This document shows, one piece after another, positions 1-64,000 of a stretch of DNA of 64,000 nucleotides. The position numbers were made by a program, and so were the translations under genes. The notes beneath the pieces were generated by a model. It was not told the origin of the DNA, ran no database searches, and saw only the letters and a list, made by a program, of their open reading frames with translations. This DNA is from Candidatus Hydrogenedentota bacterium. GTDB lineage: Bacteria; Hydrogenedentota; Hydrogenedentia; Hydrogenedentales; SLHB01. Location of the stretch: positions 138,251 through 202,250 of the forward strand of contig CAVUWV010000031.1 in NCBI GenBank assembly GCA_963745075.1. The letters are read 5' to 3'. The first letter of the stretch is position 1, and every line of letters starts with the position of its first letter.

Positions 1-1800
1 GAGGAGGTGGAGGATTCGGTCCGCGACGCGAGACGCGTCTGCGATGTCCCGGATTCCATCGAGGAGAACGACGAACTCGTCCCCCCCGAATCGGGCGATG
101 GTGCTTTCATAGCGGGCTACCGTATCGTTGGCGCGGAGGGCGCCGGCAAGGGCGTCGGAGAAGGCCTTCAGGAGCTTGTCGCCTACGACGTGTCCGAGTC
201 CGTCGTTCACGACTTTGAACCGATCCAGGTCGAGGAATAGCACGGCGAACATGTAGCCGCGCGTACGGCGGGCATGCCGCATAGCCTGACCCAGGCGGTC
301 CAGAAAGAGTGCGCGGTTCGGGAGGCCGGTTAACGCGTCGTGGAACGCCTGGTGGGCGAGTTGTTCTTCGACTCGTTTGCGGGGCGTGATATCGGATTGC
401 GAACCGGCCATGCGGACCAGCGCGTCATTGGAATCGCGCACGGCCAATCCGCGGCACAACACCCACAGGTAGGTACCGTCCGCATGCCGAATGCGATATT
501 CCGATTCGACGTGTTCGGTTTCGCCTTTGAGGTGTGCGTCGAACGTTGCCCGCACGTACGATTGGTCCTCGGTGTGGATCAGCGCGAACCAGTCGTTGGG
601 GCTCGTCCCGATTTCGGTCTCCGCGTATCCCAACATGGATTTCCAACGCGGGGAAAAATAGACCGTGTCGTTCTTCAGATCCCAATCCCACAAACCGTCG
701 TTGGCGCCGTTCACCGCCGCGGCGAATCGCTCTTCACTGCGCTGCAACGCATCCTGGGACTCCCGCTGAAGTTTGCGGTCGATTTCCAGTTGGGCAACCA
801 TCTCATCAAACGAACCCGCCAGCGAACCGATCTCATCCCTCCGGGATAGATTCAACCGTTCCGAGAGATCGTTCGTCGCGGCGATCGCGGCGGTATGACG
901 CGTCATGCGGGTGAGTGGATTTGTGATCTCGCGGCGAAAGAACAGGACCAAGGCCACCAGCCCCAGCGCGGCCAAGGCCGCTTGGACAAGTAGGCCCGTT
1001 TGCATGATGTTGCGCGCCTGACTGAAGAACCCCCGTTCGAGATCGGCGTGCAGGAGCAACCCGGCATTTCCAGTGATATCTGGATAGACGGCATAGGCGC
1101 GGAAAAGTCCATCATTCAACGGATACGCTTTTACCGATTGGCCGTTCTTTCGGTAGTCTGCAATAAGGGTCTGCGCCTCTAAAGGCGCTGCGGCATCTCC
1201 GGCGACCCAAACCTGAAACGCCAATCCGGTCTGCCGGAACAAGTTCATCATCAAACCACGGTTCAAACGTCTCCCGACCACCAGCACGGAATCACTTTCC
1301 GCGCCCCTGGCAACGAACTTGGCTGCCACGAGGAGCGGACCGTCGCTGGAGAGCACGACCCCCTTTTTCGGCGTATTCTGAGCAACGGTGGAAAGCACGC
1401 CCTCGACCCAACCCGTATCCGGCGGAGTCGGTCCCGTCGCGGCTTCCGTGCGCACGACCGACCAGAGCGGGGCTCCGTGAGAATCGCCCAAGAGCGCAAA
1501 ATCCAGCGCGTCTCCCCCGGGAAGCGCGTCCAGCAAGCGGTTGGGATTCTCGGAAGTCGCTCCGTTGGCAAGCCTTTGGAGGAAACCGATCTGGTTGGCC
1601 CAGTCCGACGCCAACGTGTCTAACCCGGATGTCGTGCGGTTGAGGGCCTCGATGCACCGCATCATGTCTTTGACGGCGGCGTCTTTTTCAGCGAGATTGA
1701 GACGGCTGCCGAGGAGAGATTGCTGAAGAAAGTAACTGAATCCGACGACGAGGGAGATGGTAACGATTAAGATTGCTTCGACCTTGAGTCGCAGCGACAC
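1..1800 (-). CDS. Sensor diguanylate cyclase (TM/periplasmic sensor - HAMP - PAS - GGDEF); C-terminus lies beyond the window edge
   Basis: Uninterrupted 600-codon minus-strand frame from GTG at 1800 to position 1. It is absent from the ORF track because there is no stop in the window. Own translation: TM start 'VSLRLKVEAILIVTISLVVGF', HAMP-like 'RRDEIGSLAGSFDEMVAQLE', PAS 'SEERFAAAVNGANDGLWDWDLKNDTVYFSPRWKSMLGY', GGDEF 'ALTGLPNRALFLDRL...FLDLDRFKVVNDGLGHVVGD...RFGGDEFVVLL'. Confidence 0.88.
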   Translation of the reverse strand, partial: MSLRLKVEAILIVTISLVVGFSYFLQQSLLGSRLNLAEKDAAVKDMMRCIEALNRTTSGLDTLASDWANQIGFLQRLANGATSENPNRLLDALPGGDALDFALLGDSHGAPLWSVVRTEAATGPTPPDTGWVEGVLSTVAQNTPKKGVVLSSDGPLLVAAKFVARGAESDSVLVVGRRLNRGLMMNLFRQTGLAFQVWVAGDAAAPLEAQTLIADYRKNGQSVKAYPLNDGLFRAYAVYPDITGNAGLLLHADLERGFFSQARNIMQTGLLVQAALAALGLVALVLFFRREITNPLTRMTRHTAAIAATNDLSERLNLSRRDEIGSLAGSFDEMVAQLEIDRKLQRESQDALQRSEERFAAAVNGANDGLWDWDLKNDTVYFSPRWKSMLGYAETEIGTSPNDWFALIHTEDQSYVRATFDAHLKGETEHVESEYRIRHADGTYLWVLCRGLAVRDSNDALVRMAGSQSDITPRKRVEEQLAHQAFHDALTGLPNRALFLDRLGQAMRHARRTRGYMFAVLFLDLDRFKVVNDGLGHVVGDKLLKAFSDALAGALRANDTVARYESTIARFGGDEFVVLLDGIRDIADASRVADRILHLL

Positions 1801-2039
1801 AGGTGCCTCCCGAATTCCCGCGCACCACTCAACGGCGACCGTCACAACGAATCTGAATTCATTGCGGCTTTGGCGACCCCTGCCGGGATTCAGGATGGCA
1901 TTTTTATGTTAGATTGTCAATAGTTTAGCTACTAGTATTAGCGTATCAATGACCGGAGCTACCGAGATACCGATGCAGGGCGGGACGTGATTTGCGTTTT
2001 GCGCCGAACGCGTTTCTATGGTAGCATTCCGGCCTTGCC

Positions 2040-3722
2040 ATGATTCACGTTACGTGTACCCAATGCGGATTGACGATAGCAGTGCCTCCCACGGTTCAAG
2101 GACGTTGGGGGGTGTGTTTCGCATGCGGTGCGCGACTTCTGGTTCCCCATACGTCGGACGGCGAGCGGGAACTCGACCTGCAGTTTGAACCCGGACACCG
2201 AATCTCCGATCGGTATGTGATCGAAGCGCCCGTCGGAAAAGGCGGGATGGGGGTGGTGTACCGGGCCCACGATAGCCTCATGAACGAGCGGGTGGCGCTC
2301 AAATTCCTGGATCCACGTATCGTACACACGCAAAAGGGCGTCCGCTTGTTCATACAGGAGGCGCAGGTCGCCCGCCGGCTTCGACACGAAAACATCGTTG
2401 CGGTTCATGATGTGAGCGCAACGCCCGATGGCATCCTGTACATCTCGATGGAGTTCCTCCAGGGACAGTCGTTGCGGGCCTATCTCCGGGGTCATCGGAA
2501 TCAACGCAAGCTGGTCAACGTACGACTCGCGGTAACCTTGACCGCCCAGGTTCTGGCGGCGCTCGATTACGCCCATCGGATTGTCATTCACCGGGACATG
2601 AAACCCGAGAACGTCATGCTACTGGCCGGCGAGCGCGTCAAGGTCCTCGACTTCGGGCTGGCCAAGGTGGTCGATGAGGAATGCCTCTTCTCGGACAAAG
2701 GTCCGGACGGGAAGTCCACGCGGGTGGTGGGGACGGAAGCGTACGCGTCGCCCGAGCAACTCCGGCACAGCGAGGTGGATTCTCGCGCGGACCTTTACAC
2801 GGTGGGTTTGCTGCTCCGGGAACTGTTGACACTTCGCACGCCGCTGGACGAGTTTGTGGAGGTGACCGCAGTCCGGGACGACGTTTCCCCGTCGTTGCTT
2901 GCGGTCTTGCAGAAAGCGGTTCAACTTCCGCGCGAAGACCGCTGGCAAACGGCCGGAGAGTTCCGAACGCAACTGCTGAAATCATTCGAAGAGTCGTATC
3001 GATCCGTCTTGGAGCCCAACATCGAGGTCGAGCCCGGCCGCGAGGTGTCTACCGAAGGGATGGTCTTTCTGGAGGGCGGCAGTTTCCTCATGGGGAACAA
3101 GAGCGTGCCGGACGAAGCGCCGGAGTTTGAGGCCACGGTCGAACCGTTCTTCATCGATGCGTATCCCGTGACGAACGCGCAGTATGAAGAGTTTCTGCGC
3201 GCGACCGGCCGGCCGTCACCCAAGCTTTGGGGCATTCCCGATTACCGCGGCGCCGATCAGCCAGTGATCGGGGTTACGTGGGAAGAAGCGGCGGCTTTTG
3301 CGATGTGGTCCGGGAAACAATTACCCACGGAAGCGCAGTGGGAATATGCGGCGCGGGGCAAGGAAAACCGGAAGTATCCGTGGGGCAACTATGAACCGGA
3401 CGCGCACAAGGCCAATTACGGGGACTTCCTGAATATGCCGTCCATCGTTTCGATGCACGAAGAAGGGAAGACTCCGGATAACGTCTACGATTTAGCAGGG
3501 AACGTACACGAATGGACTGCGGACCTGTATCTTCCTTACGATGCAGTGCGCCGCGAGGCTGCGGCCCGTACGGGACCGCCCAAACGTGTCGTGCGGGGCG
3601 GCTCGTGGCACTCTCCGGCGTCGGAACTCCGATGCACCGCGCGCAAGGGATTGTTTCCGGAAAGCGCGCAACCCACCGTGGGGTTTCGCTGCGTCGTACC
3701 GTTTCAAAGACCCGGGGGCTAA
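2040..3722 (+). CDS. Ser/Thr protein kinase fused to a C-terminal FGE-sulfatase (SUMF1-like) domain
   Basis: 560-aa ORF. N-terminal CxxC...CxxC ('CTQCGLT...CFACGA'). Hanks kinase motifs 'VALKFL', 'HRDMKPENVML', 'DFGLAK', 'ASPEQ'. C-terminal 'FLMGN...PVTNAQYEEFL...VTWEEAAAFAMWSGKQLPTEAQWEYAARG...RGGSWHS' is typical of the FGE-sulfatase family. Confidence 0.9.
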   Translation: MIHVTCTQCGLTIAVPPTVQGRWGVCFACGARLLVPHTSDGERELDLQFEPGHRISDRYVIEAPVGKGGMGVVYRAHDSLMNERVALKFLDPRIVHTQKGVRLFIQEAQVARRLRHENIVAVHDVSATPDGILYISMEFLQGQSLRAYLRGHRNQRKLVNVRLAVTLTAQVLAALDYAHRIVIHRDMKPENVMLLAGERVKVLDFGLAKVVDEECLFSDKGPDGKSTRVVGTEAYASPEQLRHSEVDSRADLYTVGLLLRELLTLRTPLDEFVEVTAVRDDVSPSLLAVLQKAVQLPREDRWQTAGEFRTQLLKSFEESYRSVLEPNIEVEPGREVSTEGMVFLEGGSFLMGNKSVPDEAPEFEATVEPFFIDAYPVTNAQYEEFLRATGRPSPKLWGIPDYRGADQPVIGVTWEEAAAFAMWSGKQLPTEAQWEYAARGKENRKYPWGNYEPDAHKANYGDFLNMPSIVSMHEEGKTPDNVYDLAGNVHEWTADLYLPYDAVRREAAARTGPPKRVVRGGSWHSPASELRCTARKGLFPESAQPTVGFRCVVPFQRPGG

Positions 3723-3810
3723 TGGACCGAGGCGTCCGCACGGGCAATTGACACGATGGGTGGTCGTGTGCTCGAATTTCACGGGCTGGAAGGAACACAG
3801 GAATTACCGT

Positions 3811-4464
3811 ATGAACAAACATGAGGCCATACGCTACTTGCTCGACAAATGTATCGTGGCCGTCGTTCGCGCGGATTCGGGGGGAGACGATCTGGTCCGT
3901 GTAGTGGAGGCGGTGGCGGAGGGAGGCGTCCACTGTATCGAAGTCACGATGACGACGCCGGGGGCCTTGCAGTGCATCGAGACGGCTTCCGCGACACTTG
4001 CCGGCGCGGATGTTCTGCTGGGTGTGGGCACCGTGCTCGATGCAGAAACGTGTCGAATGGCGATACTGGCCGGGGCCCAATATGTGGTCACGCCGACGCT
4101 TTCGGCGCCGGTCATTCAGATGGCCCGGCGCTACGGGAAACCGGTGGCGGCAGGCGCCTATACGCCCACGGAGATCCTGACCGCCTGGGAGCAGGGCTCG
4201 GATTTTGTGAAGGTTTTTCCGGCAAGTATCGGGGGTCCCGACTATATTAAAGCGATCAAAGGGCCGCTCCCCCAGATTCCATTGATCCCGACGGGTGGCG
4301 TAGAGGTAGATAACGTGGGTGCTTTTCTTAAGGCTGGGGCGTCCGCATTGGGGGTCGGCGGTAATCTGGTCGGCAAGAAACTGGTAGCCGCGCGGGATTT
4401 CGACGGCATTACGAAAAACGCGCGGGCGTTCGCGGAAGCGGTACACGCGGCACGGTCCGGCTAG
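3811..4464 (+). CDS. eda: 2-dehydro-3-deoxyphosphogluconate (KDPG) / 4-hydroxy-2-oxoglutarate aldolase
   Basis: 'MNKHEAIRYLLDKCIVAVVRAD...GGVHCIEVTMTTPGAL...GVGTVLDAE...AGAQYVVTP...FVKVFPAS...IPTGGV' matches the Eda pattern. ATG 3811 is preferred over the longest ORF start (3541), whose extra residues overlap the kinase 3' end and are low-complexity. Confidence 0.88.
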   Translation: MNKHEAIRYLLDKCIVAVVRADSGGDDLVRVVEAVAEGGVHCIEVTMTTPGALQCIETASATLAGADVLLGVGTVLDAETCRMAILAGAQYVVTPTLSAPVIQMARRYGKPVAAGAYTPTEILTAWEQGSDFVKVFPASIGGPDYIKAIKGPLPQIPLIPTGGVEVDNVGAFLKAGASALGVGGNLVGKKLVAARDFDGITKNARAFAEAVHAARSG

Positions 4465-4475
4465 CTGTCGGGTTC

Positions 4476-5420
4476 ATGAAACGACTATTGCAGGCGATCG
4501 GCCTTCGAAAACGAGACAAGGTCGCGCCGAATGCGTCGCAGCACGCCATCCAAGTCACGAGTACGGTCGACCGGCACAAACAGCCCTGCCTGTTTATCCC
4601 CTCCGATCGCGAAGGGGATCAAGCGCTCCTCGTCTACTTGCACCCGTGGCGCCACGGATACGATTTCGACTCGACCCCATGGCAACGCGAGGCAAAGGAA
4701 CGGGGATGGCACTTTCTCGCACCCCATTTTCGCGGCCCGAACCGGCGGCCCCAGGCCTGCGCATCGCGGTTCGCCCGGCAGGATGTGCTGGACGCGGTTG
4801 ATAGCATCTGTGCCGCGCATGCCGTGGATCGCGACCGCGTCTATGTGGGAGGGGTGTCCGGGGGCGGCCACATGGCGTTGGTGATGGCAGCGGAAGCGCC
4901 GGACCGATGGGCGGCCGTGTCGGCGTGGTGCCCGATCACTGACCTCGCCGCGTTCCACGCCGAATGTGTGGCGATGGAAGCGAAAGCGTACCGGCATGTG
5001 GAGAAGGTTGCCGGGGGCGCGCCGGGATCTTCTCCCAAGGTCGACCGTGAACTTCAGTACCGTTCGCCGGTTTTTCACATGGCAAAGGCGGCGCGTGTCC
5101 CCGTGGAGATTGCGCACGGCATTCACGACGGCCAACCTCGCGGCATTGGGATTCAGCACAGCGTATGGGCTTACAACGCCCTGGCTGAGTCATTGGGTGG
5201 ACAGAAGGTAACGGACGGGGAACTCGAGGCCCTTCGGGGAAAGCGAATTCCGGAGACATCCGATCGGACAGATCCGACGGATGGGTCCGATCCGTCGTTT
5301 GGGCGCGGGATCTATTTCCGGAGAACGGTAGGTCAATCGCGCCTGACCATCTTTGATGGCGGCCACGAGGACCTGCCCGCTGCGGCGTGCGCGTGGCTGG
5401 AGAATCACCGGCGCAGTTAA
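4476..5420 (+). CDS. alpha/beta-hydrolase, prolyl-oligopeptidase/esterase-like serine hydrolase
   Basis: 314-aa ORF with nucleophile elbow 'GGVSGGGHMAL' (GxSxG) and a distal 'HGIHDG' His region; typical S9/esterase layout. Confidence 0.7.
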   Translation: MKRLLQAIGLRKRDKVAPNASQHAIQVTSTVDRHKQPCLFIPSDREGDQALLVYLHPWRHGYDFDSTPWQREAKERGWHFLAPHFRGPNRRPQACASRFARQDVLDAVDSICAAHAVDRDRVYVGGVSGGGHMALVMAAEAPDRWAAVSAWCPITDLAAFHAECVAMEAKAYRHVEKVAGGAPGSSPKVDRELQYRSPVFHMAKAARVPVEIAHGIHDGQPRGIGIQHSVWAYNALAESLGGQKVTDGELEALRGKRIPETSDRTDPTDGSDPSFGRGIYFRRTVGQSRLTIFDGGHEDLPAAACAWLENHRRS

Positions 5421-5433
5421 GCTTCTCATAATG

Positions 5434-5463
5434 AAAACGCCGGACGGTTTCCCGCCCGGCGTT
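5434..5463 (-). terminator. Hairpin terminator between convergent hydrolase and rho genes
   Basis: 8-bp stem AACGCCGG (5436-5443) / CCGGCGTT (5456-5463). On the minus strand it is followed by TTTTCATT, just downstream of the rho stop (5495). Confidence 0.5.
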
Positions 5464-5494
5464 CGTGACAGGGTCGCTCGATGTCCCGCCGAAA

Positions 5495-6946
5495 CTACAT
5501 TTTCTGCATCATTGACAGGAAATCGGCGTTGGTCTTAGTCTTTCTCAACTTGTCGATGAGGAGTTCGGTGGCTTCCGTTACGCTGAGGGGACTGAGGACC
5601 TTGAGCAGCAGCCAGATGCGCTGCAGCTCGTCTTCGCCCACGAGCAATTCCTCTTTGCGGGTGCGGGATTTTTGCACGTCGAGCGCCGGGAACACGCGCT
5701 TCTCCATGAGGCGGCGATCCAGGTGAATCTCCATGTTGCCGGTGCCCTTGAATTCTTCGAAGATAACGTCGTCCATGCGGCTGCCGGTTTCAACCAGCGC
5801 CGTCGCGAGAATAGTCAGACTGCCGCCTTCTTCGATGTTGCGGGCGGCGCCGAAGAATCGCTTCGGACGTTGTAGCGCGTTGGCATCCACACCGCCGGAA
5901 AGGACCTTGCCGCTGGCGGGGACGATGACGTTGTACGCGCGCGCCAGGCGGGTAATGGAGTCCAGCAGAATGATCACGTCGCGCTTGTGTTCGACGAGAC
6001 GCTTGGCTTTCTCGAGGACCATCTCGGCGACCTGTACGTGGCGCTCCGGCGGTTCATCGAAGGTTGATGCAATCACCTCGCCTTTGACGGAGCGCGACAT
6101 GTCGGTGACTTCTTCGGGCCGTTCATCGATGAGCAACACGATGACGTGCGCTTCCGGATGGTTGATCCCGACGCTGTTGGCGATCTTCTGCAATAGCACC
6201 GTCTTACCCGTAAACGGCGCCGCCACGATGAGGCCACGCTGTCCCTTACCGATGGGAGAGATGAGGTCCATGATGCGCATGGCCACTTCTTTCTGTTCGG
6301 TTTCGAGGTTGAGGCGTTCGTTCGGGTGGAGGGGGGTCAGGTTGTCGAAGAGGATTCGTTCGCGGGCAACCTCGGGGCTTTCGTAATTGACGGCCTCGAC
6401 CTTGAGCAGGGCGAAGTACCGCTCGCCTTCTTTGGGCGGCCGCACATGCCCTTGAATCGTGTCACCCGTGCGCAGGGCGAACTTGCGGATCTGGGACGGC
6501 GACACGTAGATGTCGTCGGGGCCCGGCAGGTACGAGTAGTCTCCCGAGCGCAGGAATCCGAACCCATCGGGCAGGATTTCGAGCGTGCCTTCACCGTAGA
6601 GCGATCCGGTCGCCTCGATACTCTGTTGCAGGATGCGGAAGATGAGGTCCTGCTTCTTGAGTCCGCTGTATCCGTCGACGTTGAGGTTGCGGGCCGTATC
6701 GGCCAGCTCGGTCATCGTCATGCGTTTGAGATCACCAATGGCGATTTCCGGTCCGTTGGCGTTGGCAATAGCGTTCTCGCTCTCCGGGTCGTTCGCCACG
6801 TCCACTACGGGATGAGATGGACGACGGTCGCGGCCATGGTCGCGGCCGCCTCGCGAGGGCCCTCGTCCGGGACCACCCGAGTTGGACCGTTTTGGTTTGC
6901 CGCGCGGCCTGGAGTGGGACTTGTCGTTTGCGGTTCTCTCTGCCAT
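5495..6946 (-). CDS. rho: Transcription termination factor Rho, with an Arg/Gly-rich N-terminal extension
   Basis: 483 aa. '[18 protein letters not shown]' Rho-N, cold-shock-like '[14 protein letters not shown]', Walker A '[17 protein letters not shown]', '[10 protein letters not shown]', '[15 protein letters not shown]'. The first ~60 aa are R/G/P-rich and of low complexity. Confidence 0.97.
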
Positions 6947-7065
6947 TCATCTTCCTTTCGTATCCCTGAGTTCGGGGGAGGCGCGGATGCGCCGGGCACT
7001 CGTGGCATACCTGTGTTGTATCGATTGCCATAAATTCGCCACCGCTTACGGTGCTGCGTGACGTT

Positions 7066-9762
7066 CTAGTGTATTTCCGCCCAGTTGTCTCCGATTCCAA
7101 CGTCCACCTTCAGCGCGACGTCCAGTTCGACCGCTTCTTCCATGATGCGTTTCATTGTGGCGGCGGTTTCCTCGGCATTCGGCGCCGGCACTTCGACGAC
7201 CAACTCGTCGTGAACCTGCAGGATCAACTGCGCATCCGTCCCCTTCAGCGCCGCATCCAGGCGAATCATGGCGAGCTTGATGATGTCCGCCGCGCTTCCC
7301 TGTACGGGGGTATTCGTGGCAATCCGCTCGGCGGCCTTTCGCATGCTGGCGTTGCGGGACGTCAATTCCGGGACGTACCGCCGCCGCTTCAGCAGCGTAG
7401 AAACGTAGCCGTCGTTCGCCGCCTGTTTCAACGTCGTATCAATCCAGGTACGCACGCCCGGGTACTTCTGGAAATACTGATCGATAAACCGGGCGGCTTC
7501 AGCGTTCGAAATGCCCAGATTCCGGGACAGGCCGAAGGCGCTGATCCCGTAGATGACGCCGAAATTGACCGCTTTGGCCTGGCGGCGCATTTCGGAGGTG
7601 ACCAACTCGGGCATGACACCGAACACCCGGGCCGCCGTTTCCTGATGGATGTCGGCATCGTGTTCGAACGCTTCCTTGAGATGCGTGTCCCCCGAAAGAT
7701 GGGCCAGAATACGCAATTCAATTTGAGAGTAATCAGCCGAAATCAGCTTCCGGTCCCGATTCCGCGGAACGAATCCTTGGCGGATGCGTTTCCCGATCTC
7801 GGTCCGTACCGGGATATTCTGCAGGTTGGGGTCGCTGCTGGATAAGCGCCCGGTTGCTGCGACGGCCTGATTGAACGATGTATGTATTCGCCCGGTACTG
7901 GGGTTCACCAGTTTGGGCAATGCTTCGATGTAGGTTCCTCGAAGTTTTTCGAGTACTCGATATTCCAACACCTTTTCCGGCAAGGGGTGCTCGTGGGCGA
8001 GCACCTCGAGCACTTCCATATCGGTGGAGTAGCCCGTTTTCGTTTTCCGGATAGGCTTCAGCCCGAGCTTTCCGAACAGGATTTCCTGCAATTGCTTGGG
8101 CGAGTTTATTTGAAACGGCTCCCCTGCCGTTTCGTGAATATCGGCTTCCAGTGTTTTCAGACGCCCTTCGACTTCCTTCTGAAGGTCATCGAAGATGCGC
8201 AGGTTCACCCCGACGCCGGCCTGTTCCATACGGGCCAGCACTTGTATCAAAGGCCCTTCGACCTTGTCGAAGAGATCCGTCAAGCCTCGTTCGCGCAATA
8301 GCGGTTGAAACACCTCGGATAGGCGCCACGTGATATCCGCATCCTCGCAGGCATATTCACTCGCGCTCTCAACGGGAACGGTATCGAAGGTAACCGCTTT
8401 CGATCCCTTGCCGATCAGGTCGGATATGGGGATCATTTTGCGCTTGAGGTAGTGGAGACTGACTTCCTCCAGATTATGCCTCATCCGCCCGGCATCTGTC
8501 AAATACGAGGCTACCATCGTATCCAGCCCGATTCCGGTCAATGAAAGCCCCGCACGCCCCAGGACGATAAGGTCGTATTTGATATTGTGGCCGACCTTCG
8601 TGATTTCGGGGTCTTCGACCAGGGGCCGCAGGAGATCGAGGGCGGTCGAGCGGTCCAGCGGGGCGCCTTTTTGGGGCTTCGTGACGGACGCCATCGCCTC
8701 GTCCGTATGGCCGACGGGGATATAGTAGCCCTTACCCGCCGCACAACTCAGGGAGACGCCTACCAGTTCGGCGCGCATCGGGTCGGTCGAGGTGGTCTCG
8801 GTGTCGATGGCGAACGTTCCGGATTGGCGCATTTCCGCGATGGCCTTTTCGAGCGCTTCCCGTGTGAGTATGAGTTGATAGTCGGTGGTTTCGGTTTCCG
8901 CTGCGTCGGGCAGGTACTCTTCGAGCAGTGACTGGAATTCCAGGGCGTGAAATGCTTCGGCCAACTTTGACCGGTCTTCTTCGCCGCGGTGGCAATCCGC
9001 GATTGTCAGCGCCAAGTCCACGTCGGTTTTGATGGTGACCAGTTCGCGGCTCAGCATCGCGATAGCGCGGTCTTCTTCGAGTTTCTCGCGCTGTTTGCCC
9101 TTGAGTTCGTCGATGTGTTCGTAGATCCCTTCGAGGGAACCGTATTTTTCCAGAAGCGTTTTGGCGGTTTTCGGTCCGATGCCGCGCACGCCGGGGACGT
9201 TGTCGGCGGTGTCTCCCATCAGACCGAGCGCGTCGATGACGTGGGCCGGGTCGCAACCGAACCGTTCGCGAACTTCTTCGACGCCGTACCAAGCGCCACT
9301 CTCGCCCTTGCCAGGGTCATAAACCTTCACAGTGTCGTTGATGAGCTGGAGCATGTCCTTGTCGCCGGTGACCAATATGGTTTCGATGTTCTCCGATTCG
9401 GCGCGACGGGCCAAAGTCCCCATGATATCGTCCGCTTCGACCCCTGGTTGCGAGAAGATGGGGATGTTGAACGCTTTGACCAGTTCGTGGATGAGCGGGA
9501 ATTGGGACGAGAGTTCTTCGGGCATGGCTTCGCGATTGGCCTTGTACTCGGGATACATGTCGTCGCGAAAGGTCTTCCCGGGGGCATCGAACACCACGGC
9601 AATATGACTGGGTTCGTGTTCGCGCAGGAGTTTGAGCAGGATTCGCGCGAAGCCGTAGACGGCGTTGGTCGGCTGGCCTTTGGAATTGGTCAGGTTGCGG
9701 ATGGCGAAGAACGCGCGATACGCAAATGCGCTGGCGTCGATAAGAAACAACCGGTCAGCCAT
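7066..9762 (-). CDS. polA: DNA polymerase I
   Basis: 898 aa. 5'-nuclease 'LFLIDASAFAYRAFFA', 3'-5' exo 'FAIDTETTS', polymerase motifs 'SADYSQIELRILAH', 'RRQAKAVNFGVIYG', 'LQVHDELVVE'. Confidence 0.98.
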   Translation of the reverse strand: MADRLFLIDASAFAYRAFFAIRNLTNSKGQPTNAVYGFARILLKLLREHEPSHIAVVFDAPGKTFRDDMYPEYKANREAMPEELSSQFPLIHELVKAFNIPIFSQPGVEADDIMGTLARRAESENIETILVTGDKDMLQLINDTVKVYDPGKGESGAWYGVEEVRERFGCDPAHVIDALGLMGDTADNVPGVRGIGPKTAKTLLEKYGSLEGIYEHIDELKGKQREKLEEDRAIAMLSRELVTIKTDVDLALTIADCHRGEEDRSKLAEAFHALEFQSLLEEYLPDAAETETTDYQLILTREALEKAIAEMRQSGTFAIDTETTSTDPMRAELVGVSLSCAAGKGYYIPVGHTDEAMASVTKPQKGAPLDRSTALDLLRPLVEDPEITKVGHNIKYDLIVLGRAGLSLTGIGLDTMVASYLTDAGRMRHNLEEVSLHYLKRKMIPISDLIGKGSKAVTFDTVPVESASEYACEDADITWRLSEVFQPLLRERGLTDLFDKVEGPLIQVLARMEQAGVGVNLRIFDDLQKEVEGRLKTLEADIHETAGEPFQINSPKQLQEILFGKLGLKPIRKTKTGYSTDMEVLEVLAHEHPLPEKVLEYRVLEKLRGTYIEALPKLVNPSTGRIHTSFNQAVAATGRLSSSDPNLQNIPVRTEIGKRIRQGFVPRNRDRKLISADYSQIELRILAHLSGDTHLKEAFEHDADIHQETAARVFGVMPELVTSEMRRQAKAVNFGVIYGISAFGLSRNLGISNAEAARFIDQYFQKYPGVRTWIDTTLKQAANDGYVSTLLKRRRYVPELTSRNASMRKAAERIATNTPVQGSAADIIKLAMIRLDAALKGTDAQLILQVHDELVVEVPAPNAEETAATMKRIMEEAVELDVALKVDVGIGDNWAEIH

Positions 9763-10873
9763 GGCTCCCCTTTCCGACCGCGGCCAGCACCTCCTCCGCG
9801 GCGCGTCGGCTGGCGCCGGGATCGCCGAGACGATCCCGGACAGTTTGCAGTTCGTTCACCATCTCCGTACGGGCCGGGCCGTCGTCGAGGAGTTCGAGCG
9901 CGACGGGCAAGATATTGCGGACTGTGGCCTCGTGCTGCACGAATTCCGGCACGATGCGTTTCCCAGCAAGGATGTTCACCATTCCGATGTGATCCACCCG
10001 AACCAGCAGACGCGCCAACCAGTAGGTAATCGGCGCCACGCGATAGAGAATCACCATGGGAACGCCAAAGAGCGTCGTTTCGACTGTGGCAGTGCCGGAG
10101 GCTACGAGACAGAACCGGGCACCATCCAGCACTTCGTAGGTCTTGCCAATGACAGTCTCCACAGGGAAGTCACCGGCGATGCCGCGAATTTGCGCTTCAC
10201 GGGCCTCGTCCACGCAGGGAACGACAAAATGCGCGTCGGGATGTTTCTCCTTAATGCCGCGCGCCACATCAATCATCGTGCCGAGCAACCGGCCAATCTC
10301 CTGTTCGCGGCTGCCGGGCAGGAGGCCGATGACCAGCCCCTCTCGGTAGAGTCCTTCGATGGGTGTCGCGGCGATATGGTCCAACAAAGGATGGCCCACA
10401 AACGTGCAATCGACGCCGACCGCTTCGTACAGCCGCTTTTCAAAGGGCAGGATTACGAGCACTTTGCGGACGATCCGGGCGATGGTGAACACCCGGCCCC
10501 GTTTCCAGGCCCAGACCTGGGGGCTGATATACCAGACCACGGGGATATCGAGCATCGCGGCCCGCTTGGCGATCTGAATGTTGAACCCGGGATAGTCGAT
10601 GACCACCAGGCCGTCGGGCGCCTCGTATTCGAAGCCGCGCACGGTTTCGACGTAGAGGCGTTTGAAGAAGGCGAAGTGTTTCACCACTTCGATGAACCCC
10701 ATGATGGCGTTGCTGGCGAGGTCATGCCGCAGTTCCATGCCGGCGGCTTTCATCCGTTTCCCGCCCAGCCCGACACATTGGACCTCCGGGTCCAGTTCGC
10801 GAAGGGCGTGAATGAGGTTGGCGCCGTGAAGGTCGCCCGACGATTCGCCGGCTGAAAAGAAGATACGCGTCAC
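9755..10873 (-). CDS. lpxB: Lipid-A-disaccharide synthase
   Basis: 'RIFFSAGESSGDLHGANLIHALR' GT19 N-terminus. I place the start at GTG 10873, which forms a GTGA start/stop overlap with the upstream oxidoreductase; the longest ORF start 10972 adds an Arg-rich tail. The 3' end overlaps the polA start by 8 nt. Confidence 0.9.
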   Translation of the reverse strand: MTRIFFSAGESSGDLHGANLIHALRELDPEVQCVGLGGKRMKAAGMELRHDLASNAIMGFIEVVKHFAFFKRLYVETVRGFEYEAPDGLVVIDYPGFNIQIAKRAAMLDIPVVWYISPQVWAWKRGRVFTIARIVRKVLVILPFEKRLYEAVGVDCTFVGHPLLDHIAATPIEGLYREGLVIGLLPGSREQEIGRLLGTMIDVARGIKEKHPDAHFVVPCVDEAREAQIRGIAGDFPVETVIGKTYEVLDGARFCLVASGTATVETTLFGVPMVILYRVAPITYWLARLLVRVDHIGMVNILAGKRIVPEFVQHEATVRNILPVALELLDDGPARTEMVNELQTVRDRLGDPGASRRAAEEVLAAVGKGSHG

Positions 10874-11856
10874 GGGTGCTCCCGGATCGAATCGACCACT
10901 TGCTGCGCGATCGTCAGTGCCTCGAGTGCGTCCTCGCCGGATACGACCGGGCGTCGCCGCTCCCGGACGCATTGAACGAACGACGCGAGTTCGAGTTTGA
11001 GCGGCTCGTCTTTATGCACGTCAAGGGGTTCGACCGTGATGAGGTCCATGGGCGTCATATCCTCTTCCAGTGGACCGGGTTTCTTGCGGTACACCAGCAC
11101 TTCCTGCGCGCTGTAATCGGTGGAAACATAGCTGTCCCGCGCGAAAATCCGGATCTTTCGCATCCGCTCGACGGAGACTCGGCTGCAGGTGATGTTTGCC
11201 ACGCAGCCCGAGGCGAAGCGGATCCGGGCGTTGGCGATGTCTTCGAATTTGGAAAAGACGGGCACGCCGACGGCATCTACGGCGGTTACGGGTTCTCCGA
11301 CGAGGGACCGGACAATTTCGAGGTCGTGAATCATCAGGTCCAGTACGACGCTCACGTCATCACCCCGGTTCGGATAGGGGCTCAGCCGGTGACATTCGAT
11401 AAACTTGGGTTCGCGTACGGAATTGAACAGGGCCACGACCGCGCCGTTAAACCGCTCGATATGCCCCACCTGGAGGAGCCGGCCGTGCGACTCGGCGGAG
11501 GCCACCATGCGCTGGGCCTCGTCGATCGTCGTTGCGATCGGTTTCTCGACCAAAACGTCCACGCCGGACTCGAGGAATTGGACGGTCACATCATGGTGCG
11601 CGACGGTCGGCACGACCACCGACACGGCATCGACGCCGGCGCGGATCAATTCATTGACGGCGCCGAACGCGGGCGTGTCAAAATCCTTCGCGGCCTTTCC
11701 GCGGCGGTCCGAATCCGTATCCACAACGCCGGCGAGCGCCACATCTTCCAGTGCCGCATAGTTGCGTGCGTGATGGTAACCAAGGTGTCCAACGCCGACG
11801 ACACCGACGCGTAGGGGAGTCATGCAAGAAACCCTTCGGGATGAATGCCGGGCCAT
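10870..11856 (-). CDS. Gfo/Idh/MocA-family NAD-dependent oxidoreductase embedded in the lpx operon (possible GnnA-like UDP-GlcNAc 3-dehydrogenase)
   Basis: Rossmann 'LRVGVVGVGHLGYHHARNY' and 'VDVLVEKPIATT' (EKP motif). An alternative start at ATG 11823 ('MTPLRVGVVG') is more likely. The gene sits between lpxA and lpxB and is translationally coupled to lpxB. Confidence 0.8.
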   Translation of the reverse strand: MARHSSRRVSCMTPLRVGVVGVGHLGYHHARNYAALEDVALAGVVDTDSDRRGKAAKDFDTPAFGAVNELIRAGVDAVSVVVPTVAHHDVTVQFLESGVDVLVEKPIATTIDEAQRMVASAESHGRLLQVGHIERFNGAVVALFNSVREPKFIECHRLSPYPNRGDDVSVVLDLMIHDLEIVRSLVGEPVTAVDAVGVPVFSKFEDIANARIRFASGCVANITCSRVSVERMRKIRIFARDSYVSTDYSAQEVLVYRKKPGPLEEDMTPMDLITVEPLDVHKDEPLKLELASFVQCVRERRRPVVSGEDALEALTIAQQVVDSIREHP

Positions 11857-11901
11857 ACGCCCAGGGCAATTGACGCTGCCGTATTGCTTCGTATTTGCGA
11901 A

Positions 11902-12691
11902 CTACTTCGTAATGCCACGAATGGAATTCTGAACAAAATCAATGAAGTGGGTCCGTTCCGGGCACTCGTCGACGGACGCTTCGATTTCATAGATCGCCTG
12001 CGTCGTATTCAGGGTTGACCGGAACATGATTTTGTATATGGTCTTGATACTGGATCGCGCTTCGTCGGACACTCCGTTTCGCTGGAGCCCACGGGTGTTG
12101 GGCCCGCAACACCGGGCCGGGTTTCCATCCACGATCATGAAGGGTGCAACGTCATGCCACACGCGACTCAGCCCGCCAATCATCGCCATCTTGCCGACGG
12201 CACAGAACTGATGGATGGCGCTGAGCCCGCCGATGATGGCGCAGTCTTCGACCTTCACATGTCCGGCCAAGGCGACGCAGTTCGCAAGGATGACGTTGCT
12301 GCCAACGTCGCAATCATGTCCGACGTGCGCGCAGGTCATGATGAGGCAATCGTCGCCGATGCTGGTGATACGGTGCTCGTCTTCATAGCTGCTCATCGTG
12401 CTCGCGCTGATGGTGGCGTGTTCGCGAATCACGTTGCGGTCTCCGATCTCCAGGCGCCCGACAAATTCGCTTTTCTGCTTGAGATCCTGCGAGACGACGC
12501 CGACCTGAGCGCCGGAGTAGAGGCGATTGCCCTGGCCCAAAACGGTACGGCCATCGATGACACAATGGGGACCCACCGACGGTCCCGGATCCGATACGTA
12601 CCTGCGCTCCGATGATGCTGTACGCCTGAATCTCGACATCGTCGGCCAACTCGGCGTTGCCATCGACGATCGCTGTCGGATGAATGCTCAT
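11902..12691 (-). pseudogene. lpxA: Acyl-ACP--UDP-GlcNAc O-acyltransferase LpxA, interrupted by one extra nucleotide (~12577)
   Basis: N-terminus '[38 protein letters not shown]' (ATG 12691) lies in one frame. '[26 protein letters not shown]...' continues to stop 11902 in the +1 frame. Removing one G in GTC-G-GTG-GGT restores a 262-aa hexapeptide-repeat LpxA. Confidence 0.85.
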
Positions 12692-13116
12692 GCGATGTGT
12701 CACTTCCGCCCTCGCTCCCGAGGCTTTTGGACGCACGTCACGATCCGTCGTTCACTGGATTGCCCGCAACACTGGACCCTGGCCGAGGTCGATGAACCGT
12801 GGCGAATATCGTGCGCACTTACCACCCGCCCCGTGGTACCGCGTGCGGGTTCATGGGGTTTGGTCCTCGCCGTCACTTTGTCCCGAACTCGGCATATCGT
12901 CGCTGCACCAGAAGACGATGTTCAGGATGGATGGTACCCCAGAGGTGTTAGGGATAGCACAATCGGGGTTGGAAATCAAGCGAGCCGCGCGATTTACGGG
13001 CTACGCGTCCCGGGGTGAGAGGGCGACCTCGCCCTTCAAAGCAGCGTTGGTTCGGGCATCGTGTCGAACCGACCGTGGGCCCGGGCGCCTCCATGCTTCC
13101 GGGCCCGCGGCGGTGG

Positions 13117-14268
13117 CTATTTGATGATGGGGAATTTCAGGACGAACTCGGCGCCTTCGTACTCGTTCTCACTGAGTACGACTTCGCCATTATGACGCCG
13201 CATAATGTTCTTTACCGCGGCCAACCCAAGGCCCGTACCGCCCTTGCCCTTGGTGGAGTAGAACGTATCGAAGATCTTGGTGCGGTTTTCCTCGGGAATA
13301 CCCGGGCCCGTGTCTCCGACGGCGACACAAATATAGTCCGGGTCGCGCCAGGTCCGGATGAGGATCTCCCGGGGCGGGGCCTGGCCATCCATCGCCTGGC
13401 AGGCGTTGGTAATCAGATTCAATACGGCTTGCCGCATCAGTACGAAATCCCCTTCACACAGGGGGATATGCTGTTCGAGTTCGCGATTCACTTTGACCGC
13501 CATCTTTTGCATGAGCGGCATACTTACCGTGAGGCACGTTTCCACCACATCGTTGATGTTCAGAATGGAGAACCGTTGGGTTTCGTGGCGCAGAAAGTTC
13601 ATGGCGGACCGAACGATATCCGTGCAGAGACCGATTTGGCCGTGCATCATCTGCAAACGGTCGGGAGTCGGCACGACTTCCGGGCGGTTGAGAATCATCT
13701 CGAGTTGACCGGTAATCACGGCCAACGGCGTACCCAAATCGTGAAGCATGCCGGATACAAACCTGCCCAGCGTCTCGAACCGGTTGGCTTCCATGGCCAG
13801 TTCTTCCATGCGCCGCCGTTCCAATTCCTTCTCGCGTTTGTCCAGCCCTTCTTCGACGTGCCGGAGCATGACCTTCGCGTCGAATGGTTTTACGATGTAG
13901 GCCAGCGCGCCGTACTCGACGGCGTTCATGGCCGAATCCAGTTCGCCGAACCCGGTCAGGATAATTACTTCGGTTTCGGGGAACTTGGTCTTGGTCCAGC
14001 GCAATAATTCGACACCGGATTGTTTGGGCATGCGGAGGTCGGTGATTACGAGATCGACCGGTTCGGATCGCAGCACTTGTTGCGCTTTCGATACATCCTC
14101 CGCGATGAGAACTTCATGGTCTGCTTTCAGGAGCATTCGGAGGGCCTGCCGCGGCCCGTTTTCGTCGTCGACGATCAGAATTCTCCCGCGAATAGCCTGC
14201 TTTGAAATCGGTCCCATTTCTCTACCCATCCCCAGCGTTTCCGGAGCCGCAACCGTTAGGATACCCAT
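13117..14268 (-). CDS. Hybrid response-regulator receiver / histidine kinase
   Basis: Receiver 'RILIVDDENGPRQ...DLVITDLRMPKQSG', H-box 'MLHDLGTPLAVITGQ', ATPase boxes 'NLITNACQAM', 'DTGPGIPEE', 'GGTGLGLAAV'. Confidence 0.9.
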   Translation of the reverse strand: MGILTVAAPETLGMGREMGPISKQAIRGRILIVDDENGPRQALRMLLKADHEVLIAEDVSKAQQVLRSEPVDLVITDLRMPKQSGVELLRWTKTKFPETEVIILTGFGELDSAMNAVEYGALAYIVKPFDAKVMLRHVEEGLDKREKELERRRMEELAMEANRFETLGRFVSGMLHDLGTPLAVITGQLEMILNRPEVVPTPDRLQMMHGQIGLCTDIVRSAMNFLRHETQRFSILNINDVVETCLTVSMPLMQKMAVKVNRELEQHIPLCEGDFVLMRQAVLNLITNACQAMDGQAPPREILIRTWRDPDYICVAVGDTGPGIPEENRTKIFDTFYSTKGKGGTGLGLAAVKNIMRRHNGEVVLSENEYEGAEFVLKFPIIK

Positions 14269-14309
14269 GGTTTTTCAACCCCCTGCGTTACAAGTCGGGC
14301 TAGTTAGGA

Positions 14310-14324
14310 GCAAGATAGGTGCCA
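14310..14324 (-). promoter_or_regulatory. sigma54 (-24/-12) promoter TGGCAC-N5-TTGC driving the RR-HK gene
   Basis: The minus strand reads TTGGCACCTATCTTGCT (reverse complement of 14310-14325), ~42 nt upstream of ATG 14268. It matches the consensus TGGCAC-N5-TTGCW exactly. Confidence 0.75.
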
Positions 14325-14390
14325 ATGTGTCAACAATTTGTCAAGTCGGTTTATGTTAACTCTTTACAACTGTCAATTTGACGAAGAATC

Positions 14391-14446
14391 TGTACATTTT
14401 TGTACAGCAATCACCAAAACACGGATTCCCTGTACATTTTTGTACA
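14391..14446. promoter_or_regulatory. Two identical enhancer-like sites TGTACATTTTTGTACA (TGT-N10-ACA), 40 bp apart
   Basis: The exact 17-nt repeat CTGTACATTTTTGTACA occurs at 14390-14406 and 14430-14446, about 70-120 bp upstream of the -24 element. Each copy fits the TGT-N10-ACA dyad used by NifA/NtrC-type activators. Confidence 0.65.
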
Positions 14447-14552
14447 AACGAAATCGCCCGGAAGAAGTATGCATATCGGTGTAAGGGACAGGGAGCTATT
14501 ACTTTTTGGGGACCACCGGTTTCCGGTTCGGGACCGGCTGCCAAAAAGAGGC

Positions 14553-14581
14553 TTGCAGTTTACGAAGCGCTGTGGTTAAAT
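14553..14581 (+). promoter_or_regulatory. Candidate sigma70-type promoter (TTGCAG-17-TTAAAT with TG extension)
   Basis: TTGCAG (14553-14558), a 17-nt spacer, then TTAAAT (14576-14581) preceded by TGG. The same TGTGGTTAAAT string recurs at the OmpA-like promoter. Confidence 0.3.
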
Positions 14582-14616
14582 AGCGTCTTCGCCGTTCCAA
14601 TGGAGCGGACGAGAAA

Positions 14617-14802
14617 ATGCAAACAAGAGTGTTAGAACGAGAACCGACGGGAAAACGTGATATGGGCAGCATATTCAAACATGCCGACGCGCAACACGCC
14701 GTGAAGCACGGGGTAGCGTGGTGCACCATGTCCACGTTTATTCGTGGCGTGGCCCGAGTACCCGCCTGCGGTTCTCGTCTCGAGGTGCAGCTATTGACGT
14801 AG
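14617..14802 (+). CDS. Small hypothetical ORF (61 aa, or 46 aa from ATG 14662) or non-coding transcript
   Basis: This is the only plus-strand ORF between the candidate promoter (14553) and a strong terminator (14834-14876). It has no recognisable motif and a weak RBS. Confidence 0.25.
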   Translation: MQTRVLEREPTGKRDMGSIFKHADAQHAVKHGVAWCTMSTFIRGVARVPACGSRLEVQLLT

Positions 14803-14833
14803 CGACTTAGAGAAAAAAGCTCAAACAAACCGA

Positions 14834-14876
14834 GCGCCGCAGGCGAGAATCCACCGCCTGCGGCGCTTTTACTTTT
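14834..14876 (+). terminator. Rho-independent terminator
   Basis: 12-bp GC-rich stem GCGCCGCAGGCG / CGCCTGCGGCGC with a 9-nt loop, followed by TTTTACTTTT. Confidence 0.75.
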
Positions 14877-15078
14877 CGAGTATGCAATCTTTTTTTGGGC
14901 GGTTCCGGGTGGTCCGGGGCCGAGTCAATAACCACAAGGAGACGCAGCATGAAATTCCGACATCACGACGCCGTGCTCATTACGGTGCCCCGCTGGGGCA
15001 AGCGAATGTGCACGAACCGATCCCAATTATCCGGTGATAACGAAAACTCAAGACGATGTAGAAAAGGAGAGTCCAGTC

Positions 15079-15510
15079 ATGGCACGGTTCAATGCGGAGT
15101 TCTGGGAGATTCCAACTCAGTCCGCCTATCTCGATAATATTCCGTCCGAGCGGGCCTTGTGGTTTGAGACAGATGAAGACCGCGAGCGGCGGTACGCACT
15201 GCACGATTTCTTCCGCAGCGTGTTGCCGTTCGTGAAAGACATCATCGATGCAAAATTGACGGCGCGACAGCGCGAGGTTTTGCGTCTGTATTACTTCTGC
15301 AACAAAACGCAGGAGGACATCGCCGCGATGCTGAACTTGTCGCAGTCGACGGTCAGCCGGCACCTGTTCGGAACCGTCCGCAATGGGAAGAAGGTCGGCG
15401 GGGCACTTCCCAAGCTCCGGCGTGCCATTGAGGAACGGGATCATGTGCCGATCCATTCGGCACTGGCCCAGTTGCGGACGCGCTTCGACGAAGCGACGGT
15501 CGCTGCATGA
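15079..15510 (+). CDS. Small sigma-70 region-4-type HTH protein (sigma-factor-like / LuxR-type DNA-binding protein)
   Basis: 143 aa from ATG 15079, with RBS AAGGAGA 8 nt upstream. 'LTARQREVLRLYYFCNKTQEDIAAMLNLSQSTVSRHL' is a region-4 helix-turn-helix. Confidence 0.7.
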   Translation: MARFNAEFWEIPTQSAYLDNIPSERALWFETDEDRERRYALHDFFRSVLPFVKDIIDAKLTARQREVLRLYYFCNKTQEDIAAMLNLSQSTVSRHLFGTVRNGKKVGGALPKLRRAIEERDHVPIHSALAQLRTRFDEATVAA

Positions 15511-15750
15511 AGCGGCTGACGGCACGCAATACGTGCGTAATGCGGATAGTGGCAGCCGGAGAAGGCGCCCGGACGTGCAGGTAACACGATACGGGACCCG
15601 CGGTACCGTAAAGTGAATGCTTGTAAGCGCCGGGCGCCTTTGATACACTGGAGTCCGGACACAAAACCGTGTACGGGTGGGGTACCGGGTGCGAGACCCC
15701 GGCGCAGGAGCCTTACACGTACAACTGTCAGTGGGTTATCGCTGCCCAAC

Positions 15751-15779
15751 TTGACAGCGTGGGGTCTTTGTGGTTAAAT
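15751..15779 (+). promoter_or_regulatory. sigma70-type promoter TTGACA-17-TTAAAT (extended -10)
   Basis: TTGACA (15751-15756), a 17-nt spacer, then TGG-TTAAAT (15774-15779), ~48 nt upstream of the OmpA-like start. Confidence 0.5.
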
Positions 15780-15826
15780 GTAGACTACCATGGATTTTAG
15801 TAAGCGGAACTAAGGAGACGACCACA

Positions 15827-16504
15827 ATGAAAAAACTACTGATTGGGGTAGTGGCGGTCATGCTGGTTGCCGGAAGCGCAACCGCTGCTACCTGCGGACC
15901 CAAGACCTGGGACGACATGTCCTGGTGGGGCAACACGGGCGCGACGCCCGAGCCGTATCCGGATCAAGGCGCGGCTGGATGCCCCGACTCGACCGCCCGG
16001 TCCTGCTATTGGTGGTGGCCGCAAGAGCCCGACACCAACAGCGGCGACACGGAACTGTGGGGTAACCGAGGCGTTATTTATCACTGCTGGGAAAAACCCC
16101 CGATGCCGCCTCCGCCGCCACCCCCGCCGCCTCCGCCGCCTCCCGTGGTACAGCGTACGGCGATCGTGCTCAACAACGTCTTGTTTGATTTCGACAAGGC
16201 CGTGTTGAAGCCGGAAGGCAAAGCGGAAGTGGACAAGCTGATCAATGAAATGAAAGCCCATCCTGGCGACACGGTCGAGATCGAAGGGCATACGTGCGAC
16301 CTCGGCAGTGAAGAGTACAACATGGGTCTTGGTCAGCGCCGTGCGGATGCTGTGAAGAGCTACATGGTTGAGAGCGGCATTGCCGCCGACCGCATCACGA
16401 CGAAGAGCTACGGTGAAACCCAGCCGGCCGTGCCGAATGACGGGCCGGCGAACCGGAAGCTGAACCGGCGTGCGGTGTTCAACATCACGCTCGGCAGTGA
16501 ATAA
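15827..16504 (+). CDS. OmpA-family peptidoglycan-binding protein with a Trp/Cys-rich N-domain and poly-proline linker
   Basis: RBS AAGGAGA precedes ATG 15827. Signal peptide 'MKKLLIGVVAVMLVAGSATA', linker 'PPMPPPPPPPPPPPPP', OmpA_C 'VLFDFDKAVLKPEGKAEVDKLI...IEGHTCDLGSEEYNMGLGQRRADAV...NRRAVF'. Confidence 0.92.
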   Translation: MKKLLIGVVAVMLVAGSATAATCGPKTWDDMSWWGNTGATPEPYPDQGAAGCPDSTARSCYWWWPQEPDTNSGDTELWGNRGVIYHCWEKPPMPPPPPPPPPPPPPVVQRTAIVLNNVLFDFDKAVLKPEGKAEVDKLINEMKAHPGDTVEIEGHTCDLGSEEYNMGLGQRRADAVKSYMVESGIAADRITTKSYGETQPAVPNDGPANRKLNRRAVFNITLGSE

Positions 16505-16529
16505 CCCTTAGCGAACTGAAATCCTGCAA

Positions 16530-16567
16530 ACCGCCCCGGTGTGCAACCCACCGGGGCGGTTTTTTTG
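16530..16567 (+). terminator. Rho-independent terminator of the OmpA-like gene
   Basis: 12-bp stem ACCGCCCCGGTG / CACCGGGGCGGT with a 7-nt loop, followed by TTTTTTTG. Confidence 0.85.
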
Positions 16568-16914
16568 TTCGGTCGAAGGCTGGAGGTGGCTGGTTTTCTG
16601 CCTGCTGACGCAGCGACTGCAACATGAATCGAGGTTTTCGGCCGTCATTCACACAGCCGGGGGCGGCTGTGCCACACAACTCACTCCAAAGATTTGGTTT
16701 CGGCCCGCACTGATCAGTTCTTCCAAGACCTGGAACGAGAAGCCTGCGGACTGATACTAGACAAGCGAGTGTGGGATAGCCGCCCCCGTCTTCTTGGGTG
16801 CCATCGCACGCGACCCTTCTATGCGTCGATCGGGACAGTCCGTTGATCCATCGTGTCGTGAAATCGGTTACACTCGGGATCTGTGACCCGGCTTCGGACT
16901 GAAAGGAGTCCTCC

Positions 16915-18556
16915 ATGTCCCGAAGACTCATCGCAACCACCACATTGGCTATCACTGTTGTTCTGCTTCCGGCCTACGCCGACCCCCTCGACGACGCAGC
17001 CCGAAATGGCGCGCAAGCTCAGGAAGCGTTGCAACGCAGCAAGCGCGTCATGGACGCGTGGCTGGCCCGGGCGGACCCGATCACCGGTCTGCTTCAACGC
17101 CGGGGCACGCAGGACGTGTGGTACGTGCGGGATTCGGCAGCGGACCTGTACCCCTTTCTCGTCATGGCGGCGTACTACACGGATCGCCCCACCTACGACA
17201 CAACGATGAGCGCCATCCTGCGGAACGAATTGCGCTATTCGCGGCGCGTCGGCCAGTTGCCGGATAACGTCCCATTCGGTGGGCAAGGCTTCGAAGAATC
17301 CCGAAATCGACATGGACGAAATCCTCTTCGGCAATTGCGAGTACGTAAAGGATGGGCTGCTGCCGTTGTCGGAACTGCTCGGACATGGCCAATGGTACAT
17401 TCGAATGCGAGGGATCACGGATGACATCATCGCGTACGCGCCGTACGACACACCTTTCGGGAAGATGCCGTCGGTAAGCGCCGAAGTGAACGGAGAGCTG
17501 TTGCAGGCGTTGGTCCGTCTCGCGTACGCCACGAACGACCCTTCGTACATCGATCAGGCCATCCGCATCGGCGATTTCTACTTCCAGGAAGTGATTCCAC
17601 GGTCGAACGGTCTCCCCCATCTGTGGGACCTCGACGCGAGAAGACCCGCGTCAGACAAGTTCGTCCTCGCCGATCATGGCAATGAGATTCTCGGGGGCCT
17701 CTCCGAACTCGTCATGTATACCAAAGAGACCAAGAACCCGGCCTACGAACGGTTCCGGGAACCCTTCACACGACTGGTCCACCAACTGCTCGATGTGGGT
17801 CTGAACGCGGACGGGCTGTTTTACACGTCCATCGCATTGGATACGTACGAACCGGTCGATGCGCGTCACGCCCACTGCTGGGGCTACCTCTTCAATGGCG
17901 TGTATACCGCCTACCTCATCACGGGGGAGGCGCGGTTTCGCGACGCCACGCTCCACGCGCTCACGAAGGTTGTCGAGAAACCGACGACCTACCTGGACGA
18001 CCCGGAGGGCAGCGGGCGCAACTATGGTTCCGATGCCTACTCGGACGCCCTGGAAAGCGCTATCGTGTTTCGCAACCGCTTCCCGGAGATCGTGGACGAG
18101 GGAGTGCTCGACACCTGCGTGAAGCGCTTCCTTGCGCGGCAGCGGGAAGACGGCATCATCGAGGACTGGTATGGCGACGGCAACTACGTTCGCACAGCGC
18201 TGATGTACGCCCTGATGAAGTCGCAGGGCACGTGGGCGGAACCATGGCGGGACGATCTCAGATTGGGTGCGGTACCGGACGGAGACGGCGTGCTGATCGC
18301 GGTTGGCGCCGATCGGCCCTGGGAAGGCCGGATTCGCTTCGACGTGCCGCGGCACCGCTACGTCTTCAACATGCCGGTGAACTATCCGCGTCTGAACGAA
18401 TGGCCGGAATGGTTCACGGTGGAGTTGGATCAACTTTATGCCGTCACCATGGATGGCAACGAGTTCATTCGAAGCGGCGGCGAGTTGGCTCAGGGATTGC
18501 CGGTGACGATGGCCGGGCGGGCGGTCATTGCGGTACATAACGCAAAGACGCAATGA
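16915..18556 (+). pseudogene. Secreted hypothetical protein (~545 aa) split by a +1 frameshift
   Basis: ORF 16915-17424 carries a signal peptide ('MSRRLIATTTLAITVVLLPAYA') and is protein-like up to '...LPDNVPFGGQGFE'. ORF 17279-18556 has no signal peptide and no convincing start, and lies in the +1 frame. Both frames are open over 17210-17424; the join is probably near 17296. Confidence 0.65.
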
Positions 18557-18640
18557 CGCCAAGCCGCAAGGAGTCCACGCCATGGTGTTTTTTTGTTAAA
18601 TAGCATTGTAATTTCTTGACGTTTTGAATAGAATGTCTGC

Positions 18641-19549
18641 ATGGACGATGGAGCCCCAAAAAGTGCATTAAGCCCGCTGCTGGACCGGTTTATGGAGTCG
18701 GCGGTGTTTGAGTCGGGTCTTGCCGAGGCGACACTGGCGGCGTACTCGGCGGATATTGCCACGTATCTTCAGTACCTGGAGTCGGTGGGGATTTCCGATT
18801 TGGACGCGGTAACGCGGGAACACGTGCTGGACCATCTGATCGCGCTGCGCAAAGAGGCGAAGTTGTCCGCGCGATCGGCGGCACGGCATCTCAGTGCCAT
18901 TCGCGGGTTCCATGCCTTTCTACGCGGCGAACGGCTTACCAACTCGGACCCGGCCGAGGGCTTCGACGCGCCCCGCCTGACGCGGGCCCTCCCCCACGTG
19001 CTGTCGTCGACCGATATCGAACGAATGCTGGAGATGCCGGACTGCTCGAAGCCCGAGGGCGTTCGCGATGCGGCCATCCTGGAATTGTTCTACTCGTGCG
19101 GCTTGCGCATCTCCGAACTGGCAAAGCTTCCGTTGCGGGACATGTCGCTGGAGGAAGGCGCGGTGCGCGTGCACGGCAAAGGGTCGAAGGTTCGCTTGGT
19201 CCCGCTGGGCCAGCGCGCCATGGAACGCATCCGTGCCTGGATTGGCGTACGGGGCTCCGGGAAGGTGCTGGACGATACGCTATTCCTCGGTTCCCGCGGG
19301 AAGCGGATGAGCCGAACGGGCGTCTGGCAGATCGTAAAGCGTTACGCGAGGTCTGCCAACATCCGGCAAAACGTGACGCCGCATATGTTACGGCATTCCT
19401 TCGCCACCCACTTGCTCGATAACGGCGCCGATCTCCGCGCCGTGCAGGAGATGCTCGGGCACTCCGATATTGCCACGACCCAGATATACACGCACGTCAG
19501 CGCGGATCGATTGAGCAGGGCGCACCGCGCATTTCATCCGCGCGCGTGA
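18641..19549 (+). CDS. xerD: Site-specific tyrosine recombinase XerD (XerC/D family)
   Basis: 'RDAAILELFYSCGLRISEL', 'HMLRHSFATHLL', 'LGHSDIATTQIYTHV' supply the R...HxxR...Y catalytic set; 302 aa. Confidence 0.9.
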   Translation: MDDGAPKSALSPLLDRFMESAVFESGLAEATLAAYSADIATYLQYLESVGISDLDAVTREHVLDHLIALRKEAKLSARSAARHLSAIRGFHAFLRGERLTNSDPAEGFDAPRLTRALPHVLSSTDIERMLEMPDCSKPEGVRDAAILELFYSCGLRISELAKLPLRDMSLEEGAVRVHGKGSKVRLVPLGQRAMERIRAWIGVRGSGKVLDDTLFLGSRGKRMSRTGVWQIVKRYARSANIRQNVTPHMLRHSFATHLLDNGADLRAVQEMLGHSDIATTQIYTHVSADRLSRAHRAFHPRA

Positions 19550-19622
19550 ATTGATGGGAATCGGTTCCGGACGGGTGTTGGGGGAAACACCGATCGAACG
19601 ACAAGCCCGGAGACCTTTACGA

Positions 19623-20828
19623 TTAACCGAGGAGGCTCGCCACGCGGTCGATCAGTTTTTCCGCCAACTCGTCTTTGGTCATGGTGGGAAGTTCGTCTAC
19701 GTTACCTTCGCGATCGACAAAGGCTGCGCTCGTGGTGTCCGTGCCGAAGCCCGAATCGGGGGTGTTCACTTGGTTCGCGACGATGAGGTCAAGGTTTTTC
19801 TTCTTCAGCTTCGCTTTGGCATTCTTGACGAGATCCTCGGTCTCGGCGGCAAATCCCACCACAATCTGTCGCGCCGTTCGCGCGGACCCCACCGCGCTCA
19901 GCACGTCGGGATTCTCCACCAAATCAAGTTGAAGTTTCTTACCGGTCTTCTTGCGTTTGCTTTCGGTCGGTGATTCGACCCGGTAGTCGCCCACCGCCGC
20001 GGCGGCGATAAACACGTCGCATTCGGGCGCGAGTTTCGCGACGGCTTGCGCCATTTCGGTGGCGGTTTCCACTGAAATAAGCCGGGCGTTGTGGGGCGCG
20101 GCGACTTCTGACGGTCCGCTGACAACGGTCACTTCCGCGCCCCGGGCGAGGGCCTCGATGGCGACGGCGCGGCCCATCTTGCCGGAGGAGCGGTTGCCAA
20201 TGAAGCGAACGGGATCGATGGATTCGTGGGTGGCGCCGCTGGTGATCAGGACGCGTTTCCCGGCGAGGTCCTTCTGTTCCCTCAGCAACGGGACACAGGC
20301 CTCGAGGATCGTCATGGGATCGATCAAGCGGCCGGGACCGACCGTACGGCACGCGAGGCGTCCGGAATCGGGACCAACAAAATGCGCGCCGCGCACGCGA
20401 AGCGTCGCGATGTTCTGCTGGGTTGCGGGGTGCAGATACATGTTGGTATTCATCGCCGGCGCAAAAAGGAGCGGCGCCCGGGTCGCCAGCAGCGTGGTGG
20501 TCAGCCAGTCGTCGGCGATTCCGTGGGCGGCTTTCGCGATGATGTTGGCCGTGGCGGGGGCGATGAGGTAGAGATCGGCACGCTGGGCGACGGCGATGTG
20601 TTCGACTTCCGGATTCTGCATCGGTTCGAACATCGCGGTAATCGCCCGGCGCCCGGCGATCGCCTCGAACGTCGCAGGGCCCACCAGTTCGGTTGCCGAC
20701 TTGGTGAGCACGGGGGTGACGCGGGCGCCCAGTTCCACCAAACGCGACGCCAGTTCGCAGGCTTTATAGGCCGCGATGGATCCGGTGACGCCGAGGACGA
20801 TTTCCTTATTCGAGAAATTCCTCTTCAT
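19623..20828 (-). CDS. coaBC: Bifunctional phosphopantothenoylcysteine decarboxylase / phosphopantothenate-cysteine ligase
   Basis: 'KEIVLGVTGSIAAYKA' flavoprotein domain and 'ITSGATHESIDPVRFIGNRSSGKMG' CoaB domain. Start set at ATG 20828 ('MKRNFSNKEIVLG'), overlapping the rpoZ 3' end. Confidence 0.93.
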   Translation of the reverse strand: MKRNFSNKEIVLGVTGSIAAYKACELASRLVELGARVTPVLTKSATELVGPATFEAIAGRRAITAMFEPMQNPEVEHIAVAQRADLYLIAPATANIIAKAAHGIADDWLTTTLLATRAPLLFAPAMNTNMYLHPATQQNIATLRVRGAHFVGPDSGRLACRTVGPGRLIDPMTILEACVPLLREQKDLAGKRVLITSGATHESIDPVRFIGNRSSGKMGRAVAIEALARGAEVTVVSGPSEVAAPHNARLISVETATEMAQAVAKLAPECDVFIAAAAVGDYRVESPTESKRKKTGKKLQLDLVENPDVLSAVGSARTARQIVVGFAAETEDLVKNAKAKLKKKNLDLIVANQVNTPDSGFGTDTTSAAFVDREGNVDELPTMTKDELAEKLIDRVASLLG

Positions 20829-21027
20829 CCGTTCCGCCGATCCGGGCTTTGACCTTGCCCTGCAACACTTCTTCGAGGGCCACGATCGTCGGCTTCTTGG
20901 ACCGCACGGGGACGAGCGGCCGCGAATCCGGCTTGGAGATCTGAGACGCACGGCGCGCCGCCAGAATCACCAGCCGGTAGAGGCTGTCGATCTTGTCATC
21001 AAACTGTTCTACGGATATCTTGCTCAT
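20806..21027 (-). CDS. rpoZ: DNA-directed RNA polymerase subunit omega
   Basis: 73 aa containing 'IDSLYRLVILAARRASQI', in the conserved gmk-rpoZ context. Confidence 0.9.
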   Translation of the reverse strand: MSKISVEQFDDKIDSLYRLVILAARRASQISKPDSRPLVPVRSKKPTIVALEEVLQGKVKARIGGTDEEEFLE

Positions 21028-21085
21028 GGTTCCTCCAACTCAGGGTCTATTGTCGTTCAATTGCGCCGGCCCACGCTTGGAGCGC

Positions 21086-21697
21086 TCAGGGCTGGCGATG
21101 GGCCCGGCATCGCTCCGCGCGAACGATTGCGGCTAAGTCCTGAACGGCTTCGTCCAGGTGCTCGTTCACGATGACGTAGTCGTATTCGCGCCGGGCGGCG
21201 ATCTCCGCGTTTGCGTTGGCCAGACGCAATTCGATCACGTCCGGTTTATCCGTTCCGCGTTTCGTCAGGCGCCTTTCAAGTTCTTCCGGGGACGGCGCCA
21301 TGACGAATACGCTGACCATATCCAGTCCGCGGGCTTTCAAGTTGCGCATGCCCTGCACGTCCAACTCGAGCACCGTGTCTTCTCCGGAGGCAGTGAGGCG
21401 CTCCAGCTCATCTTGCAGCGTGCCGTACAGGTTCCCGTGAACTTCGGCCCACTCGACAAAGTCGCCCGTCGCGACCCGGCGCTCGAAGGCCTCCCGGTCC
21501 AGGAAGTAATAATCCACGCCTTCCACTTCACCGCTGCGTGGCGGCCGCGTCGTCGCAGAAACTGAATAGCCCAACCGGAGGTCCTTGTCGAAGACCCCTT
21601 TCAGGACGGTTCGTTTCCCGGCTCCCGAAGGGGCGGACAGCACGAAGACAATGCCACGCCGCGCGGGCCCGGCGGTATTTTCTTGCGAGGGACTCAC
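21086..21697 (-). CDS. gmk: Guanylate kinase
   Basis: P-loop 'VLSAPSGAGKRTV', 'YSVSATTRPPRSGEVEGVDYYF', 'EWAEVHGNLYGT'. Confidence 0.96.
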   Translation of the reverse strand: MSPSQENTAGPARRGIVFVLSAPSGAGKRTVLKGVFDKDLRLGYSVSATTRPPRSGEVEGVDYYFLDREAFERRVATGDFVEWAEVHGNLYGTLQDELERLTASGEDTVLELDVQGMRNLKARGLDMVSVFVMAPSPEELERRLTKRGTDKPDVIELRLANANAEIAARREYDYVIVNEHLDEAVQDLAAIVRAERCRAHRQP

Positions 21698-21706
21698 CGC
21701 TGCCGC

Positions 21707-22585
21707 TCACTCGATGTTTTGAATCTGCTCGCGGATCTTCTCCAACTCGGCTTTCAGATCCAGCACTTCTTTGGCAACGTTAGCGTCGCGCGTCTTGACG
21801 CCCAAGGTATTCACCTCGCGCTGAATCTCCTGGCTGAGAAAATCCAGGCGCCGGCCGATGGAGTCCTTCGACGAAAGGATTTCCTCCATGTGCTCGAGGT
21901 GGGTTTTGAAGCGCACCACTTCTTCGGTCACGTCACTCTTCTCGGCCATGAGCGCCACTTCGATGGCGATCCGTTCCTCGGTCAACCCGGCTTCCACGTT
22001 CAATTCATGGATGCGCGTGCGCAGACGGGTTTCGTAGGCCTCGTTCAATTCCGGCAGTCGCTCCTCGATAGAGGAAAGCGTCCCGCGCATGGACGCCAGC
22101 CGGCCTCGGATATCGTCTTCGAGGGCTTTCCCTTCGGTGCTGCGCATGGCGTCGAGCTTTTCCAGCGCGGCTTCGAGCACACCGACAAGCGTCGACTCGA
22201 CGGCGTCGAGATCCTCTTCCGAGTCTTCCTGAAAGATTACGCCTTCCATCTGGACCAGCACATTGAGCGAAAGCGTTTCAAACGTGCCCAGTATGGCACT
22301 AAGTTGTTTTGCTGCTTCCAGATACTGGTTCGCCAACGCCTGGTCGAAACGGATGGCCCGATTGGATGACTCTCCCCGGCGCCGGTTTACGGTAACGTTG
22401 ATCTTTCCCCGCGCGATGTGTTTTCGAATGGTCTGTTTTATAACCGGGTCCAGCGCCGACCATGCGGGGGGCATCCGCAGGTTACAGTCCAGGTACCGGC
22501 CATTTACGGAACTTAACTCGACGGTAAGCATCTGTCCGTCGAATTCTCCCGTGGCCTTGCCGAAGCCGGTCATACTTCGTGACAT
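21707..22585 (-). CDS. yicC: YicC-family stress-induced protein (endoribonuclease YicC-like)
   Basis: 'MTGFGKA' N-terminus, 'SDVTEEVVRFKTHLEHM', 'QEIQREVNTLGVK'; 292 aa, upstream of gmk as in many bacteria. Confidence 0.9.
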   Translation of the reverse strand: MSRSMTGFGKATGEFDGQMLTVELSSVNGRYLDCNLRMPPAWSALDPVIKQTIRKHIARGKINVTVNRRRGESSNRAIRFDQALANQYLEAAKQLSAILGTFETLSLNVLVQMEGVIFQEDSEEDLDAVESTLVGVLEAALEKLDAMRSTEGKALEDDIRGRLASMRGTLSSIEERLPELNEAYETRLRTRIHELNVEAGLTEERIAIEVALMAEKSDVTEEVVRFKTHLEHMEEILSSKDSIGRRLDFLSQEIQREVNTLGVKTRDANVAKEVLDLKAELEKIREQIQNIE

Positions 22586-22709
22586 GAATTATCCCACTGT
22601 GATTTGGAAACTTAGAGAAAAAGCATCGAACCGGGAGTATAGCGTATTTTTGCCGGTTGCCGCAACTGGCGGTAACTGACGGCATGTAATTGCGCGGGCC
22701 CGAATCGAT

Positions 22710-23519
22710 GTGCTATTCAATGACATCGGCCCATTTCCAAGGAGTAAAGTCCCAATGACGTGCAAAACCGCCTATACCGGACGATCTGGAATCGTGCGGG
22801 AATCCCGCGTCCCTCGGCAGCGAAGACTTTTCAGTAGCCGTATCGCATTGGCTTCACTGGCCTTGTGCAGTGTTCTCAGGTGCGGCGGCGATTCGGGGGT
22901 GCAACTTGCAGGGTCAATGCCGGTGGAGCCTGGGACGGTTGAAACCGTCTCTATCACTCCGATCGAGCCGCCCGAGCCGGGCAACCTCATCCGAAACGGG
23001 GATTTCAAGGAATGGCAAGCGGGAACCTCGGCCCCCGACTATTTCATGGCGCCAGACGCCGGCCATGCGTACTCAACGCTGGAGCGTGCAACTGGACCGG
23101 ACGGCGAGGAGACGGCCGTTAAGCAGACTTGGCAGACGAGCGACGCGTTGGACTCGTACACGAACGTGTTTCGCACCTGGGTGACAGGCCTGCGCCCAAA
23201 CACGCGGTACGAGATGACGATTCGGGCGAACAACCCATCGCGAAACGATCTGCTCCTACGGGCGTTCCAATACAATGCGCGAAGCCCGGCCGAGGCGGAA
23301 TTGATGACGGAGAAGCCGGAGGTACTGGGTGGGATTCCAATCGGCCACACGGAAGGATTTACGGAGTCCAAATTTGCGTTCACCACAAACGACACGCGGG
23401 AGTTTTGCCTGCTGATCGCGGTGAAAAACAATGCACCTGAAGGGACGTTCCCGGCTTCGTGTGTCTGGGACGCGTGGCGCCTGGTAGAAGCGCCTGCCGT
23501 GGGACCGGACTCGCCATGA
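22710..23519 (+). CDS. Exported hypothetical protein with a carbohydrate-binding-module-like (jelly-roll) region
   Basis: Signal-like 'RIALASLALCSVLRCGG', then 'NLIRNGDFKEWQAG...' as seen at the start of CBM4/9-type modules. Start uncertain (ATG 22755 possible). Confidence 0.55.
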   Translation: MLFNDIGPFPRSKVPMTCKTAYTGRSGIVRESRVPRQRRLFSSRIALASLALCSVLRCGGDSGVQLAGSMPVEPGTVETVSITPIEPPEPGNLIRNGDFKEWQAGTSAPDYFMAPDAGHAYSTLERATGPDGEETAVKQTWQTSDALDSYTNVFRTWVTGLRPNTRYEMTIRANNPSRNDLLLRAFQYNARSPAEAELMTEKPEVLGGIPIGHTEGFTESKFAFTTNDTREFCLLIAVKNNAPEGTFPASCVWDAWRLVEAPAVGPDSP

Positions 23520-23544
23520 TGACGGCTGTGCCCGCTCGCGCGTC

Positions 23545-24639
23545 ATGAAAGTCGTTCTATTCAGCGATCGGCCTGAAAACTTCGCCGGAACCCGCAGCCG
23601 GGTATTGAAATTCGCGGAGATGCTCCGCGCGGAAGGACACCGGTGCACGGTATGCCTTCCCTTCGGCCACGCGCTACGTGCGCAACTGTACGACGGCCGT
23701 TCCAAGGTCTCCAAATTGCTCTATCTCGCCCTTGTTTTTCTGCTTCGCATCGGGCAGTTGCGACACGTCCCGGGCGCCGATGTGGTGTTCTTCCGCGGGT
23801 TGGCATTTCCGTACGGGCCACCGGTTTTGGAGCGATGCGCCCGGCTGATGAACCGGCGAATCGTAGTGGATCTGGATGATGCCATATGGGAGCCCGCGGC
23901 GTATGTGGATAGTCCCTTCGCGCGCCTGGTCGACGCAGGCTGGACGCGCAAGATGTGCCGCATCTCCGCACACGTCATCGCAGGAAACGCCTATATTGCC
24001 ACGTATACACGGCAATTCAACTCGAACGTGACCATTATCCCGACGTGCGTGGACATGGATACGCATAGGGCAAAACGGCTGAAGACGAACGATGCCGATC
24101 AGCCCGTCGTGCTGGGGTGGACCGGCCTGTATTCCAACCTCGGCTACCTGAACGCGATCGAGGAGCCGCTGCGCGCGTTGGCGAAGCGCCAGTCCATCAC
24201 GCTGATGATTGCTTCCAACCGCGATTACACACTGGAAGGAGTGGACGTGGTCAATCACCGTTGGGTGCTGGAGAAGGAGATTGATTATCTCCAGGAACCG
24301 GATATCGGGCTTATGCCGCTGATCGATTCGGAGCGCGCGAAAGGCAAATGCGCGTACAAGGCGCTGGAGTTCATGTCGGTGGGGACCCCCTGCGTGATAT
24401 CGCCGGTGGGTATGAACGCGGAAGTCATCGAAGACGGGGTCAACGGGTTCCTTGCATCGACACCGGCGGATTGGACGGAACGGCTGGAGCGCCTGATCGT
24501 CGATACGGATCTCCGCCACCGGATGGGCGAAGCGGCCCGAACCACGGTGCGGGAGCGCTATTCCCACGCGGTTCATTACCCCACGTTCAAGCGGGTCATG
24601 GAGACCGTCGCGGTCGGGCCGGGAGCCGGTCGATCGTGA
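23545..24639 (+). CDS. Glycosyltransferase family 1/4
   Basis: 364 aa. C-terminal 'PDIGLMPLIDSERAKGKCAYKALEFMSVGTPCVISPVGMNAEVIEDGVNGFL' (GT-B, EX7E-type region). Confidence 0.85.
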   Translation: MKVVLFSDRPENFAGTRSRVLKFAEMLRAEGHRCTVCLPFGHALRAQLYDGRSKVSKLLYLALVFLLRIGQLRHVPGADVVFFRGLAFPYGPPVLERCARLMNRRIVVDLDDAIWEPAAYVDSPFARLVDAGWTRKMCRISAHVIAGNAYIATYTRQFNSNVTIIPTCVDMDTHRAKRLKTNDADQPVVLGWTGLYSNLGYLNAIEEPLRALAKRQSITLMIASNRDYTLEGVDVVNHRWVLEKEIDYLQEPDIGLMPLIDSERAKGKCAYKALEFMSVGTPCVISPVGMNAEVIEDGVNGFLASTPADWTERLERLIVDTDLRHRMGEAARTTVRERYSHAVHYPTFKRVMETVAVGPGAGRS

Positions 24640-25865
24640 GCGGCGCGGACTTCGCAGAGAACTGGGTCCAACTTCTGGAAGACTGGATCCGCAACCGCGG
24701 ACTGGGAGGGTACGACCGCTTCGACGTGCGGGCTCATCCGCTCATTCGCGCGGCGCAACCGCGTCCCCTGGCGCGCAAGATCACCACCGGGCTGACGGAC
24801 CTCTTCCCCACGCTTTCACGGCGCACGCTTGGGATTGCGCCGCAGCACAACGCGAAGGCCTACGCGCTGGTCGCGCTGGGAAACCTGCGGCGGTATCAAA
24901 CCACGGGCGAACAAGCGCACTTGGACACGGCGCGGAAGCATCTGCAATGGCTGCTGGACCATCCGAGTGAGGGCTACGCGGGAATCTGCTGGGGGTACCC
25001 TTTCGACGTGTTTGCGAAGGGGTTGGATACGCCCCGGCACACGCCGGTTGTGGTGGTGAGCGCCATCGCCGGCGAGGCGTTCACGCTGGCGTGGCAAATC
25101 ACGCGGGACGAGACGTATCGCACGACGACGCGGTCGATCGCGCGTTTCATGGAAGTCGATATCCCTCACCTGGACTGGACAGACGGCACGTACTGTTTTG
25201 CGTATACGCCCGGCGATCGGCGGCGCGTGCACAACGCCAGCCTTCACGCGGCCGGGCACCTCGTGCGGACCAGCGCCATCACGGGTGAAGCGGGCCTGCT
25301 GGAACTGGCACGGCCGGCCATCGAGTTTACCTTGAACGGCCAGCGGGACGACGGTGCGTGGCCGTATGGGGTCCACGCGCCGGAGGACCCGTATGAGGCG
25401 AAACTGTTGTCGCTCGTGGATCATCACCATACAGGATTTGTGCTGCGTTCTCTTTTTGAGATCGATTCAATCCTCCATGATGCCCGAATTCGAGAAAGTG
25501 TTATTAAGGGATTTCAATTCTATCGCGAGCGGCTTTTCGACCGGGATGGGGCGCCCATCACCACCTATGGCCGATACCCTATCGACATCCATGCCTGTGC
25601 GGAGGGAATCCTGTGCCCGACTGTCCTGTCGGCGCGGGATGCTGAAGCGCTATCGATTGCAGAACGGACCATGCGTTGGACTCGGGCCAATCTGAGTCGA
25701 CCCGATACGGGCGTTCCCTACTACCGGAAATACCCCCTGTTCACGTCGCGCCTGTATTGTCCGCGCTGGGGCCTGGCTTGGATCTACTACGCCCTCTGCG
25801 AGTATCTGTTTGTCGCGGACGCGCGACGAGCGTTGGATTCGTTCCCGAAGGTTTCACTACACTGA
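24636..25865 (+). CDS. Hypothetical protein (possible alpha/alpha-toroid fold) in the glycosyltransferase cluster
   Basis: GTG 24636 forms a GTGA overlap with the GT stop. The upstream part of the 505-aa ORF (24348-) runs inside the GT gene in another frame and is discarded. No motif recognised with confidence. Confidence 0.6.
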   Translation: MSGADFAENWVQLLEDWIRNRGLGGYDRFDVRAHPLIRAAQPRPLARKITTGLTDLFPTLSRRTLGIAPQHNAKAYALVALGNLRRYQTTGEQAHLDTARKHLQWLLDHPSEGYAGICWGYPFDVFAKGLDTPRHTPVVVVSAIAGEAFTLAWQITRDETYRTTTRSIARFMEVDIPHLDWTDGTYCFAYTPGDRRRVHNASLHAAGHLVRTSAITGEAGLLELARPAIEFTLNGQRDDGAWPYGVHAPEDPYEAKLLSLVDHHHTGFVLRSLFEIDSILHDARIRESVIKGFQFYRERLFDRDGAPITTYGRYPIDIHACAEGILCPTVLSARDAEALSIAERTMRWTRANLSRPDTGVPYYRKYPLFTSRLYCPRWGLAWIYYALCEYLFVADARRALDSFPKVSLH

Positions 25866-25884
25866 CCGCTCACGCGGGGGTTGA

Positions 25885-26751
25885 ATGGAATACGGCAGCA
25901 AACAATGGTTCGAGTATATGTTTTCGCGGGCGGCGCAGGGCGAGGACTTGTGGGGTCATCAGTGGCGCGCGATTCAGAAGTACCGCTACCTGCTCACGCT
26001 GTCGCTGGTGCGGGACCGGCTCGCCGAACGGGGCGGCCAGCGTATTCTCGACGTGGGTTGCGGTCTGGGCGACTTTACCGCGTTGATGCATGGGCAGAAT
26101 CCCGGGAACAACGTCTTCGGCACGGATATTGTGGAAACCGCGGTGGAGTCCGCGTCGCGGGCCCATCCCGAGATCCGGTTCTCTGTGGGTGTGTTGCCGG
26201 ACATTCCGGTAGAGGGCCCGTTCGACGGAATCGCGGCGCTGGAGTGCATCAACTACCTGGACCCCGACGCACGTCAACAGACGATGCACAACGTTGCTGC
26301 GAAACTGACGGATGGCGGCTGGTTCCTGTTTTCCGGGCACTTAGGGCAAGACTCGGGCGACCGGCGCTATTTCTCGGAAGCGGACGTGATCGCGTACCTC
26401 GAGGCTGCGGGTTTTCGCATCGAACAGAAGACGCACAACTACGCGGTGCTGTACAACAAGTTGGAATCCCCCTTTCTGCGCGTCATCAACCTTTCCGCTA
26501 AGCTCGATGCTGCGAAGAGAGGAACACCGCCCGATTCGCCCAGGATCGCGCGTATTGTGAAAGCGCTCTCCACGCCGGTAGCAGGCCCCGTGCTGCATGT
26601 TGCCGCACGGACTTCAGCCGCGCTATGCCGCGTATTCTTGAAAATTCTTCAACCTGTAGCGTTCATTCGACTCACTCAGAGAATCAGCCGCGGTTTGCTC
26701 GGGGACCGGGGTAAGTCACATGTCATCGTGCTTGGGGTCAAACGGTCATGA
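25885..26751 (+). CDS. Class I SAM-dependent methyltransferase
   Basis: Motif I 'RILDVGCGLGDFT', post-I 'VFGTDI', motif II-like 'FDGIAALECINYL'. Confidence 0.85.
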   Translation: MEYGSKQWFEYMFSRAAQGEDLWGHQWRAIQKYRYLLTLSLVRDRLAERGGQRILDVGCGLGDFTALMHGQNPGNNVFGTDIVETAVESASRAHPEIRFSVGVLPDIPVEGPFDGIAALECINYLDPDARQQTMHNVAAKLTDGGWFLFSGHLGQDSGDRRYFSEADVIAYLEAAGFRIEQKTHNYAVLYNKLESPFLRVINLSAKLDAAKRGTPPDSPRIARIVKALSTPVAGPVLHVAARTSAALCRVFLKILQPVAFIRLTQRISRGLLGDRGKSHVIVLGVKRS

Positions 26752-26800
26752 CAATGCGCGAATGTCAAAGTCGCAAGGCGATCCATGAAGGATTGAAATC

Positions 26801-27952
26801 ATGGCGGCCAAGATAATCACGCTCCTCCACGATGACTGGGAGATCCGCGGGAACGGCCTGGGTAATGTGGCGCACCTGCAGTATGTCCCGGCCCTGGCGT
26901 TGATGCGGCTCGCGAAGGACACGGGCATTACGCTCACGTTCATGGCGGAGCTGGGGCAACAATTGGCGTTTCGCCGCTTCGCCGACCGGGACCGCAATCT
27001 GGGAATCCAGGCAACCTTATGGGAAGAATGTGTCGGCCTGATTGCGGCCGAAGGGTTTGATATCCAACCGCACATTCATCCCCATTGGTTCCGAAGCCGG
27101 TACGAAGCCGGGTTCATTCATGTTGACCGCAATTGGAACTTGGCGACGTATGAAGACGACGAGCGGCGGACGATCCTCCACGAATCCTTTGCGTACCTGA
27201 CTGAAACCGTGCAACGAGCGAATCCGGCCTATGAAATCAACACGTTCAAGGCGGGATCTCACGCACTGCAACCATCCCTGAATTTCCTCTCGGACTTGAA
27301 AGATGAGGGCATCCACGTCGTCATGGGTCCCCGGAAAGGGATGAAGACGTTAAACGCCGAGTTCGCGATCGATTATCGCACACTCGAGGAGGGCACGCTC
27401 CCCTACCACCCCGATTTCGAGGATGTCACCAAGGTTGGAGAGGATCGGGGCCTGATTGTCCTGCCGATGACATATTGGGATATGGATCTCGCGGGCAAGA
27501 TGCACTTAATCATGCGCAGACTTTCGCCCCGTCTCCTTATGGCGGGAAGGCGGAACCGGTATCCCTACCACGGAGACGTACCGGATACCATTCGACGGTT
27601 GAATCCTCGCGTCGATCAAAGCGAATCGGCATTCGTGCGTAAACTTCTTAAACCGTATCGAACGGGGTTGAATCTGGCCGGACCGCAGACCTTCGGGGAG
27701 TTGAAGCACACGCTCGACGCAATGGTGGATCGCCTCCGGCGCACCGAGACCGAATCGGCGCCGCTGGTTATCGAAAGTCACAGCAAGGATCATGAGGGCA
27801 ACTGGGAAACGTTGAGGCGATTTTTTGCTTATATGGTGGAACGGTACAGTTCGATCATGGAATTCATGACGCTCACGCAGTTCAGCGCGCTCCTCGCCGC
27901 GCACCCGACGATGGCGCGTAGTGCGCCCGATTGGGGGCCTGGCCGTGATTAA
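26801..27952 (+). CDS. Hypothetical protein (possible polysaccharide deacetylase/esterase-like fold)
   Basis: 383-aa ORF with coding-like composition. His-rich 'QPHIHPHWF' could be a metal site. Functional call is weak. Confidence 0.5.
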   Translation: MAAKIITLLHDDWEIRGNGLGNVAHLQYVPALALMRLAKDTGITLTFMAELGQQLAFRRFADRDRNLGIQATLWEECVGLIAAEGFDIQPHIHPHWFRSRYEAGFIHVDRNWNLATYEDDERRTILHESFAYLTETVQRANPAYEINTFKAGSHALQPSLNFLSDLKDEGIHVVMGPRKGMKTLNAEFAIDYRTLEEGTLPYHPDFEDVTKVGEDRGLIVLPMTYWDMDLAGKMHLIMRRLSPRLLMAGRRNRYPYHGDVPDTIRRLNPRVDQSESAFVRKLLKPYRTGLNLAGPQTFGELKHTLDAMVDRLRRTETESAPLVIESHSKDHEGNWETLRRFFAYMVERYSSIMEFMTLTQFSALLAAHPTMARSAPDWGPGRD

Positions 27953-28049
27953 AACGAGCGGCTGCGTTCTGCAAGCGAGTCCGTGGTGTATGCCATGATT
28001 CGGTTTTGCATGGGCTGTCGTGCGATAGTGGTGAGATTGGATTCTGAAC

Positions 28050-30935
28050 GTGTTCTGTAGTCACGGGAAGTATTCCGCCCCGGCGGCGATCGTCTGCCTT
28101 CACCTATGCTGTCTATCGGGCATGGGACAGCAGCCCGCGGCCCTGCCCGATCGCATCCCCGATTCCATCAAGGTTTTTGTGCGTGACGGCCGCATGGTCC
28201 AGGTTACCGGCAGCGAGATTGCGGAATGTATCGCCAATGCGAACGTCACGGAGGAACCCGAGGAGGTCGAAGGCGCGGAAGTATTCACGCTTGGGGGTGC
28301 CGCAGACGGACGGGGCCGGGAAACGCCGGATACCGGCGCAATCGTCGGCACGTGGGACACAACGGTTACGGCGGTCCCGTCCAAGGCCGAAACAGGATTC
28401 GAGGCCGCCGGAAGTTACTGCCTGAAAATCGCCACTCCGCAGACGGACCGGTCGAACGATTCCGGATTCTTCCATCCCTCGGCGCGGTTTGTGCTTCGGG
28501 CCAACACGCGGTACCGGATTTCGTGCCGCGTGTTTTGCAGGGAACAGCGAAACCAGTTCGTATTGGCCGTTGTCGGCGAAGATCGATTTCTCAGTTCGCC
28601 CCACAGCGGGCAGCTCTGGGCGCTCGATGTGGACAATTCCGGCGAGTATTTTCGCAACACCCCGGGCGAATGGACGCAATTCACCGGCATCATCACGACG
28701 CCGGACGAGGGCGACCGCGAGTGCCAGTTGTACATACACCACGATGGCGTCGTCCCGTTGACGTGGTACCTGGACGACATTTCCCTCGTGCCGTTGCAAG
28801 AGACGACGCAGCAAGTCGAGTACCGGGCCAAGACTCCGGAGGAAGCCGCTTTGTCGTTGGCGACACTCAACGCAAACCGGGTGAATCTATACAACGGCGG
28901 GTCAACGGTACCCATCCAAATTGACAACGTCGCGGCGGATGGGAGCTTTCTGCCCGAGTCGATCATCACATTTTGGGGCGATCCCCCGTCGTCGCGAGAC
29001 GGTGGAAAGAATCTGTTTACACGCGAGAATACGTATGTTCTCCATTTCGGGTCCTCCGACCCGTTGCGGCGGTATCATTTGCAAGGTGATACGCCACCGC
29101 AGGAGCGTACCGCGGAGGTGCGGAGTTACAAACGGACGTTGCGCCTGGAAGAGGACAACCATCTTCAGTACTACCAGCAATACAAGGGCATGCCGACCGA
29201 CCGTGTGATGTGGGCAACGTTCAAGGCGCCGCCGCGGAATTCTAAAACCGTCACCCTGCCCGCGATTGCAGACCTCTCGAAAGACACCCCCCACGTCGAG
29301 GCGCGTGTGTACCTGTGGGGTGGGAGCGATCTCCCCCAAGACCCGGATCACCGTTGGGATCTTTCGCTCAACAAAGCGGAGTTGGGAACCGCGACGTGGG
29401 ACGGCTACCATCACCAAATTGTAACGGGAGAGATCGCCCCGGCCTACGTCAAGTCCAACCAGCCCAACACCTTGACGTTTATCGAGTCGAATTCGGACTC
29501 GCGCGTCGACGTAATCTCTCTGGATTATGTAGAATTTGCCTATCGAGCCCGGTTGCTGCCACAAGAGGACTTTCTCGAGTTTTCGTTGGACGCGTCCGAT
29601 ACGGCGCGAATCGTTCGAACCGAACCGGGGTTCAGCGGTCCGGATCTTCGCGTATTCTTCCACGGCCAGAACGAGGAAGTTCGTCCCGAAACGAAGGCCG
29701 AAGGGCGCGGATACGCAACGGCATTTACGCTGCCGCCAGATGCCGACCGCTGCCGCGTCGTCGGAGCCAAGGGTTTCACTCATGCGGCCCGGCTTTCGGT
29801 CGGCTACCGGAGTCATTTGCGCAATTGGGACCGGTCACCGCAGTACCTGATCATCGCGGATGCCACGTTCCTCGAGGCCTTACGCCCGCTGATCGCTCAT
29901 CGTGTTGAGCAGGGTTTGGATACGCGCGTTGTCGATGTCGATGAAATCTATGACGAATACAGCGACGGCGTGTTCGATCCGGTCGCGGTTCGGCTGTTCC
30001 TCGATGATCTGCTGGGCGACCGGGAGGGGGACCGGCCGCGGTTGCAGTACGTGTGGCTGGTCGGCGACGCAACGTATGACTACATGGGAATCCGTCCGGG
30101 ATCGCGGAATTACGTGCCGACCCATCACAGCACCGAGGCGACCATACTTCCAAACTACGCGCCGACGTTCGCTCAAGATGACTATTTTGCATTTGGGACG
30201 GAGGGGGGCGCGGTGCCGCTCGCTGCCATTGGACGCCTGCCGGCGAACCGGATCGAAACCGTCACGGCTTACGTCGAGAAGGTACTCGAATACGAGCGCC
30301 ATGCTGCGCCCCCGGAACCGTGGCGGAAACGGGCGGTGCTTATCAGTTCGAAGGATTTCAATTGGTTCTCCCACGACACTGCGGAGAACATTCTGAAGGG
30401 GTGGTCGACGGTCGAACTCACGGGCACGGGCGACGCCGGGGGCGATATTCAGTTGCGGCATACGATTGTCGACACCATCGACGCCGGTTGCGGCGTCGTG
30501 ACGTTTACGGGGCACGGCGCGTATTACGTTTGGCGAACCGGAGAAAACATGAACGACCAGCGCACGGACATGATGACCGACCGGGACATCGCCCGCCTGA
30601 CGAATCGCGGCAAATATCCTATCGTATTCACGGCCACGTGCTTCTCGGCCCTGTACGATGCGCCGATCCACGGGATGTCGCGCGTGGACTCGGGCGTAGG
30701 TATTTACTTTGTGCAAGCGCCGGGGAAAGGGGCCATTGCGCTCATTGGCCATGTCGGGAAGGTCGACGTGGCCGACGCCCACCGGTTTAATCGTTTCATA
30801 CTCAACGAGTTAGCAAATGGATCGGGGCCGAGACTCGGCGACCTCTTTCTCGCCGCTAAAGCCGCCTTTCCTCAAGATCGCTACAGCGGCATTGCTCTGA
30901 TCGGAGATCCGGCGCTGGTCGTAACGGCGAGATAA
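28050..30935 (+). CDS. Peptidase C25 (gingipain-like) family protein with N-terminal CBM-like modules
   Basis: 961 aa. 'YLIIADATFLEALRPLIAHRVEQGLDTRVVDVDEIYDEYSDG...YVWLVGDATYDY', catalytic-type 'VTFTGHGAYYVW' (His) and 'IVFTATCFSALYD' (Cys). Confidence 0.8.
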   Translation: MFCSHGKYSAPAAIVCLHLCCLSGMGQQPAALPDRIPDSIKVFVRDGRMVQVTGSEIAECIANANVTEEPEEVEGAEVFTLGGAADGRGRETPDTGAIVGTWDTTVTAVPSKAETGFEAAGSYCLKIATPQTDRSNDSGFFHPSARFVLRANTRYRISCRVFCREQRNQFVLAVVGEDRFLSSPHSGQLWALDVDNSGEYFRNTPGEWTQFTGIITTPDEGDRECQLYIHHDGVVPLTWYLDDISLVPLQETTQQVEYRAKTPEEAALSLATLNANRVNLYNGGSTVPIQIDNVAADGSFLPESIITFWGDPPSSRDGGKNLFTRENTYVLHFGSSDPLRRYHLQGDTPPQERTAEVRSYKRTLRLEEDNHLQYYQQYKGMPTDRVMWATFKAPPRNSKTVTLPAIADLSKDTPHVEARVYLWGGSDLPQDPDHRWDLSLNKAELGTATWDGYHHQIVTGEIAPAYVKSNQPNTLTFIESNSDSRVDVISLDYVEFAYRARLLPQEDFLEFSLDASDTARIVRTEPGFSGPDLRVFFHGQNEEVRPETKAEGRGYATAFTLPPDADRCRVVGAKGFTHAARLSVGYRSHLRNWDRSPQYLIIADATFLEALRPLIAHRVEQGLDTRVVDVDEIYDEYSDGVFDPVAVRLFLDDLLGDREGDRPRLQYVWLVGDATYDYMGIRPGSRNYVPTHHSTEATILPNYAPTFAQDDYFAFGTEGGAVPLAAIGRLPANRIETVTAYVEKVLEYERHAAPPEPWRKRAVLISSKDFNWFSHDTAENILKGWSTVELTGTGDAGGDIQLRHTIVDTIDAGCGVVTFTGHGAYYVWRTGENMNDQRTDMMTDRDIARLTNRGKYPIVFTATCFSALYDAPIHGMSRVDSGVGIYFVQAPGKGAIALIGHVGKVDVADAHRFNRFILNELANGSGPRLGDLFLAAKAAFPQDRYSGIALIGDPALVVTAR

Positions 30936-31003
30936 TGCGTGATTTAGTGTGAAAACTATGATATAAACAGAAAAGGTGTCGCTACCCGGTCGAAGCGAAT
31001 AAG

Positions 31004-33292
31004 ATGCATTTTTTCTGTTCGTTTCGGGCGGGCGAATTTTGGGAGTGTTTTAAGGGGTCAGTGGTGAACCAGTTTAGCGGGTTAGAACGGGGCGCACATT
31101 TCGGGAAGTACACAATCCTCGGGGAATTGGGCCGGGGCAGCATGGGAATCGTGTACCTCGTGGAAGATTCCGGATTGCATCGCGAGGTGGCCCTGAAAGT
31201 CTTGAGCGATTCCCTCAGTCGCGATTTCGGATTTCGCCAACGATTCCAACTGGAAGCGCGCTCCGTAGCGGGCCTCGCTCACCCCAATATCGTCCGCGTT
31301 CATGCATTTGAGTCGCTTAACGGATTGCTGGCGATCGAGATGGAATTGGTCGATGGCGGGAGCATGGCCGACATCATGGTGTCCAAGGGGCTCACTGTCG
31401 GTGAAGTCGCCCGGTTGTCGCACCAAATCCTGGACGCGCTGGATTGCTGTCACCAGGAGGGCTTGGTCCACCGGGACATCAAACCGACGAATATCCTAAT
31501 CGACCGGTACGGTAACGCAAAGCTGACGGATTTTGGACTGGCGAAGATTCTCGAAGGGCATCTCGAGATGTCCATGCGCGGCACCGGCTCGTCGGTGTTC
31601 TTTATGGGAACCCCCCGGTACGCACCCCCCGAAGCATGGGATTCCGCGGAGGCAACGGCTTCTTGGGACCTCTATTCGTTGGGGATGGTCATGTATCAAG
31701 CGGTCGCGGGTCATACCCCGTATGAAGCGGCAACCCCGATGGCGCTTGTCAAAGAAATGGCGACCCGACGCGTGGTTCCGCTGCAAGAAATCGCGCCACA
31801 AGTCTCGCCGGAATTCGCTCAACTCGTTGGCAGCATGACCGCGCACGAGCCGGGACAACGGCCCGAGTCGGCCCGCGCGGCCCTGGAGATGCTTCGCAAA
31901 GCACCGGAAATGAGCCACCCCCTGGACACGCGTGCGCCAACCATCGTCGCGCGGCGGGAGCGACCGAATTCGTATATCGGAACGTTTGTCAAACGGGCGC
32001 GCAAGCTGCGGTTGCGGTCGTACCATGGATTCCTTGCGGGAATCCTGATTACGCTGTTCCTCGTGGCCTGGCTGGTCCCCCACGTCGAACGCGCCAGCAC
32101 GAAGGGCGCCACGCCCGGTGTCCTCTCGACCCCTTCGGCGAAACCGGTCGCGGGGGAAACTCAGATGGGCAGATTCTGGAAGACGATGCCCGATGCGGAT
32201 ACGCTGCCGACCTTGGCAAAGTTTGACAAGGAGTCGGCACGGATCTACGACGTGTGGCGCCAAGATGCCGATAAAACCTATCCAGGCGCCCTTCTGACGT
32301 TGCCCGATTCGGCCGACGAGAATGTCCTGCAAGGATATGCCGCCTTCGAGGGAACGATTTGGGGGCTGCGTCTTTCGCCGCACGAGGATTCACTGAGCGT
32401 CGAAGGGGGTTGGGCGTCGTATGAGGGTCCGACCGGAAGTGCGCTCCGCATCGGTGGGATTCACGGAAGCGCTCGATGGTTGGTGCCGCGCAGGTCACTC
32501 TTGCTGGCGCTGGAGTTCGCGGATGAGCAGACGAACGCGACGTGGAGGGAATCCGTCTCCGCCACCGAAACCGCCCCGCCGTGTACGGATACGCGGTTTC
32601 TGCTGGATTTCGAAGCAATGCCGATGCAGCAGCCGCTGCTGTACAACGAACTTTTACCGCGACGTTTGGACTGGGCATTGGCTCTGGAGTCGCTGTTTCC
32701 CGCGATTGAAGGGGCCCGCACGAGAGTTCCGCGCGTCGCGGCGTCGGACGCAGCGGTCACCATCGACGGTGTGCCGGACGAACCGGTATGGGATCGCAGA
32801 TTTTCGGACCAACAAGGCACGATCGGCGTTTTGCGCGGCTTGCCCGGGGTTAGCAGGGCACGCATGATCCTGCGCGCCACGGAAACCGCTCTCGTAATCT
32901 GTATTCTTGTACCCCACGATGCAACCCCCAGCGACCAAGTCTCGTTGGCGTTATGCAAGGGATTCGCCATGCCCAAATCGGAAACGAGGTGGTGGCGCGC
33001 CACGTACGACCAGAACAGCGGGGTGGTGGCCGATTGTCTGGTCGCAGGACGCGTGCAACCTTGGTCGTGCACGTGGGAACTGGCATCCGGCGCAAACGCG
33101 GGAATGTGGTGCGTCGAGATGAAGATCCCGTTTGCCAGCCTGGGAGACGGACACCCGCCCGATGGGGGCGACGATTGGCACTTGAATTGTGTGGCGCGGC
33201 ACATTGAGAATCCAGCCCACCCAGTACCGGTGGCCGTCTGGGGATATCCCGTGTTGGAACAGCTCGAGCACGGAGTCATCCTGGAATTCTGA
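31004..33292 (+). CDS. Membrane Ser/Thr protein kinase with an extracytoplasmic CBM9/DOMON-like domain
   Basis: 'GRGSMGIVYLVED', 'ALKVL', 'HRDIKPTNILI', 'DFGLAK', 'YAPPE'. TM 'FLAGILITLFLVAWLV'. C-terminal 'TIDGVPDEPVWD...'. The start may be slightly downstream. Confidence 0.9.
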   Translation: MHFFCSFRAGEFWECFKGSVVNQFSGLERGAHFGKYTILGELGRGSMGIVYLVEDSGLHREVALKVLSDSLSRDFGFRQRFQLEARSVAGLAHPNIVRVHAFESLNGLLAIEMELVDGGSMADIMVSKGLTVGEVARLSHQILDALDCCHQEGLVHRDIKPTNILIDRYGNAKLTDFGLAKILEGHLEMSMRGTGSSVFFMGTPRYAPPEAWDSAEATASWDLYSLGMVMYQAVAGHTPYEAATPMALVKEMATRRVVPLQEIAPQVSPEFAQLVGSMTAHEPGQRPESARAALEMLRKAPEMSHPLDTRAPTIVARRERPNSYIGTFVKRARKLRLRSYHGFLAGILITLFLVAWLVPHVERASTKGATPGVLSTPSAKPVAGETQMGRFWKTMPDADTLPTLAKFDKESARIYDVWRQDADKTYPGALLTLPDSADENVLQGYAAFEGTIWGLRLSPHEDSLSVEGGWASYEGPTGSALRIGGIHGSARWLVPRRSLLLALEFADEQTNATWRESVSATETAPPCTDTRFLLDFEAMPMQQPLLYNELLPRRLDWALALESLFPAIEGARTRVPRVAASDAAVTIDGVPDEPVWDRRFSDQQGTIGVLRGLPGVSRARMILRATETALVICILVPHDATPSDQVSLALCKGFAMPKSETRWWRATYDQNSGVVADCLVAGRVQPWSCTWELASGANAGMWCVEMKIPFASLGDGHPPDGGDDWHLNCVARHIENPAHPVPVAVWGYPVLEQLEHGVILEF

Positions 33293-33331
33293 ACCGCGAC
33301 CTACGGGAGGCAATGAGTTCTGTACCAGCTA

Positions 33332-35143
33332 GTGGCAAAATCCGGTATCACGAAGGGCGTATCGTGGCCCCTTGCCGACAAACCGATCAGCATCGGGCGA
33401 GACCCCGGTTGCGACATCAGCATTCTGGACGGCCACGTATCGCGGCATCACTGTCAAATCGAAGCCGTAGGGGATGGGATCTTCCTGACCGATTTGGGAA
33501 GCCGCAACACCACGATCGTCAATGGGAAGCCCGTGACACGCTGCGACCTTCGGCCGGGCGATGAAATCGCGGTCGGCAACGTGCGATTGCTGGTGGCGGA
33601 GGTTGGAACGCCCGAAGCCGACAAACTCGAGGGAAGCCAACCTGGCTCCACCGTGTCGATTCGGCAATCCTCGGGGTTCTACGTCCGTGGCAAGCGAGCG
33701 GACTTTCTGGCGTCGGGCAGAACGCATACGATTTACGATCTTGCCGACCTCTATTCCATTTCCCGCACGATGTGGACGGCCGCGAGCCGCGAGGAATTAA
33801 TTGAACGAGCGGGCGAATGGCTGGTGGATCGGTTTTCCCCCAGCATCATCTGGTTGGTCACAGGAGCGGGCGGTGCGCTCGATATCCAAGAAACGTATTG
33901 CGTGCCGAACCGGAAGAAACAGCAACCGCCTCGGGAGCATTGCGAACGTGCGATCCAGACCGGCGACGGGTTGTTGGTTCCGTTGGGAAAGATTACGTCG
34001 CACGCCGAGCCGCCGGAGACGCTTTTGGTGGTGCCGTTGGTCGTCGGTCCGGAGACGGTCGGCGCAGTCGCGATTCAGTCCGATCGGGGCCGAAGCGCGT
34101 ATGATGAGGCCGATCTGGAACTGCTTTTGGCGGTAGGGTGTGTAGCCGCGCCGTGGGTTCACGCGATGGCGACCATTGAATCGCTAAAAGAGGAGACGAG
34201 CCGCTTGCGCCGGGTTCGGCCGGAATCCCCGGTGCTCATCGGGTCGGGCCGTGTCATGGAGGATGTCCGGGGCGCCATTCATAATGCGGCACAATGCGAC
34301 CTGAACGTTCTGATCCTGGGGGAAACGGGTTCGGGCAAAGATATTGCCGCACGGTTGGTTCACGACCTGGGCGCCCGTCGAAAAGCTCCATTTGTTGCAG
34401 TGAATTGTGCCGCCATTCCCAGAGAACTTTTCGAAAGCGAACTCTTCGGGTACGAGCGAGGCGCGTTTACCGGGGCGGTCCGGAGCAAGAAGGGTCTCTT
34501 GGACGAGTGCAGTGGCGGGACGCTGTTTCTGGACGAGATCGGAGATTTGAGTTCGGAGAACCAGGCCCGGTTGCTTCGCGCGATCGAAACGCACGCGTTC
34601 CGGAGATTGGGAGGGTCGGAGGAGCATCATGTCGACTTCAGGGTCGTCTCCGCGACCAATCGTTCGCTCACCCGATCCATCGCGGAGAATTCATTTCGAT
34701 CGGATCTGTACTATCGGTTAAATGCTATCGAAATTGCGATGCCGCCGCTTCGCGAGCATCTCTCGGACATACCGGAACTGGTCGACCATTTTCTGCATCT
34801 GGCGCGGTTGCGTGTCAAACGTCCGCTGAAAGGCATCACGCCCGAGGCGCTTGAGGTTCTGCAGAAACGGGGCTGGCCGGGCAATATTCGCGAGTTACGG
34901 ACTGCCGTCGAACGCGCGGCTGCAATCGCACAAGATGATATGGTGCGTCCGGAGGACTTTGCGGAGTCGCCCCGATTCTATGACCAGCGGTCATTCCCTA
35001 CATTGAGTGAATTGGAACGGAGCCACATTCTCGAAGCAATTGACAAGGCGCAGGGAAACATGACGGAGGCTGCGCGCCTTCTTGGAATCGGACGCACGAC
35101 ATTGTATGACAAGCTTTCCCGCTACAACCTGCGAACGCCTTAG
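33332..35143 (+). CDS. sigma54-dependent transcriptional activator, FHA - GAF - AAA+ - Fis-type HTH
   Basis: FHA 'SIGRDPGCDISILDGHVSRHHCQI...NTTIVNGKPV'. AAA+ 'VLILGETGSGKD', 'ESELFGYERGAFTGA' (GAFTGA), 'LFLDEIGDL'. HTH 'AARLLGIGRTTLYDKL'. Confidence 0.93.
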   Translation: MAKSGITKGVSWPLADKPISIGRDPGCDISILDGHVSRHHCQIEAVGDGIFLTDLGSRNTTIVNGKPVTRCDLRPGDEIAVGNVRLLVAEVGTPEADKLEGSQPGSTVSIRQSSGFYVRGKRADFLASGRTHTIYDLADLYSISRTMWTAASREELIERAGEWLVDRFSPSIIWLVTGAGGALDIQETYCVPNRKKQQPPREHCERAIQTGDGLLVPLGKITSHAEPPETLLVVPLVVGPETVGAVAIQSDRGRSAYDEADLELLLAVGCVAAPWVHAMATIESLKEETSRLRRVRPESPVLIGSGRVMEDVRGAIHNAAQCDLNVLILGETGSGKDIAARLVHDLGARRKAPFVAVNCAAIPRELFESELFGYERGAFTGAVRSKKGLLDECSGGTLFLDEIGDLSSENQARLLRAIETHAFRRLGGSEEHHVDFRVVSATNRSLTRSIAENSFRSDLYYRLNAIEIAMPPLREHLSDIPELVDHFLHLARLRVKRPLKGITPEALEVLQKRGWPGNIRELRTAVERAAAIAQDDMVRPEDFAESPRFYDQRSFPTLSELERSHILEAIDKAQGNMTEAARLLGIGRTTLYDKLSRYNLRTP

Positions 35144-37361
35144 CTCGGGCGCAAGCCTGCGGACTCGGATCGCATACGCGATATTCGTTGCGGCCTGGTT
35201 CCCGGGATCCGCCGTTGCGCAGGCGCCCCCATCCGCCACGTCGATGGGAGTCCCCCAGGTGTCCGTCAATGCAGGATCGGACCCCGACGGACTGGTGCAA
35301 GCGGGCCGCTATGTCTATTTTACGGCCGACGATGGCATCCACGGCCGTGAATTGTGGCGAACCGACGCGACGCCCGAGGGAACGGTGCTTGTCTGCGATA
35401 TCTGGGAAGGACCTAACGGCTCGGATCCGGTGAACCTGAGGGCGGTGGGCGATTCTGTATTCTTTTGTGCGAATAGCCAAAACCGTGTAAAGCCGACAAC
35501 ATTCTGGGTTTCGCAGGGTACGGCAGAGACCACACATTCGGTCGTGGCCGCCAACGGCCGTATCGAGATCGACCGACGGTTTTCCCATCGCGGGCTAGGA
35601 TTTGCCAATTCGACCTTTTATTTCGCGGGTCCGGCACCGGCGCCGCACAACTCCTGGCTGTGGTCGTGTGACGCGATGGGAGACGATGCGATCATGTTTC
35701 CCTTGCCAACGGAAAGCGAGGGTCCCGTGCGCATCGGCCAATTGCTGGCCAGCGAACACCGTGTTTACGTATGGGGTTCGTACAACGCCTGGCTTGAACG
35801 GGTCCGGCCCGTGGAAATGCTCTGGGCGTGGAATACATCGACGTCGAAAATGACGGCAGCTAATCTGGGGTTCAACTTCATGAGTGAAATCATGGGCGCG
35901 GTGGGCGACAACGTCCTCATGCGGGTCCGAGATGCGAAGTCCGAATACGGGTACGAGCTTTGGATATCCGATGGCACGCAGGATGGCACCCATTTGCTTG
36001 TCGATATCGATCCCGGTCCAGAGGACGGAATAGCGGTTCCCTTCGACCGGGTTTCTACCGGGGATCGCCTCTATTTTCGTGCCGACGACGGCAAGACGGG
36101 GTCGGAACTTTGGATTTCGGATGGGACGGTGGAAGGAACCCATTTGGTCAAAGACATCAATCCCGGAACGGAGAACTCCAATCCGGGCATCTTCGCAGTC
36201 GCGAACGGGCACGTGTTCTTTCAGAGTGATGACGGGAGGTCCGGCGAGGAACTCTGGGTAACTGACGGTACATCGGAAGGTACTCAGCTCGTGCGGGATA
36301 TCGACCCGGGACTCCCCGGATCAAAACCATTTGCGCTTCAGGGAGCGGGCGGCCGAATGTATTTCACCGGTGAGGACTCTCTCCATGGAGGCGAGCTGTG
36401 GGTGAGCGACGGCACCCAGCAAGGAACCCAACTGGTGAAGGATATTGTGCCGGGACGAGACGGCTCGTGGCCCCGATATAAAGCGCCACTCGGGGATAAA
36501 CTAGTCTTCACCGCCAACGATGGCATTCACGGAACAGAGATTTGGGTCACCGACGGCACCGAGGACGGGACTTTTCAGTTGAAAGACATCAACAAGCCCC
36601 GGGGCCCGAACCCCTCTTCCGATCCGCAATTCTTGACTGCGGTGGGCGATCGGGTGTTTTTCGTTGTCAGCGACGCCACCCATGGCGCCGAACTGTGGCG
36701 GAGCGACGGATCTCCTCAGGGAACATTCCTGGTGAAAGATATCTTTCCCGGTCCGCCGAGTTCGCGGCCGTCGGAACTAACGGCATTTGCGGGGCGTTTG
36801 TTTTTCCAGGCAGAAGACGGAACCCACGGACTGGAGTTATGGGTAAGCGACGGAACGGCTGACGGCACGTATATGTTGGCGGATATCGACCAAGGCGCTC
36901 CATCGTCCAGCCCCCACGACTTCGTATTAGGCACCGCGGACGTGCTCGTATTTGCCGCGAAACGGCGCGATATCGGGACCTCCCTGTTTACGCTGTCGCG
37001 CGATAACACGACGCCGGTACCGATCGGAGAAATCACAGACGATCCGCGTGGTTACGACCCAAGCAATCTGACGCCCGGTTTCATCGAAGGGGTCGGACCC
37101 TGCGTGTACTTCGTGGCAAACGATCGGATTCGTGGCAGAGAGCTTTGGTTCACCGACCTGACGAATTCCCCCGTCCTGGTTCGTGACATCCTGTCGAATC
37201 GAGAGGCTGGGTCGGATCCCGATCAGTTGACCGCCAGCGGCCATTCCTTGTTCTTCAGTGCCGAGGACGGTCTTCACGGTCGCGAACTCTTCAAGACGGA
37301 CGGAAACGCCGAGTCCACGGACATGGTTCAGGATTTGCGGCCACCGCCTGGCGGGGAGTAG
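35106..37361 (+). CDS. ELWxxDGT-repeat (beta-propeller-like) secreted protein
   Basis: More than 10 tandem ~50-aa units such as 'GSELWISDGTVEGTHLVKDINPG', 'GEELWVTDGTSEGTQLVRDIDPG', 'GAELWRSDGSPQGTFLVKDIFPG'. Signal-like 'IAYAIFVAAWFPGSAVAQ'. Start uncertain (35082/35106). Confidence 0.88.
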   Translation: MTSFPATTCERLSSGASLRTRIAYAIFVAAWFPGSAVAQAPPSATSMGVPQVSVNAGSDPDGLVQAGRYVYFTADDGIHGRELWRTDATPEGTVLVCDIWEGPNGSDPVNLRAVGDSVFFCANSQNRVKPTTFWVSQGTAETTHSVVAANGRIEIDRRFSHRGLGFANSTFYFAGPAPAPHNSWLWSCDAMGDDAIMFPLPTESEGPVRIGQLLASEHRVYVWGSYNAWLERVRPVEMLWAWNTSTSKMTAANLGFNFMSEIMGAVGDNVLMRVRDAKSEYGYELWISDGTQDGTHLLVDIDPGPEDGIAVPFDRVSTGDRLYFRADDGKTGSELWISDGTVEGTHLVKDINPGTENSNPGIFAVANGHVFFQSDDGRSGEELWVTDGTSEGTQLVRDIDPGLPGSKPFALQGAGGRMYFTGEDSLHGGELWVSDGTQQGTQLVKDIVPGRDGSWPRYKAPLGDKLVFTANDGIHGTEIWVTDGTEDGTFQLKDINKPRGPNPSSDPQFLTAVGDRVFFVVSDATHGAELWRSDGSPQGTFLVKDIFPGPPSSRPSELTAFAGRLFFQAEDGTHGLELWVSDGTADGTYMLADIDQGAPSSSPHDFVLGTADVLVFAAKRRDIGTSLFTLSRDNTTPVPIGEITDDPRGYDPSNLTPGFIEGVGPCVYFVANDRIRGRELWFTDLTNSPVLVRDILSNREAGSDPDQLTASGHSLFFSAEDGLHGRELFKTDGNAESTDMVQDLRPPPGGE

Positions 37362-37775
37362 GCTCGAGATTCCCCGGCTCACGCCGGTTGGCTGGGGGGC
37401 GGATACTGTAACGCATGTTCGGAATCCGTACAACACTATTCCGCACTTGAACAGAAATCCCAGCAGGACGAGGCTTCCTCCCCTCTCGGAGATACGAAAG
37501 TCCATCAAAAGCCAGTATCTTTTACCAGATACCTTCGCTTCGCAGTTTCAACGCATAGTTGGCATGCAACCTGCTTTATTAGAGGGCAGGTGACGCAGGG
37601 TTAACCGACACCCAAGAACGCGCATCGTACAACGGCATCAACAGCCGACCAGCCTTGCGTCATTGATTGCCTGGAGGGCAGGGCGAGAGTGACCCCCTCT
37701 CGTCCTGCCCACTCAGGCGCCTCGATAGCGACCCGGACCAGGCTGGGCCGCGAACCAGCAGGGAGCAAGCGAACG

Positions 37776-37961
37776 ATGTTCGTGATCGTTCAGGTCGATA
37801 TCCAACGTGACCAGCCGGTTCGTGTGATTCCTGTCAAGTACTCCGTTGAATCCGAGGCGCAAGCCCACGCGGAGGTGCTTACCTCTCGTGCTGGACGGCA
37901 TCGGTACGTTGTACGCACATTTTCCGAACCGTCGCCGGTTGCCGCCTCCCCTGCCCGCTGA
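37776..37961 (+). CDS. Small hypothetical protein (61 aa)
   Basis: ATG 37776 is preceded by GGGAG. 'MFVIVQVDIQRDQPVRVIPVKYSVESEAQAHAEVL...'. No homology recognised. Confidence 0.3.
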   Translation: MFVIVQVDIQRDQPVRVIPVKYSVESEAQAHAEVLTSRAGRHRYVVRTFSEPSPVAASPAR

Positions 37962-38014
37962 TACGTTTCGCGCCCCCCCAATAGCGAAGCACACGGGCGA
38001 TTAATAGCAAGCGC

Positions 38015-38046
38015 AAGTCATCCATCGCAAAAGTCATCCATCGCAA
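38015..38046. repeat. Perfect tandem duplication of the 16-bp unit AAGTCATCCATCGCAA
   Basis: 38015-38030 and 38031-38046 are identical, ~130 bp upstream of the glycosidase-like gene start. Confidence 0.9.
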
Positions 38047-38174
38047 GTTGTGCATTCCGTTTTCGTTGGTTATGATTGGACCTTCCGTCGCCGCCGAGGT
38101 CTATTGGGGTCACTTCCACGGCCGGCGGTGCGTACCCAGGCTTCGAGCCATTACACGTAGACGAGGGGGTCGAA

Positions 38175-40541
38175 ATGAATCCAGTACTTTATACCGGTTA
38201 TCGGGGCGTGACTATGACTGCAATGGTTGCACTCTTGCTGTTGGTCAACGTCACATGGGCGGAACCTATTGCGCTGACCAATGCGACCATTGTCGTGGGA
38301 AAGGCAAAGAACTCGACTTCGCTCGCGGCAACCGTGCTCTCCGAAGAAATCGAGAAACGCACCGGCGTTCACTGGAATGTCGCTACCGAATGGCCCGATG
38401 ATGGCGCAGCCATTGCCATGACCGCGGGTGGCGCGCGCAGTCTTTACGGTCGCGCGGTTCCCGAGAACTGCCATGTGACGGCGGCTGAAGCGTTTGCCGT
38501 TCATACGGAAACCACCACACAACCGATCGTTTGGATCGCGAGTGCAGACGCACGAGGCGCGCTGTTCGGCGTGGGGTATCTGCTGCGCAAGCTGGACTGG
38601 CGTGACGGTTCGGTGGCGTTAGCCGCGCCCATTCACGTGGTGACAGCCCCCGAGTATCCTCTTCGCGGTCATCAACTCGGGTATCGCGCCACCGCGAACT
38701 CGTACGACGCCTGGAGCAAGGAACAATACGAGCAGTACATCCGCGAACTCGCCTTCTTCGGGACCAATGCCATCGAAATGATCCCGTTGCAGGACGGACG
38801 CCCCGTGGTCGGCGACGTGCCGCGGGAAGAAATGGACCGCACGGTCAGCGCGATCTGCGACAAGTACGACCTCGATTTCTGGATCTGGACCCCGGCCACG
38901 ATCGACCTTTCCGACGCGAAACTCCGCGCCGAATTGCTTGCGGATCATGACAAGCTGTTTGCAGGGTTTCCCCGCCTCGACGCGGTGTTCTTCCCCGGCG
39001 GCGACCCCGGCGACAATCCGCCGGAGTTGGTGATGCCGTTCCTGGAAGACCTGTCCAAAGTCCTGGCCAAACATCACCCCAAGGCCAAGATTTGGATTTC
39101 GCTCCAGGGTTTCGACCCCTGGCAGGTGGACGTGTTTTATGCGTGGGTAAACGAGCATCAGCCGGACTGGATGGGCGGCGTCGTCGCGGGCCCCTCGAGC
39201 CCGGCCATCTATGAAACCCGGCTCCGCCTCGACAAGCGATACGGGCTGCGTCATTATCCGGACATCACGCACGTCGTGCGCGCGCAGTATCCGGTATCGT
39301 GGATCGATCCGGCTTTTGCGTTCACGCTGGGACGGGAGCCGGTGAACCCGCGGCCGGTTTACTACCGTGTGATCCACAACAATCTTGCGCCGTACACGAA
39401 CGGATTTCTTACCTACTCGGACGGTATCCATGACGACCTGAACAAGGTGGTGTGGAGTTCGCTCGGCTGGGACACGACCGAGGACTTGCGCGAGATCCTT
39501 ATCGACTATTGTCGTGTCTTCTTCGGACCGGACGTGGCGGATACGGCGGCCGACGGCATCTTCGCGTTGGAAAAGAACTGGGACGGCGCGCTGGCCCGGA
39601 ACGGCAGCGTAGACGGGACCTTGCGCCTCTGGCAGGGGTTGGAATCCAAGTCGCCGCAATTGAAGGACAACTGGCGCTGGAATCTGTATTTGCTTCGCGC
39701 CTATTACGATGACTATATCCGGCACCGGCTGATTCACGAATCGGGACTCGAAGACGCGGCGAATGCCAAGATGCTGGAGGCGCCGAAGGTCGGCGCGGAT
39801 AAGGCCATGGATGCGGCGCTCGCGGAGTTGGCGCGGGTCGACACCGAGAAGGTCCATCCGGAGTGGCGGGATCGCATCTATGCGCTGTGCGAGAGTCTCT
39901 GGAACCAGATCGGCTACCAGACCAGCGTCGAGAAATACGGGGCCGCGGGCGCCGAGCGCGGGGCCGTGCTGGACTTCGTGGACTACCCGTTGAACAACCG
40001 CTGGTGGTTGGAAGACGAAATCGCCAAGGCGCGGAAAATGCCGAGCGAAGCGGACAAGGTCGCACACTTGCATATGCTGGCCACGTGGGCGCACCCGGGA
40101 CCGGGCAGTTTCTACGACGACATCGGCAACGTCGCGAAGTGCGATCACGTAATTCGCAGCGAACGCTACAACACGCTGCTGGAACCGGACCGACCGACCG
40201 TCCCGGATTTCATGTTCTGGGACAACGGGAAGCGGCGCGTGCGCCAGTCCTGGATGAGCAAGATGGATTGGCCGGAAGGGCTGCGCTATATCGGGCTCGA
40301 TCCGGACGCGGACTATGTGTTCAAGACGACGGGCATCAGTTCCTGCCTGCCCCGGGCCAACGGACTTCGGCTGGTACCTACCGAGGACGGCCGCGAAGTG
40401 GGCGATGTAAAGGTGTTCCCCGTACCGCGCCAGGCGTATCGGGAAGGATACTTGACGATAACGTTCGACGTGCCGTTCGAGCCCGGCATCAATTGGCGTC
40501 AGATGTCACGCTTGTCGGAAGCGTGGTTGATCAAGAAGTAG
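38175..40541 (+). CDS. Secreted glycoside-hydrolase-like protein (alpha-glucuronidase/GH20-type N-domain + TIM-barrel-like core)
   Basis: ATG 38175 gives signal peptide 'MTAMVALLLLVNVTWA'. 'YPLRGHQLGYRATANSYDAWSKEQYEQYIRELAFFGTNAIEMIP' resembles glycosidase catalytic-domain starts. Family not resolved. Confidence 0.6.
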   Translation: MNPVLYTGYRGVTMTAMVALLLLVNVTWAEPIALTNATIVVGKAKNSTSLAATVLSEEIEKRTGVHWNVATEWPDDGAAIAMTAGGARSLYGRAVPENCHVTAAEAFAVHTETTTQPIVWIASADARGALFGVGYLLRKLDWRDGSVALAAPIHVVTAPEYPLRGHQLGYRATANSYDAWSKEQYEQYIRELAFFGTNAIEMIPLQDGRPVVGDVPREEMDRTVSAICDKYDLDFWIWTPATIDLSDAKLRAELLADHDKLFAGFPRLDAVFFPGGDPGDNPPELVMPFLEDLSKVLAKHHPKAKIWISLQGFDPWQVDVFYAWVNEHQPDWMGGVVAGPSSPAIYETRLRLDKRYGLRHYPDITHVVRAQYPVSWIDPAFAFTLGREPVNPRPVYYRVIHNNLAPYTNGFLTYSDGIHDDLNKVVWSSLGWDTTEDLREILIDYCRVFFGPDVADTAADGIFALEKNWDGALARNGSVDGTLRLWQGLESKSPQLKDNWRWNLYLLRAYYDDYIRHRLIHESGLEDAANAKMLEAPKVGADKAMDAALAELARVDTEKVHPEWRDRIYALCESLWNQIGYQTSVEKYGAAGAERGAVLDFVDYPLNNRWWLEDEIAKARKMPSEADKVAHLHMLATWAHPGPGSFYDDIGNVAKCDHVIRSERYNTLLEPDRPTVPDFMFWDNGKRRVRQSWMSKMDWPEGLRYIGLDPDADYVFKTTGISSCLPRANGLRLVPTEDGREVGDVKVFPVPRQAYREGYLTITFDVPFEPGINWRQMSRLSEAWLIKK

Positions 40542-42726
40542 ACTTCGCAACCTCGGTTTCGGCGCGGTTCACCAGCGCTTTGAATTCGGTCCGATCGCGC
40601 AACGATGCGAAATCGGGGTCGCTCTGCAATGCCTGCACGAGGGTCTTGTCAACGGATTCCATGGTGAGGGCGGATTCGAGCAGGCATAGTGCCGCGTCCG
40701 CATCGCCCGCGACGGCTTTCAGACAGGCCAGATCGTATGGCGGTTTCCACGAATCGGGGCGCAGGCGTTGCGCTTCCTCGAAGTATTTTGCGGCCGTTTC
40801 AGGGTCGCCGGTGCGTTGGGCGCACAGTCCCGACTGCAACAGCGCGGCGAAATGGTTGGGGGTGGTCTTCAGAACGCGCTGGTAATAGATCAGGGCTTGG
40901 GCATAATCCCCTTCGATGAAGTAGAGATCAGCGTAGGCGAGGTGGGCGCGCGGGAAGCTTGGATCAACAGCCAAGGCCTGGTCGTACCACTGTTTCGCCT
41001 CGTCCTCGCGGTGGCGCTGCACGGCGATGAACCCGAGGTGGACCATGGCCTCGGCGAATTTTGGGGTAATGGCAAGCGCTCGGTGGTAGTACGTCTCCGC
41101 TTCGTCGTAATTGCCTTCACGCAGCTTGATATAGCCGAGCATGTAGAGCACCCGGCTTTGGTTCGGATCGATCCGCAGCGACGCGCGGTATTCCTTTTCG
41201 GCGCCTTCCAGACTCCCCTCCCGGAGCACGGCGAGGGCGAGTACGTTTCGCGCGGAGACATGGCGCGGCGCGATGTTCAACAGTTCGCGGAGTACCCGCT
41301 CGCACTCCGCGTAGTTGCCGCGCTGGGCTTCGTTACGGGCTTCTTCCAGTTTGGTGTAGAGCCCGATGCCGTCTTTTGGATCCATGCCCTGTACGGCACT
41401 GCGGTCGTCCGGGTCGGCGAGATAGCCCAATGCCTGGAGCATTTCCAGGGTCTCGTGGTCCATGGGATTTCGCTCGGTTTCCAGGGCGACCTGCTTTGAT
41501 TCGTCCAGTAATGCCGAAAGTTTCGCGTCCAATTGGGCGGCGAGTTCCGGCTTCTCGTTGTATAGGTTGTTCAATTCTTGAGGGTCGGTGCGGAGGTTGT
41601 AGAGCTCCGGCTTGGGCGCGCGTATCCACTTGTACCCGTCGAACCGCAGACCGTAGAGCGGGGCCATGCCGAAGCCCAATTCCGACAACAATGACTCGGA
41701 ATACTGCGGCAAGTCGGGCGGCGGCACATCGCCGCGAAGGGCGGACAGCAGGTCGGCTCCCTGGGTTTTGTCCGCTCCGGGAACGTCGAGTGCCCCGAGT
41801 ATGGTGGGCATGAGGTCGATGCAACGGACCGGACCCCAGTAGACCGTGTCGGACGGCAGGTGACCGGGCCAGTGAAAGATAAGCGGCACGTGCACGGTGG
41901 CGTCATAGATAAAGATGGCGTGTGTCTTCTCGCCGTGTTCGCCGAGGCTCTCGCCGTGGTCTGCCGTGAGTACGGTAAACGTGTTCTGGTCGACGCCCAA
42001 GGTCTTGAACGCGTCCATGATTCGCGCCAGACCCTCATCGGCCTGTGCGATCTCCGCGTCGTAGGCGGTCGGGATGAGGTGGCGGTTCTTGGCGTGGGAC
42101 TCGTAGGGCTGATGGGGGTCGAAGAAATGAACCCACAGGAAGAAGGGCTTGCCGTCGGCCTTCTCGTGCCAGCTTTCCAACCACTGTACGGCGCGCTCGG
42201 CCGTTTTCGGTGCGGGCCGGTCGCGGATCATGAACAGCTTGGGGTCGTCTTCGGCCCAGAGATCGTCGTCGTACACGTCGAAGCCCTGATTCAGGTTGTA
42301 GCGACGGTTCAGCACCAGCGCAGACACGAAGGCCGCCGTGTCGTATCCCGCGTCGTGGAGGCGCTCCGCGAGGGTTACGGCCTTGTCGTTCAAGGCGTAG
42401 GCGCCGTTGTCGCGCACGCCGTGGGCCGGTGGCAACAGGCCGGTCATGATGGAAGTATGGGCCGGCATGGTGATCGGTGCAGTGGTCACCGCGTCGGCGC
42501 AACGCACCCCTTCCGCCGCGACGGCGTCAATGGTGGGCGTACGCGCAATGCCGTACCCGTAACACCCGATCCGGTCGGCGCGGCAGGTGTCGATGGTGAC
42601 GAGAAGGACGTTGGGGCGGGGGGAATCGGCGAGTGCGGCGGCGGTCAGTAGCATTACGGACACGGCCACAACCGTCGCCCGCAGTGCCGCGGCAAGCGTA
42701 CCCTTTTGTTGCGCATCAAAACTCAT
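40531..42726 (-). CDS. Sulfatase-family (alkaline-phosphatase superfamily) protein with C-terminal TPR repeats
   Basis: ATG 42726 'MSFDAQQKGTLAAALRATVVAVSVMLLTAAALA', 'PNVLLVTIDTCRADRIGCYG', 'LTADHGESLGEHG', then multiple TPR units ('YYHRALAITPKFAEAMVHLG...'). The 1045-aa track ORF extends spuriously upstream, antisense to the TPP gene. Confidence 0.85.
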   Translation of the reverse strand: MSFDAQQKGTLAAALRATVVAVSVMLLTAAALADSPRPNVLLVTIDTCRADRIGCYGYGIARTPTIDAVAAEGVRCADAVTTAPITMPAHTSIMTGLLPPAHGVRDNGAYALNDKAVTLAERLHDAGYDTAAFVSALVLNRRYNLNQGFDVYDDDLWAEDDPKLFMIRDRPAPKTAERAVQWLESWHEKADGKPFFLWVHFFDPHQPYESHAKNRHLIPTAYDAEIAQADEGLARIMDAFKTLGVDQNTFTVLTADHGESLGEHGEKTHAIFIYDATVHVPLIFHWPGHLPSDTVYWGPVRCIDLMPTILGALDVPGADKTQGADLLSALRGDVPPPDLPQYSESLLSELGFGMAPLYGLRFDGYKWIRAPKPELYNLRTDPQELNNLYNEKPELAAQLDAKLSALLDESKQVALETERNPMDHETLEMLQALGYLADPDDRSAVQGMDPKDGIGLYTKLEEARNEAQRGNYAECERVLRELLNIAPRHVSARNVLALAVLREGSLEGAEKEYRASLRIDPNQSRVLYMLGYIKLREGNYDEAETYYHRALAITPKFAEAMVHLGFIAVQRHREDEAKQWYDQALAVDPSFPRAHLAYADLYFIEGDYAQALIYYQRVLKTTPNHFAALLQSGLCAQRTGDPETAAKYFEEAQRLRPDSWKPPYDLACLKAVAGDADAALCLLESALTMESVDKTLVQALQSDPDFASLRDRTEFKALVNRAETEVAKSTS

Positions 42727-42822
42727 CCCAATACAATGACGCCTTGCGCTGCGGAATCCAAGGTGAATTTTTGCGAAAAAGGCGAATCTCGCTTTGCAGA
42801 TCGGCAACAAAGGAAATCCATC

Positions 42823-44462
42823 ATGTCTCACGGCGGTAAACTCGTTGCGCGTGCGCTGAAGAATGCGGGCGTGGAGTGCATTTTCACGCTGAGCGGCGGG
42901 CACGTCATGCCCATCTACGACGGCTGCCTGGACGAGGGCATCCGCATCATCGACGTGCGCCACGAGCAGGCGACGACCCACGCGGCGGACGCGTGGTCGC
43001 GGTTGAATCCCGGCAAGATCGGCGTGGCGGTGGTGACGGCGGGGCCCGGGGTGACGGATTCCGTAACGGGTGTGGCAAACGCGTGGCGCGCGAACTCCCC
43101 CATTCTCTGCATCGGCGGGCAGGGTCCCTTCGTCAATCTTGGACGCGGCTCGCTCCAGGAGATGGACCACGTCAGCCTCATGAAGCCCATTACCAAGTAT
43201 TCGGCGGCGTGCTACGACACCGAACGCATTCCGGAATACATCGAGCAAGCCATTCGTCACGCAGTTTCCGGGAATCCCGGGCCCGGCGTTTCTGGAACTG
43301 CCCATGGACGTGCTGATGAACTCAGCCGATGTGGACAAGGCGGTGTATCCGCCGATCAGCACAACGCCGCCGCTGCTATCGCCGCACCGGGACGATGTGC
43401 TGGCGGCGTTGCGCATCATCGAGAAAGCGGAACGCCCACTCCTTATGAGCGGCACGAGCGTGAAGTGGTCGAACGCGCAACCGCAGCTCAACGCGTTTCT
43501 GGAAAAGACGAACATTCCCGCGTACGCCAACGGCATGGGACGCGGCACGATCCCGCGCGGATCGAGACACCTGTTCAATCGCACGCGGCGGGACGCGCTG
43601 GAACAGTGCGACGTGGTGGTTCTTGCGGGCGTCGTCCTCGATTTTCGCATGAAATTCGGACAAACCATTCCGAAGGACGCGAAAGATCATCCAGCTCGAA
43701 ATGGACAATCTGCTCATCGGCCACAACCGCGCGTCGGACGTGGCGCTGGTCGGAAACCTCGCGTGCAGTTTCGACGCGCTGATGCAGGCGATGGACGGCG
43801 AAGGTATTTCGCTGGACTTCAGCGCCCACGCGGCCGCGCTGCGCGAAAAGGAAGACGCCATCGCCAAGGCCGACGCCGAGAAACAAGCCTCGGACGCGGT
43901 GCCCATCGAATCCAGCCGGTTGTGCAAGGAGATTGCGTCGTTCGTCGAACAGTTCGATGACCTGATTGTCATCGGCGACGGCGGCGACATCGTGGCTTCC
44001 GCGGCGAAGGTGGTGCCCATTCCCAAGAACGGGGCGTGGATGGACCCGGGTCCGTTGGGAACGCTGGGCGTCGGCATGCCGTTCGCCATCGCGGCGCAGA
44101 TCGCCCATCCGAACAAGCGCGTGCTTATCATTTACGGCGACGGCAGTTTCGGCCTGAACGGCTTCGAGTACGACACGGCCGTGCGGTTCAACCTGCCCAT
44201 CGTGGGCATCGTCGGCAACGACGCGGCCTGGGGACAGATGATGCGCCCCCAGAAAGCCTTCTACGAGCGGCTCGCCGCGACGCAACTGGCGTACACGCGC
44301 TACGACAAAGTCGTCGAAGCCCTCGGCGGTCACGGCGAACACGTCGAGCAGCCGGCGGACATCCGTCCCGCCATCGAACGCGCTTTCGCCTCGGGCAAGC
44401 CTGCGTGCGTGAACGTCGTGCTGAAGCAGGACCAGTCGTACAAGGGCGGCGCGTATATCTGA
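42823..44462 (+). pseudogene. Thiamine-pyrophosphate enzyme (acetolactate synthase / oxalyl-CoA decarboxylase-like) split into three frames by two extra nucleotides
   Basis: Frame A 'MSHGGKLVARALKNAGVECIFTLSGGH...RHEQATTHAADAWSR...GPGVTD...AVSGNPG'. Frame B 'PAFLELPMDVLMN...LLMSGTSVKW...VVLAGVVLDFRMKFG..PKDAK'. Frame C 'IIQLEMDNL...GDGGD...IIYGDGSFGLNGFEYDTAVRFNLPIVGIVGNDAAWG'. Joins are at ~43282 and ~43685, each needing a +1 shift. Confidence 0.85.
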
Positions 44463-44614
44463 TTGCAGCGCATGGGTTCACCAAGTGGCAAGTCGCCGCT
44501 TGTGCTCAATGCCAGATCGGACGGATCCGGAACGGACCAGGATTTCCCCGCTGGCGTCTCGCCTCGATGCGCGCTATGATAGTGAGGCCTTCCGTCAACT
44601 TGGTAAAACGGCCC

Positions 44615-45476
44615 ATGGATGCACGCGACCGCAATCAGCTAAAAACCGAAGCCGCGAAGCTGCGGAAGGACTACCACTACATCCGCAAGGCGCTGAAACA
44701 GCGGCCGAACGATCGCGACCTGCGCAAGCGCGCGGAGAAACTCCAGGCCCGCTACACGGAACTACAAGAGGAGCTGAAACACCATCCGAAGGGGGAGGCC
44801 GTCGAAGTGCAGCCCCTATCCGCTCCGCCGCCTCCCGTCGATATGTCGGCATTTGAGCCGAAGGTGTACAGCCCGCCTCCGCCGGTGTCGGTGCCGCAAG
44901 ACCGCGGCTGGGGCAACCCGTTCGGCAGTGTCAACATTTCCGGACGCACGATCTGGACGAGTTTCCTCGTGGCCATCCTGGTGATAACCTCGCCGTTCTA
45001 CTATCTCCTGTTCTTCAAGGGCATGGCCTTTTACCGGGTGCCGACCAATTCGATGATTCCCACGCTGGAACCGGGCGACCGGTTTGCCGCGATCGTGCCG
45101 AAGGAATACCGGCGCGGCGACGTGGTCGTTGTCGAAGACCCGGCGGACCCGGCGGCGTTCCTGGTGAAGCGGCTCGTCGCCTTACCGGGAGACGAGGTGG
45201 CGGTTCACAACCATAAGCTGTGGGTCAATGATGAACCGATCGATGAACGTTACATCCGCGAGCCGAATCGACTATGCCATGGATCCGATCGCGATGGGCA
45301 AAGGCGAAGTGTTTCTCCTGGGCGACAACCGCAATGAAAGTGAGGACGGCCACATCTGGCGCCGGGGATTTCCCATGGACAAAATCGTCGGCCGCGTCTT
45401 CTACATCTACTACCCCAGTGAACGGCGGGGCCATTTCAAGTCGCAGGAACAGGCGTTTGCGTTGGTGCGGGACTAA
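44615..45476 (+). pseudogene. lepB: Signal peptidase I with a long N-terminal cytoplasmic extension, interrupted by one extra nucleotide (~45266)
   Basis: 'FYRVPTNSMIPTLEPGDRF', 'VKRLVALPGDEV', '...ERYIREP' lie in one frame. 'IDYAMDPIAMGKGEVFLLGDNRNESEDG...GRVFYIYYP' lies in the +1 frame. Start ATG 44615 is tentative. Confidence 0.82.
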
Positions 45477-45625
45477 GAGGACTTCCCTGGACCCTGCACG
45501 CATCGCCATTCTGAGTGACACGAAGGACCTCGTTTGGATAGATGTCTTGATCGTTCAAGATTCTTCGCTTTGCTGCTAAGCAACATCGGTTGTAAGTCGC
45601 TTTGTGTCAATAGCGACGGTTTGTC

Positions 45626-45704
45626 GCTATCGGGATCGAAATCGGGATCGGGATCGAAATGCGAAGTGCTTCCGATCCCGATAGCGGTCCCGATCCCGAT
45701 TTCG
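45626..45704. repeat. Interleaved inverted repeats built from CGGGATCG / CGATCCCG units (six GATC sites)
   Basis: GCTATCGGGATCG (45626-45638) is the exact reverse complement of 45673-45685. CGAAATCGGGATCGGGA (45637-45653) is the exact reverse complement of 45688-45704. The order A-B-A'-B' gives mutually exclusive or pseudoknot-like pairings. Confidence 0.85.
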
Positions 45705-45845
45705 AGAATAGCTTGCGTTTCAGCCGCACGTAAATGTTCTTCCGCGATTCGCCGTTCTTAACGGTCGGATGCTCAGAATGACGGTAATTCTTTTTCATCT
45801 AATCTCGGAGCAGGTTTCGATCCCAGGATATATCGAGTTGATTAA

Positions 45846-46148
45846 TCAGATGAATCGTGGCCGAGAGAGCAAGTACATACCAAAGCCAACAGCGCAGACA
45901 GCGCCAAGCGTAATTGCGCCCAATCTTCGTCCCGTCCCCGTTTCCATTCTGGCGGCGGACAGTGCAAATCCGAAGGCCAATGCGTATGTGACCACCAGGA
46001 TTGCGAAGAAGCGAGCCGCACCAAGGGCTTGTACAATTCGCGGCAGCAGCGGGTGGTGCTCCTGCAGCACTACGAGAGACCACGTCGGCATCAAGAAGAT
46101 TATGGAGACCGCGACGTCTCGCCGGCCCCTGCGTTCCTTGTCGGTCAT
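45846..46148 (-). CDS. Hypothetical small membrane protein
   Basis: 100 aa from ATG 46148, with three predicted hydrophobic helices ('VAVSIIFLMPTWSLVVL', 'AARFFAILVVTYALAFGFAL', 'LGAITLGAVCAVGFGMYLL'). Confidence 0.5.
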   Translation of the reverse strand: MTDKERRGRRDVAVSIIFLMPTWSLVVLQEHHPLLPRIVQALGAARFFAILVVTYALAFGFALSAARMETGTGRRLGAITLGAVCAVGFGMYLLSRPRFI

Positions 46149-46241
46149 GGCTGGATCTCGTGTCTCCTCTCGACACAAGGAAAACGACCGGGCGGTGGAG
46201 ACGGTTGACGGGGGCTCGGCGGAACGATTCCGCCCGAAGCG

Positions 46242-46466
46242 TCAATAGCCCAGGCGGTTGCGCTCGGGCCGGAAGATGACCCAAAGTAGCAGCCCGATCG
46301 GCCAACTGAAGAATGCGACCAGGATGGCGACCAGACATCCCGGCTTTCCCCGCGCGTTCGCGTCGCCGTAACACCAGACGACGCTCCAGATGTATAGCAC
46401 GAAGATCCCCAGGTACAGGATAATGAACGGCACGGCGAGAAAAGGTGCAAGGCTGTGAGAATCCAT
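46242..46466 (-). CDS. Small two-TM membrane protein, paralog 1 (WSVxW..GDA..RGKPGCLV...SWP..LL.W..FRPER family)
   Basis: ATG 46466 is preceded by AAGGGGA. 74 aa. Shares an extended motif with the next gene. Confidence 0.65.
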   Translation of the reverse strand: MDSHSLAPFLAVPFIILYLGIFVLYIWSVVWCYGDANARGKPGCLVAILVAFFSWPIGLLLWVIFRPERNRLGY

Positions 46467-46538
46467 TCGTATCCCCTTAGTGATTCGTGGGCTGAATGAT
46501 AGCAAGACCGGCGCGCAATTGCCCGATTCCGGATTCCG

Positions 46539-46748
46539 CTAGCGCCATTGCCTGCGTTCCGGCCGAAAGACGATCCACATCAAGAGGCTCACCGGCCAAC
46601 TGATCAAGCCGACAAACGCGCCCACAAGACACCCCGGTTTGCCCCGGCGCTCGGCATCCCCCATCGCCCACGTCACGCTCCATGCCCAAAGGCCGAATCC
46701 GATCAGAATGATGATGCACTGCAGCATGATGGGCAGTTCATTCTTCAC
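46539..46748 (-). CDS. Small two-TM membrane protein, paralog 2
   Basis: GTG 46748 is preceded by GAAGGAG. 69 aa: 'WSVTWAMGDAERRGKPGCLVGAFVGLISWPVSLLMWIVFRPER'. Confidence 0.65.
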   Translation of the reverse strand: MKNELPIMLQCIIILIGFGLWAWSVTWAMGDAERRGKPGCLVGAFVGLISWPVSLLMWIVFRPERRQWR

Positions 46749-47039
46749 GGGAAATCTCCTTCACAAAGAATCAGCCCCTCTCTAAGCATTGTGCCTCTGC
46801 CGGATTTGTTCACTCAAGGCATTTGTCTATCTAAGCTCGAGTACTGAATCGCTTCACTTACGAGGTTGTCGACGATGAATTCGACGCCGTCGATGTTGCG
46901 AGGTTTGCACGACAAAGAAAGTCTTGTCACAAAACGAAATGTGCGTTAATATCGAAAACTAAACCTGATTTGTTTTCGGCACGGGGGTGTGGGCCGGCTA
47001 CGGATTAAGGATGGCGGGGCAATCATTGGGGGAATCATC

Positions 47040-48059
47040 ATGTCTAAACTGTCTTGCGGGTTGTTATGTAACATCACGTTTTACGGCATGGCTTGTCTTG
47101 CTGGGGGCAAAGCCCTGGCCCAGCAGGTGTTCTGGACTGACTGGGGCACCACCAAGGTTCAGGCGGGCAACGTTGATGGCTCCGGTTCCCCAACCGACCT
47201 CTTCGATAGCTCCGATGGGCTGAACGTCCCCGACGGCATTGCCGTCGACGTGGCGGGCGGTAAGGTGTACTGGACCGACATGAGCGCGAGCAAGGTTCAA
47301 GTGGGAAACCTGGACGGCTCCGGTTCCCCAACCGACCTCTTCAATTCCTCCGATGGGCTCAGCGCCCCCAACGACATTGCCCTGGACATTGAGGGGAACA
47401 AGGTCTACTGGACTGATTTGAGCATCAACACAGTTCAGGTGGGCAACCTGGACGGCTCCGGTTCCCCTGCAGTTCTCTTCGATAGCTCCGATGGGCTTGC
47501 CAATCCCATGGGTATCGCCTTGGACGTCGCGGGCGGCAAGGTCTACTGGACCGATTCTTACGCCAGCAAGGTTCAGGTGGGCAACCTGGATGGATCAGGT
47601 TCTCCAACGGACCTCTTCGATAGCTCTGATGGGCTTAGCGGCCCATGCTTTATCGCCTTGGACGTCGCTGGAGGCAAGGTCTACTGGACGGACGCCATCA
47701 CCCGCAAAGTTCAGGCGGGAAACCTGGACGGGTCCGGTTCTCCAACGGACCTTTACGATATCACCGATCTGCTTGACTTTCCCTGCGGCATCGCGGTGGA
47801 CGTGGCGGGCGGCAAGGTGTACTGGACCGACTCCGACACCCGCATGATTCAGGTGGGTAACCTCGATGGGTCCGGTTTCCCAACCGCGCTCTTCGACATT
47901 TCCGATGGCCTTAGCGACCCCATCGGCATCGCCTTGGGTTCGGGCGCGGCCCCACCGTCCGTCCCCGCGTCAAGCCGGGGAATGCTCTCGTTGACGGTTC
48001 TGGTCTTGGCGCTCTGCGCCGTGATCGCGGTATATCGTCTACGCGCGCGCCGGGTTTAG
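47040..48059 (+). CDS. Six-bladed YWTD (LDL-receptor class B-like) beta-propeller protein with a C-terminal hydrophobic/Arg-rich anchor
   Basis: Signal 'MSKLSCGLLCNITFYGMACLAGGKALA'. Six ~42-aa units 'GGKVYWTD...KVQVGNLDGSGSPTDLFDSSDGLS.P.GIALDVA' (one FWTD, five YWTD), encoded by ~126-bp tandem DNA repeats. Tail 'MLSLTVLVLALCAVIAVYRLRARRV'. Confidence 0.88.
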   Translation: MSKLSCGLLCNITFYGMACLAGGKALAQQVFWTDWGTTKVQAGNVDGSGSPTDLFDSSDGLNVPDGIAVDVAGGKVYWTDMSASKVQVGNLDGSGSPTDLFNSSDGLSAPNDIALDIEGNKVYWTDLSINTVQVGNLDGSGSPAVLFDSSDGLANPMGIALDVAGGKVYWTDSYASKVQVGNLDGSGSPTDLFDSSDGLSGPCFIALDVAGGKVYWTDAITRKVQAGNLDGSGSPTDLYDITDLLDFPCGIAVDVAGGKVYWTDSDTRMIQVGNLDGSGFPTALFDISDGLSDPIGIALGSGAAPPSVPASSRGMLSLTVLVLALCAVIAVYRLRARRV

Positions 48060-48209
48060 CGTAGGGAGCGGCTCGTCCCCTAAGCCGCCGGGGGTCCAGC
48101 CTGGAATCAAACGAGGCGCAGTACTTTGAGTACCTTGAATTCCCTGGGGAGCCCACGACAAGACGGGGGTCGCGGTGGGAATTGAGTATTGTGTCCCCTT
48201 AATTCCACA

Positions 48210-48599
48210 CTACCACGTTTCGAGCGACAGGCCTTCCACTTCCGTGAAATGCGCATCGCGGGCCACGAGCGTCAGGTCGTTCTGAAATGCCTGGGCCGCA
48301 ATCCAAATGTCGTTCTCGGGGATCGGTCGGCCCTTTTGTCGCAGTCGCTCTTTCACTTCACCATAGCGCCGGGCAGTCTCTGTGTCGCATCCCAAGACGA
48401 CGTTACGCGCCGCGAAATCATCTATGCGTTCCGTGTTGTCTGCCACTCTCGTCGACTTTTTTGCTCCGTAATACAGTTCGCCAAGGACCACGCTGGAGAC
48501 AAACAACTCCCCCGCTCCCCGAACTCGGTCTTTCACCGCCCCTTCGCCGGCAAACAGTGCAATAACAATGTTGGTATCCAACAGGTATCTACCATTCAT
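48210..48599 (-). CDS. vapC: Type II toxin VapC (PIN domain)
   Basis: 'YLLDTNIVIAL', 'VVLGELYYG', 'NDIWIAAQA', 'LVARDAHF'; 129 aa. The start overlaps the upstream antitoxin stop. Confidence 0.9.
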   Translation of the reverse strand: MNGRYLLDTNIVIALFAGEGAVKDRVRGAGELFVSSVVLGELYYGAKKSTRVADNTERIDDFAARNVVLGCDTETARRYGEVKERLRQKGRPIPENDIWIAAQAFQNDLTLVARDAHFTEVEGLSLETW

Positions 48600-48837
48600 T
48601 CACGTCGACCTGTTCGCAGCCTTCCTCAATTGCCTGTTGCATCAAGTGTAGGTCCTGTCGTGAAATCGTACCGGCAAACTCTACTAACTGCTGTCCGGGT
48701 ACCCCCCGGCGCTGTTCGGACCGCAGCGTCTCCACATACGCCAAGACTTGCCGTTGCAGGTCTTCCGGAAGAGCGTCGAGTTGCTCAATCACTTTACTCC
48801 GAATTGCACTGTTCATTTTGCTGTTCCTGTTTCCCAA
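48589..48837 (-). CDS. VapB-type antitoxin (DUF2281-like N-terminus)
   Basis: 'VIEQLDALPEDLQRQVLAYVETL...CEQVDVNEW'. 75-82 aa (ATG 48816 or 48837). Overlaps vapC by 11 nt. Confidence 0.75.
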   Translation of the reverse strand: MGNRNSKMNSAIRSKVIEQLDALPEDLQRQVLAYVETLRSEQRRGVPGQQLVEFAGTISRQDLHLMQQAIEEGCEQVDVNEW

Positions 48838-48932
48838 TATCGCGCGTGCCCGGTCGATGAAATGCGCTCAAACCATCACTCGTAGTATATCATCGAATCC
48901 CGAAATCAGGGGCACAATACTCTATTATTCGG

Positions 48933-49178
48933 TCAAAACATCCGCCTATCCAAACTCCTATCTTGGATCGCTTCGCTGACGTGGTTGTCGGCGATGGATT
49001 CGGCGCCGTCGAGATCGGCGAGGGTGCGGGCGACGCGGAGGACTTTATCGTAGGCGCGGGCGCTGAAACCGAGCTGGTTGATGGCTTGTTCGAGGAGGGC
49101 GTTGGCGCTGTCGGCGGGGGACACAGCCCGGTGCCGGACTGCCCGTGTATCAATCGGCCACATGCACTCCACCCCCAT
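48933..49178 (-). pseudogene. Orphan 3'-terminal fragment of a comM/yifB (Mg-chelatase-like) gene
   Basis: Encodes '...[60 protein letters not shown]', nearly identical to the C-terminus of the full comM at 53210. No upstream ATPase domain. Confidence 0.85.
48965..49116. repeat. 152-bp direct repeat, copy A (pairs with 53242-53393)
   Basis: By-eye alignment shows 5 mismatches in 152 nt against copy B. Weaker similarity extends to ~48910 / ~53189. Confidence 0.9.
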
Positions 49179-49199
49179 TCTTCCCTCGTCCTGATGCGA

Positions 49200-49604
49200 T
49201 TAGGCGTTTGCTTTCTTTCTGCGAGCGGCCGTGCTTCGCTTCTTCATTGGCGAATTGCCGGCAACCTTTCCGTGGACGGTTTTCAAGACGATCTGTGGTT
49301 CTTCGCGCGCTATCTGGAGCAGGCGGAGACTTGCGTTGCTGGGTTCGCGTCGTCCCTGTTCTCAACCCTGCACGGTTTTCGGAGAAACATTGAGTGCGGC
49401 CGCAAATACTCCTTGCGACATTCTCAATTTGGCCCGGATTTCCGTCACCTCTTTGGCGCCCATTGGGGGAGGCGGCGCGGGAACCTGCACAGTTACCAGG
49501 GACATCTTCTCGCCCCTGGAAAAGGCAATACTGTCTTCCAAACCCGCCATGATCATTTCAAAAACACTCATCTCGGATGGTTTCGGTATGCTCAATGTTA
49601 CCAT
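49200..49604 (-). pseudogene. XRE-type HTH antitoxin (COG2944/HigA-MqsA C-domain-like) with an in-frame TGA at the conserved Trp
   Basis: '...IRAKLRMSQGVFAAALNVSPKTVQG*EQGRREPSNASLRLLQIAREEPQIV...'. The family motif is TVQGWEQGRR. The frame stays open and homologous after the TGA (49362-49364) until TAA at 49200. Confidence 0.7.
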
Positions 49605-49643
49605 GCACTCCCCTCGTTGCCAGCGCGTTCAATCGTGTACGCA

Positions 49644-49814
49644 TCACTCCCCTGTCGGTCTATCTTCCTGTCCGACATTGTCTCGGATCTTCTTCCGAAG
49701 CGCCGCTTGTTCTTGTAGTAGCTCTTCCGTTCCGCGTTGCCAGTAGGCCAGCACTTCTTCCCTGGACATTCCGGCGGTCTCGCGCCGCACGCGCTCCGCG
49801 CCTTCGTGCATCAT
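49644..49814 (-). CDS. Small hypothetical ORF (56 aa), below the ORF-track length cutoff
   Basis: Own translation 'MMHEGAERVRRETAGMSREEVLAYWQRGTEELLQEQAALRKKIRDNVGQEDRPTGE'. Lies between the Zn-ribbon gene and the HTH gene on the same strand. Confidence 0.3.
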   Translation of the reverse strand: MMHEGAERVRRETAGMSREEVLAYWQRGTEELLQEQAALRKKIRDNVGQEDRPTGE

Positions 49815-49833
49815 TCCACGCAATCAAACGTTT

Positions 49834-50088
49834 TCACCGCGCGTGATGCCTCCGGAACGCCGGAGACTTCGCCTGGATCTTGCGCACCGCCTCGGGCCCG
49901 TATATCCGCTCGCCGCAGTCAGGGCATTCGTAGTACTCCACGTTCGACACCGAGTATTTCTGGCCGTCGAATTCGCGCGTGAGATTTCCGCGAATCTTCT
50001 TTAACCTCTTGCTGTCACAGTTTGGGCACGCTCGAAGTTTCACTTGGCTAGGTCCCTTCTTAGGGTGATAACATACTTGACGACTCAA
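49834..50088 (-). pseudogene. YgiT/MqsA-type zinc-ribbon antitoxin-like gene whose 5' end was replaced by the IS1595 end
   Basis: 'CPNCDSKRLKKIRGNLTREFDGQKYSVSNVEYYECPDCGERIYGPEAV' is a CxxC...CxxC ribbon. Codons 1-8 ('MSRQVCYH') and the first base of codon 9 are encoded by the IS inverted repeat. The pre-insertion start 'MAILPKKGPSQ' is at 52596 on the other side of the IS. Confidence 0.7.
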
Positions 50089-50208
50089 GGCTATTTCTTT
50101 GGGGTGGGTTGAGACTTGGGCTGGCTCTTAGCGTCCGGCAAGCTGTCTTTCGGTGTATTCAAGATTTTGCGCAATGCATCGGAGAACACTGATTGGCCTG
50201 ATGATGCG

Positions 50209-50766
50209 TCACTCTTCTTTGTCTTTCTCGGCTTCGTCATGGGGTGGTAATTCCGTTTGTTTGATTTCGCTGGATAGGCTATCGAAGAATTCTTTTGGGG
50301 TCAGAATGACAATCTGATTCGCAAGCTGTTTCTTACAAGACAGTATCTTCGTCTTTTTCCGCTTGCCTTTATTGTCACCGTCTCTAGTGATGAAAGCCTG
50401 AGCTTTCGCCTCTATTGCTGTGGCTAAATGAATAGCATCTGGAGTGTCGAGTGGAAATCGCTTGCGAAGTTTACCGGCTTCCGTAGCGGTGCGAGCATTT
50501 ACCGCGTGAACCGTAACAAATTCCTGCCTAAAGAATGATTCGATTAACGCCGTGGCATCTTCGTCGCTTAATGTCGTCTTTTCTTTTTCGGACGTTTTTA
50601 CCTTGATAATCTCGGCTCGTGCCAAAACCGAAAGCACTATTTTTAAATTACCAGCCTCTGCGTCCTTAATAATAGGCTCGACGTGATTGTAGAAATCCGG
50701 ATCTTTTATAAGCGAGTCCAGAACCACGCACGAATCTAGGTAGATGAGCTTAGAATCTTTCGCCAT
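50209..50766 (-). CDS. PIN-domain nuclease (185 aa) with a Lys-rich C-terminal extension; IS passenger gene
   Basis: 'LIYLDSCVVLD' (Asp), 'LARAEII' (Glu), 'DTPDAIHLATA' (Asp), 'AFITRDGD' (Asp). Overlaps the upstream ORF by 17 nt. Confidence 0.8.
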   Translation of the reverse strand: MAKDSKLIYLDSCVVLDSLIKDPDFYNHVEPIIKDAEAGNLKIVLSVLARAEIIKVKTSEKEKTTLSDEDATALIESFFRQEFVTVHAVNARTATEAGKLRKRFPLDTPDAIHLATAIEAKAQAFITRDGDNKGKRKKTKILSCKKQLANQIVILTPKEFFDSLSSEIKQTELPPHDEAEKDKEE

Positions 50767-51541
50767 TACGAATCTTTCTTACATAATCCACCGGGTCTAT
50801 ACCTCCCGTAATATCCATAGGCGGGGCTTCCGAAATCTTGAGGTACTTGGGATCTGGAATCTTGTCGAAATCGTGAATTTCGATTGCAACCGGTACGCCT
50901 TTGTCCGTAAATCGGGCTTTCCCGTAGACTTCAATTTGTTTATGTAAGAAACCTTCGCTAAGACGGTCGATTTCAGTTTCAGGAAAGATACATTTGATCT
51001 TTTGGCCCGTTGCTTCTTCTTGGATGACAAACTCGTGATGATCATCGGAAGTTCTTATATCATATAGCTTACCATTAAAGGTCGTTATCTCGCTATGATA
51101 GGCTTGGACTCTTAACTGCTGGATGTTCGCGTTCGCGTGCATGGTAGGTGTAACTTGCCCATATTCCGATGACTTAAATGCGACCGTATTTACGTCTTTG
51201 AGAACGCCTACAATCTTTTGAACCGAATCCAGATCGGTGTCACTGAAATTTTTCGGCAACTTCTTCTTTTGCTCGATAGATCTCAGTCCGCCCATATATT
51301 CGCCAATAACCTTCCTTGGGAACGCGGGTTTGCGTTTATTTTGTCCGGTAATCGTTAGCATAAGTGGGCTTTTCATGCTTATCTTAGTTATTGCCCATTC
51401 TACTTCTATGTCTTTGTCTATTGCCTCTGCGAGGCCACGAAGAACGCCGATAGTGTTATTCAACACTGTGACAAAGGAATTGATCGGAACGATACCGCGC
51501 TCCGCATCAATCACGATTGTCAACTCCGCTTTCTTTCGCAT
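50750..51541 (-). CDS. Uncharacterised 263-aa protein, partner of the PIN gene; IS passenger gene
   Basis: Long ORF starting 30 nt after the transposase stop. No motif I can assign. C-terminal tail 'PPMDITGGIDPVDYVRKIRNGERF' ends inside the PIN start region. Confidence 0.7.
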   Translation of the reverse strand: MRKKAELTIVIDAERGIVPINSFVTVLNNTIGVLRGLAEAIDKDIEVEWAITKISMKSPLMLTITGQNKRKPAFPRKVIGEYMGGLRSIEQKKKLPKNFSDTDLDSVQKIVGVLKDVNTVAFKSSEYGQVTPTMHANANIQQLRVQAYHSEITTFNGKLYDIRTSDDHHEFVIQEEATGQKIKCIFPETEIDRLSEGFLHKQIEVYGKARFTDKGVPVAIEIHDFDKIPDPKYLKISEAPPMDITGGIDPVDYVRKIRNGERF

Positions 51542-51571
51542 CTTCTACCTCTTTGAGGTTTAGGTAAAAAG

Positions 51572-52504
51572 TTATGAAACGCATTCTCCGATGAGACGAT
51601 CATACGTCAACCGCTTACCAGCGATGGACTTCATTGCCGCATCGAATCGTTCCCGATCTGTCGCTCTACGGTTATTATACCGGAAAGCCTGCTCATCAAG
51701 GTATCGAAAAAGATGGAACGGTTCGACAGAAACATAGGTGCCTTTGAGTCCACGCTTTAGCAAGCTCCAGAAATTCTCCAGGCCGTTCGTGTGGACATTG
51801 CCTTTAGCATACGCCTCTGCATGGTCAATCACATGATGGACGAAATCCCGGGACAATCCATTGTAGCTTGCCAGTGCATCCGTGTGGACTTTCGATCCCT
51901 TTTTCACATGCCTGTGCACAATCGGTTGCACCGTCTTTCTGCGCGGATTCGGGATTAGTTCGGTGCGTACTTCGCCGTGACGTTCCAGAATACCCATAAC
52001 GATGGTTTTACCAACCATACCAGTGCCTTTAGCCTTGCGTTTCCCCTTGTGCATATTGCGGGCTTTGCCGCCGATGTAGCTTTCATCTACCTCGACTTCG
52101 CCCGAGAGCTTCCCGCCATCGTATTCATCCTGTAAAACAAGGCGCAGACGATGCATCATAAACCACGCGGACTTCTGCGTAATTCCAAGGGCGCGGCTAA
52201 TTTCGTAAGAGGAAACGCCATTCTTAGCGCTCACGATAACCCATAACGCTACAAGCCACTTATCTAATCCAAGTGGACTATCCTCAAATACGGTATTATA
52301 ACGGACGCTGAAGGACTTCCTACAATCACGGCACTGGAACTTACGGCGTGTGGGAAGATAGGTCACTTTCCCTGAATCGCAATGGACGCAATGAACACCA
52401 TCAGGCCAGCGGTGCGCTATGAGTGTGTCATGACAGGTGTCGAAGTCGGAAAAGTACTTGACCGCTTCGATAAGAGTTTCTGGATACTTGACTTGGGAAT
52501 TCAT
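51572..52504 (-). CDS. IS1595-family (ISXO2-like) DDE transposase
   Basis: N-terminal zinc ribbon 'HCVHCDSGKVTYLPTRRKFQCRDCRKSFS'. DDE_Tnp_IS1595 'VEVDESYIGGK', 'KTIVMGILERHGEV', 'VHTDALASYNGL', 'HTNGLENFWSLLKRGLKGTY', 'YLDEQAFRYNNR'. Confidence 0.93.
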   Translation of the reverse strand: MNSQVKYPETLIEAVKYFSDFDTCHDTLIAHRWPDGVHCVHCDSGKVTYLPTRRKFQCRDCRKSFSVRYNTVFEDSPLGLDKWLVALWVIVSAKNGVSSYEISRALGITQKSAWFMMHRLRLVLQDEYDGGKLSGEVEVDESYIGGKARNMHKGKRKAKGTGMVGKTIVMGILERHGEVRTELIPNPRRKTVQPIVHRHVKKGSKVHTDALASYNGLSRDFVHHVIDHAEAYAKGNVHTNGLENFWSLLKRGLKGTYVSVEPFHLFRYLDEQAFRYNNRRATDRERFDAAMKSIAGKRLTYDRLIGECVS

Positions 52505-52520
52505 TGGGTTTAATCTCCCT

Positions 52521-52910
52521 CTAATCTAAACCCATTATATCATGAAAAGTATGAGTCGTCAAGTATGTTATTGCCCTTCTTAGGCAGTATCGCCATCTCG
52601 TCTTGCCGTCCGCGCATTTGACGATGTCTTTTGCAACGTCTTGCGAATCAAGACTTGAAATATCCAATTCAAGGTCATCACAGACGGCGCGGAAGGCCTT
52701 GTCCGCCTCTTGCGGTAGCAAAACGGCGGTTACCGGGACATATTCTCCGCCACGGGTCGTTATCTCAAGGCACCCGCCGGTTTTCCCTGGCGATTGTAAT
52801 CTTCCCGTCAATTGCCGAAACCTGCAAAGTCTGGATACACATTCACGCCATGACCTCTCGTCCATATTGTTCAATTCTATCAAGAATCGTCTGGAGTGCA
52901 GCCTTGACAC
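52521..52910 (-). pseudogene. Hypothetical gene (possible toxin partner of the Zn-ribbon gene) whose 3' end was replaced by the IS end
   Basis: The last 17 codons ('AITYLTTHTFHDIMGLD') are encoded by the IS right end. Joining across the TSD restores '...WRYCLRRDLAK*', overlapping the original Zn-ribbon start. The 5' end is uncertain and overlaps the preceding gene. Confidence 0.45.
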
Positions 52911-53148
52911 AATCGTCGTCGAGTCGGTTCACGATCAGGACAGATGAAGCAACGACGAACTCTTGTTCTTTGAGTATATCGGCAAGATATGCCTTCGTAT
53001 AAACGGAGAACGCGTAGGTATTCAGGAAATTGTCCTGAGACGAGTTCTCATCACCAACCTCGACGTACATTTCCGTTGTCGCGTATAGAGGATTGCATGG
53101 TGAATCATTCGGGTATTGTAGATAATAGAACGCCGTTATCTTACGCAC
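52843..53148 (-). CDS. Small acidic hypothetical protein (101 aa), immunity-protein-like
   Basis: GTG 53148 follows AAGGGGA. 'VRKITAFYYLQYPNDSPCNPLYATTEMYVEVGDENSSQDNFLNTYAFSVYTKAYLADIL...LIVNRLDDDCVKAALQTILDRIEQYG' loosely resembles polymorphic-toxin immunity proteins (Imm8-type layout). The long track ORF (to 53538) is antisense-frame read-through of comM. Confidence 0.4.
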   Translation of the reverse strand: MRKITAFYYLQYPNDSPCNPLYATTEMYVEVGDENSSQDNFLNTYAFSVYTKAYLADILKEQEFVVASSVLIVNRLDDDCVKAALQTILDRIEQYGREVMA

Positions 53149-53209
53149 TTCAATCCCCTTTCCGAGGTGGGCATACAGAAAATAGTGGACACAATACTCA
53201 ATCGTTCCG

Positions 53210-54746
53210 TCAAAACATCTGCCTGTCCAGACTCCGGTACTGGATCGCTTCGCTGACGTGGTTGTCGGCAATGGATTCGGCGCCGTCGAGGTCGGCGAGG
53301 GTTCGGGCGACGCGGAGGACTTTGTCGTAGGCGCGGGCGCTGAAGCCGAGCTGGTTGATGGCTTGTTCGAGGAGGGCGTTGGCGCTGTCGGCGATGACGC
53401 AGTGGTCGCGGATAGCTTTCGAGTCGAGGTGGGCGTTGCAGGTGTACGCGCCGTCGTAGCGGGCCCGCTGCCGGTCGCGGGCGGCTTGCACCTCGGCGCG
53501 GACTTCCGCGCTGGTGGGTCCGCTGGGCCGCCGGTCAATCAATTCCTCGAAACTCAGCGGGGGCACGTCGATGTGGATGTCGATGCGGTCGAGCAAGGGC
53601 CCGGAGAGACGCGCCATGTAGCGTTGCACCTCGCCGACGCTGCACCGGCATTGGCGTTTTGGATCGGTGCGGCAGCCGCAGGGGCAGGGGTTCATCGCGA
53701 CGACGAGCATGAACCGGCTCGGGAAGGTGACGGAATACATGGCCCGGCGAATGTGGACCAGCCCTTCTTCGAGGGGTTGGCGGAGGACTTCCAGGGCGCT
53801 ACGGTTGAACTCGGGCAACTCGTCGAGGAACAGGACGCCGTGGTGGGCGAGACTGACTTCTCCGGGCGTGGGTTGTTGCCCTCCCCCGCCGCCGCTGATG
53901 GAGACGGTGGTCGCGGTGTGGTGCGGCGAACGGAAGGGCCGCCGCACGATGAGGTCGCCTTTCTCCTGGACGCCGTTTGCGACGCTGTAGATGCGGGTCG
54001 TTTCGAGGGCCTCTTCGAAGCTCATGGTGGGCAGAATTCCCGGGAGCCGCGAGGCGAGCATGGTCTTGCCGGTTCCCGGCGGGCCGATCATGAGGAGGTT
54101 GTGCCCGCCCGCCGCGGCCACGGTCAGTGCGCGTTTGACGTGGGCCTGTCCCTTGACCTCCGTAAGGTCCGGGATGTCGTGGTGGGCCTTATCGATGACC
54201 GCCTGCATATCCGTACGGAAGGGCAGAATCTCTTGCGCGTCTGCCATGAAGCCGACGGCGTCGGTCAGGGTCGCGGCGGGGATGACTTCGATGCCGGGCA
54301 CGACGCCGGCTTCCTCCGCATTCGCTTCGGGCAGGACAATCCCGCGCAGGCCCTGTTCGCGCGTGGCGATAGCCATAGACAGGGCGCCGGAAACCGGCCG
54401 TAGGGACCCGTCGAGGGCCAACTCGCCCGCGAGAACGTAGTCATTAAACCGCGGTCCGGCGATCTGTTCGGAGGCCGGCGAGCATCCCCAAGGCAATGGG
54501 CAAGTCGAGGGCGCTGCCTTCCTTGCGAATATCGGCGGGCGCGAGATTGATGACCGTGATTCCGCGCGGATACCGGAACCCGGAGTTCTTGAGGGCCGAG
54601 CCGACGCGTTCCTTGCCTTCCTTGACGGCCGCATCGGGCAAGCCGACGAGGTAGTACTGGTTGCTGCCGGGGTGGTTGTCGACCTCGATGGCAAGGGGAT
54701 ATCCGTCGATTCCGATAACGGCGCATGATTGGACCCGGGCAAGCAT
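53210..54746 (-). pseudogene. comM: Mg-chelatase-like ATPase ComM/YifB, interrupted by one extra nucleotide (~54476)
   Basis: N-terminus '[22 protein letters not shown]...[12 protein letters not shown]' (ATG 54746) is in one frame. '[23 protein letters not shown]...[13 protein letters not shown]...LFLDELPEF...AMNPCPCG...' is in the +1 frame and runs to stop 53210. Confidence 0.88.
53242..53393. repeat. 152-bp direct repeat, copy B (inside the functional comM 3' end)
   Basis: See copy A (48965-49116). Confidence 0.9.
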
Positions 54747-54837
54747 GGTTCGTGCGTTTCCTTGATACAGTCAACCCCTACACTCGACAGCATCTTAGTG
54801 TCTGGAGGCGGCGCGTTCAAGAAGACGACTGGGCAGA

Positions 54838-55021
54838 GGAAGAAACATCCCCCTCGACCCTTCGGGTCTGCCCCCTTCAAAGGGGGATTCCCTGGCCCGC
54901 GCTTCGCGGGGCGATTGCGATGAATAAAGGTCTTCAAGTTTGCTGTTTGTCGTTGCGTTCACCCGAAACCCGGGTCTACGAAACTCCCCCTTCGAAGGGG
55001 GATCAAGGGGGATGTTCTTCC
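54838..55021. repeat. REP/MITE-like element: 16-17-nt terminal inverted repeats enclosing GC-rich palindromes
   Basis: GGAAGAAACATCCCCCT (54838-54854) versus the reverse complement of 55006-55021 (GGAAGAACATCCCCCT). Internal palindromes are CCCCCTTCAAAGGGGG (54871-54886), the perfect CCCCCTTCGAAGGGGG (54986-55001), and GACCCTTCGGGTC (54856-54868). Confidence 0.6.
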
Positions 55022-55045
55022 GTGTCTCGCGACTATGGTCGTGCT

Positions 55046-55843
55046 TCAGCCCCGGCGGCGCTGGTGGGTGGCGCAATAGTAGGTGGTGCGACCGCCGGCG
55101 GTCGTGGTCTTGAGCGGCCGGCGGCACTTGGGACACAGGCCGGTGTAGTTCCGGTGCCGGAGGAGGAAGCGATCGGACAGTTTCTCGTAGCGGGTTTCGA
55201 CGGCGAGGGACGCATTGAATACGTCCATCATGGCGTTATAAAGCGCATCGACGGTCTGGGGCTTCAGGTTGGAGGCCCGGGTCTCGGGATGCAGGCCGCA
55301 TTGAAACAGCATCTCATCGGCGTACAGATTGCCGATCCCGGCGATGACCTGCTGGTTAAGCAACATGCCTTTCAGGTTTCCCGTGCGCCCCTTCAACAGG
55401 TCTTGGAATGCGTACCGGTCAAAGCCGTCCTGGGTCGGATCGGGTCCCCACTTGCGAGCGCGTAGAAATGCGTCGACATCGCGGGTAAGGCCTGCCTCGC
55501 CGAACTTGCGGGGGTCGGTGAATACCAGCGAGCCGCCGTCGGCAAACCGGAGTTTGAGCCGGACATAGCGAGGCAACGCGTCCTCCTTTGATAGGATTCG
55601 CACGGTGCCGGTCATGCCGAAGTGGAGGACCAGCCAAGTTCCGGATTCGGATTGGAGGAAGAGCCATTTCCCGTGACGGTGGGTCGCTACCAGCGCATGG
55701 TCCACCAAGGCCCTGCGCAATGCCGGCACTTTCATGTCGGTCAGGACGGTAACGTCCGCAACATTGACCTCGGCGATGGTGCGATGCAGGGCGTTGGCGG
55801 CGATATACCGGCGGCGGGTCTCCACTTCCGGCAGTTCGGGCAC
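55046..55843 (-). CDS. mutM: Formamidopyrimidine-DNA glycosylase
   Basis: '(V)PELPEVETRRRYI', H2TH region, C-terminal zinc finger 'CPKCRRPLKTTTAGGRTTYYCATHQ'. Start set at GTG 55843 so that the catalytic Pro is residue 2. Confidence 0.92.
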   Translation of the reverse strand: MPELPEVETRRRYIAANALHRTIAEVNVADVTVLTDMKVPALRRALVDHALVATHRHGKWLFLQSESGTWLVLHFGMTGTVRILSKEDALPRYVRLKLRFADGGSLVFTDPRKFGEAGLTRDVDAFLRARKWGPDPTQDGFDRYAFQDLLKGRTGNLKGMLLNQQVIAGIGNLYADEMLFQCGLHPETRASNLKPQTVDALYNAMMDVFNASLAVETRYEKLSDRFLLRHRNYTGLCPKCRRPLKTTTAGGRTTYYCATHQRRRG

Positions 55844-56063
55844 CGTGTATTGGCTCCTTCCTTCGACGTTATCCGTCACTTCGTGGGCGCCATGCTACCA
55901 CCACCGGAACCCCGGCGCGAATCCTGGCCGGGAGCGCGGGGCCGTCCTCTTCGCGGAGGCGGGGAGGGCCCGTCAACGTATCGGAAGAGTGCAGCCGTCA
56001 CCTCTCATGAAGTCGTCGCGGGAGGTTGCCGAAAAGAATGAAGAAAACCAATCGAATGCGTAG

Positions 56064-56669
56064 TCAGTACTTCCGGGAGGTGCGTGCTACCGCGCGCGGG
56101 CCTATCCAAATGCCTCGCGCGATTCGAGCATACTCGCACGCACCGCCGTGCCGGGTTGTCTCGGAATCCGGCTGCGCGGGTGTCGCGACCAAGTCGCGGT
56201 AACCTTGGGCGCGTGCGGCCACGCGCGGGTTACCGCCGTTGAGTACGCAGAGTAAGGTCGCCGAGGGCCCCATACTGATTCCAGCCGATGTATCCATGGG
56301 GATTCCCTCTCCAGGATGGGCGAATTATATGCCATGGGGACAGGGAAATGGCGCGCTTCTTGAACGATGAAATACAGGGACGGACTACTGCTGCGTACGC
56401 CTGTTGAAGCGCATGGCGTAGACCGTGTGCACATCGCGCGATGCCCGCGCCAGCGACTCCTCCCGTTCCGGCACCGCGACGAGGTGAATGTGGTTGGTCA
56501 TGAGACAATACGCCCAGATGTCCAGGCCATGCCGCTCCCCGTACTTCTTCAGGAACCGCAGATACGCGTGGCGGTCATCCTCCGTCTCGAAGACGTTTGC
56601 CCGCCGATTGCCCCGCTGGGTTACGTGATGCGGATACCCCGGAACAACAATGCGTGCCACTCTACTCAT
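56064..56669 (-). pseudogene. Decayed IS200/RAYT-like (COG1943) tyrosine-transposase gene
   Basis: Intact N-terminal 94 aa 'RIVVPGYPHHVTQRGNRRANVF...IWAYCLMTNHIHLVAVP...YAMRFNRR' ends at a TAG. Recognisable continuation ('SLYFIVQEARHFPVPM', 'LNGGNPRVAARAQGYRD') is scattered over other frames. Confidence 0.65.
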
Positions 56670-56706
56670 CCCCCGACAATAACCGAAAAGCCGGAGAATT
56701 GCAATT

Positions 56707-56734
56707 TAATTCGTAGTCTGTCCCTGAATTTCCC
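56707..56734 (+). repeat. 28-nt repeat TAATTCGTAGTCTGTCCCTGAATTTCCC (copy 1), followed by tandem CCCTGAATTT
   Basis: Matches the reverse complement of 63176-63203 at 26/28 positions. Lies 38-65 nt upstream of the RAYT-like start. Confidence 0.8.
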
Positions 56735-57038
56735 TGAATTTCCCTGGGGAAGTATCGCAGGGAAGGGGAACGGTTTCTGACTAATTCAGTGCAAGAGTGG
56801 GGCTGTAGCGCCAAAAAAGGGCCGCAGCCCCGCAGGGCCACAGTCTGGAGCAATTCTTTCGAATCAGAAATAGTGGGAAACTGTGGCACGAATCTCTTGC
56901 GATATCGGTGCTCGTGGTGCACAATGAACTCAGTAGGGTAATTGCAAGGCCCCTTTCAAAACTGGATAAGGCGCAGGGCACGTGTCTCCTCTTGAACGTC
57001 TGTTCGCGGGACGCATGTCGTGCACCAAGTGAAAAGGA

Positions 57039-57851
57039 ATGCCTAATATGAAGACGGCGTCCCACATCTATTTCGTTGGTTTGGTTACTTCATTCCCATT
57101 GGTGATCACAGGATGCCTCCCTAGTGTCGGTGTGCCGGTTCCCGGTGAGACGCGAACATTTGACGGCATCGAGTTTCAGTGGTGTCCGGCCGGGACGTTC
57201 ACGATGGGGAGTCCGTCGAGTGAAACCGGCCATACGATGGATGAAGCTCAGCACGAAGTTACGATCAGTAAAGGGTTCTGGCTCTCCAAGTATGAAGTTA
57301 CGCAAGCACAGTGGCAGGATATCACTGGCGGCAACCCCTCGAATTTCGACGATCCAGGATCCGAGAATAGACCCGTAGACCAGGTAACGTGGGAGGGCGT
57401 TCAAGATTTCCTCGAGGACTTGAACGCTGCGACATCCGGTGGACCATACCGATTGCCGACCGAATCGGAATGGGAATATGCCTGCCGGGCGGGCACGACC
57501 ACTCGATTCCATTGGGGCGACGACCCGACCGAATCAATGATCGGTGATTATGCTTGGTACGACGGCAACTCGCAGGATGAAACGCATCCCGTTGGCGGAA
57601 AGATGCCGAACCCCTGGGGACTTTACGACATGAACGGAAACGTTTGGGAATGGTGCCAGGACTGGTATGGCGATTACCCCGCTGGACCTGTGACCGATCC
57701 ACAGGGAGCGGCATCGGGAACGCTTCGGGTTTTACGCGGGGGCGGCTGTGATTCATATGCCGACGATTGTCGCGCGGCCAACCGCTTTACTTTCAACCCC
57801 ATCAGCTCATACAGGACGATAGGGTTTCGGATAGTTCGGACTCCAGGTTAG
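57039..57851 (+). CDS. FGE-sulfatase (SUMF1) domain lipoprotein
   Basis: Lipobox 'LVITGC'. 'FQWCPAGTFTMGSP...VTQAQWQDI...VDQVTWEGVQDFL...YRLPTESEWEYACRAGT...NPWGLYDMNGNVWEWC...RVLRGGG'. Confidence 0.9.
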   Translation: MPNMKTASHIYFVGLVTSFPLVITGCLPSVGVPVPGETRTFDGIEFQWCPAGTFTMGSPSSETGHTMDEAQHEVTISKGFWLSKYEVTQAQWQDITGGNPSNFDDPGSENRPVDQVTWEGVQDFLEDLNAATSGGPYRLPTESEWEYACRAGTTTRFHWGDDPTESMIGDYAWYDGNSQDETHPVGGKMPNPWGLYDMNGNVWEWCQDWYGDYPAGPVTDPQGAASGTLRVLRGGGCDSYADDCRAANRFTFNPISSYRTIGFRIVRTPG

Positions 57852-58452
57852 AAACCGCTGATTTCATCTTCACGCGACTGAGGGTTAGCCTGTAGCAGGC
57901 CTTAAAACGACCGCGAGACGGCGCAACATGTCCTCGGCAACCGACGGTAGTGTGTTCAGAGCGCGAAGGTGGGATCGTTATAATTGGAGAAAAGGCCGCA
58001 ACGTTACGGCCTGTCCAAATCTCCACGTAGACTTTCTCTTGGGCTTCTTCGGCCACGGGATAACGCTCTCCGGGGCCGGTGGAACGTAGCCCATGCCCTT
58101 GTAAAGCCAATCCGTACCTTTTGAATTCCATATGCATGTTGGAGTAGATTCCGTGCGCAAGATCTTTTCTGGTTTTTCCGTATGTTCGATTCCGAGTGTT
58201 TGGCCTGTCGTCTGGGGCTGGTGCTTGCGGACACCGGGGCGCTGCTGCGGGTGTCCGGTTCGTACCATGCGGAGTTCTTTCCGAGCTTCAGGTTTGTCCT
58301 CGACCCCGCTCCGGCTTGAACTTCCGGTTCCCGGCGGCGGTTTCTGCGGAGCAGGCGGACGCCCCGGCTGCTGTGCGTGCGAGGGGCAGCGTTCATCCAG
58401 TGATTCAGTGGTGCACTTCCAATAATCCGGTTCGTGTATCAAGGAGCAACCC

Positions 58453-61400
58453 ATGAGAAGCATTAGCAAGGCATGGAGCGCGTGGACGGTGTTGGCGGCG
58501 CTGGCGTGGGTGGCTGCGCCGGTAGTGGCCCACGGGCAATTCACGGAGGACACGAGCGCCAACCTCACCGGGGTGTTTGGTTCTAGCGCGGCGTGGGGTG
58601 ATTACGATAGCGACGGGGACCTGGACATCCTCCTCACCGGGGACACGGGCAGCGGCTATGTCTCAACGGTTTACCGAAACAACGGCGACGGAACTTTCAC
58701 GGATATTGCCGCCAGCCTCACGGCGGTAGCGAGTTCCAGCGTGGCGTGGGGCGACTACGATAACGACGGGGACCTGGACATCCTCCTCACCGGGGACACG
58801 GGCAGCGGCTATGTCTCGGAGGTTTACCGGAACAACGGGGATGGCACCTTCACGGACATCGCCGCCAGCCTCACGGCGGTAGCGAGTTCCAGCGTGGCGT
58901 GGGGCGACTACGATAACGACGGGGACCTGGACATCCTCCTCACCGGGGACACGGGCAGCGGCTATGTCTCGGAGGTTTACCGGAACAACGGGGATGGCAC
59001 CTTCACGGACATCGCCGCCAGCCTCACGGCGGTAGCGAGTTCCAGCGTGGCGTGGGGCGACTACGATAACGACGGGGACCTGGACATCCTCCTCACCGGG
59101 GACACGGGCAGCGGCTATGTCTCGGAGGTTTACCGGAACAACGGGGACGAAACGTTCACGGATATCGCGGCCGGACTCACCGCCGTGACCGCATCGAGCG
59201 CGGCGTGGGGTGATTACGACAACGACGGGGACCTGGACATCCTCCTCACCGGGGACACGGGCAGCGGCTATGTCTCGGAGGTTTACCGGAACAACGGGGA
59301 CGAAACGTTCACGGATATCGCGGCCGGACTCACCGCCGTGACCGCATCGAGCGCGGCGTGGGGTGATTACGACAACGACGGGGACCTGGACATCCTCCTC
59401 ACGGGGTACGACGCTGGCATCAACCGCGTCTCGAAGGTTTATCGGAACAACGGGGATGGCACGTTCACGGACATCGCCGCCAGCCTCACGGCGGTAGCGA
59501 GTTCCAGCGTGGCGTGGGGCGACTACGATAACGACGGGGACTTGGACGTCGTCCTCACGGGGGCGGACGCCGGTTCCAATGGTGTGTCGAAGGTGTACCG
59601 GAACGACCTGCCCCCGGTGCTGGCCAACACCTTCACAGACGTCGCCGCCGGCCTCACCGGTGTGGACTTGGGCAGAGTGGCGTGGGGGGACTACGATAAC
59701 GACGGGGACCTGGACATCCTTCTCACCGGGTTTGCGGCCGGCGCCATTGCCGTTTCTAAGGTATATCGAAACAACGGGGACGGCACCTTTACGGACATTG
59801 CCGCCGGTCTGCCCGGACTCTACATTTCCGGCGCGATGTGGGGGGACTTCGACAATGACGGAGACCTGGACATACTTCTCGTCGGAGACATGAGCGATAC
59901 CCGCGTAGCTGGGATTTACCGGAACAACGGCGACAACACCTTCACGGAGACCATGGGTACAGGACTGACCGGTGTGCTTTACGGCAACGTGGCGTGTGGG
60001 GATTACGACCACGACGGGGACCTGGACATCCTTCTTGCCGGATTTGATGCCACCGTCACGCTTGTCTCAACGGTTTACCGAAACAACGGCGACGGAACTT
60101 TCACGGATATTGCCGCCGGCCTGCCCGGAGTATCCGCCTCGAGCGTGGCGTGGGGCGACTATGATCACGACGGGGACCTGGACATCCTACTTGCCGGATT
60201 TGGCGCCGGTAGTGCGCCTGTCTCAAACGTCTACCGGAACAACGGGGACGAAACGTTCACGGATATCGCGGCCGGACTCACTGCCGTGACCGCATCGAGC
60301 GCGGCGTGGGGTGATTACGACAACGACGGGAACCTGGACATCCTCCTCGCAGGAATTGATGCCGGCGATACTCGTCTGGCAAAGGTTTACCGGAACAACG
60401 GGGATGGCAGCTTTACGGACATCACGGCTGGCCTCACCGGGGTGCAGGATTCGAGCATGGTATGGGGCGACTACGATAACGACGGGGACCTGGACATCCT
60501 CCTCACCGGATCGGTCTCGAGTTCTGAAGCCGACGCAATCGCGAAGGTTTACCGGAACAACGGGGATGGCACCTTCACGGACATCGCCGCCGGTCTTACC
60601 GAGGTGGCGTATTCAAATGTGGCGTGGGGGGATTACGACAACGACGGAGACCTGGACGTCCTTCTTACTGGATTGGACGTCGGTTCCAATGGTGTGTCGA
60701 AGGTGTACCGGAACGACAACGTCCGGGCGCCTTCATTCGCGGTTAACGACGTGACGCTTGACGAGGGAAACTCCGGCACGACGAGTTTCACATTTACGGT
60801 TACACGTGACCACAACCAGAGCGAAGCCTGGGTAGACGCCGCCACGACCAACGTTTCCGCCATGGCGGGCAACGACTACACGGCCGTGACCGCTACGACC
60901 CTCCATTTCACGGCGGGAGGGGCGCTGTCCCAGCAGGTGACGGTGGACGTGGTGGGCGATTTGAGTGAGGAACCGGACGAGACTTTCCATCTCAACCTAG
61001 CGAACCCCGTAGACGCGGTCCTCGGGGACAGCCAGGGCCTGGGGACCATCCTCAACGATGATATCCCGCCGTCGATGACCACTCAACCTCAGAGATCAGG
61101 ATGTCTGCGCGGGGACCGACGCCGTGTTCTCGGCGGCGGCTGCCGGTTCCCCGGCACCAACAGCGCAGTGGCAGGTGGACAACGGCAGCGGGTTTGCGGA
61201 CATCCCCGGTGCGACCTCAACGACTCTGACGGTCTCCGCGCCAGACGCGAACCTAAACGGGAACCACTACCGGGCCGTGTTCTCGAACGGGGTCAATAGC
61301 ACCATGTCCGACCCGGCAACGCTCAGCGTAACAAGTACACCGGACGTGAGCGGTGTCGTCGTGACGGCGACGGACGGTGCGTTCCCTGACCACATCGACG

Positions 61401-61795
61401 TGACTTGGACAGCCGCACTGAACGCGACGGAGTACCAGGTGTGGCGTGCCACGAAACAGAATCTGAACGGCGCAGCATTGGTCCGCGATTGGTCATCCGC
61501 GTTGCACTTCAGCGACAGCAACGTAGGCAGCATGCAGGCGGGTGGATTTCGATGTCCAGGCCAGGCGGCAGCGATGAAGTATTACTATTACGTGGTGGCC
61601 CGCAACCCGTGCTTCGAGAGCGTCCCGAGTTCGGCGGACAGCGGCTACGCATCGTCGGCCAAGGGTCTTGGTACGTCTCAGGCGGGGCTCCTGGCTCCTG
61701 GAAGCGGCTTGGGTGAATTTCTGCTGTTCCTGGCGGCCTGCCTGGCCGGTGTCCGTGCGAAAAGGCGCAAACCAGCAGAAAGCGCCGCGAACTGA
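58453..61795 (+). pseudogene. Giant FG-GAP/VCBS-repeat + Calx-beta + Ig-like surface protein with a C-terminal anchor, interrupted by one extra nucleotide (~61093)
   Basis: About 16 FG-GAP units ('VAWGDYDNDGDLDILLTG...VYRNNGDGTFTDIAA'). Calx-beta 'FAVNDVTLDEGNSGTTSFTFTV...GNDYTAV...EPDETFHLNL...LGTILNDD'. After '...TTQPQ' the protein continues in the +1 frame: 'DQDVCAGTDAVFSAAAAGSPAPTAQWQVDNG...'. Tail 'LGEFLLFLAACLAGVRAKRRK'. Confidence 0.85.
58633..59400 (+). repeat. Near-perfect 153-bp (51-codon) tandem repeats within the FG-GAP gene
   Basis: Consecutive copies starting around 58786 and 58939 are identical by eye. Flanking copies differ at a few positions. Divergent copies continue to ~60710. 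Confidence 0.85.
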
Positions 61796-62049
61796 ATCCC
61801 GTTTCCATCGCTCTGTAAAGCGGGCTGCAGGTATCGGCGTCGGGCCGGACAAGTTGGGATGTGCGGTCGAGGGCATAGCGCGCATTGTGGGAATATTGCG
61901 GCCAGTTTGTAAACTAATGCTCTAATGTTGTGACAGCACCTGCGGTCGCCTGTACGTTCTATGGTAGGGTCGTTCGGACTATTCCGCGCATTCACAAGTT
62001 CGGAATAGCAGTCTTTGGGAAGGTAACACAACCAGTAAGAGGGTATGCC

Positions 62050-62415
62050 ATGTCTAAACGAAAGTGGTTCGTATTCTTATCCAGCGTGCTTCTTATCGTT
62101 CTTTTGCTGGGGTGCCCTATGGACATGTCGTCGTTGGCGGGCGCTTGGAAAGTGTCGCTCCACTTTGATTGTGACACCGCCACCCAGTCTATATTGGGGA
62201 TTGTCCTCTATCCCGATGGAACCGCTGAGTTGTACGACGAAGGCGTTTACGTTGGCACGTGGTCGTTGAATGGCTCAGTGGTTACGATCACGTTGGTGAG
62301 TCCGTCAGCGTATACATTCACAGGGACTGTATCCATGGATGGAGATTCAATAATTGACGGGAACTACACCGGCACCTACAGCGGTTGTTGGACCGCCGAG
62401 AAGATCAAGTTTTGA
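62050..62415 (+). CDS. Small lipoprotein, paralog A
   Basis: 'MSKRKWFVFLSSVLLIVLLLGCPM' lipobox LLGC. Shares 'GAW...L..DCD...TAEL...GTW..NG..V......FTG....I..G.....CWTAE' with the next gene. Confidence 0.7.
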   Translation: MSKRKWFVFLSSVLLIVLLLGCPMDMSSLAGAWKVSLHFDCDTATQSILGIVLYPDGTAELYDEGVYVGTWSLNGSVVTITLVSPSAYTFTGTVSMDGDSIIDGNYTGTYSGCWTAEKIKF

Positions 62416-62451
62416 GGGTGCGCAATTCAGGCAATCTCAGGAGCATGAGAA

Positions 62452-62823
62452 ATGTTTAAGCGATATGCGGTAATCGTGGCCTCCATGACGCTGTTTTCGG
62501 CGATCTTTTCCGGCTGCCCGATGCAGGGCGCCTCAATTGTAGGGGCATGGGCCATTAATCTCGATGCCGATTGCGACAGTATGGACGTCCAACACTTTAT
62601 TTTAGTGATTCAAAAGGACAACACGGCCGAGCTCCTTATGGAATTCGACGCCGAGGGAACTTGGACTTTCAACGGCACGACCGTCAGCCTGTCCTTTCCT
62701 GATGTTCAGGGAGCCGAATACGAATTTACGGGTGTTTTGGGGTCACAAACCATTACATCGGGCACGTTCACGGTTGACTCCATGGGAACCAACTGTTGGA
62801 CGGCCGAGCAGCTTGTCTCGTGA
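62452..62823 (+). CDS. Small lipoprotein, paralog B
   Basis: 'MFKRYAVIVASMTLFSAIFSGCPM' lipobox FSGC. Same conserved skeleton as paralog A. Confidence 0.7.
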   Translation: MFKRYAVIVASMTLFSAIFSGCPMQGASIVGAWAINLDADCDSMDVQHFILVIQKDNTAELLMEFDAEGTWTFNGTTVSLSFPDVQGAEYEFTGVLGSQTITSGTFTVDSMGTNCWTAEQLVS

Positions 62824-63006
62824 TCAGAATCAGGGATACGCCTTCCCGTTTTCTCGTTTCCTCTGGTAGCGTCGCTTGCCGTTGACGCGCACCCGGTGCG
62901 GCTGCGCGAGTCGTGAAGCGCGTCGGACAGAAAACTGAATAGTATCCGTCCGGCGAACCCAGTGGTTGGTGAAGAAGCGAGTACGTGATGGACCGTTGGG
63001 ACGTGA

Positions 63007-63174
63007 TCAGTTCAGAGTTTTCCAGTGGTCGGGAAAGAGCTCGTGGATGCGGCGATTAGGGTGTGTGGGGATACGCGCGAGGAGGTCTTGGATATAGGCG
63101 AAGGGGTCGAGGTTGTGGCGGCGGGCGCTAGCGATGAGACTGAAATGGATCGCGGCGGCGTGGCCACCGCGGTC
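63007..63174 (-). pseudogene. C-terminal fragment of an IS66-family transposase
   Basis: 'GGHAAAIHFSLIASARRHNLDPFAYIQDLLARIPTHPNRRIHELFPDHWKTLN*' matches the conserved IS66 Tnp C-terminus. Nothing upstream is homologous. Confidence 0.7.
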
Positions 63175-63175
63175 G

Positions 63176-63203
63176 GGGAAATAAAGGGACAGACTACGAA
63201 TTA
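63176..63203 (-). repeat. 28-nt repeat (copy 2, inverted relative to 56707-56734)
   Basis: The minus strand reads TAATTCGTAGTCTGTCCCTTTATTTCCC. It spans the stop codon of the RAYT-like fragment and the junction with the IS66 fragment. Confidence 0.8.
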
Positions 63204-63421
63204 CCCACTTCTCCGCCGTCTTTCTCCGTCCGTTTGCGTTTCCGGCCTCGTTTGGCAGGACGCAGGAGGCGACCGAGCAGGTTCTCCAGCTGGACCACAA
63301 ACTGGCTCCCGCCGCAGGGGCGGCCAGTGCTGGTCTGGCGGCGAATGCGTTCGATGGCATCGGGATCGTCCTCCACACTAAGCCATCCCGCCCAGTCCTC
63401 GATAACGCCGGGCGGGGGCAA
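63194..63421 (-). pseudogene. C-terminal fragment of a second RAYT-like (COG1943) transposase
   Basis: 'DPDAIERIRRQTSTGRPCGGSQFVVQLENLLGRLLRPAKRGRKRK' corresponds to the conserved C-terminal tail of this family. No catalytic N-domain upstream. Confidence 0.55.
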
Positions 63422-63827
63422 CTGCTAGTAGAGTAGCCGGTCTCGCTGTTTTGCGCAAGAGGAGATTTAATTGCGGAGTGCGGTCCCCGCCTGCGCGAGG
63501 ATGACGGGCAGGTTGGCACGGGCGAGAGCTTTGGCGGTCCGGGTTGTGGTGCGGGCTTCCAGCCTGACCTGGTCGCAGGCTGGAAGCCTGCACCACACTT
63601 CTCGCCTTTGCCTCTTCCGAAGGTTTGGGTACCGTTGGGGGCGCCTGTTCCACCGATAGTGAGACCTGGCCTCTTTGCACCCAGATCGTTGCAGAATTGA
63701 CACGTGCGCCGAATCATGGAAGAATGTCCGCGATCTGTGTGCGCAAGGTTTAGGGAATGGTGGCAGTCCTGTGCCCCGACGCGGGGAAACGTTTATGCGC
63801 GCAATTCGTAATGGAAGGGAGCATCAC

Positions 63828-64000
63828 GTGAGTACTGCGATCGAGCATGTCCTGGAAGAAAAGCGTCAGTTCGACCCGACCCCGGAGTTTTCTGAGAAAG
63901 CTCACATCACGTCCATGGAGGAGTACAAGAAGCTGTACGACAAATCCGTCCAGGACCCCGAGGGTTTCTGGGGCGACGTTGCAGAAGAGTTGCATTGGTT
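63828..64000 (+). CDS. acs: Acetyl-CoA synthetase, N-terminal 57 codons (continues beyond the window)
   Basis: GTG 63828 follows GGAAGGGAG. '[57 protein letters not shown]' is a typical Acs N-terminus. Not in the ORF track because there is no stop in the window. Confidence 0.85.

Follow-up and report, generated by a model that had tools for sequence, protein, structure and literature searches.

The analysed window, a stretch of 64,000 nucleotides (C31:138251-202250) of a Candidatus Hydrogenedentota bacterium, belongs to a 6.8-Mb assembly with a G+C content of 59%. A gene on the minus strand of this window encodes a hybrid kinase, referred to here as RR-HK, whose upstream region contains a predicted sigma54 promoter and two copies of a palindromic sequence (Table 1). 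Pfam analysis of the 383-aa open reading frame revealed Response_reg, HisKA and HATPase_c domains. The receiver Asp (DLVITDLRMP) and Lys (IVKPF) and the H-box His (HDLGTP) are all intact. Orthologs were found in 86 of the 135 Hydrogenedentota genomes, and within the first set of 40 relatives 31 carry one, with 46-86% identity.

Linkage of lpxA to the kinase gene, which it follows in this window (segment 11902-13116), is limited to the genus, and a conserved operon of the kinase with lipid A genes was therefore rejected. The 425-bp spacer separating the two genes accordingly belongs to no conserved operon that includes the kinase gene.

Table 1. Features of the RR-HK promoter region and the candidate activator gene. 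Positions are those of the window unless a contig is named.
Feature	Position	Strand	Remarks
RR-HK target gene	13117..14268	minus	383 aa, cytoplasmic hybrid kinase REC-HisKA-HATPase_c; Pfam, NCBIfam, translation
Shine-Dalgarno-like AGGGGG	14280..14285	minus	12-17 nt upstream of ATG, between sigma54 box and ATG
Predicted transcription start	14298	minus	~12 nt downstream of GC, from -24/-12 numbering; predicted 5′ UTR ~30 nt
Sigma54 -24/-12 element TTGGCAC-CTATC-TTGCT	14309..14325	minus	Sequence read and coordinates
A+T-rich spacer, sites to promoter	14326..14390	minus	65 bp; TTGACA-like repeats adjoin -24 box
Proximal predicted activator site TGTACA-AAAA-TGTACA	14391..14406	.	16-bp palindrome; centre ~-100 from predicted start
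Distal predicted activator site	14431..14446	.	Identical 16-bp palindrome; 40 bp from proximal site; centre ~-140
TATGCATACT element	14467..14476	minus	~25 bp beyond distal site; not part of enhancer
Candidate activator gene, NtrC family	C18:221351-222724		REC-AAA+-HTH, 458 aa; outside the window

The promoter and the palindromic sites of the RR-HK gene

Sigma54 promoters are described by an established -24/-12 numbering, and transcription starts approximately 12 nt downstream of the GC dinucleotide. An earlier note, made from the sequence of the window alone, placed such an element about 42 nt upstream of the kinase gene. Inspection of the minus strand bore this out: the ATG at 14268 lies 41 nt beyond TTGCT, on the same strand as the box. 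The GG (14323/14322) and GC (14311/14310) dinucleotides show the canonical GG-N10-GC spacing, the core TGGCAC-CTATC-TTGC spans 14324-14310, and TGGCACCTATCTTGCT at 14324-14309 matches TGGCAC-N5-TTGC(A/T) with no mismatches. The leader GACTTGTAACGCAGGGGG is kept in two genus relatives with 86% identity (L003 and L004), but not in L005. Taken alone, the occurrence of one TGGCAC-N5-TTGC in 64 kb carries no statistical weight, as at least one was obtained in 13 of 100 shuffles. Across the genome 38 exact matches were counted, compared with approximately 16 calculated from base composition, and several of the 38 lie beside genes encoding enhancer-binding proteins (EBPs). A scan of the locus region for sigma70 promoters found none, and the Rfam scan of 12500-16000 yielded nothing but a sub-threshold terminator-like match.

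On the plus strand, the 17-mer CTGTACATTTTTGTACA is present at 14390-14406 and 14430-14446, i.e. in copies exactly 40 bp apart, 66-81 and 106-121 bp upstream of the -24 element. The 16-bp palindromes within these copies begin 82 bp (proximal) and 122 bp (distal) upstream of the -24 T. All positions and distances given in the earlier note (two exact copies 40 bp apart, roughly 70-120 bp further upstream) thus hold, and the region has the layout of an EBP enhancer, with at least two phased dyads approximately 80-150 bp upstream of a -24/-12 box. The 17-mer occurs exactly twice in the 6.8-Mb genome, in both cases at this locus. A genome scan for the 16-mer dyad TGTACA-N4-TGTACA returned three occurrences, two here and one elsewhere.

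The region between the proximal site and the promoter is presumed to serve as a looping or bending region. Its sequence is kept within the genus, while its length is fixed across the phylum. Three genes of the HU/IHF family were identified in the genome; no good IHF consensus was seen in the spacer when it was checked by eye.

The TATGCATACT element (Table 1) contains a 9-mer core, ATGC[AG][CT]ACT, which precedes the kinase gene at variable distance in 18 of 27 orthologous loci, two of them without sites. The genome contains five copies of this core, which corresponds to the chance level. Small open reading frames running through the element showed no conservation by eye across orthologous loci. 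By analogy with glnAp1/p2, this second upstream element might be a sigma70-type promoter, in which case it would possibly resemble glnAp1, or it might be a regulator site. Further upstream a divergent promoter, TTGCAG-17-TTAAAT, was distinguished on the plus strand (window 14553-14581), and its unit ends at a bidirectional terminator (14833-14867). It is kept in relatives as TTGCR-17-TTWRAT, approximately 35-100 bp beyond TATGCATACT. The region of the divergent transcript has no match in Rfam.

Conservation of the promoter region across Hydrogenedentota

In the first set of relatives, three elements recur in upstream regions that are otherwise unalignable, i.e. a pair of 16-bp sites spaced by 39-41 bp, together with a TGGCAY-N5-TTGC box whose first T is 82-83 bp away from where the proximal site begins. 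A motif matrix (T-G-T-W-C-A-W-W-W-W-T-G-W-A-C-A) was derived from the ortholog sites, with the first 25 orthologs as the training set. The two window sites are the joint top matches to this matrix in the genome (26.7 bits each, the next match scoring 20.6 bits), and together they form the best site pair (53 bits, versus 31 and 28 for the next two).

The search was then extended to 135 Hydrogenedentota genomes, which added 41 upstream regions that had played no part in building the matrix. A region was counted as positive if it contained a site pair of at least 24 bits with a spacing of 38-42 bp, and a GG-N10-GC box with no more than three mismatches located 76-91 bp from the proximal site. Under this unified criterion 60 of the 68 readable orthologous upstream regions were positive, although the genomes are related and such counts overstate the number of independent events. 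Among regions added after the matrix had been fixed, 36 of 40 were positive, and only two of 20,000 random 540-bp genome segments satisfied the same criterion. The sites of the positive regions are spaced by 39 bp (22 cases), 40 bp (29) or 41 bp (9). The proximal site is separated from the box by 79-90 bp, and in 52 of the 60 its distance from the -24 T falls within 82-84 bp. The promoter consensus is TGGCAYG-N4-TTGCT (T55 G60 G60 C55 A57 Y60 G36-N4-T48 T59 G60 C60 T35), with GG and GC invariant in all 60 orthologous promoters.

Both the sites and the box are missing upstream of six orthologs (G016, G023, G024, G120, G125 and G127). In four of these, namely L010 (G023), L159 (G120), L173 (G125) and L190 (G127), a TTGACA-17/18-type promoter is visible in place of the sites and the sigma54 box. 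These replacements represent natural turnover of promoter class at a single gene. Of the two remaining negative regions, that of G032 retains one site and the box, while that of G123 retains both sites and a degenerate box. A good box without sites was found in none of the 68 readable regions. Box and sites thus behave as one unit, in retention as well as in loss.

The 109 distinct orthologous sites were also compared with each other. In all but 12 of them the palindrome is imperfect. At the variable positions 4 and 13 the bases differ independently of each other (Fisher p=0.54) and without compensatory changes, non-complementary T/T and A/A combinations being common, and the 4-bp spacer inside the palindrome is 95% A/T. 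The invariant bases are internal (G2, C5, A6 / T11, G12, C15 of TGTWCA-WWWW-TGWACA) and are kept in 90-109 of the 109 sites. The description of the dyad in the earlier note, TGT-N10-ACA made of two TGTACA, is correct for both window copies; as a conserved core it does not hold, as the outer T...A pair is kept in just 41 of 109 sites. Because the half-sites vary without covariation and the spacer is A/T-rich, the 17-mer is best read as a protein site and not as a hairpin. The pattern is that of two half-sites (TGTACA or TGTTCA) which degenerate separately, lie 10 bp from each other and are probably read by a dimer, rather than that of a stem-loop under selection. In this comparison, the half-site behaviour and the promoter specificity are those of enhancer sites.

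Two readings that separate the palindromes from sigma54 were considered. The palindromes could be operators of a sigma54-independent regulator, or terminator/attenuator hairpins of an upstream transcript, placed next to a fortuitous box. The terminator scan does flag the 17-mer as a weak stem-loop, a box of this kind is expected by chance in some windows of this size (see above), and a cluster of motif-like sites without a sigma54 box exists at C10:480546. We nevertheless consider this reading very improbable: the distance between site and -24 element is nearly constant, box and sites disappear together, GG and GC never vary, and the scan of the region for sigma70-type promoters was negative. 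The hairpin or terminator version in particular was rejected, as there is no covariation between the arms. It is scarcely credible that the 17-mer is a repeat, dispersed or mobile, with no regulatory role. This reading is refuted by the two-copy genome count, nothing in its favour was found, and the positions of the sites are kept in orthologous loci whose flanks cannot be aligned. The region is thus best described as an enhancer-dependent sigma54 promoter.

Only one further sigma54-linked cluster was identified in the genome (C3:34220-34375). It comprises two motif-like sites 29 bp apart, located 101 bp from the sigma54 promoter TGGCACGTGAGTTGCT. Sites and box are kept in three genus relatives, and the spacer diverges. 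Within and beyond this segment (C3:34220-34420; L067:2720-2920), the promoter is followed by a 40-nt genus-invariant leader (GTCAATAATTGACCGTCGCGGGATTAGGAGACCGTCGGCGG), a 50-codon open reading frame and genes encoding an ECF sigma/anti-sigma (vWA) pair. The C3 cluster may be a second target. The C10 cluster mentioned above (C10:480546-480626; L068:3047-3127) consists of three motif-like sites, 40 and 25 bp apart, and includes the second-best pair in the genome. It lacks a sigma54 box and precedes a small XRE-type HTH gene, and was not counted as a regulon member.

Sigma54 machinery and the candidate activator

A sigma54-dependent promoter presupposes rpoN, and the genome was checked for this gene, as the earlier note had proposed. 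It is present: a Sigma54_DBD domain (217 bits) was recognised in a 478-aa open frame at C17:64812-65285. An exact TGGCACGTGACTTGC is located directly upstream of the rpoN open frame (C17:66246-66260, minus strand), and rpoN itself may be under sigma54 control. The genome also contains 27 full-length EBP (sigma54 activator) genes. Their products include 14 REC proteins (two of them REC-PAS), eight FHA proteins, one GAF protein, one XylR-type protein and three without a recognised sensor domain. With rpoN present, a locus-specific 17-mer, a fixed geometry across most orthologs, and box and sites lost together, the proposal that the RR-HK gene is under sigma54/EBP control is well supported.

The activator is not encoded beside its target. 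No AAA+ domain was found within 1.5-8 kb of the kinase gene in 32 orthologous loci, and the idea of a neighbouring EBP gene was rejected. A phylogenetic tree was used to compare 84 EBPs from five genomes: the analysed one (27 EBPs), two site-bearing (G035 and G037) and two site-less (G011 and G023). Several EBP groups have members in all five. Only one group, that of the NtrC-family protein encoded on C18, follows the sites in its distribution, with members in the site-bearing genomes and none in the site-less pair. The gene of this protein comes third in a compact run that encodes, in order, a 7TM-GAF-PAS kinase, a REC-GAF-PAS histidine kinase and the candidate activator, and it overlaps the stop of the second gene. 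In each of the 27 loci whose upstream flank could be read, the REC-GAF-PAS kinase gene directly adjoins that of the activator.

Among the 40 relatives, match scores to the candidate activator are bimodal, with orthologs at E<=1e-118 (55-88% identity) and paralogs at approximately 1e-105 (44%). An ortholog is present in all 24 site-bearing relatives, and is absent from all three relatives that carry the kinase without sites and from all seven that lack the kinase. In G028 the activator was detected before the upstream region had been read; sites were predicted, and were found. Of the 135 genomes, 75 carry both the activator and the kinase gene (78 once the contig-end fragments recovered in G044, G078 and G123 are included) and 44 carry neither; the discordant cases are mostly highly fragmented assemblies, in which absence calls are weak. 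Of the 60 site-bearing genomes, 58 contain the activator and two, G118 and G132 (more than 700 contigs each), show no ortholog; among the six site-less genomes it is missing from four. On the kinase tree G024 plus G016 and G023 form separate lineages, which indicates that activator and sites were lost together at least twice. Genus g46 (G125 and G127) is a counter-example: it has kept a C18-type activator, with a sigma70-type promoter and neither sites nor box before the kinase gene. A motif search (up to one mismatch) in these two genomes and in those without the activator gave 0-2 single matches each.

The HTH is the most conserved domain of the candidate activator (mean column conservation 0.83 in 26 orthologs with 55-88% identity), and these orthologs show essentially no variation in the recognition helix, LGTTRR(I/V)LKYKMD. 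An invariant helix would match an invariant site. In one relative (G097, C32:54077-64025) the activator and target kinase genes lie 7.5 kb apart on the same strand; in its congener G039 they are 2.8 Mb apart.

The earlier note had named two possibilities for the activator, the FHA-GAF-AAA+ protein encoded at 33332 in the same window, or another EBP encoded elsewhere. The former (FHA-GAF-AAA+-HTH; window ~33335-35140, C31:171585-173390) is a complete EBP with an HTH_8 domain, encoded 19 kb from the target. Its orthologs with at least 60% identity are confined to the genus, the best matches outside are at most 45% identical, no better than within-genome paralogs, and no match at E<=1e-90 was found in nine readable site-bearing genomes (G006, G009, G010, G020, G022, G027, G030, G031 and G037). 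Since the protein is genus-restricted while the sites are conserved across the order, its role as the activator is very improbable. The second possibility is the better reading, and the co-distributed C18 protein fits it. There is, however, a minor but real chance that promoter and sites are genuine and that a different EBP acts on them, the co-distribution of the C18 protein reflecting shared lineage history. Candidates for such a role are the REC-AAA-HTH proteins at C19:101129, C32:49403 and C36:59845 and the GAF-AAA-HTH protein at C10:135276. Their groups have orthologs in all five tree genomes and are beyond the reach of a presence/absence test; moreover, g46 keeps the C18 activator without sites, while G118 and G132 have sites without a detected C18 ortholog. 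On the other hand, these groups persist where sites and box have been lost, whereas the C18 group disappeared with them at least twice, and both the C18 HTH and the site are invariant. The C18 protein is therefore retained as the candidate activator.

Taken together, the sequence comparisons make it very probable that 14309-14446 is a functional enhancer-dependent promoter of the RR-HK gene, with the C18 protein as the most likely activator. In the proposed mechanism, RNA polymerase with sigma54 would bind the TGGCAC-N5-TTGC box as a closed complex. Two phosphorylated dimers of the NtrC-family activator would bind the two TGTWCA-WWWW-TGWACA palindromes, centred on roughly the same helix face. 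The dimers would then assemble into an active AAA+ ring and reach the polymerase by DNA looping over the A+T-rich spacer, and ATP hydrolysis would open the promoter. In this way one two-component system would switch on transcription of a further receiver-kinase, forming a signalling cascade. As the kinase core of RR-HK is AtoS-like, this protein may in turn act on an NtrC-family regulator, which would speculatively extend the cascade or close a feedback loop.

Comparison with known systems and significance

At the NtrC-activated glnAp2 promoter of enteric bacteria, which is of the sigma54 type, NtrC dimers have two strong sites, centred near -140 and -108. The RR-HK region resembles this promoter in having a -24/-12 element with two palindromes that lie near -100 and -140 and face approximately the same side of the helix, and in a candidate activator of REC-AAA+-HTH architecture that is encoded with its kinase. 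The differences are in the site itself (here TGTWCA-WWWW-TGWACA, 16 bp, with half-sites 10 bp apart), in the spacing (40 bp, compared with approximately 32 bp in glnAp2) and in the target, which here is a signalling kinase unlinked to the activator gene and not a nitrogen-assimilation gene. The candidate activator scores 426.9 bits against the NtrC model (TIGR01818; cut-off 558.6) and so falls outside this equivalog.

The window copies also match literally the TGT-N10-ACA pattern of NifA upstream activating sequences, and lie at a similar position, approximately 80-120 bp upstream of a sigma54 promoter. This is a resemblance only, and membership in the NifA type was rejected: the invariant bases are internal here and the outer T...A pair is mostly not kept, the candidate activator has a REC domain and not GAF, there is no nif context, and the nifA model score is 360 against a cut-off of 529.

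In NCBIfam the nearest model to the candidate activator is AtoC (457 bits, cut-off 714), followed by NtrC, and both kinase cores, including that of RR-HK, are nearest to AtoS and ZraS; all of these scores are far below the equivalog cut-offs. As in AtoSC and ZraSR, a kinase-activator operon would drive a sigma54 promoter. The sensors differ (7TM-GAF-PAS and REC-GAF-PAS), and the target here is unlinked and itself a kinase.

A literature search, in whose top-ranked results the phylum did not appear, revealed no description of TGTACA-type EBP sites or of a sigma54 regulon for Hydrogenedentota. We consider it somewhat more probable than an even chance that TGTWCA-WWWW-TGWACA is an undescribed EBP specificity, read by the invariant LGTTRRILKYKMD helix, and that the system is a phylum-wide unlinked cascade. 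In such a cascade the three-gene unit would transcriptionally induce the AtoS-like receiver-kinase, which may exert feedback on the sigma54 activator of that unit or on a different one, and several lineages would have been rewired from sigma54 to sigma70, usually with loss of the activator.

The mechanism is a textbook one, an ordinary bacterial switch, and the value of the locus lies in annotation and as a regulon anchor and not in new biology. It is a real, well-conserved sigma54 promoter with enhancer sites, whose motif and probable activator can be predicted from conservation. Hydrogenedentota are an uncultured phylum known from metagenome-assembled genomes. For these bacteria, the locus provides an enhancer motif with fixed geometry obtained by comparative genomics, a testable activator-target pairing that does not depend on a cultured strain, and a natural series of sigma54 to sigma70 promoter replacements coupled to loss of the activator.

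Follow-up and report, generated by a model that had tools for sequence, protein, structure and literature searches.

Stacked displaced comM ends at a gene-turnover site in a Candidatus Hydrogenedentota genome

The 3′ end of comM, the ComM/YifB Mg-chelatase-like AAA+ gene, is present three times in a row within a 64,000-nucleotide stretch of DNA from a Candidatus Hydrogenedentota bacterium (the window), and the copies are separated by cassettes of accessory genes. Along the comM strand, the order is comM with its end B, cassette 2, end A, cassette 1 (vapBC and a YWTD gene), end C, and then a conserved flank. The identity of the ends drops with distance from the gene, from 100% (B) to 91% (A) and 76% (C). 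This is a familiar type of genomic-island scar in an unfamiliar phylum. To our knowledge, Hydrogenedentota is a phylum known from metagenomes only. The earlier note had offered repeated cassette turnover as one reading of the locus, and the three stacked, distance-decayed ends are consistent with it.

The comM gene lies on the minus strand at 53210..54746. It carries one extra C at 54480 compared with five relatives, which puts the reading frame out of register from about residue 90 on; its body is uninterrupted and its sequence is host-like over the whole length, with no mosaic break at 53393 or 53686. In the same test, an anomaly was seen in the 3′ part of the comM of G001, another genome of the genus. 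Copy B (53180..53393, minus strand) spans the final 61 codons of comM with their stop (53210-53212) and about 30 nt of UTR downstream; it is the real end of the gene, as first noted. Copy A (48903..49116, minus strand) is an orphan fragment that has a stop of its own, as had also been recognized; it holds 60 codons encoding the last 60 residues of comM, the stop, and about 30 nt of UTR, and it matches Pfam Mg_chelatase_C (E 2.9e-19). The two form a direct repeat of 214 nt with 91% identity (blastn E 1.6e-82), and they are the only copies at that identity level in the genome. The 152-nt core (48965-49116 and 53242-53393) has the five mismatches counted before, all of which are synonymous. Weaker similarity had been reported on both sides of this core. 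It exists on one side, where the repeat crosses the stop codon and continues about 30 nt into the UTR (the same UTR is found in G001:C371), and it is lacking upstream of 49116 and 53393, where local alignment was compared with shuffled sequences (p 0.08 and 0.76). The 5′ boundary of copy A is therefore sharp, at 49116/49117.

Of the coding differences between copies A and B, 10 are synonymous and 2 are non-synonymous (pS 0.244, pN 0.014), the latter giving two substitutions in the protein, Y to D and Q to R. This pattern departs from neutral decay (binomial P 1.6e-5), and the pS value falls within the range seen between species of the genus (0.14-0.29). Because the divergence is almost purely synonymous and at the between-species level, each end once belonged to a working comM in a different lineage; judged from this substitution pattern, A and B diverged inside functional genes of separate lineages. 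Such divergence excludes a recent copy made in situ that then decayed neutrally, and it is one reason why a local, trivial origin (a tandem duplication in situ followed by gene gain, or an assembly artefact from a mixed population) is very improbable. An artefact has to be considered because the genome is a MAG, because G001 has comM in two allelic forms, each on a small contig of its own, and because the A-side junction at 49116/49117 lies outside the independent Logan contigs from ERR11594398, which match window positions 53234-49851 (100% identity) and 49031-45631 (99.88%). However, a chimera formed within the repeat would connect vapBC with the body of comM and would not yield the observed junction between non-comM DNA and codon -61, the genome is in just 36 contigs, and the independent assembly reproduces the B junction, both junctions of the IS element described below, and the stretch from A through vapBC and the YWTD gene to C. 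Exact look-ups of proteins matched ERR11594398 alone, which represents the same population, and look-ups of products across or beside the A junction gave no match. No closer relative besides this population was found in the sequence collections. An exact 38-nt comM pattern, searched for in genome and metagenome contigs, occurred only in the known genus, in contigs similar to G018, and in short sludge contigs.

Copy C (46808..46906, minus strand) is an older, more decayed third end with about 31 codons and a stop. Its identity to B is 76% across 100 nt (E 3.9e-14), and it translates as NIDGVEFIVDNLVSEAIQYSSLDRQMP followed by the stop. Extension of this scar upstream to codon -61 was not significant (p 0.30). 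Beyond it lie two small membrane-protein genes (46242..46748, minus strand) that form the conserved far flank and are syntenic in G003 and G005, while the content and length of the stretch between comM and these genes vary among the three genomes. The cargo has a G+C content of 0.43-0.55, versus 0.60-0.68 in the flanks. Between C and A, cassette 1 contains the vapBC pair (48210..48837, minus strand; the VapC PIN toxin at 48210-48599 and VapB at 48589-48837) and, as its second gene, a gene for a secreted YWTD-repeat beta-propeller protein (46989..48059, plus strand), for which no counterpart was found in other genomes of the genus. The vapBC homologues in G003 and G005 are at other loci. The earlier note had taken vapBC for the original flank and had predicted an empty site in which a single comM end is followed directly by vapBC. 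Scar C makes the vapBC region an earlier cassette, and the predicted site was not found, as no relative has comM followed by vapBC.

The insert between A and B had been described as an island of 4.3 kb. It is instead a cassette of about 1.55 kb that was later enlarged by a 2.5-kb IS insertion. Cassette 2 carries antitoxin-like and immunity-like genes, and all of the genes listed earlier are present, except that the supposed 56-aa ORF is a 59-aa ORF with a TTG start. In order from comM, and all on the minus strand, they are as follows. The immunity-like gene (52846..53184, about 113 aa, G+C 0.46-0.51) resembles Pfam Imm8 at E 3.6e-4, below the cut-off, and is absent at the corresponding locus in G003. 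A small ORF, of which the 5′ part (52576..52910) was cut off by the IS, could be restored in silico and has an intact homologue in G003; its 3′ end once extended into the beginning of the zinc-finger gene, and profile searches gave no family match. The YgiT/MqsA-type zinc-finger gene (49834..50063; TIGR03831 38.6 bits, above the cut-off; Pfam MqsA_antitoxin E 1.1e-5) corresponds to the N-terminal half of an MqsA-like antitoxin and had its start displaced by the IS. The 59-aa ORF (49644..49823) is conserved in G003 and has no family match. Finally, the HTH gene (49200..49604), of the MqsA C-terminal or NadS type, has an in-frame TGA at 49362-49364; with this TGA read as W, it matches HTH_3 (E 1.5e-7), NadS (E 1.8e-11), and the MqsA family (E 1.4e-9).

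The IS element (50064..52575, minus strand) belongs to the IS1595 family, as shown by a DDE_Tnp_IS1595 transposase with an N-terminal zinc ribbon (51572-52504; PF12762 E 4e-44, PF12760 E 1.9e-10), terminal inverted repeats of 24-26 nt, and an 8-bp target duplication, CTTCTTAG, at 50056-50063 and 52576-52583. Its passengers are a gene for a 263-aa protein (50750-51541) and a PIN protein gene (50209-50766). The genome has the element only once, an identical sequence is present in Logan contig L074, and G003 has the empty site; the insertion is later than cassette 2. In terms of function, the antitoxin fragments, the immunity-like gene, and vapBC are typical hotspot content and need not form one joint system.

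The zinc-finger module is also found directly behind comM in G003 and in G001:C738, with no scar beyond it, and its divergence among the three genomes (74-85%) is like that of core genes. Given its scarless position in the other two, either side of copy A may be the newer arrival, and A together with cassette 1 may be the imported block. This bears on a serious rival to any recombinase-based explanation, a homology-anchored illegitimate insertion, which we consider somewhat unlikely. Here, chromosomal DNA taken up from another species of the genus would have recombined through homology on one side, in comM or in the far flank, and would have been joined illegitimately on the other, within a comM 3′ end. 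A join anywhere in the last comM codons would leave an orphan end of arbitrary length, and comM would stay intact because the other partner brings a full end. The module shared by the three genomes fits this model, as do the ordinary host-type character of both A and B among the alleles of the genus, boundaries that carry neither similarity nor a hairpin, and the place of comM in the natural-transformation machinery. The model is weakened because two rare events stacked at one site, along with the scars in several other genera, call for a hotspot that it does not explain by itself. Furthermore, the variable part of the window showed no scar derived from the gene on the opposite flank, and the transformability of Hydrogenedentota is an assumption.

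Recurrence of such scars was assessed across the order. Extra comM C-terminal fragments were found in at least 11 of 124 genomes, and extra fragments of the rho C-terminus, used as the control, in none of 118; this also speaks against illegitimate insertion, though rho adjoins no variable locus. The gene fpg was unusable as a control (present in 11 of 133 genomes). Other short scars occur at G018 and L066, G097, G105, and L063, all without a recombinase. The 5′ boundaries of short scars lie at about -66, -61, -53, -43, -31, and -21 codons depending on the genome. No single attachment site accounts for boundaries that differ in this way, and both this variation and the lack of recombinases favor illegitimate joining. 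Together with the stacked ends and a stretch that varies in every genome, these fragments support comM as an insertion hotspot in this lineage. A genome-wide scan for nearby direct repeats returned mostly paralogues and IS pieces, with no clear second gene-end scar.

The earlier note had proposed a decayed island that lost its integrase. No trace of an integrase was found, and the cassette of about 1.55 kb is too short to have held a decayed one. PF00589 and PF07508 have no match in or near the locus, and no tyrosine integrase lies near comM in this genome or in G003, G021, G018, and G031. The window has a single tyrosine recombinase, a Xer-like gene about 30 kb from the locus, and the only PF07508 match in the genome is on contig C11. 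A search of the genome for an integrase-bearing relative with the same att-like sequence, as had been recommended, yielded no further copy. An integron cassette array is not supported: attC hairpins are absent (folding at the cassette borders was no stronger than in shuffled sequence, z -1.1 to +1.5), and so is an IntI integrase. No Tn7-type genes (TnsABC, TniQ/TnsD) are among the ORFs of the locus; TniQ also has no match in this genome or in four relatives, a result of little weight as control genomes were equally silent. The AbaR islands of Acinetobacter, to which the locus had been likened, are Tn7-like transposons with tns genes that interrupt comM and leave a 5-bp target duplication. They share the target with the present locus, but they do not duplicate the gene end, and neither the interruption, the 5-bp duplication, nor the tns genes were seen here.

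Large serine recombinases are a different matter because comM is a documented target: among large serine recombinases predicted to be site-specific, 12.4% target Mg-chelatase/comM homologues (PMC10083194), and sr1WO of phage WO integrates into this gene (PMC9203015). Within the genus, such a recombinase in G003 (L040 1853-3373) abuts a break in comM, and in another relative, G120, one abuts a break at the Walker A codons; both are proteins with Resolvase, Recombinase, and zinc-ribbon domains. The sites used by relatives, NP|CPCG and Walker A, coincide with the boundary of neither A nor C. These elements split comM without duplicating its end, whereas the genome studied here has an intact body and a 214-nt duplication; direct insertion of this kind does not fit. 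It is quite improbable that A and C are eroded scars of NP|CPCG elements, starting as 477-nt orphans whose 5′ parts were later deleted together with the HTH end of the element. In favor of erosion, such elements with 160-aa orphans occur in G003, G021, G047, G049, G105, and G121, where a conserved XRE gene marks the right end of every element, internally deleted orphans exist in G107 and G075, and G105:C606 contains mixed arrays of long and short orphans. On the other hand, in those elements the recombinase gene directly adjoins the 5′ portion of comM, and they bring along a complete but divergent comM copy (about 67% identity), while the comM studied here is host-like throughout. The XRE right-end gene is also absent near A, and the HTH gene beside A has an intact 3′ end and another strand pattern.

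The tentatively preferred reading, which we put slightly short of an even chance, is tandem accretion of gene-end-restoring cassettes whose recombinase is now absent. At least two successive insertions would have occurred behind comM, each supplying a working replacement end and shifting the resident end, with everything behind it, downstream. Joining would have been site-specific, through recombination of comM with an attachment site resembling its end. The model is icd of E. coli K-12, where the cryptic prophage e14 and phage 21 replace the last 100-200 nt with their own functional version; the displaced end, the icdC pseudogene, remains as an orphan just beyond the insert, and the two icd ends differ mainly at synonymous sites. 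The present locus resembles these in the replaced gene end, the orphaned resident end, and the mostly synonymous differences, and it has the 3′-end repeat on both sides of the insert and a regenerated comM end. However, e14 and phage 21 are 15-40 kb long and encode a tyrosine integrase beside their attachment site, whereas here there is no such integrase, the cassettes measure 1.5-2 kb, and three ends are stacked. The recombinase may have been lost, or may have been provided in trans by comM-targeting elements, which are common in the order.

Systems without a resident recombinase offer further parallels. In staphylococci, SCC and pseudo-SCC elements insert at the 3′ end of rlmH (orfX) by large serine recombinases acting in trans, at a fixed site with repeats of 15-18 bp. 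As in these, cassette arrays lie behind a conserved gene end, some without a recombinase, and comM is a target favored by such recombinases; in contrast, the repeats here are 100-214 nt long, the boundaries vary, and there is no Ccr-like gene. The decay of elements to CIMEs (cis-mobilisable elements), followed by accretion, has been described (PMC5704250). Like the CIMEs of the ICESt1/ICESt3 family (PMC5704250), the present units lack recombination genes, are flanked by att-type repeats of the target end, and stand in tandem with the oldest farthest. CIMEs have known integrase-bearing ICEs that share their att and mobilise them, while no cognate recombinase element was found at the boundaries seen here (codon -61 or -31). 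Against tandem accretion, then, stand the lack of a recombinase gene and of room for one, an att-like sequence without a further copy, boundaries that vary and differ from the recombinase sites of relatives, the lack of an empty site, and the scarless zinc-finger module in G003 and G001:C738, which fits vertical descent.

In summary, a gene-turnover hotspot is documented in Hydrogenedentota. The gene comM, a known target of large serine recombinases, also gathers small recombinase-less cassettes with displaced gene ends. The stacked scars give the relative time order of the acquisitions, and their synonymous-only divergence shows exchange between species-level lineages. It is improbable that recombinase-less cassettes are actively swapped at the comM end across distant phyla by a shared trans-acting or recombinase-independent mechanism that is addressed by a duplicate of the comM end; if so, comM would serve accessory genes in general as a landing pad, with a role comparable to the integron platform. 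Should a single cause underlie the same pattern in other phyla, accessory and defence-type genes would have a general entry point in comM.

The 3' end of comM, a gene whose stop lies at 53210-53212 on the minus strand of the window (G000:C31:138251-202250), is duplicated in the G000 assembly, a 6.8-Mb MAG in 36 contigs. The direct repeat claimed in an earlier note is real: 48903-49116 (copy A) and 53180-53393 (copy B) are 91% identical over 214 nt (E 1.6e-82), and at this level only these two copies are present in the whole G000 genome. As the note had also claimed, it is copy B that terminates comM, and copy A is an orphan with its own stop. The 60 C-terminal residues of A differ from those of B by two substitutions, and A matches Pfam Mg_chelatase_C (E 2.9e-19). 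The repeat also covers about 30 nt of 3' UTR beyond the stop, which a comM contig of G001, another genome of the genus, has in common with it (G001:C371). Its upstream edge is sharp at 49116/53393, and no similarity was found past either repeat boundary. At 54480 (window 54470-54490), in a GCCGGCC site with no long homopolymer, the G000 comM carries a single additional C that all five of the genus's comM genes lack. This puts the first ~90 codons out of frame with the rest of the gene, and the extra C is either a real, recent inactivation of comM or a sequencing error.

The 60 codons compared between A and B show 10 synonymous and 2 non-synonymous changes (pS 0.244, pN 0.014), a pattern that argues against neutral decay (binomial P 1.6e-5). 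The pS value is within the range observed between species of the genus (0.14-0.29), which means that A did not arise by recent local copying followed by decay. Both ends evolved as parts of functional comM genes in separate species-level lineages, and A gained only a few changes after its displacement; the insert carried either a foreign end B or A. The same synonymous divergence contradicts a local duplication or assembly artefact, which we regard as very improbable. This reading is further contradicted by Logan contigs, an independent assembly of run ERR11594398, that reproduce 53234-49851 and 49031-45631, with the A junction at 49116/49117 lying outside both. Two full comM alleles are present in G001 on separate small contigs (L035 = G001:C371 and L037 = G001:C738), with a pS of 0.22 in the last 60 codons, and in each of them the region between roughly the CPCG codons and the stop has diverged unusually far from the G003-G005 group of the genus. 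This suggests that G001 is a mixed MAG or that the 3' part of comM was replaced.

A search with the right flank matched the comM ends of relatives, and a sensitive self-search identified a third comM end, copy C, at 46808-46906, which shares 76% identity with B over 100 nt (E 3.9e-14) and reads NIDGVEFIVDNLVSEAIQYSSLDRQMP*. Along the comM strand, comM with end B is followed by an Imm8-like gene (a sub-threshold match, E 3.6e-4), a small ORF with no family match that overlaps a YgiT-type zinc-finger gene (TIGR03831, 38.6 bits), a 59-aa ORF, an HTH gene containing an in-frame TGA, end A, vapBC with a YWTD propeller gene, end C, and two genes for small membrane proteins, a flank conserved in G003 and G005. 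Identity to B drops with distance from comM, from 91% for A to 76% for C. Because end C lies beyond it, the vapBC region belongs to an earlier cassette and did not, as had been supposed, adjoin comM originally. The locus shows at least two events, each of which left a displaced comM end, and DNA from other lineages of the genus took part.

In terms of the contents between B and A, accessory genes do lie between the repeats, but the island that had been described as 4.3 kb measured only ~1.55 kb before the arrival of an IS1595-family element with three genes (50064-52575; inverted repeats at 50062-50087 and 52552-52577). Deletion of the element in silico restored two overlapping genes matching those of G003, which holds the uninterrupted target. 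The insertion is recent, given its perfect 8-bp target duplication (CTTCTTAG), its single copy in the G000 genome and the empty site in G003. The passenger genes encode a 263-aa protein that matches no family, together with a 185-aa PIN protein. The HTH gene is of the MqsA-C/NadS type provided that the TGA (49362-49364) is read through; with Trp at that codon, the translation has matches to HTH_3 and NadS. In G003 the corresponding gene is cut short at a different position, so that decay seems to be under way in both genomes. No recognisable toxin was found between B and A except the PIN gene carried by the IS. The G+C content of the cargo (0.43-0.55) is lower than that of the flanks (0.60-0.68).

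The predicted empty site, with comM directly followed by vapBC, was not found among the genus relatives examined (G001, G003 and G005; the G004 contig ends there), and the vapBC homologues of G005 and G003 are at other loci. The small ORF and zinc-finger module lies directly behind comM in G003 and G001:C738, with no IS and no scar beyond, and G005 has other genes there; outside the genus, the module was not found adjoining comM. The distance separating comM from the mini-membrane genes varies, at 3.7 kb for G005, 5.8 kb for G003 and 6.4 kb for G000, and the gene content differs in each. The stretch behind comM is a hypervariable locus. Homology-anchored illegitimate insertion of related-species DNA, the main rival to site-specific integration, accounts for the module common to G000, G003 and G001, and also for the host-type alleles, the varied boundaries and the missing recombinase. 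Alone, it leaves the repeated use of comM unexplained. We regard it as a serious but less likely alternative.

Extra fragments matching the last 85 ComM residues were found in at least 11 of 124 genomes of the order and extra fragments matching the last 85 Rho residues in 0 of 118, counts that are given as a contrast with no formal test because the genomes are related and not independent. Contigs end within the last 70-90 comM codons in several short-read MAGs (G089:C98/C4, G127:C426/C28 and G108:C179); this is the expected effect of a duplicated comM end, and the scar count is thus probably an underestimate.

Part of the comM fragment excess is due to large serine recombinases. The comM gene of G003 is interrupted at its NP|CPCG codons (window 53685/6) by an insert of ~72 kb. 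The break is abutted by the gene for a 506-aa protein with Resolvase, Recombinase and zinc-ribbon domains, at G003:C4:9853-11373, and a second such protein lies within the insert. Other genomes of the order, G021, G047, G049, G105 and G121, show the NP|CPCG break too, and the right end of the element there bears a conserved XRE gene. Elements of this type carry their own complete, divergent comM (~67% nucleotide identity) near the right end (G003:C4:8766-82001, stretches L038-L043; also G021:C38/C65, G121:C53 and G049:C692). The second recombinase of G003 and an inner orphan of the foreign comM indicate a nested insertion of one element into another's comM copy. Erosion of longer orphans left by NP|CPCG-type elements fits some relatives but misfits G000, where comM is host-like throughout, and is an improbable source of its scars. 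In G120, a 657-aa serine recombinase abuts a comM break at the Walker A codons, together with phage genes; along this stretch (L069, G120:C111:144426-147299), phage-like genes precede the recombinase, which adjoins a comM fragment starting at the Walker A motif GPPGTGKT. The break is at the same place in G056 and G070. The Walker A site is a second recombinase target within comM in the order. These elements agree with the literature: 12.4% of predicted site-specific large serine recombinases have Mg-chelatase/comM homologues as their targets (PMC10083194), and such a homologue is also the integration site of phage WO sr1WO (PMC9203015).

A second class consists of short scars that follow an intact comM and have no recombinase with them. 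Counted back from the comM end, they are located at codons -61 (A) and -31 (C) in G000, -21 in G018 and metagenome contig L066, about -43 in G097, and -66 and -53 in G105, with another on sludge contig L063, and their boundaries differ among one another. Outside the window, a 249-nt direct repeat of 94.8% identity (G000:C31:18702-18950 and 21597-21845) has one copy within a 1006-aa polymerase-like ORF and the other 2.9 kb downstream, past a 267-aa gene; this may be another displaced gene fragment.

Our preferred reading, a tentative one, is site-specific integration on the gene-end-restoring principle of e14/icd, which is taken as the model for the comM scars. Integration would restore the comM end and displace the resident end, successive units would accrete behind comM, and the recombinase would later be lost, or be supplied in trans. 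Such CIME-type accretion has been described (PMC5704250) and is likened here to the stacked comM ends of G000. Site-specific integration is favored because the scars are comM-specific, are stacked in decay order and keep the stop and UTR, because the upstream edge is sharp, and because comM is demonstrably a recombinase target in the order. Counting against it, there is no recombinase at the G000 comM locus, no cognate element with the same boundaries as A or C was found, the boundaries vary between genomes, and the cassettes are tiny. The original view of a comM-end island stands as regards the duplication, to which a third end is added, and falls as regards the vapBC flank and the simple 4.3-kb unit. 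The locus is an accreted, recombinase-less island scar at a gene 3' end, which is a known kind.

Follow-up and report, generated by a model that had tools for sequence, protein, structure and literature searches.

An IS1595-family transporter insertion sequence carrying a PIN nuclease gene coupled to a gene for an OB-fold protein: a candidate toxin–antidote or defence module

The 64,000-nucleotide stretch of Candidatus Hydrogenedentota DNA analysed here (the window) contains a segment in which a transposase gene is followed by an ORF of 263 codons and a gene for a PIN-domain nuclease, all between what appear to be the two ends of an insertion sequence (IS). This raises the question of whether a simple IS has come to carry a toxin–antidote or defence module, and of what role the 263-aa protein might have in it. 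The features concerned are:

50056..50063, no strand: left copy of the target-site duplication (TSD), CTTCTTAG, a perfect 8-bp repeat
50064..52575, minus strand: transporter IS (tIS), in the order transposase, OB-fold protein, PIN; delimited by the inverted repeat (IR) pair and the 8-bp TSD
50064..50087, plus strand: PIN-distal terminal IR, GGTGATAACATACTTGACGACTCA, with the core ATACTTGAC common to related elements
50209..50766, minus strand: predicted VapC-type PIN-domain nuclease, 185 aa, whose first 17 nt lie within the partner gene
50750..51541, minus strand: 263-aa partner protein, starting 30 nt after the transposase stop
51572..52504, minus strand: IS1595-family DDE transposase, 310 aa, intact, with an N-terminal zinc ribbon and a DDE domain
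52534..52562, minus strand: sigma-70-like promoter TTGACG-17-TATAAT, called on its consensus match (11/12, TG-extended -10)
52552..52575, minus strand: transposase-proximal terminal IR, reverse complement GGCAATAACATACTTGACGACTCA, holding the -35 hexamer of the predicted operon promoter
52576..52583, no strand: right copy of the TSD, CTTCTTAG, a perfect 8-bp repeat

Examination of the segment shows a 2,512-bp IS1595-family element with intact ends and an intact transposase. Its 24-nt IRs are identical at 22 of 24 positions, the expectation from 100 shuffles being 0 matches, and no further IR copy was detected in the 64-kb window beyond the two element ends. The direct repeat flanking the IRs has the 8-bp length usual for TSDs of the IS1595 family in the ISfinder tables, and in silico excision of the 2,512-bp unit restores the start of an MqsA-like ORF. 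Furthermore, both element junctions are covered by an independent public assembly (Logan, run ERR11594398, L003), which agrees with the window without a difference over 3,384 bp (100% identity). The element is thus an intact, recently transposed IS1595-family tIS: two cargo genes lie inside the unit bounded by IRs and TSD, and cargo of the same type occurs elsewhere without a transposase. The TSD further suggests that the element is mobile. The GC content is 49.5% in the transposase gene, 43.7% in the 263-aa ORF and 44.4% in the PIN gene, as against 58-61% in the flanks. An earlier note, made from the sequence, had described the IRs and the direct repeat, a minus-strand gene order led by the transposase with a 30-nt spacing and a 17-nt overlap, an AT-richer segment, and a gene pair travelling inside an IS; the positions of the repeats, the ORF coordinates, the base composition and the bracketing of the whole unit by the IS ends bear out each of these points. 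The predicted promoter is located 30 nt upstream of the transposase ATG with its -35 hexamer inside the IR, and the three genes appear to form one operon. The IR consensus GGnAAnAAtATACTTGAC resembles the end motifs of ISNwi1 or ISPna2, which we take as no more than a lead.

The transposase, rightly assigned to the ISXO2 type from the outset, matches the Pfam families DDE_Tnp_IS1595 (PF12762, 4e-44) and Zn_ribbon_IS1595 (PF12760, 1.9e-10) as well as the NCBIfam model transpos_IS1595 (NF033547, 6.6e-56). Its nearest relatives, 55-62% identical, come from soil and peat metagenomes; among plasmid-borne IS1595 transposases none exceeds 39% identity to it, and a blastn search of plasmids with the whole IS gave no match. 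Among the related IS in soil and peat metagenomes, the 36 with a detectable IR pair (1.9-3.6 kb) are cargo carriers without exception, and a perfect 8-bp TSD flanks 22 of them. Genes found as cargo include PD-Lambda-5 (7e-122), AbiLi (8e-50) plus DUF3226, a split HipA and DUF3800, and the OB-fold/PIN pair is present in one locus (L028) among 80 related transposase loci. Cargo carriage is the rule in this IS1595 clade, and some of its members bear recognised defence systems.

Searches of Pfam and NCBIfam with the 263-aa protein found nothing at E<=1, be it a known antitoxin or an IS accessory family, and a sequence search of the PDB was also blank. The earlier description of the ORF as unrecognisable does not hold, since the protein contains an OB fold of the nucleic-acid-binding kind and has a large family. 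The AlphaFold2 model (pLDDT 94.8) displays an α/β domain (residues 1-146), an OB fold (residues ~148-226) and a conserved tail (residues ~227-263) with the family consensus IDITGGxDSxxYVRxLRD. Foldseek relates the OB fold to the anticodon-binding domain of LysRS and AsnRS and to Stn1 and Teb1 (E ~1e-4), the best PDB matches being the anticodon-binding domains of LysRS, AsnRS and AspRS together with ssDNA-binding OB folds. An OB fold of the anticodon-binding kind suits a substrate-recruiting subunit and an inhibitor equally well. The N-terminal domain alone had no structural match in the PDB by Foldseek; a ferredoxin-like fold was considered and rejected, the best PDB E-value of 0.065 being noise. 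An exhaustive HMMER search recovered 638 homologous clusters at 50% identity. Pfam and NCBIfam have no model for this family, whose full-length conservation extends to 258 clusters at E<1e-10; a word-indexed protein search had retrieved only 3-5 relatives of the partner and 3 of the PIN protein. The tail is the most conserved segment outside the core, with T244, G246 and R257 present in at least 90% of the members, and it can be made out even in the L028 protein at 20% identity.

Pfam, NCBIfam and Foldseek agree with the earlier note that AbrB, RHH, Phd/YefM and HTH domains are all absent from this protein, and no other DNA-binding domain was detected by these means. Hence the partner is not a VapB, and autoregulation, a hallmark of type II toxin–antitoxin (TA) systems, lacks a visible basis. 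Its size of 263 aa, as against ~70-100 aa, likewise conforms to the estimate of about three times a VapB. No homologue was found by tblastn, with either the 263-aa protein or the family consensus, in 72,556 plasmids and 50,697 phage genomes, so that the plasmid and phage habitat usual for TA and defence genes is undocumented here. Pattern scans of viral contigs for the C-terminal motif yielded one true locus (L098), and a peptide-pattern search of a genome collection with the 263-aa protein, by a method that sees near-identical genes only, yielded nothing.

The PIN protein matches the Pfam families PIN (1.3e-12) and PIN_3 (2.9e-9), has the four acidic catalytic positions noted earlier (D11, E52, D110 and D129) and bears a C-terminal extension of ~55 aa. 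Among 12 PIN proteins encoded next to partner homologues, there is no variation at E52, D110 and D129, and D11 occurs in at least 90%, the exception being cut at a contig end. A profile of these proteins has as its nearest solved relative the VapC 7by2_B (3e-7) and points to VapC RNases rather than FEN-type nucleases. No PADLOC model was matched by the PIN protein, and neither it nor the partner is in a validated defence family. Regulation by RNA structure at the PIN start was rejected as a candidate: a 33-nt imperfect inverted repeat pairs in the minimum free energy fold, with a z-score of -0.61.

The two genes form a consistent unit. In 14/14 distinct contexts that reach far enough, the partner homologue is directly followed by a PIN gene of the same subfamily; in the 13 contexts other than the window the two genes overlap by 8-17 nt or stand 13-31 nt apart. 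The pair is conserved and translationally coupled across 20-67% identity, and the pairwise identities of the partner and PIN proteins co-vary (r=0.69 over 54 pairs). In a small sample of 15 loci, mostly on short contigs, 14 contexts have enough upstream sequence to be informative, and in seven of these (the window, L002, L028, L090, L098, L100 and L101) the pair lies directly behind an IS1595 transposase gene or its remnant, whereas six have no transposase at all. The junction between transposase and module is ~30 nt in three cases (30 nt in the window, 32 nt in L100 and, by eye, 30 nt in L002). Both the strict pairing of partner and PIN and the recurrent linkage to IS1595 are thereby shown. 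By similarity, the IS-borne modules are mixed in among those outside IS elements, and the transposases ahead of such modules are 48-69% identical to that of the window, the modules themselves merely 20-37%. In L002 the PIN gene is truncated and the partner gene intact; were the PIN protein the toxic member, its gene would be expected to decay first. With a conserved, coupled pair bracketed by IS ends and a partner without sequence matches in Pfam, NCBIfam or the PDB, these comparisons support the earlier proposal of a candidate mobile TA or defence module that is undescribed.

Several other explanations of the locus need to be weighed. That it is not one element, and that an ordinary IS of ~1.1 kb sits beside a chromosomal TA pair with the distal IR a product of chance, draws on the prior that most IS1595 members are ~1 kb, as in the ISfinder descriptions. 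We consider this next to impossible and reject the notion of two separate units on the IR copy count, the TSD and the architecture of the relatives: no IR copy lies by the transposase stop, within the 64 kb the 24-mer recurs only at 50064 (0 expected), the TSD flanks the full unit whose removal repairs the MqsA-like ORF, and 22 relatives have the same long architecture together with TSDs. It is also highly improbable that the pair is a neutral hitch-hiker without current function for IS or host, enclosed accidentally by the transposase gene on one side and a newly acquired IR on the other. The lower GC content of the cargo (44%, against 49.5% for the transposase) does suggest a separate origin, and decay of the PIN gene in one relative, L002, would agree with such a fate; however, neither ORF is disrupted and every catalytic residue is in place, the partner family is conserved at full length, and the divergence of the IS-linked modules behind transposases 48-69% identical to that of the window argues for a repeated or long-maintained association. 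A role in transposition, with a ssDNA-binding OB protein and a PIN/FEN-like nuclease processing or regulating IS1595 intermediates, would explain why half of the modules lie behind IS1595 transposase genes, at a near-constant distance in three of them and apparently co-transcribed from the predicted IR promoter. We nevertheless hold it to be very unlikely: there are the six transposase-free contexts, the pair recurs in L028 alone among the related transposase loci, bounded relatives with unrelated cargo have fresh TSDs, IS-borne and non-IS modules intermingle, and the PIN profile leads to VapC RNases. Since the module also occurs outside IS elements, it is cargo and not an IS function.

A further alternative is a two-subunit nuclease, in which the OB protein would recognise the substrate, a specific RNA (for example a tRNA anticodon loop) or ssDNA, and present it to the PIN active site; the complex, and not the PIN by itself, would be the active enzyme in defence or RNA processing. 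The anticodon-binding and ssDNA-binding folds among the best matches of the OB domain are in keeping with this, as is a large, well-folded partner (by its pLDDT) without a DNA-binding or degron-like disordered region, and strict pairing with co-variation fits any obligate complex. Against it, the gene order and the overlaps of 8-17 nt follow the antitoxin-then-toxin operon pattern, VapC enzymes require no targeting subunit, a holoenzyme would not favour the loss of the PIN from a locus with an intact partner, as in L002, and the conserved C-terminal tail is left unexplained. On balance we regard a two-subunit nuclease as unlikely.

The probable explanation, which we favour, is an active transporter IS whose cargo is a toxin–antidote or defence module of the VapC type that has not been described before. 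The module would belong to a widespread, previously undescribed VapC-type toxin–antidote family, a function that we infer by comparison of sequences and predicted folds. The sigma-70-like promoter borne by the IR would drive the transposase gene and then the translationally coupled two-gene cargo. The PIN protein would be the effector, presumably an RNase as are VapC proteins, and the 263-aa partner its cognate antidote and/or sensor, most likely keeping the PIN inactive; the arginine-containing tail of the partner is the best candidate for contact with the acidic active site, binding or occluding it in the manner of VapB C-termini. If the partner were degraded or no longer made, the PIN would be freed, and loss of the element could thereby exert an addiction effect. 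Alternatively, the OB domain might engage nucleic acid such as phage ssDNA or RNA and so free the PIN, resulting in abortive infection. Situated inside the IRs, the module would be copied at every transposition and could penalise loss of the IS. Physical interaction of the two proteins, toxicity of the PIN, its neutralisation, the trigger and the RNA target are all parts of this proposal that we infer.

A bolder version, which we find doubtful though possible, is that the OB-fold/PIN pair represents a new, widespread abortive-infection family sensing phage nucleic acid, and that the IS1595 clade consists of dedicated "defence shuttles" of 2-3.5 kb. These would be the smallest autonomous immune-gene vehicles known, swapping cassettes (OB–PIN, PD-Lambda-5, AbiL, HipA, DUF3800) behind a conserved transposase–IR chassis.

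In any event, the 263-aa partner brings into view a large protein family, numbering at least 638 clusters at 50% identity and lacking a Pfam or NCBIfam model. Should the partner act as an antidote or sensor, the largest prokaryotic toxin family would gain a structurally unprecedented class of partner, and a connection between the sensing of nucleic acid and the activation of the PIN would be open to testing. The IS1595 clade suggests that the traffic in immune and addiction genes is not confined to prophages, integrative elements and Tn7-like transposons but takes in plain insertion sequences. Such IS-borne cargo bears on the assembly of defence islands and may explain the retention of some IS copies. 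Should the function of the cargo fail confirmation, a well-documented new tIS with hypothetical cargo would remain.

Comparison with known systems places the pair closest in layout to VapBC, with which it shares a PIN protein with the acidic quartet, an upstream partner gene overlapping the PIN start, and the form of a small bicistronic module in variable or mobile DNA. Unlike the much smaller VapB proteins, the partner combines an α/β domain with an OB fold, has no DNA-binding domain and has no sequence relation to any VapB. The PADLOC candidates PDC-M02 and PDC-M32 similarly join a small protein to a partner of ~260-380 aa. In a viral library, the fold closest to that of our partner belongs to Q6NE06 of phage LE1 (Foldseek E 2.6e-10, TMq 0.52). 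Almost certainly this protein is PDC-M02B, which pairs with a DUF4365 protein; PDC-M02A in phage LE1 matches Pfam DUF4365. Neither our partner nor the PIN matched PDC-M02 in PADLOC, and hhalign of the family profile with LE1-0037 gave a probability of 0.1, which is not significant, so that the likeness is kept at the level of the fold. PDC-M02 differs furthermore in its effector, DUF4365 instead of PIN, and in its reversed gene order. The PDC-M32A model matches residues 85-193 of the partner weakly (1.3e-6) and 2-3 of 100 family members; the second component of PDC-M32 is absent, as the PIN matches no PADLOC model. PDC-M02 and PDC-M32 are themselves candidate systems only. A literature search for IS1595 elements with defence or TA cargo, or for PIN toxins partnered by an OB-fold protein, returned nothing specific.

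As to the vehicle, the transporter IS tISCpe8 and MTnSag1 were reportedly treated by Siguier, Gagnevin and Chandler in 2009. Like the present element, they have an IS1595 DDE transposase, IRs of ~25 bp and passenger genes within the IRs (PMC5704250), and the tIS concept is set out in two further sources (PMC7986276, PMC9330008). In the known examples the passengers are genes for lincosamide resistance and mobilisation, whereas the clade of the window carries cargo of the toxin–antitoxin or defence type. Tn7-like transposons are said to carry defence cargo, reportedly in work by Benler et al. from 2021. For Tn3-family transposons, TA gene pairs are indicated by a study that appears as ref. 152 in PMC9330008. 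In these transposons, as here, a TA or defence module is integral cargo that plausibly stabilises the element or aids the host; in contrast to them, the vehicle in the present case is a minimal IS of 2-3.5 kb with a single transposase and no resolvase or targeting machinery.

The element at 50064-52575 (2,512 bp) belongs to the IS1595 family and to the class of transporter IS (tIS). Its genes all lie on the minus strand, and its parts are as follows:

50064-50087 and 52552-52575, inverted to one another: terminal inverted repeats (IRs) of 24 nt, 22/24 identical
51572-52504, minus strand: transposase ORF, 310 aa
50750-51541, minus strand: partner ORF, 263 aa, starting 30 nt after the transposase ORF
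50209-50766, minus strand: PIN ORF, 185 aa, overlapping the partner ORF by 17 nt

The IRs, the target-site duplication (TSD), the ORF order, the 30-nt gap and the 17-nt overlap described in the earlier note are thus all present. The 24-nt IR occurs only twice within the 64-kb window and in none of 100 shuffles, and the TSD CTTCTTAG directly adjoins both element ends. The 310-aa ORF, which had been called an ISXO2-type transposase, is confirmed as an IS1595 transposase with a zinc ribbon by matches to PF12762 (4e-44), PF12760 (1.9e-10) and NF033547 (6.6e-56), and the 185-aa ORF matches the PIN domain (PF01850, 1.3e-12). The AT-richness noted earlier is borne out by the GC content of the transposase (49.5%), partner (43.7%) and PIN (44.4%) genes against 58-61% in the flanks. 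Support for the IRs and TSD beyond the window assembly comes from L003, a separate public assembly (Logan) of sequencing run ERR11594398, which is 100% identical over 3,384 bp and covers both junctions. A near-consensus promoter (TTGACG-17-TATAAT) lies 30 nt upstream of the transposase ATG with its -35 box within the IR, and no terminator-like site was found between the three element genes on their strand. A lysine-rich ORF of 49 aa (50091-50240, minus strand) overlaps the 3' end of the PIN gene and takes up most of the 121-nt stretch from the PIN stop to the IS end; with no family match, and not seen conserved behind the PIN gene of the related loci L001 or L004, it is unlikely to be a real gene.

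When the element is removed in silico together with one copy of the TSD, an MqsA-like zinc-finger ORF regains its start (MAILPKKGPSQ...), which indicates a simple insertion. The insertion point falls at about the 5th-7th codon of this MqsA/YgiT-type gene (TIGR03831, 9.6e-10), which comes after a 122-aa ORF of unknown family, with a slight overlap between the two; the IS may therefore have split a toxin–antitoxin (TA) operon. After insertion, a hybrid ORF has a TTG start inside the IS end (MSRQVCYHPKKGPSQ...), and since no terminator-like site was found after the PIN gene on the minus strand, it could be expressed through read-through from the IS operon. The surroundings of the element comprise:

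49834-50088 and 52521-52910, minus strand: MqsA/YgiT-type locus split by the IS
48903-49116 and 53180-53393: direct repeat of 214 nt, 91% identical, from the 3' end of a comM/yifB-type Mg-chelatase-like gene
53210-54937: full comM/yifB-type gene
48933-49178: comM/yifB-type C-terminal fragment, 81 aa
48210-48837, minus strand: canonical small VapBC-like pair, immediately beyond the comM repeat
47504-47937: tandem array of three ~138-nt units, 74-77% identical to a 158-nt reference copy

The comM repeats bracket an insert of ~4.06 kb holding the IS and the MqsA-like locus, a layout that resembles the duplicated att site of a small island without an integrase at a known integration hotspot. The VapBC-like pair consists of a 129-aa PIN protein (PF01850, 2.2e-19) and an overlapping 82-aa ORF upstream, without a match in Pfam. 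Toxin–antitoxin genes abound in the neighbourhood of the element.

Relatives of the transposase on sequenced plasmids are distant (at most 39% identity); soil, peat and bog metagenomes yielded 578 confirmed relatives, of which the best 80 were kept (55-62% identity). An IR pair was detectable in 36 loci, 35 of them metagenomic and the remaining one L003, which is the window element itself. These IR-bounded elements share the IR consensus GGnAAnAAtATACTTGAC and all measure 1.9-3.6 kb, none being a minimal IS of ~1.1 kb; perfect 8-bp TSDs flank 22 of the 36 (21 relatives and L003). Cargo is carried by 36/36 bounded elements; in the related ones this additional DNA invariably occupies the stretch from the transposase stop to the distal IR, and its content is diverse:

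Cargo of related IS1595 elements
L035, L079: DUF3800, from Pfam matches
L017, L021, L032, L083: DUF3800-like, from BLAST clustering with the L035/L079 proteins
L036, L058: split HipA kinase
L042, L081: D12 methyltransferase and a protein matching PD-Lambda-5_A (7e-122)
L086: AbiLi (8e-50) and a protein like DUF3226/PDC-M38B
L089: another PIN and two unknown proteins; these two unknowns, but not the PIN, are listed for L084 as well
Further related elements: several 250-320-aa proteins of unknown family

The related elements thus form a tIS clade whose cargo is enriched in toxin and defence genes. IS1595-family tIS are already known, namely tISCpe8 and MTnSag1 (PMC5704250), and the tIS concept has been described (PMC7986276, PMC9330008); a literature search for TA or defence cargo in tIS of this family found no report. 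Cargo proteins of 296-318 aa in L047 and L043, without family match, show by eye an Rx4H motif and are suspected to be HEPN proteins. The TSD 8-mers of the window element and its 21 relatives often read C(T)nnnnAG (CTAAGAAG, CTAAAAAG, CTTGTAAG, CCAACAAG, CAAAAAAG), a pattern that, by inspection, suggests a weak target preference. The only exact IR match in the species-representative genome collection (L006, 349-372, Pyrinomonadaceae MAG DATNBH010000002.1) is an isolated end: the ~2.2 kb downstream contain no transposase. A degenerate inverted copy (…CAGTATGTTATCGAC…) lies ~280 nt downstream, and the two may thus constitute a MITE-like derivative. This match hints that Acidobacteriota host this IS lineage.

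The 263-aa partner protein, called unrecognisable in the earlier note, indeed has no match in Pfam or NCBIfam at E<=1, but it belongs to a sizeable family and is predicted to contain an OB fold. A word-indexed protein search found three relatives only; exhaustive HMMER comparison with 1.84 billion cluster representatives gave 638 matches at E<=1e-3 (258 at E<=1e-10), the best 150 being nearly all 250-280 aa and aligned end to end. In an alignment of 100 members the core is conserved and so, strikingly, is the C-terminal tail (family consensus IDITGGxDSxxYVRxLRD), in which T244, G246 and R257 are kept in at least 90% of members. Pfam matches among these 100 are isolated and weak (DUF4431 in two, three unrelated families in one each; best E 5e-4), and the family profile has no relative among PDB sequences. 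The AlphaFold2 model derived from the alignment is confident (pLDDT 94.8); in a Foldseek search of the PDB only residues ~148-226 matched, as an OB fold (E ~1e-4) resembling the anticodon-binding domains of LysRS, AsnRS and AspRS and also the OB folds with which Stn1 and Teb1 bind ssDNA. A separate model of residues 1-146 (pLDDT 96.5) has no significant neighbour in the PDB (best E 0.065). As previously remarked, the partner lacks AbrB, RHH, Phd and HTH modules.

Against a viral structure library, the best Foldseek matches, among them a DUF6575 protein, span most of the partner model (261-297 columns, TMq 0.39-0.52). The top match (E 2.6e-10, TMq 0.52) is to a 381-aa protein, as yet uncharacterised, from Leptospira phage LE1, whose sole 381-aa CDS, LE1-0037, is PDC-M02B (1e-64) of a PADLOC candidate system; the adjoining LE1-0038 is PDC-M02A and matches Pfam DUF4365. 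Comparison of the partner-family profile with LE1-0037 was not significant, so that the likeness to PDC-M02B is a fold-level lead only. Among PADLOC models, the partner also has a weak partial match to PDC-M32A (1.3e-6, residues 85-193), common to only 2-3 of the 100 family members.

Genomic context was retrieved for 15 distinct members of the family, which share 20-67% identity with the window partner (window, L001, L002, L004, L005, L007/L008, L009, L028, L090, L091/L092, L093, L098, L100, and L101, whose contig ends too early to judge the downstream gene). The next gene downstream encodes a PIN protein of one subfamily in 14/14 contexts reaching that far, with an overlap of 8-17 nt or a gap of 13-31 nt; in L002 the PIN is shortened to 68 aa and the partner gene is intact. 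The acidic catalytic positions claimed for the PIN protein were compared in 12 partner PINs: E52, D110 and D129 are invariant and D11 is kept in at least 90%, the exception being a PIN cut at a contig end. The closest solved relative of the partner-PIN profile is the VapC ribonuclease 7by2_B (3e-7), and pairwise identities of partners and PINs co-vary (r=0.69, 54 pairs).

When partner proteins rather than transposases are taken as the starting point, 7/14 contexts with enough upstream sequence have the partner gene immediately downstream of a complete or remnant IS1595 transposase gene:

Sequence upstream of the partner gene
Window: full transposase, with IRs and TSD
L100: last 58 aa of transposase, 69% identical, 32-nt junction
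L002: 3' end of a transposase gene (...LTGECPA*), its junction being 30 nt as in the window; seen by eye only and not detected by tblastn
L101: truncated transposase, residues 71-147 (E 1e-17)
L090: 38 C-terminal aa of a transposase (E 2e-4)
L028: full transposase, 59% identical; IR pair 3,425 bp apart
L098 (viral-classed contig): full transposase, 48% identical; ends ~2.8 kb apart with identical GGCAATTATATACTTGACTTAAC

No transposase was found in six contexts (L001, L004, L005, L007/L008, L009 and L091/L092). The closest kin of IS-borne partners are non-IS ones (window and L100 with L004, L098 with L007, L090 with L009), and transposase and cargo similarities are not congruent among IS-borne modules: between the window and L028 the transposases are 59% and the partners 20% identical, and between the window and L098 48% and 31%. 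Together these observations favour repeated capture or exchange over simple co-divergence in this small sample of sequences. On the viral-classed contig (L098, 3409-8068; IMG/VR UViG_3300045253_000047), two oppositely oriented IS1595 transposase genes are separated by ~0.9 kb. One of them belongs to the element carrying the OB–PIN module; that element also contains a zinc-ribbon ORF of 100 aa, and no TSD could be found around it.

With the anatomy, families, active-site residues, predicted OB fold, strict pairing and IS linkage established, the best-supported reading of the module is a VapC-type toxin–antidote on an active tIS. We propose that the partner keeps the PIN protein silent by binding it, probably through the partner's conserved C-terminal tail, and that free PIN would cleave RNA, its release being caused by loss of the partner or by engagement of nucleic acid by the OB domain. 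The main rival holds that the OB protein instead recruits the substrate, as a subunit of an active holoenzyme. A role of the module in transposition is unlikely, because it is also found away from transposases and the related IS transpose carrying different cargo.

As a toxin–antidote, the module would give PIN toxins a candidate new class of partner. IS1595 tIS are put forward as carriers of TA and defence genes. New PIN partners and defence-carrying mobile elements are unsurprising in principle; the use of IS1595 tIS as such carriers may have general relevance to defence-gene movement. The OB–PIN module is not a member of PDC-M32 or PDC-M02. It is proposed to work like VapBC, yet its partner differs from VapB both in size and in lacking the DNA-binding domain.
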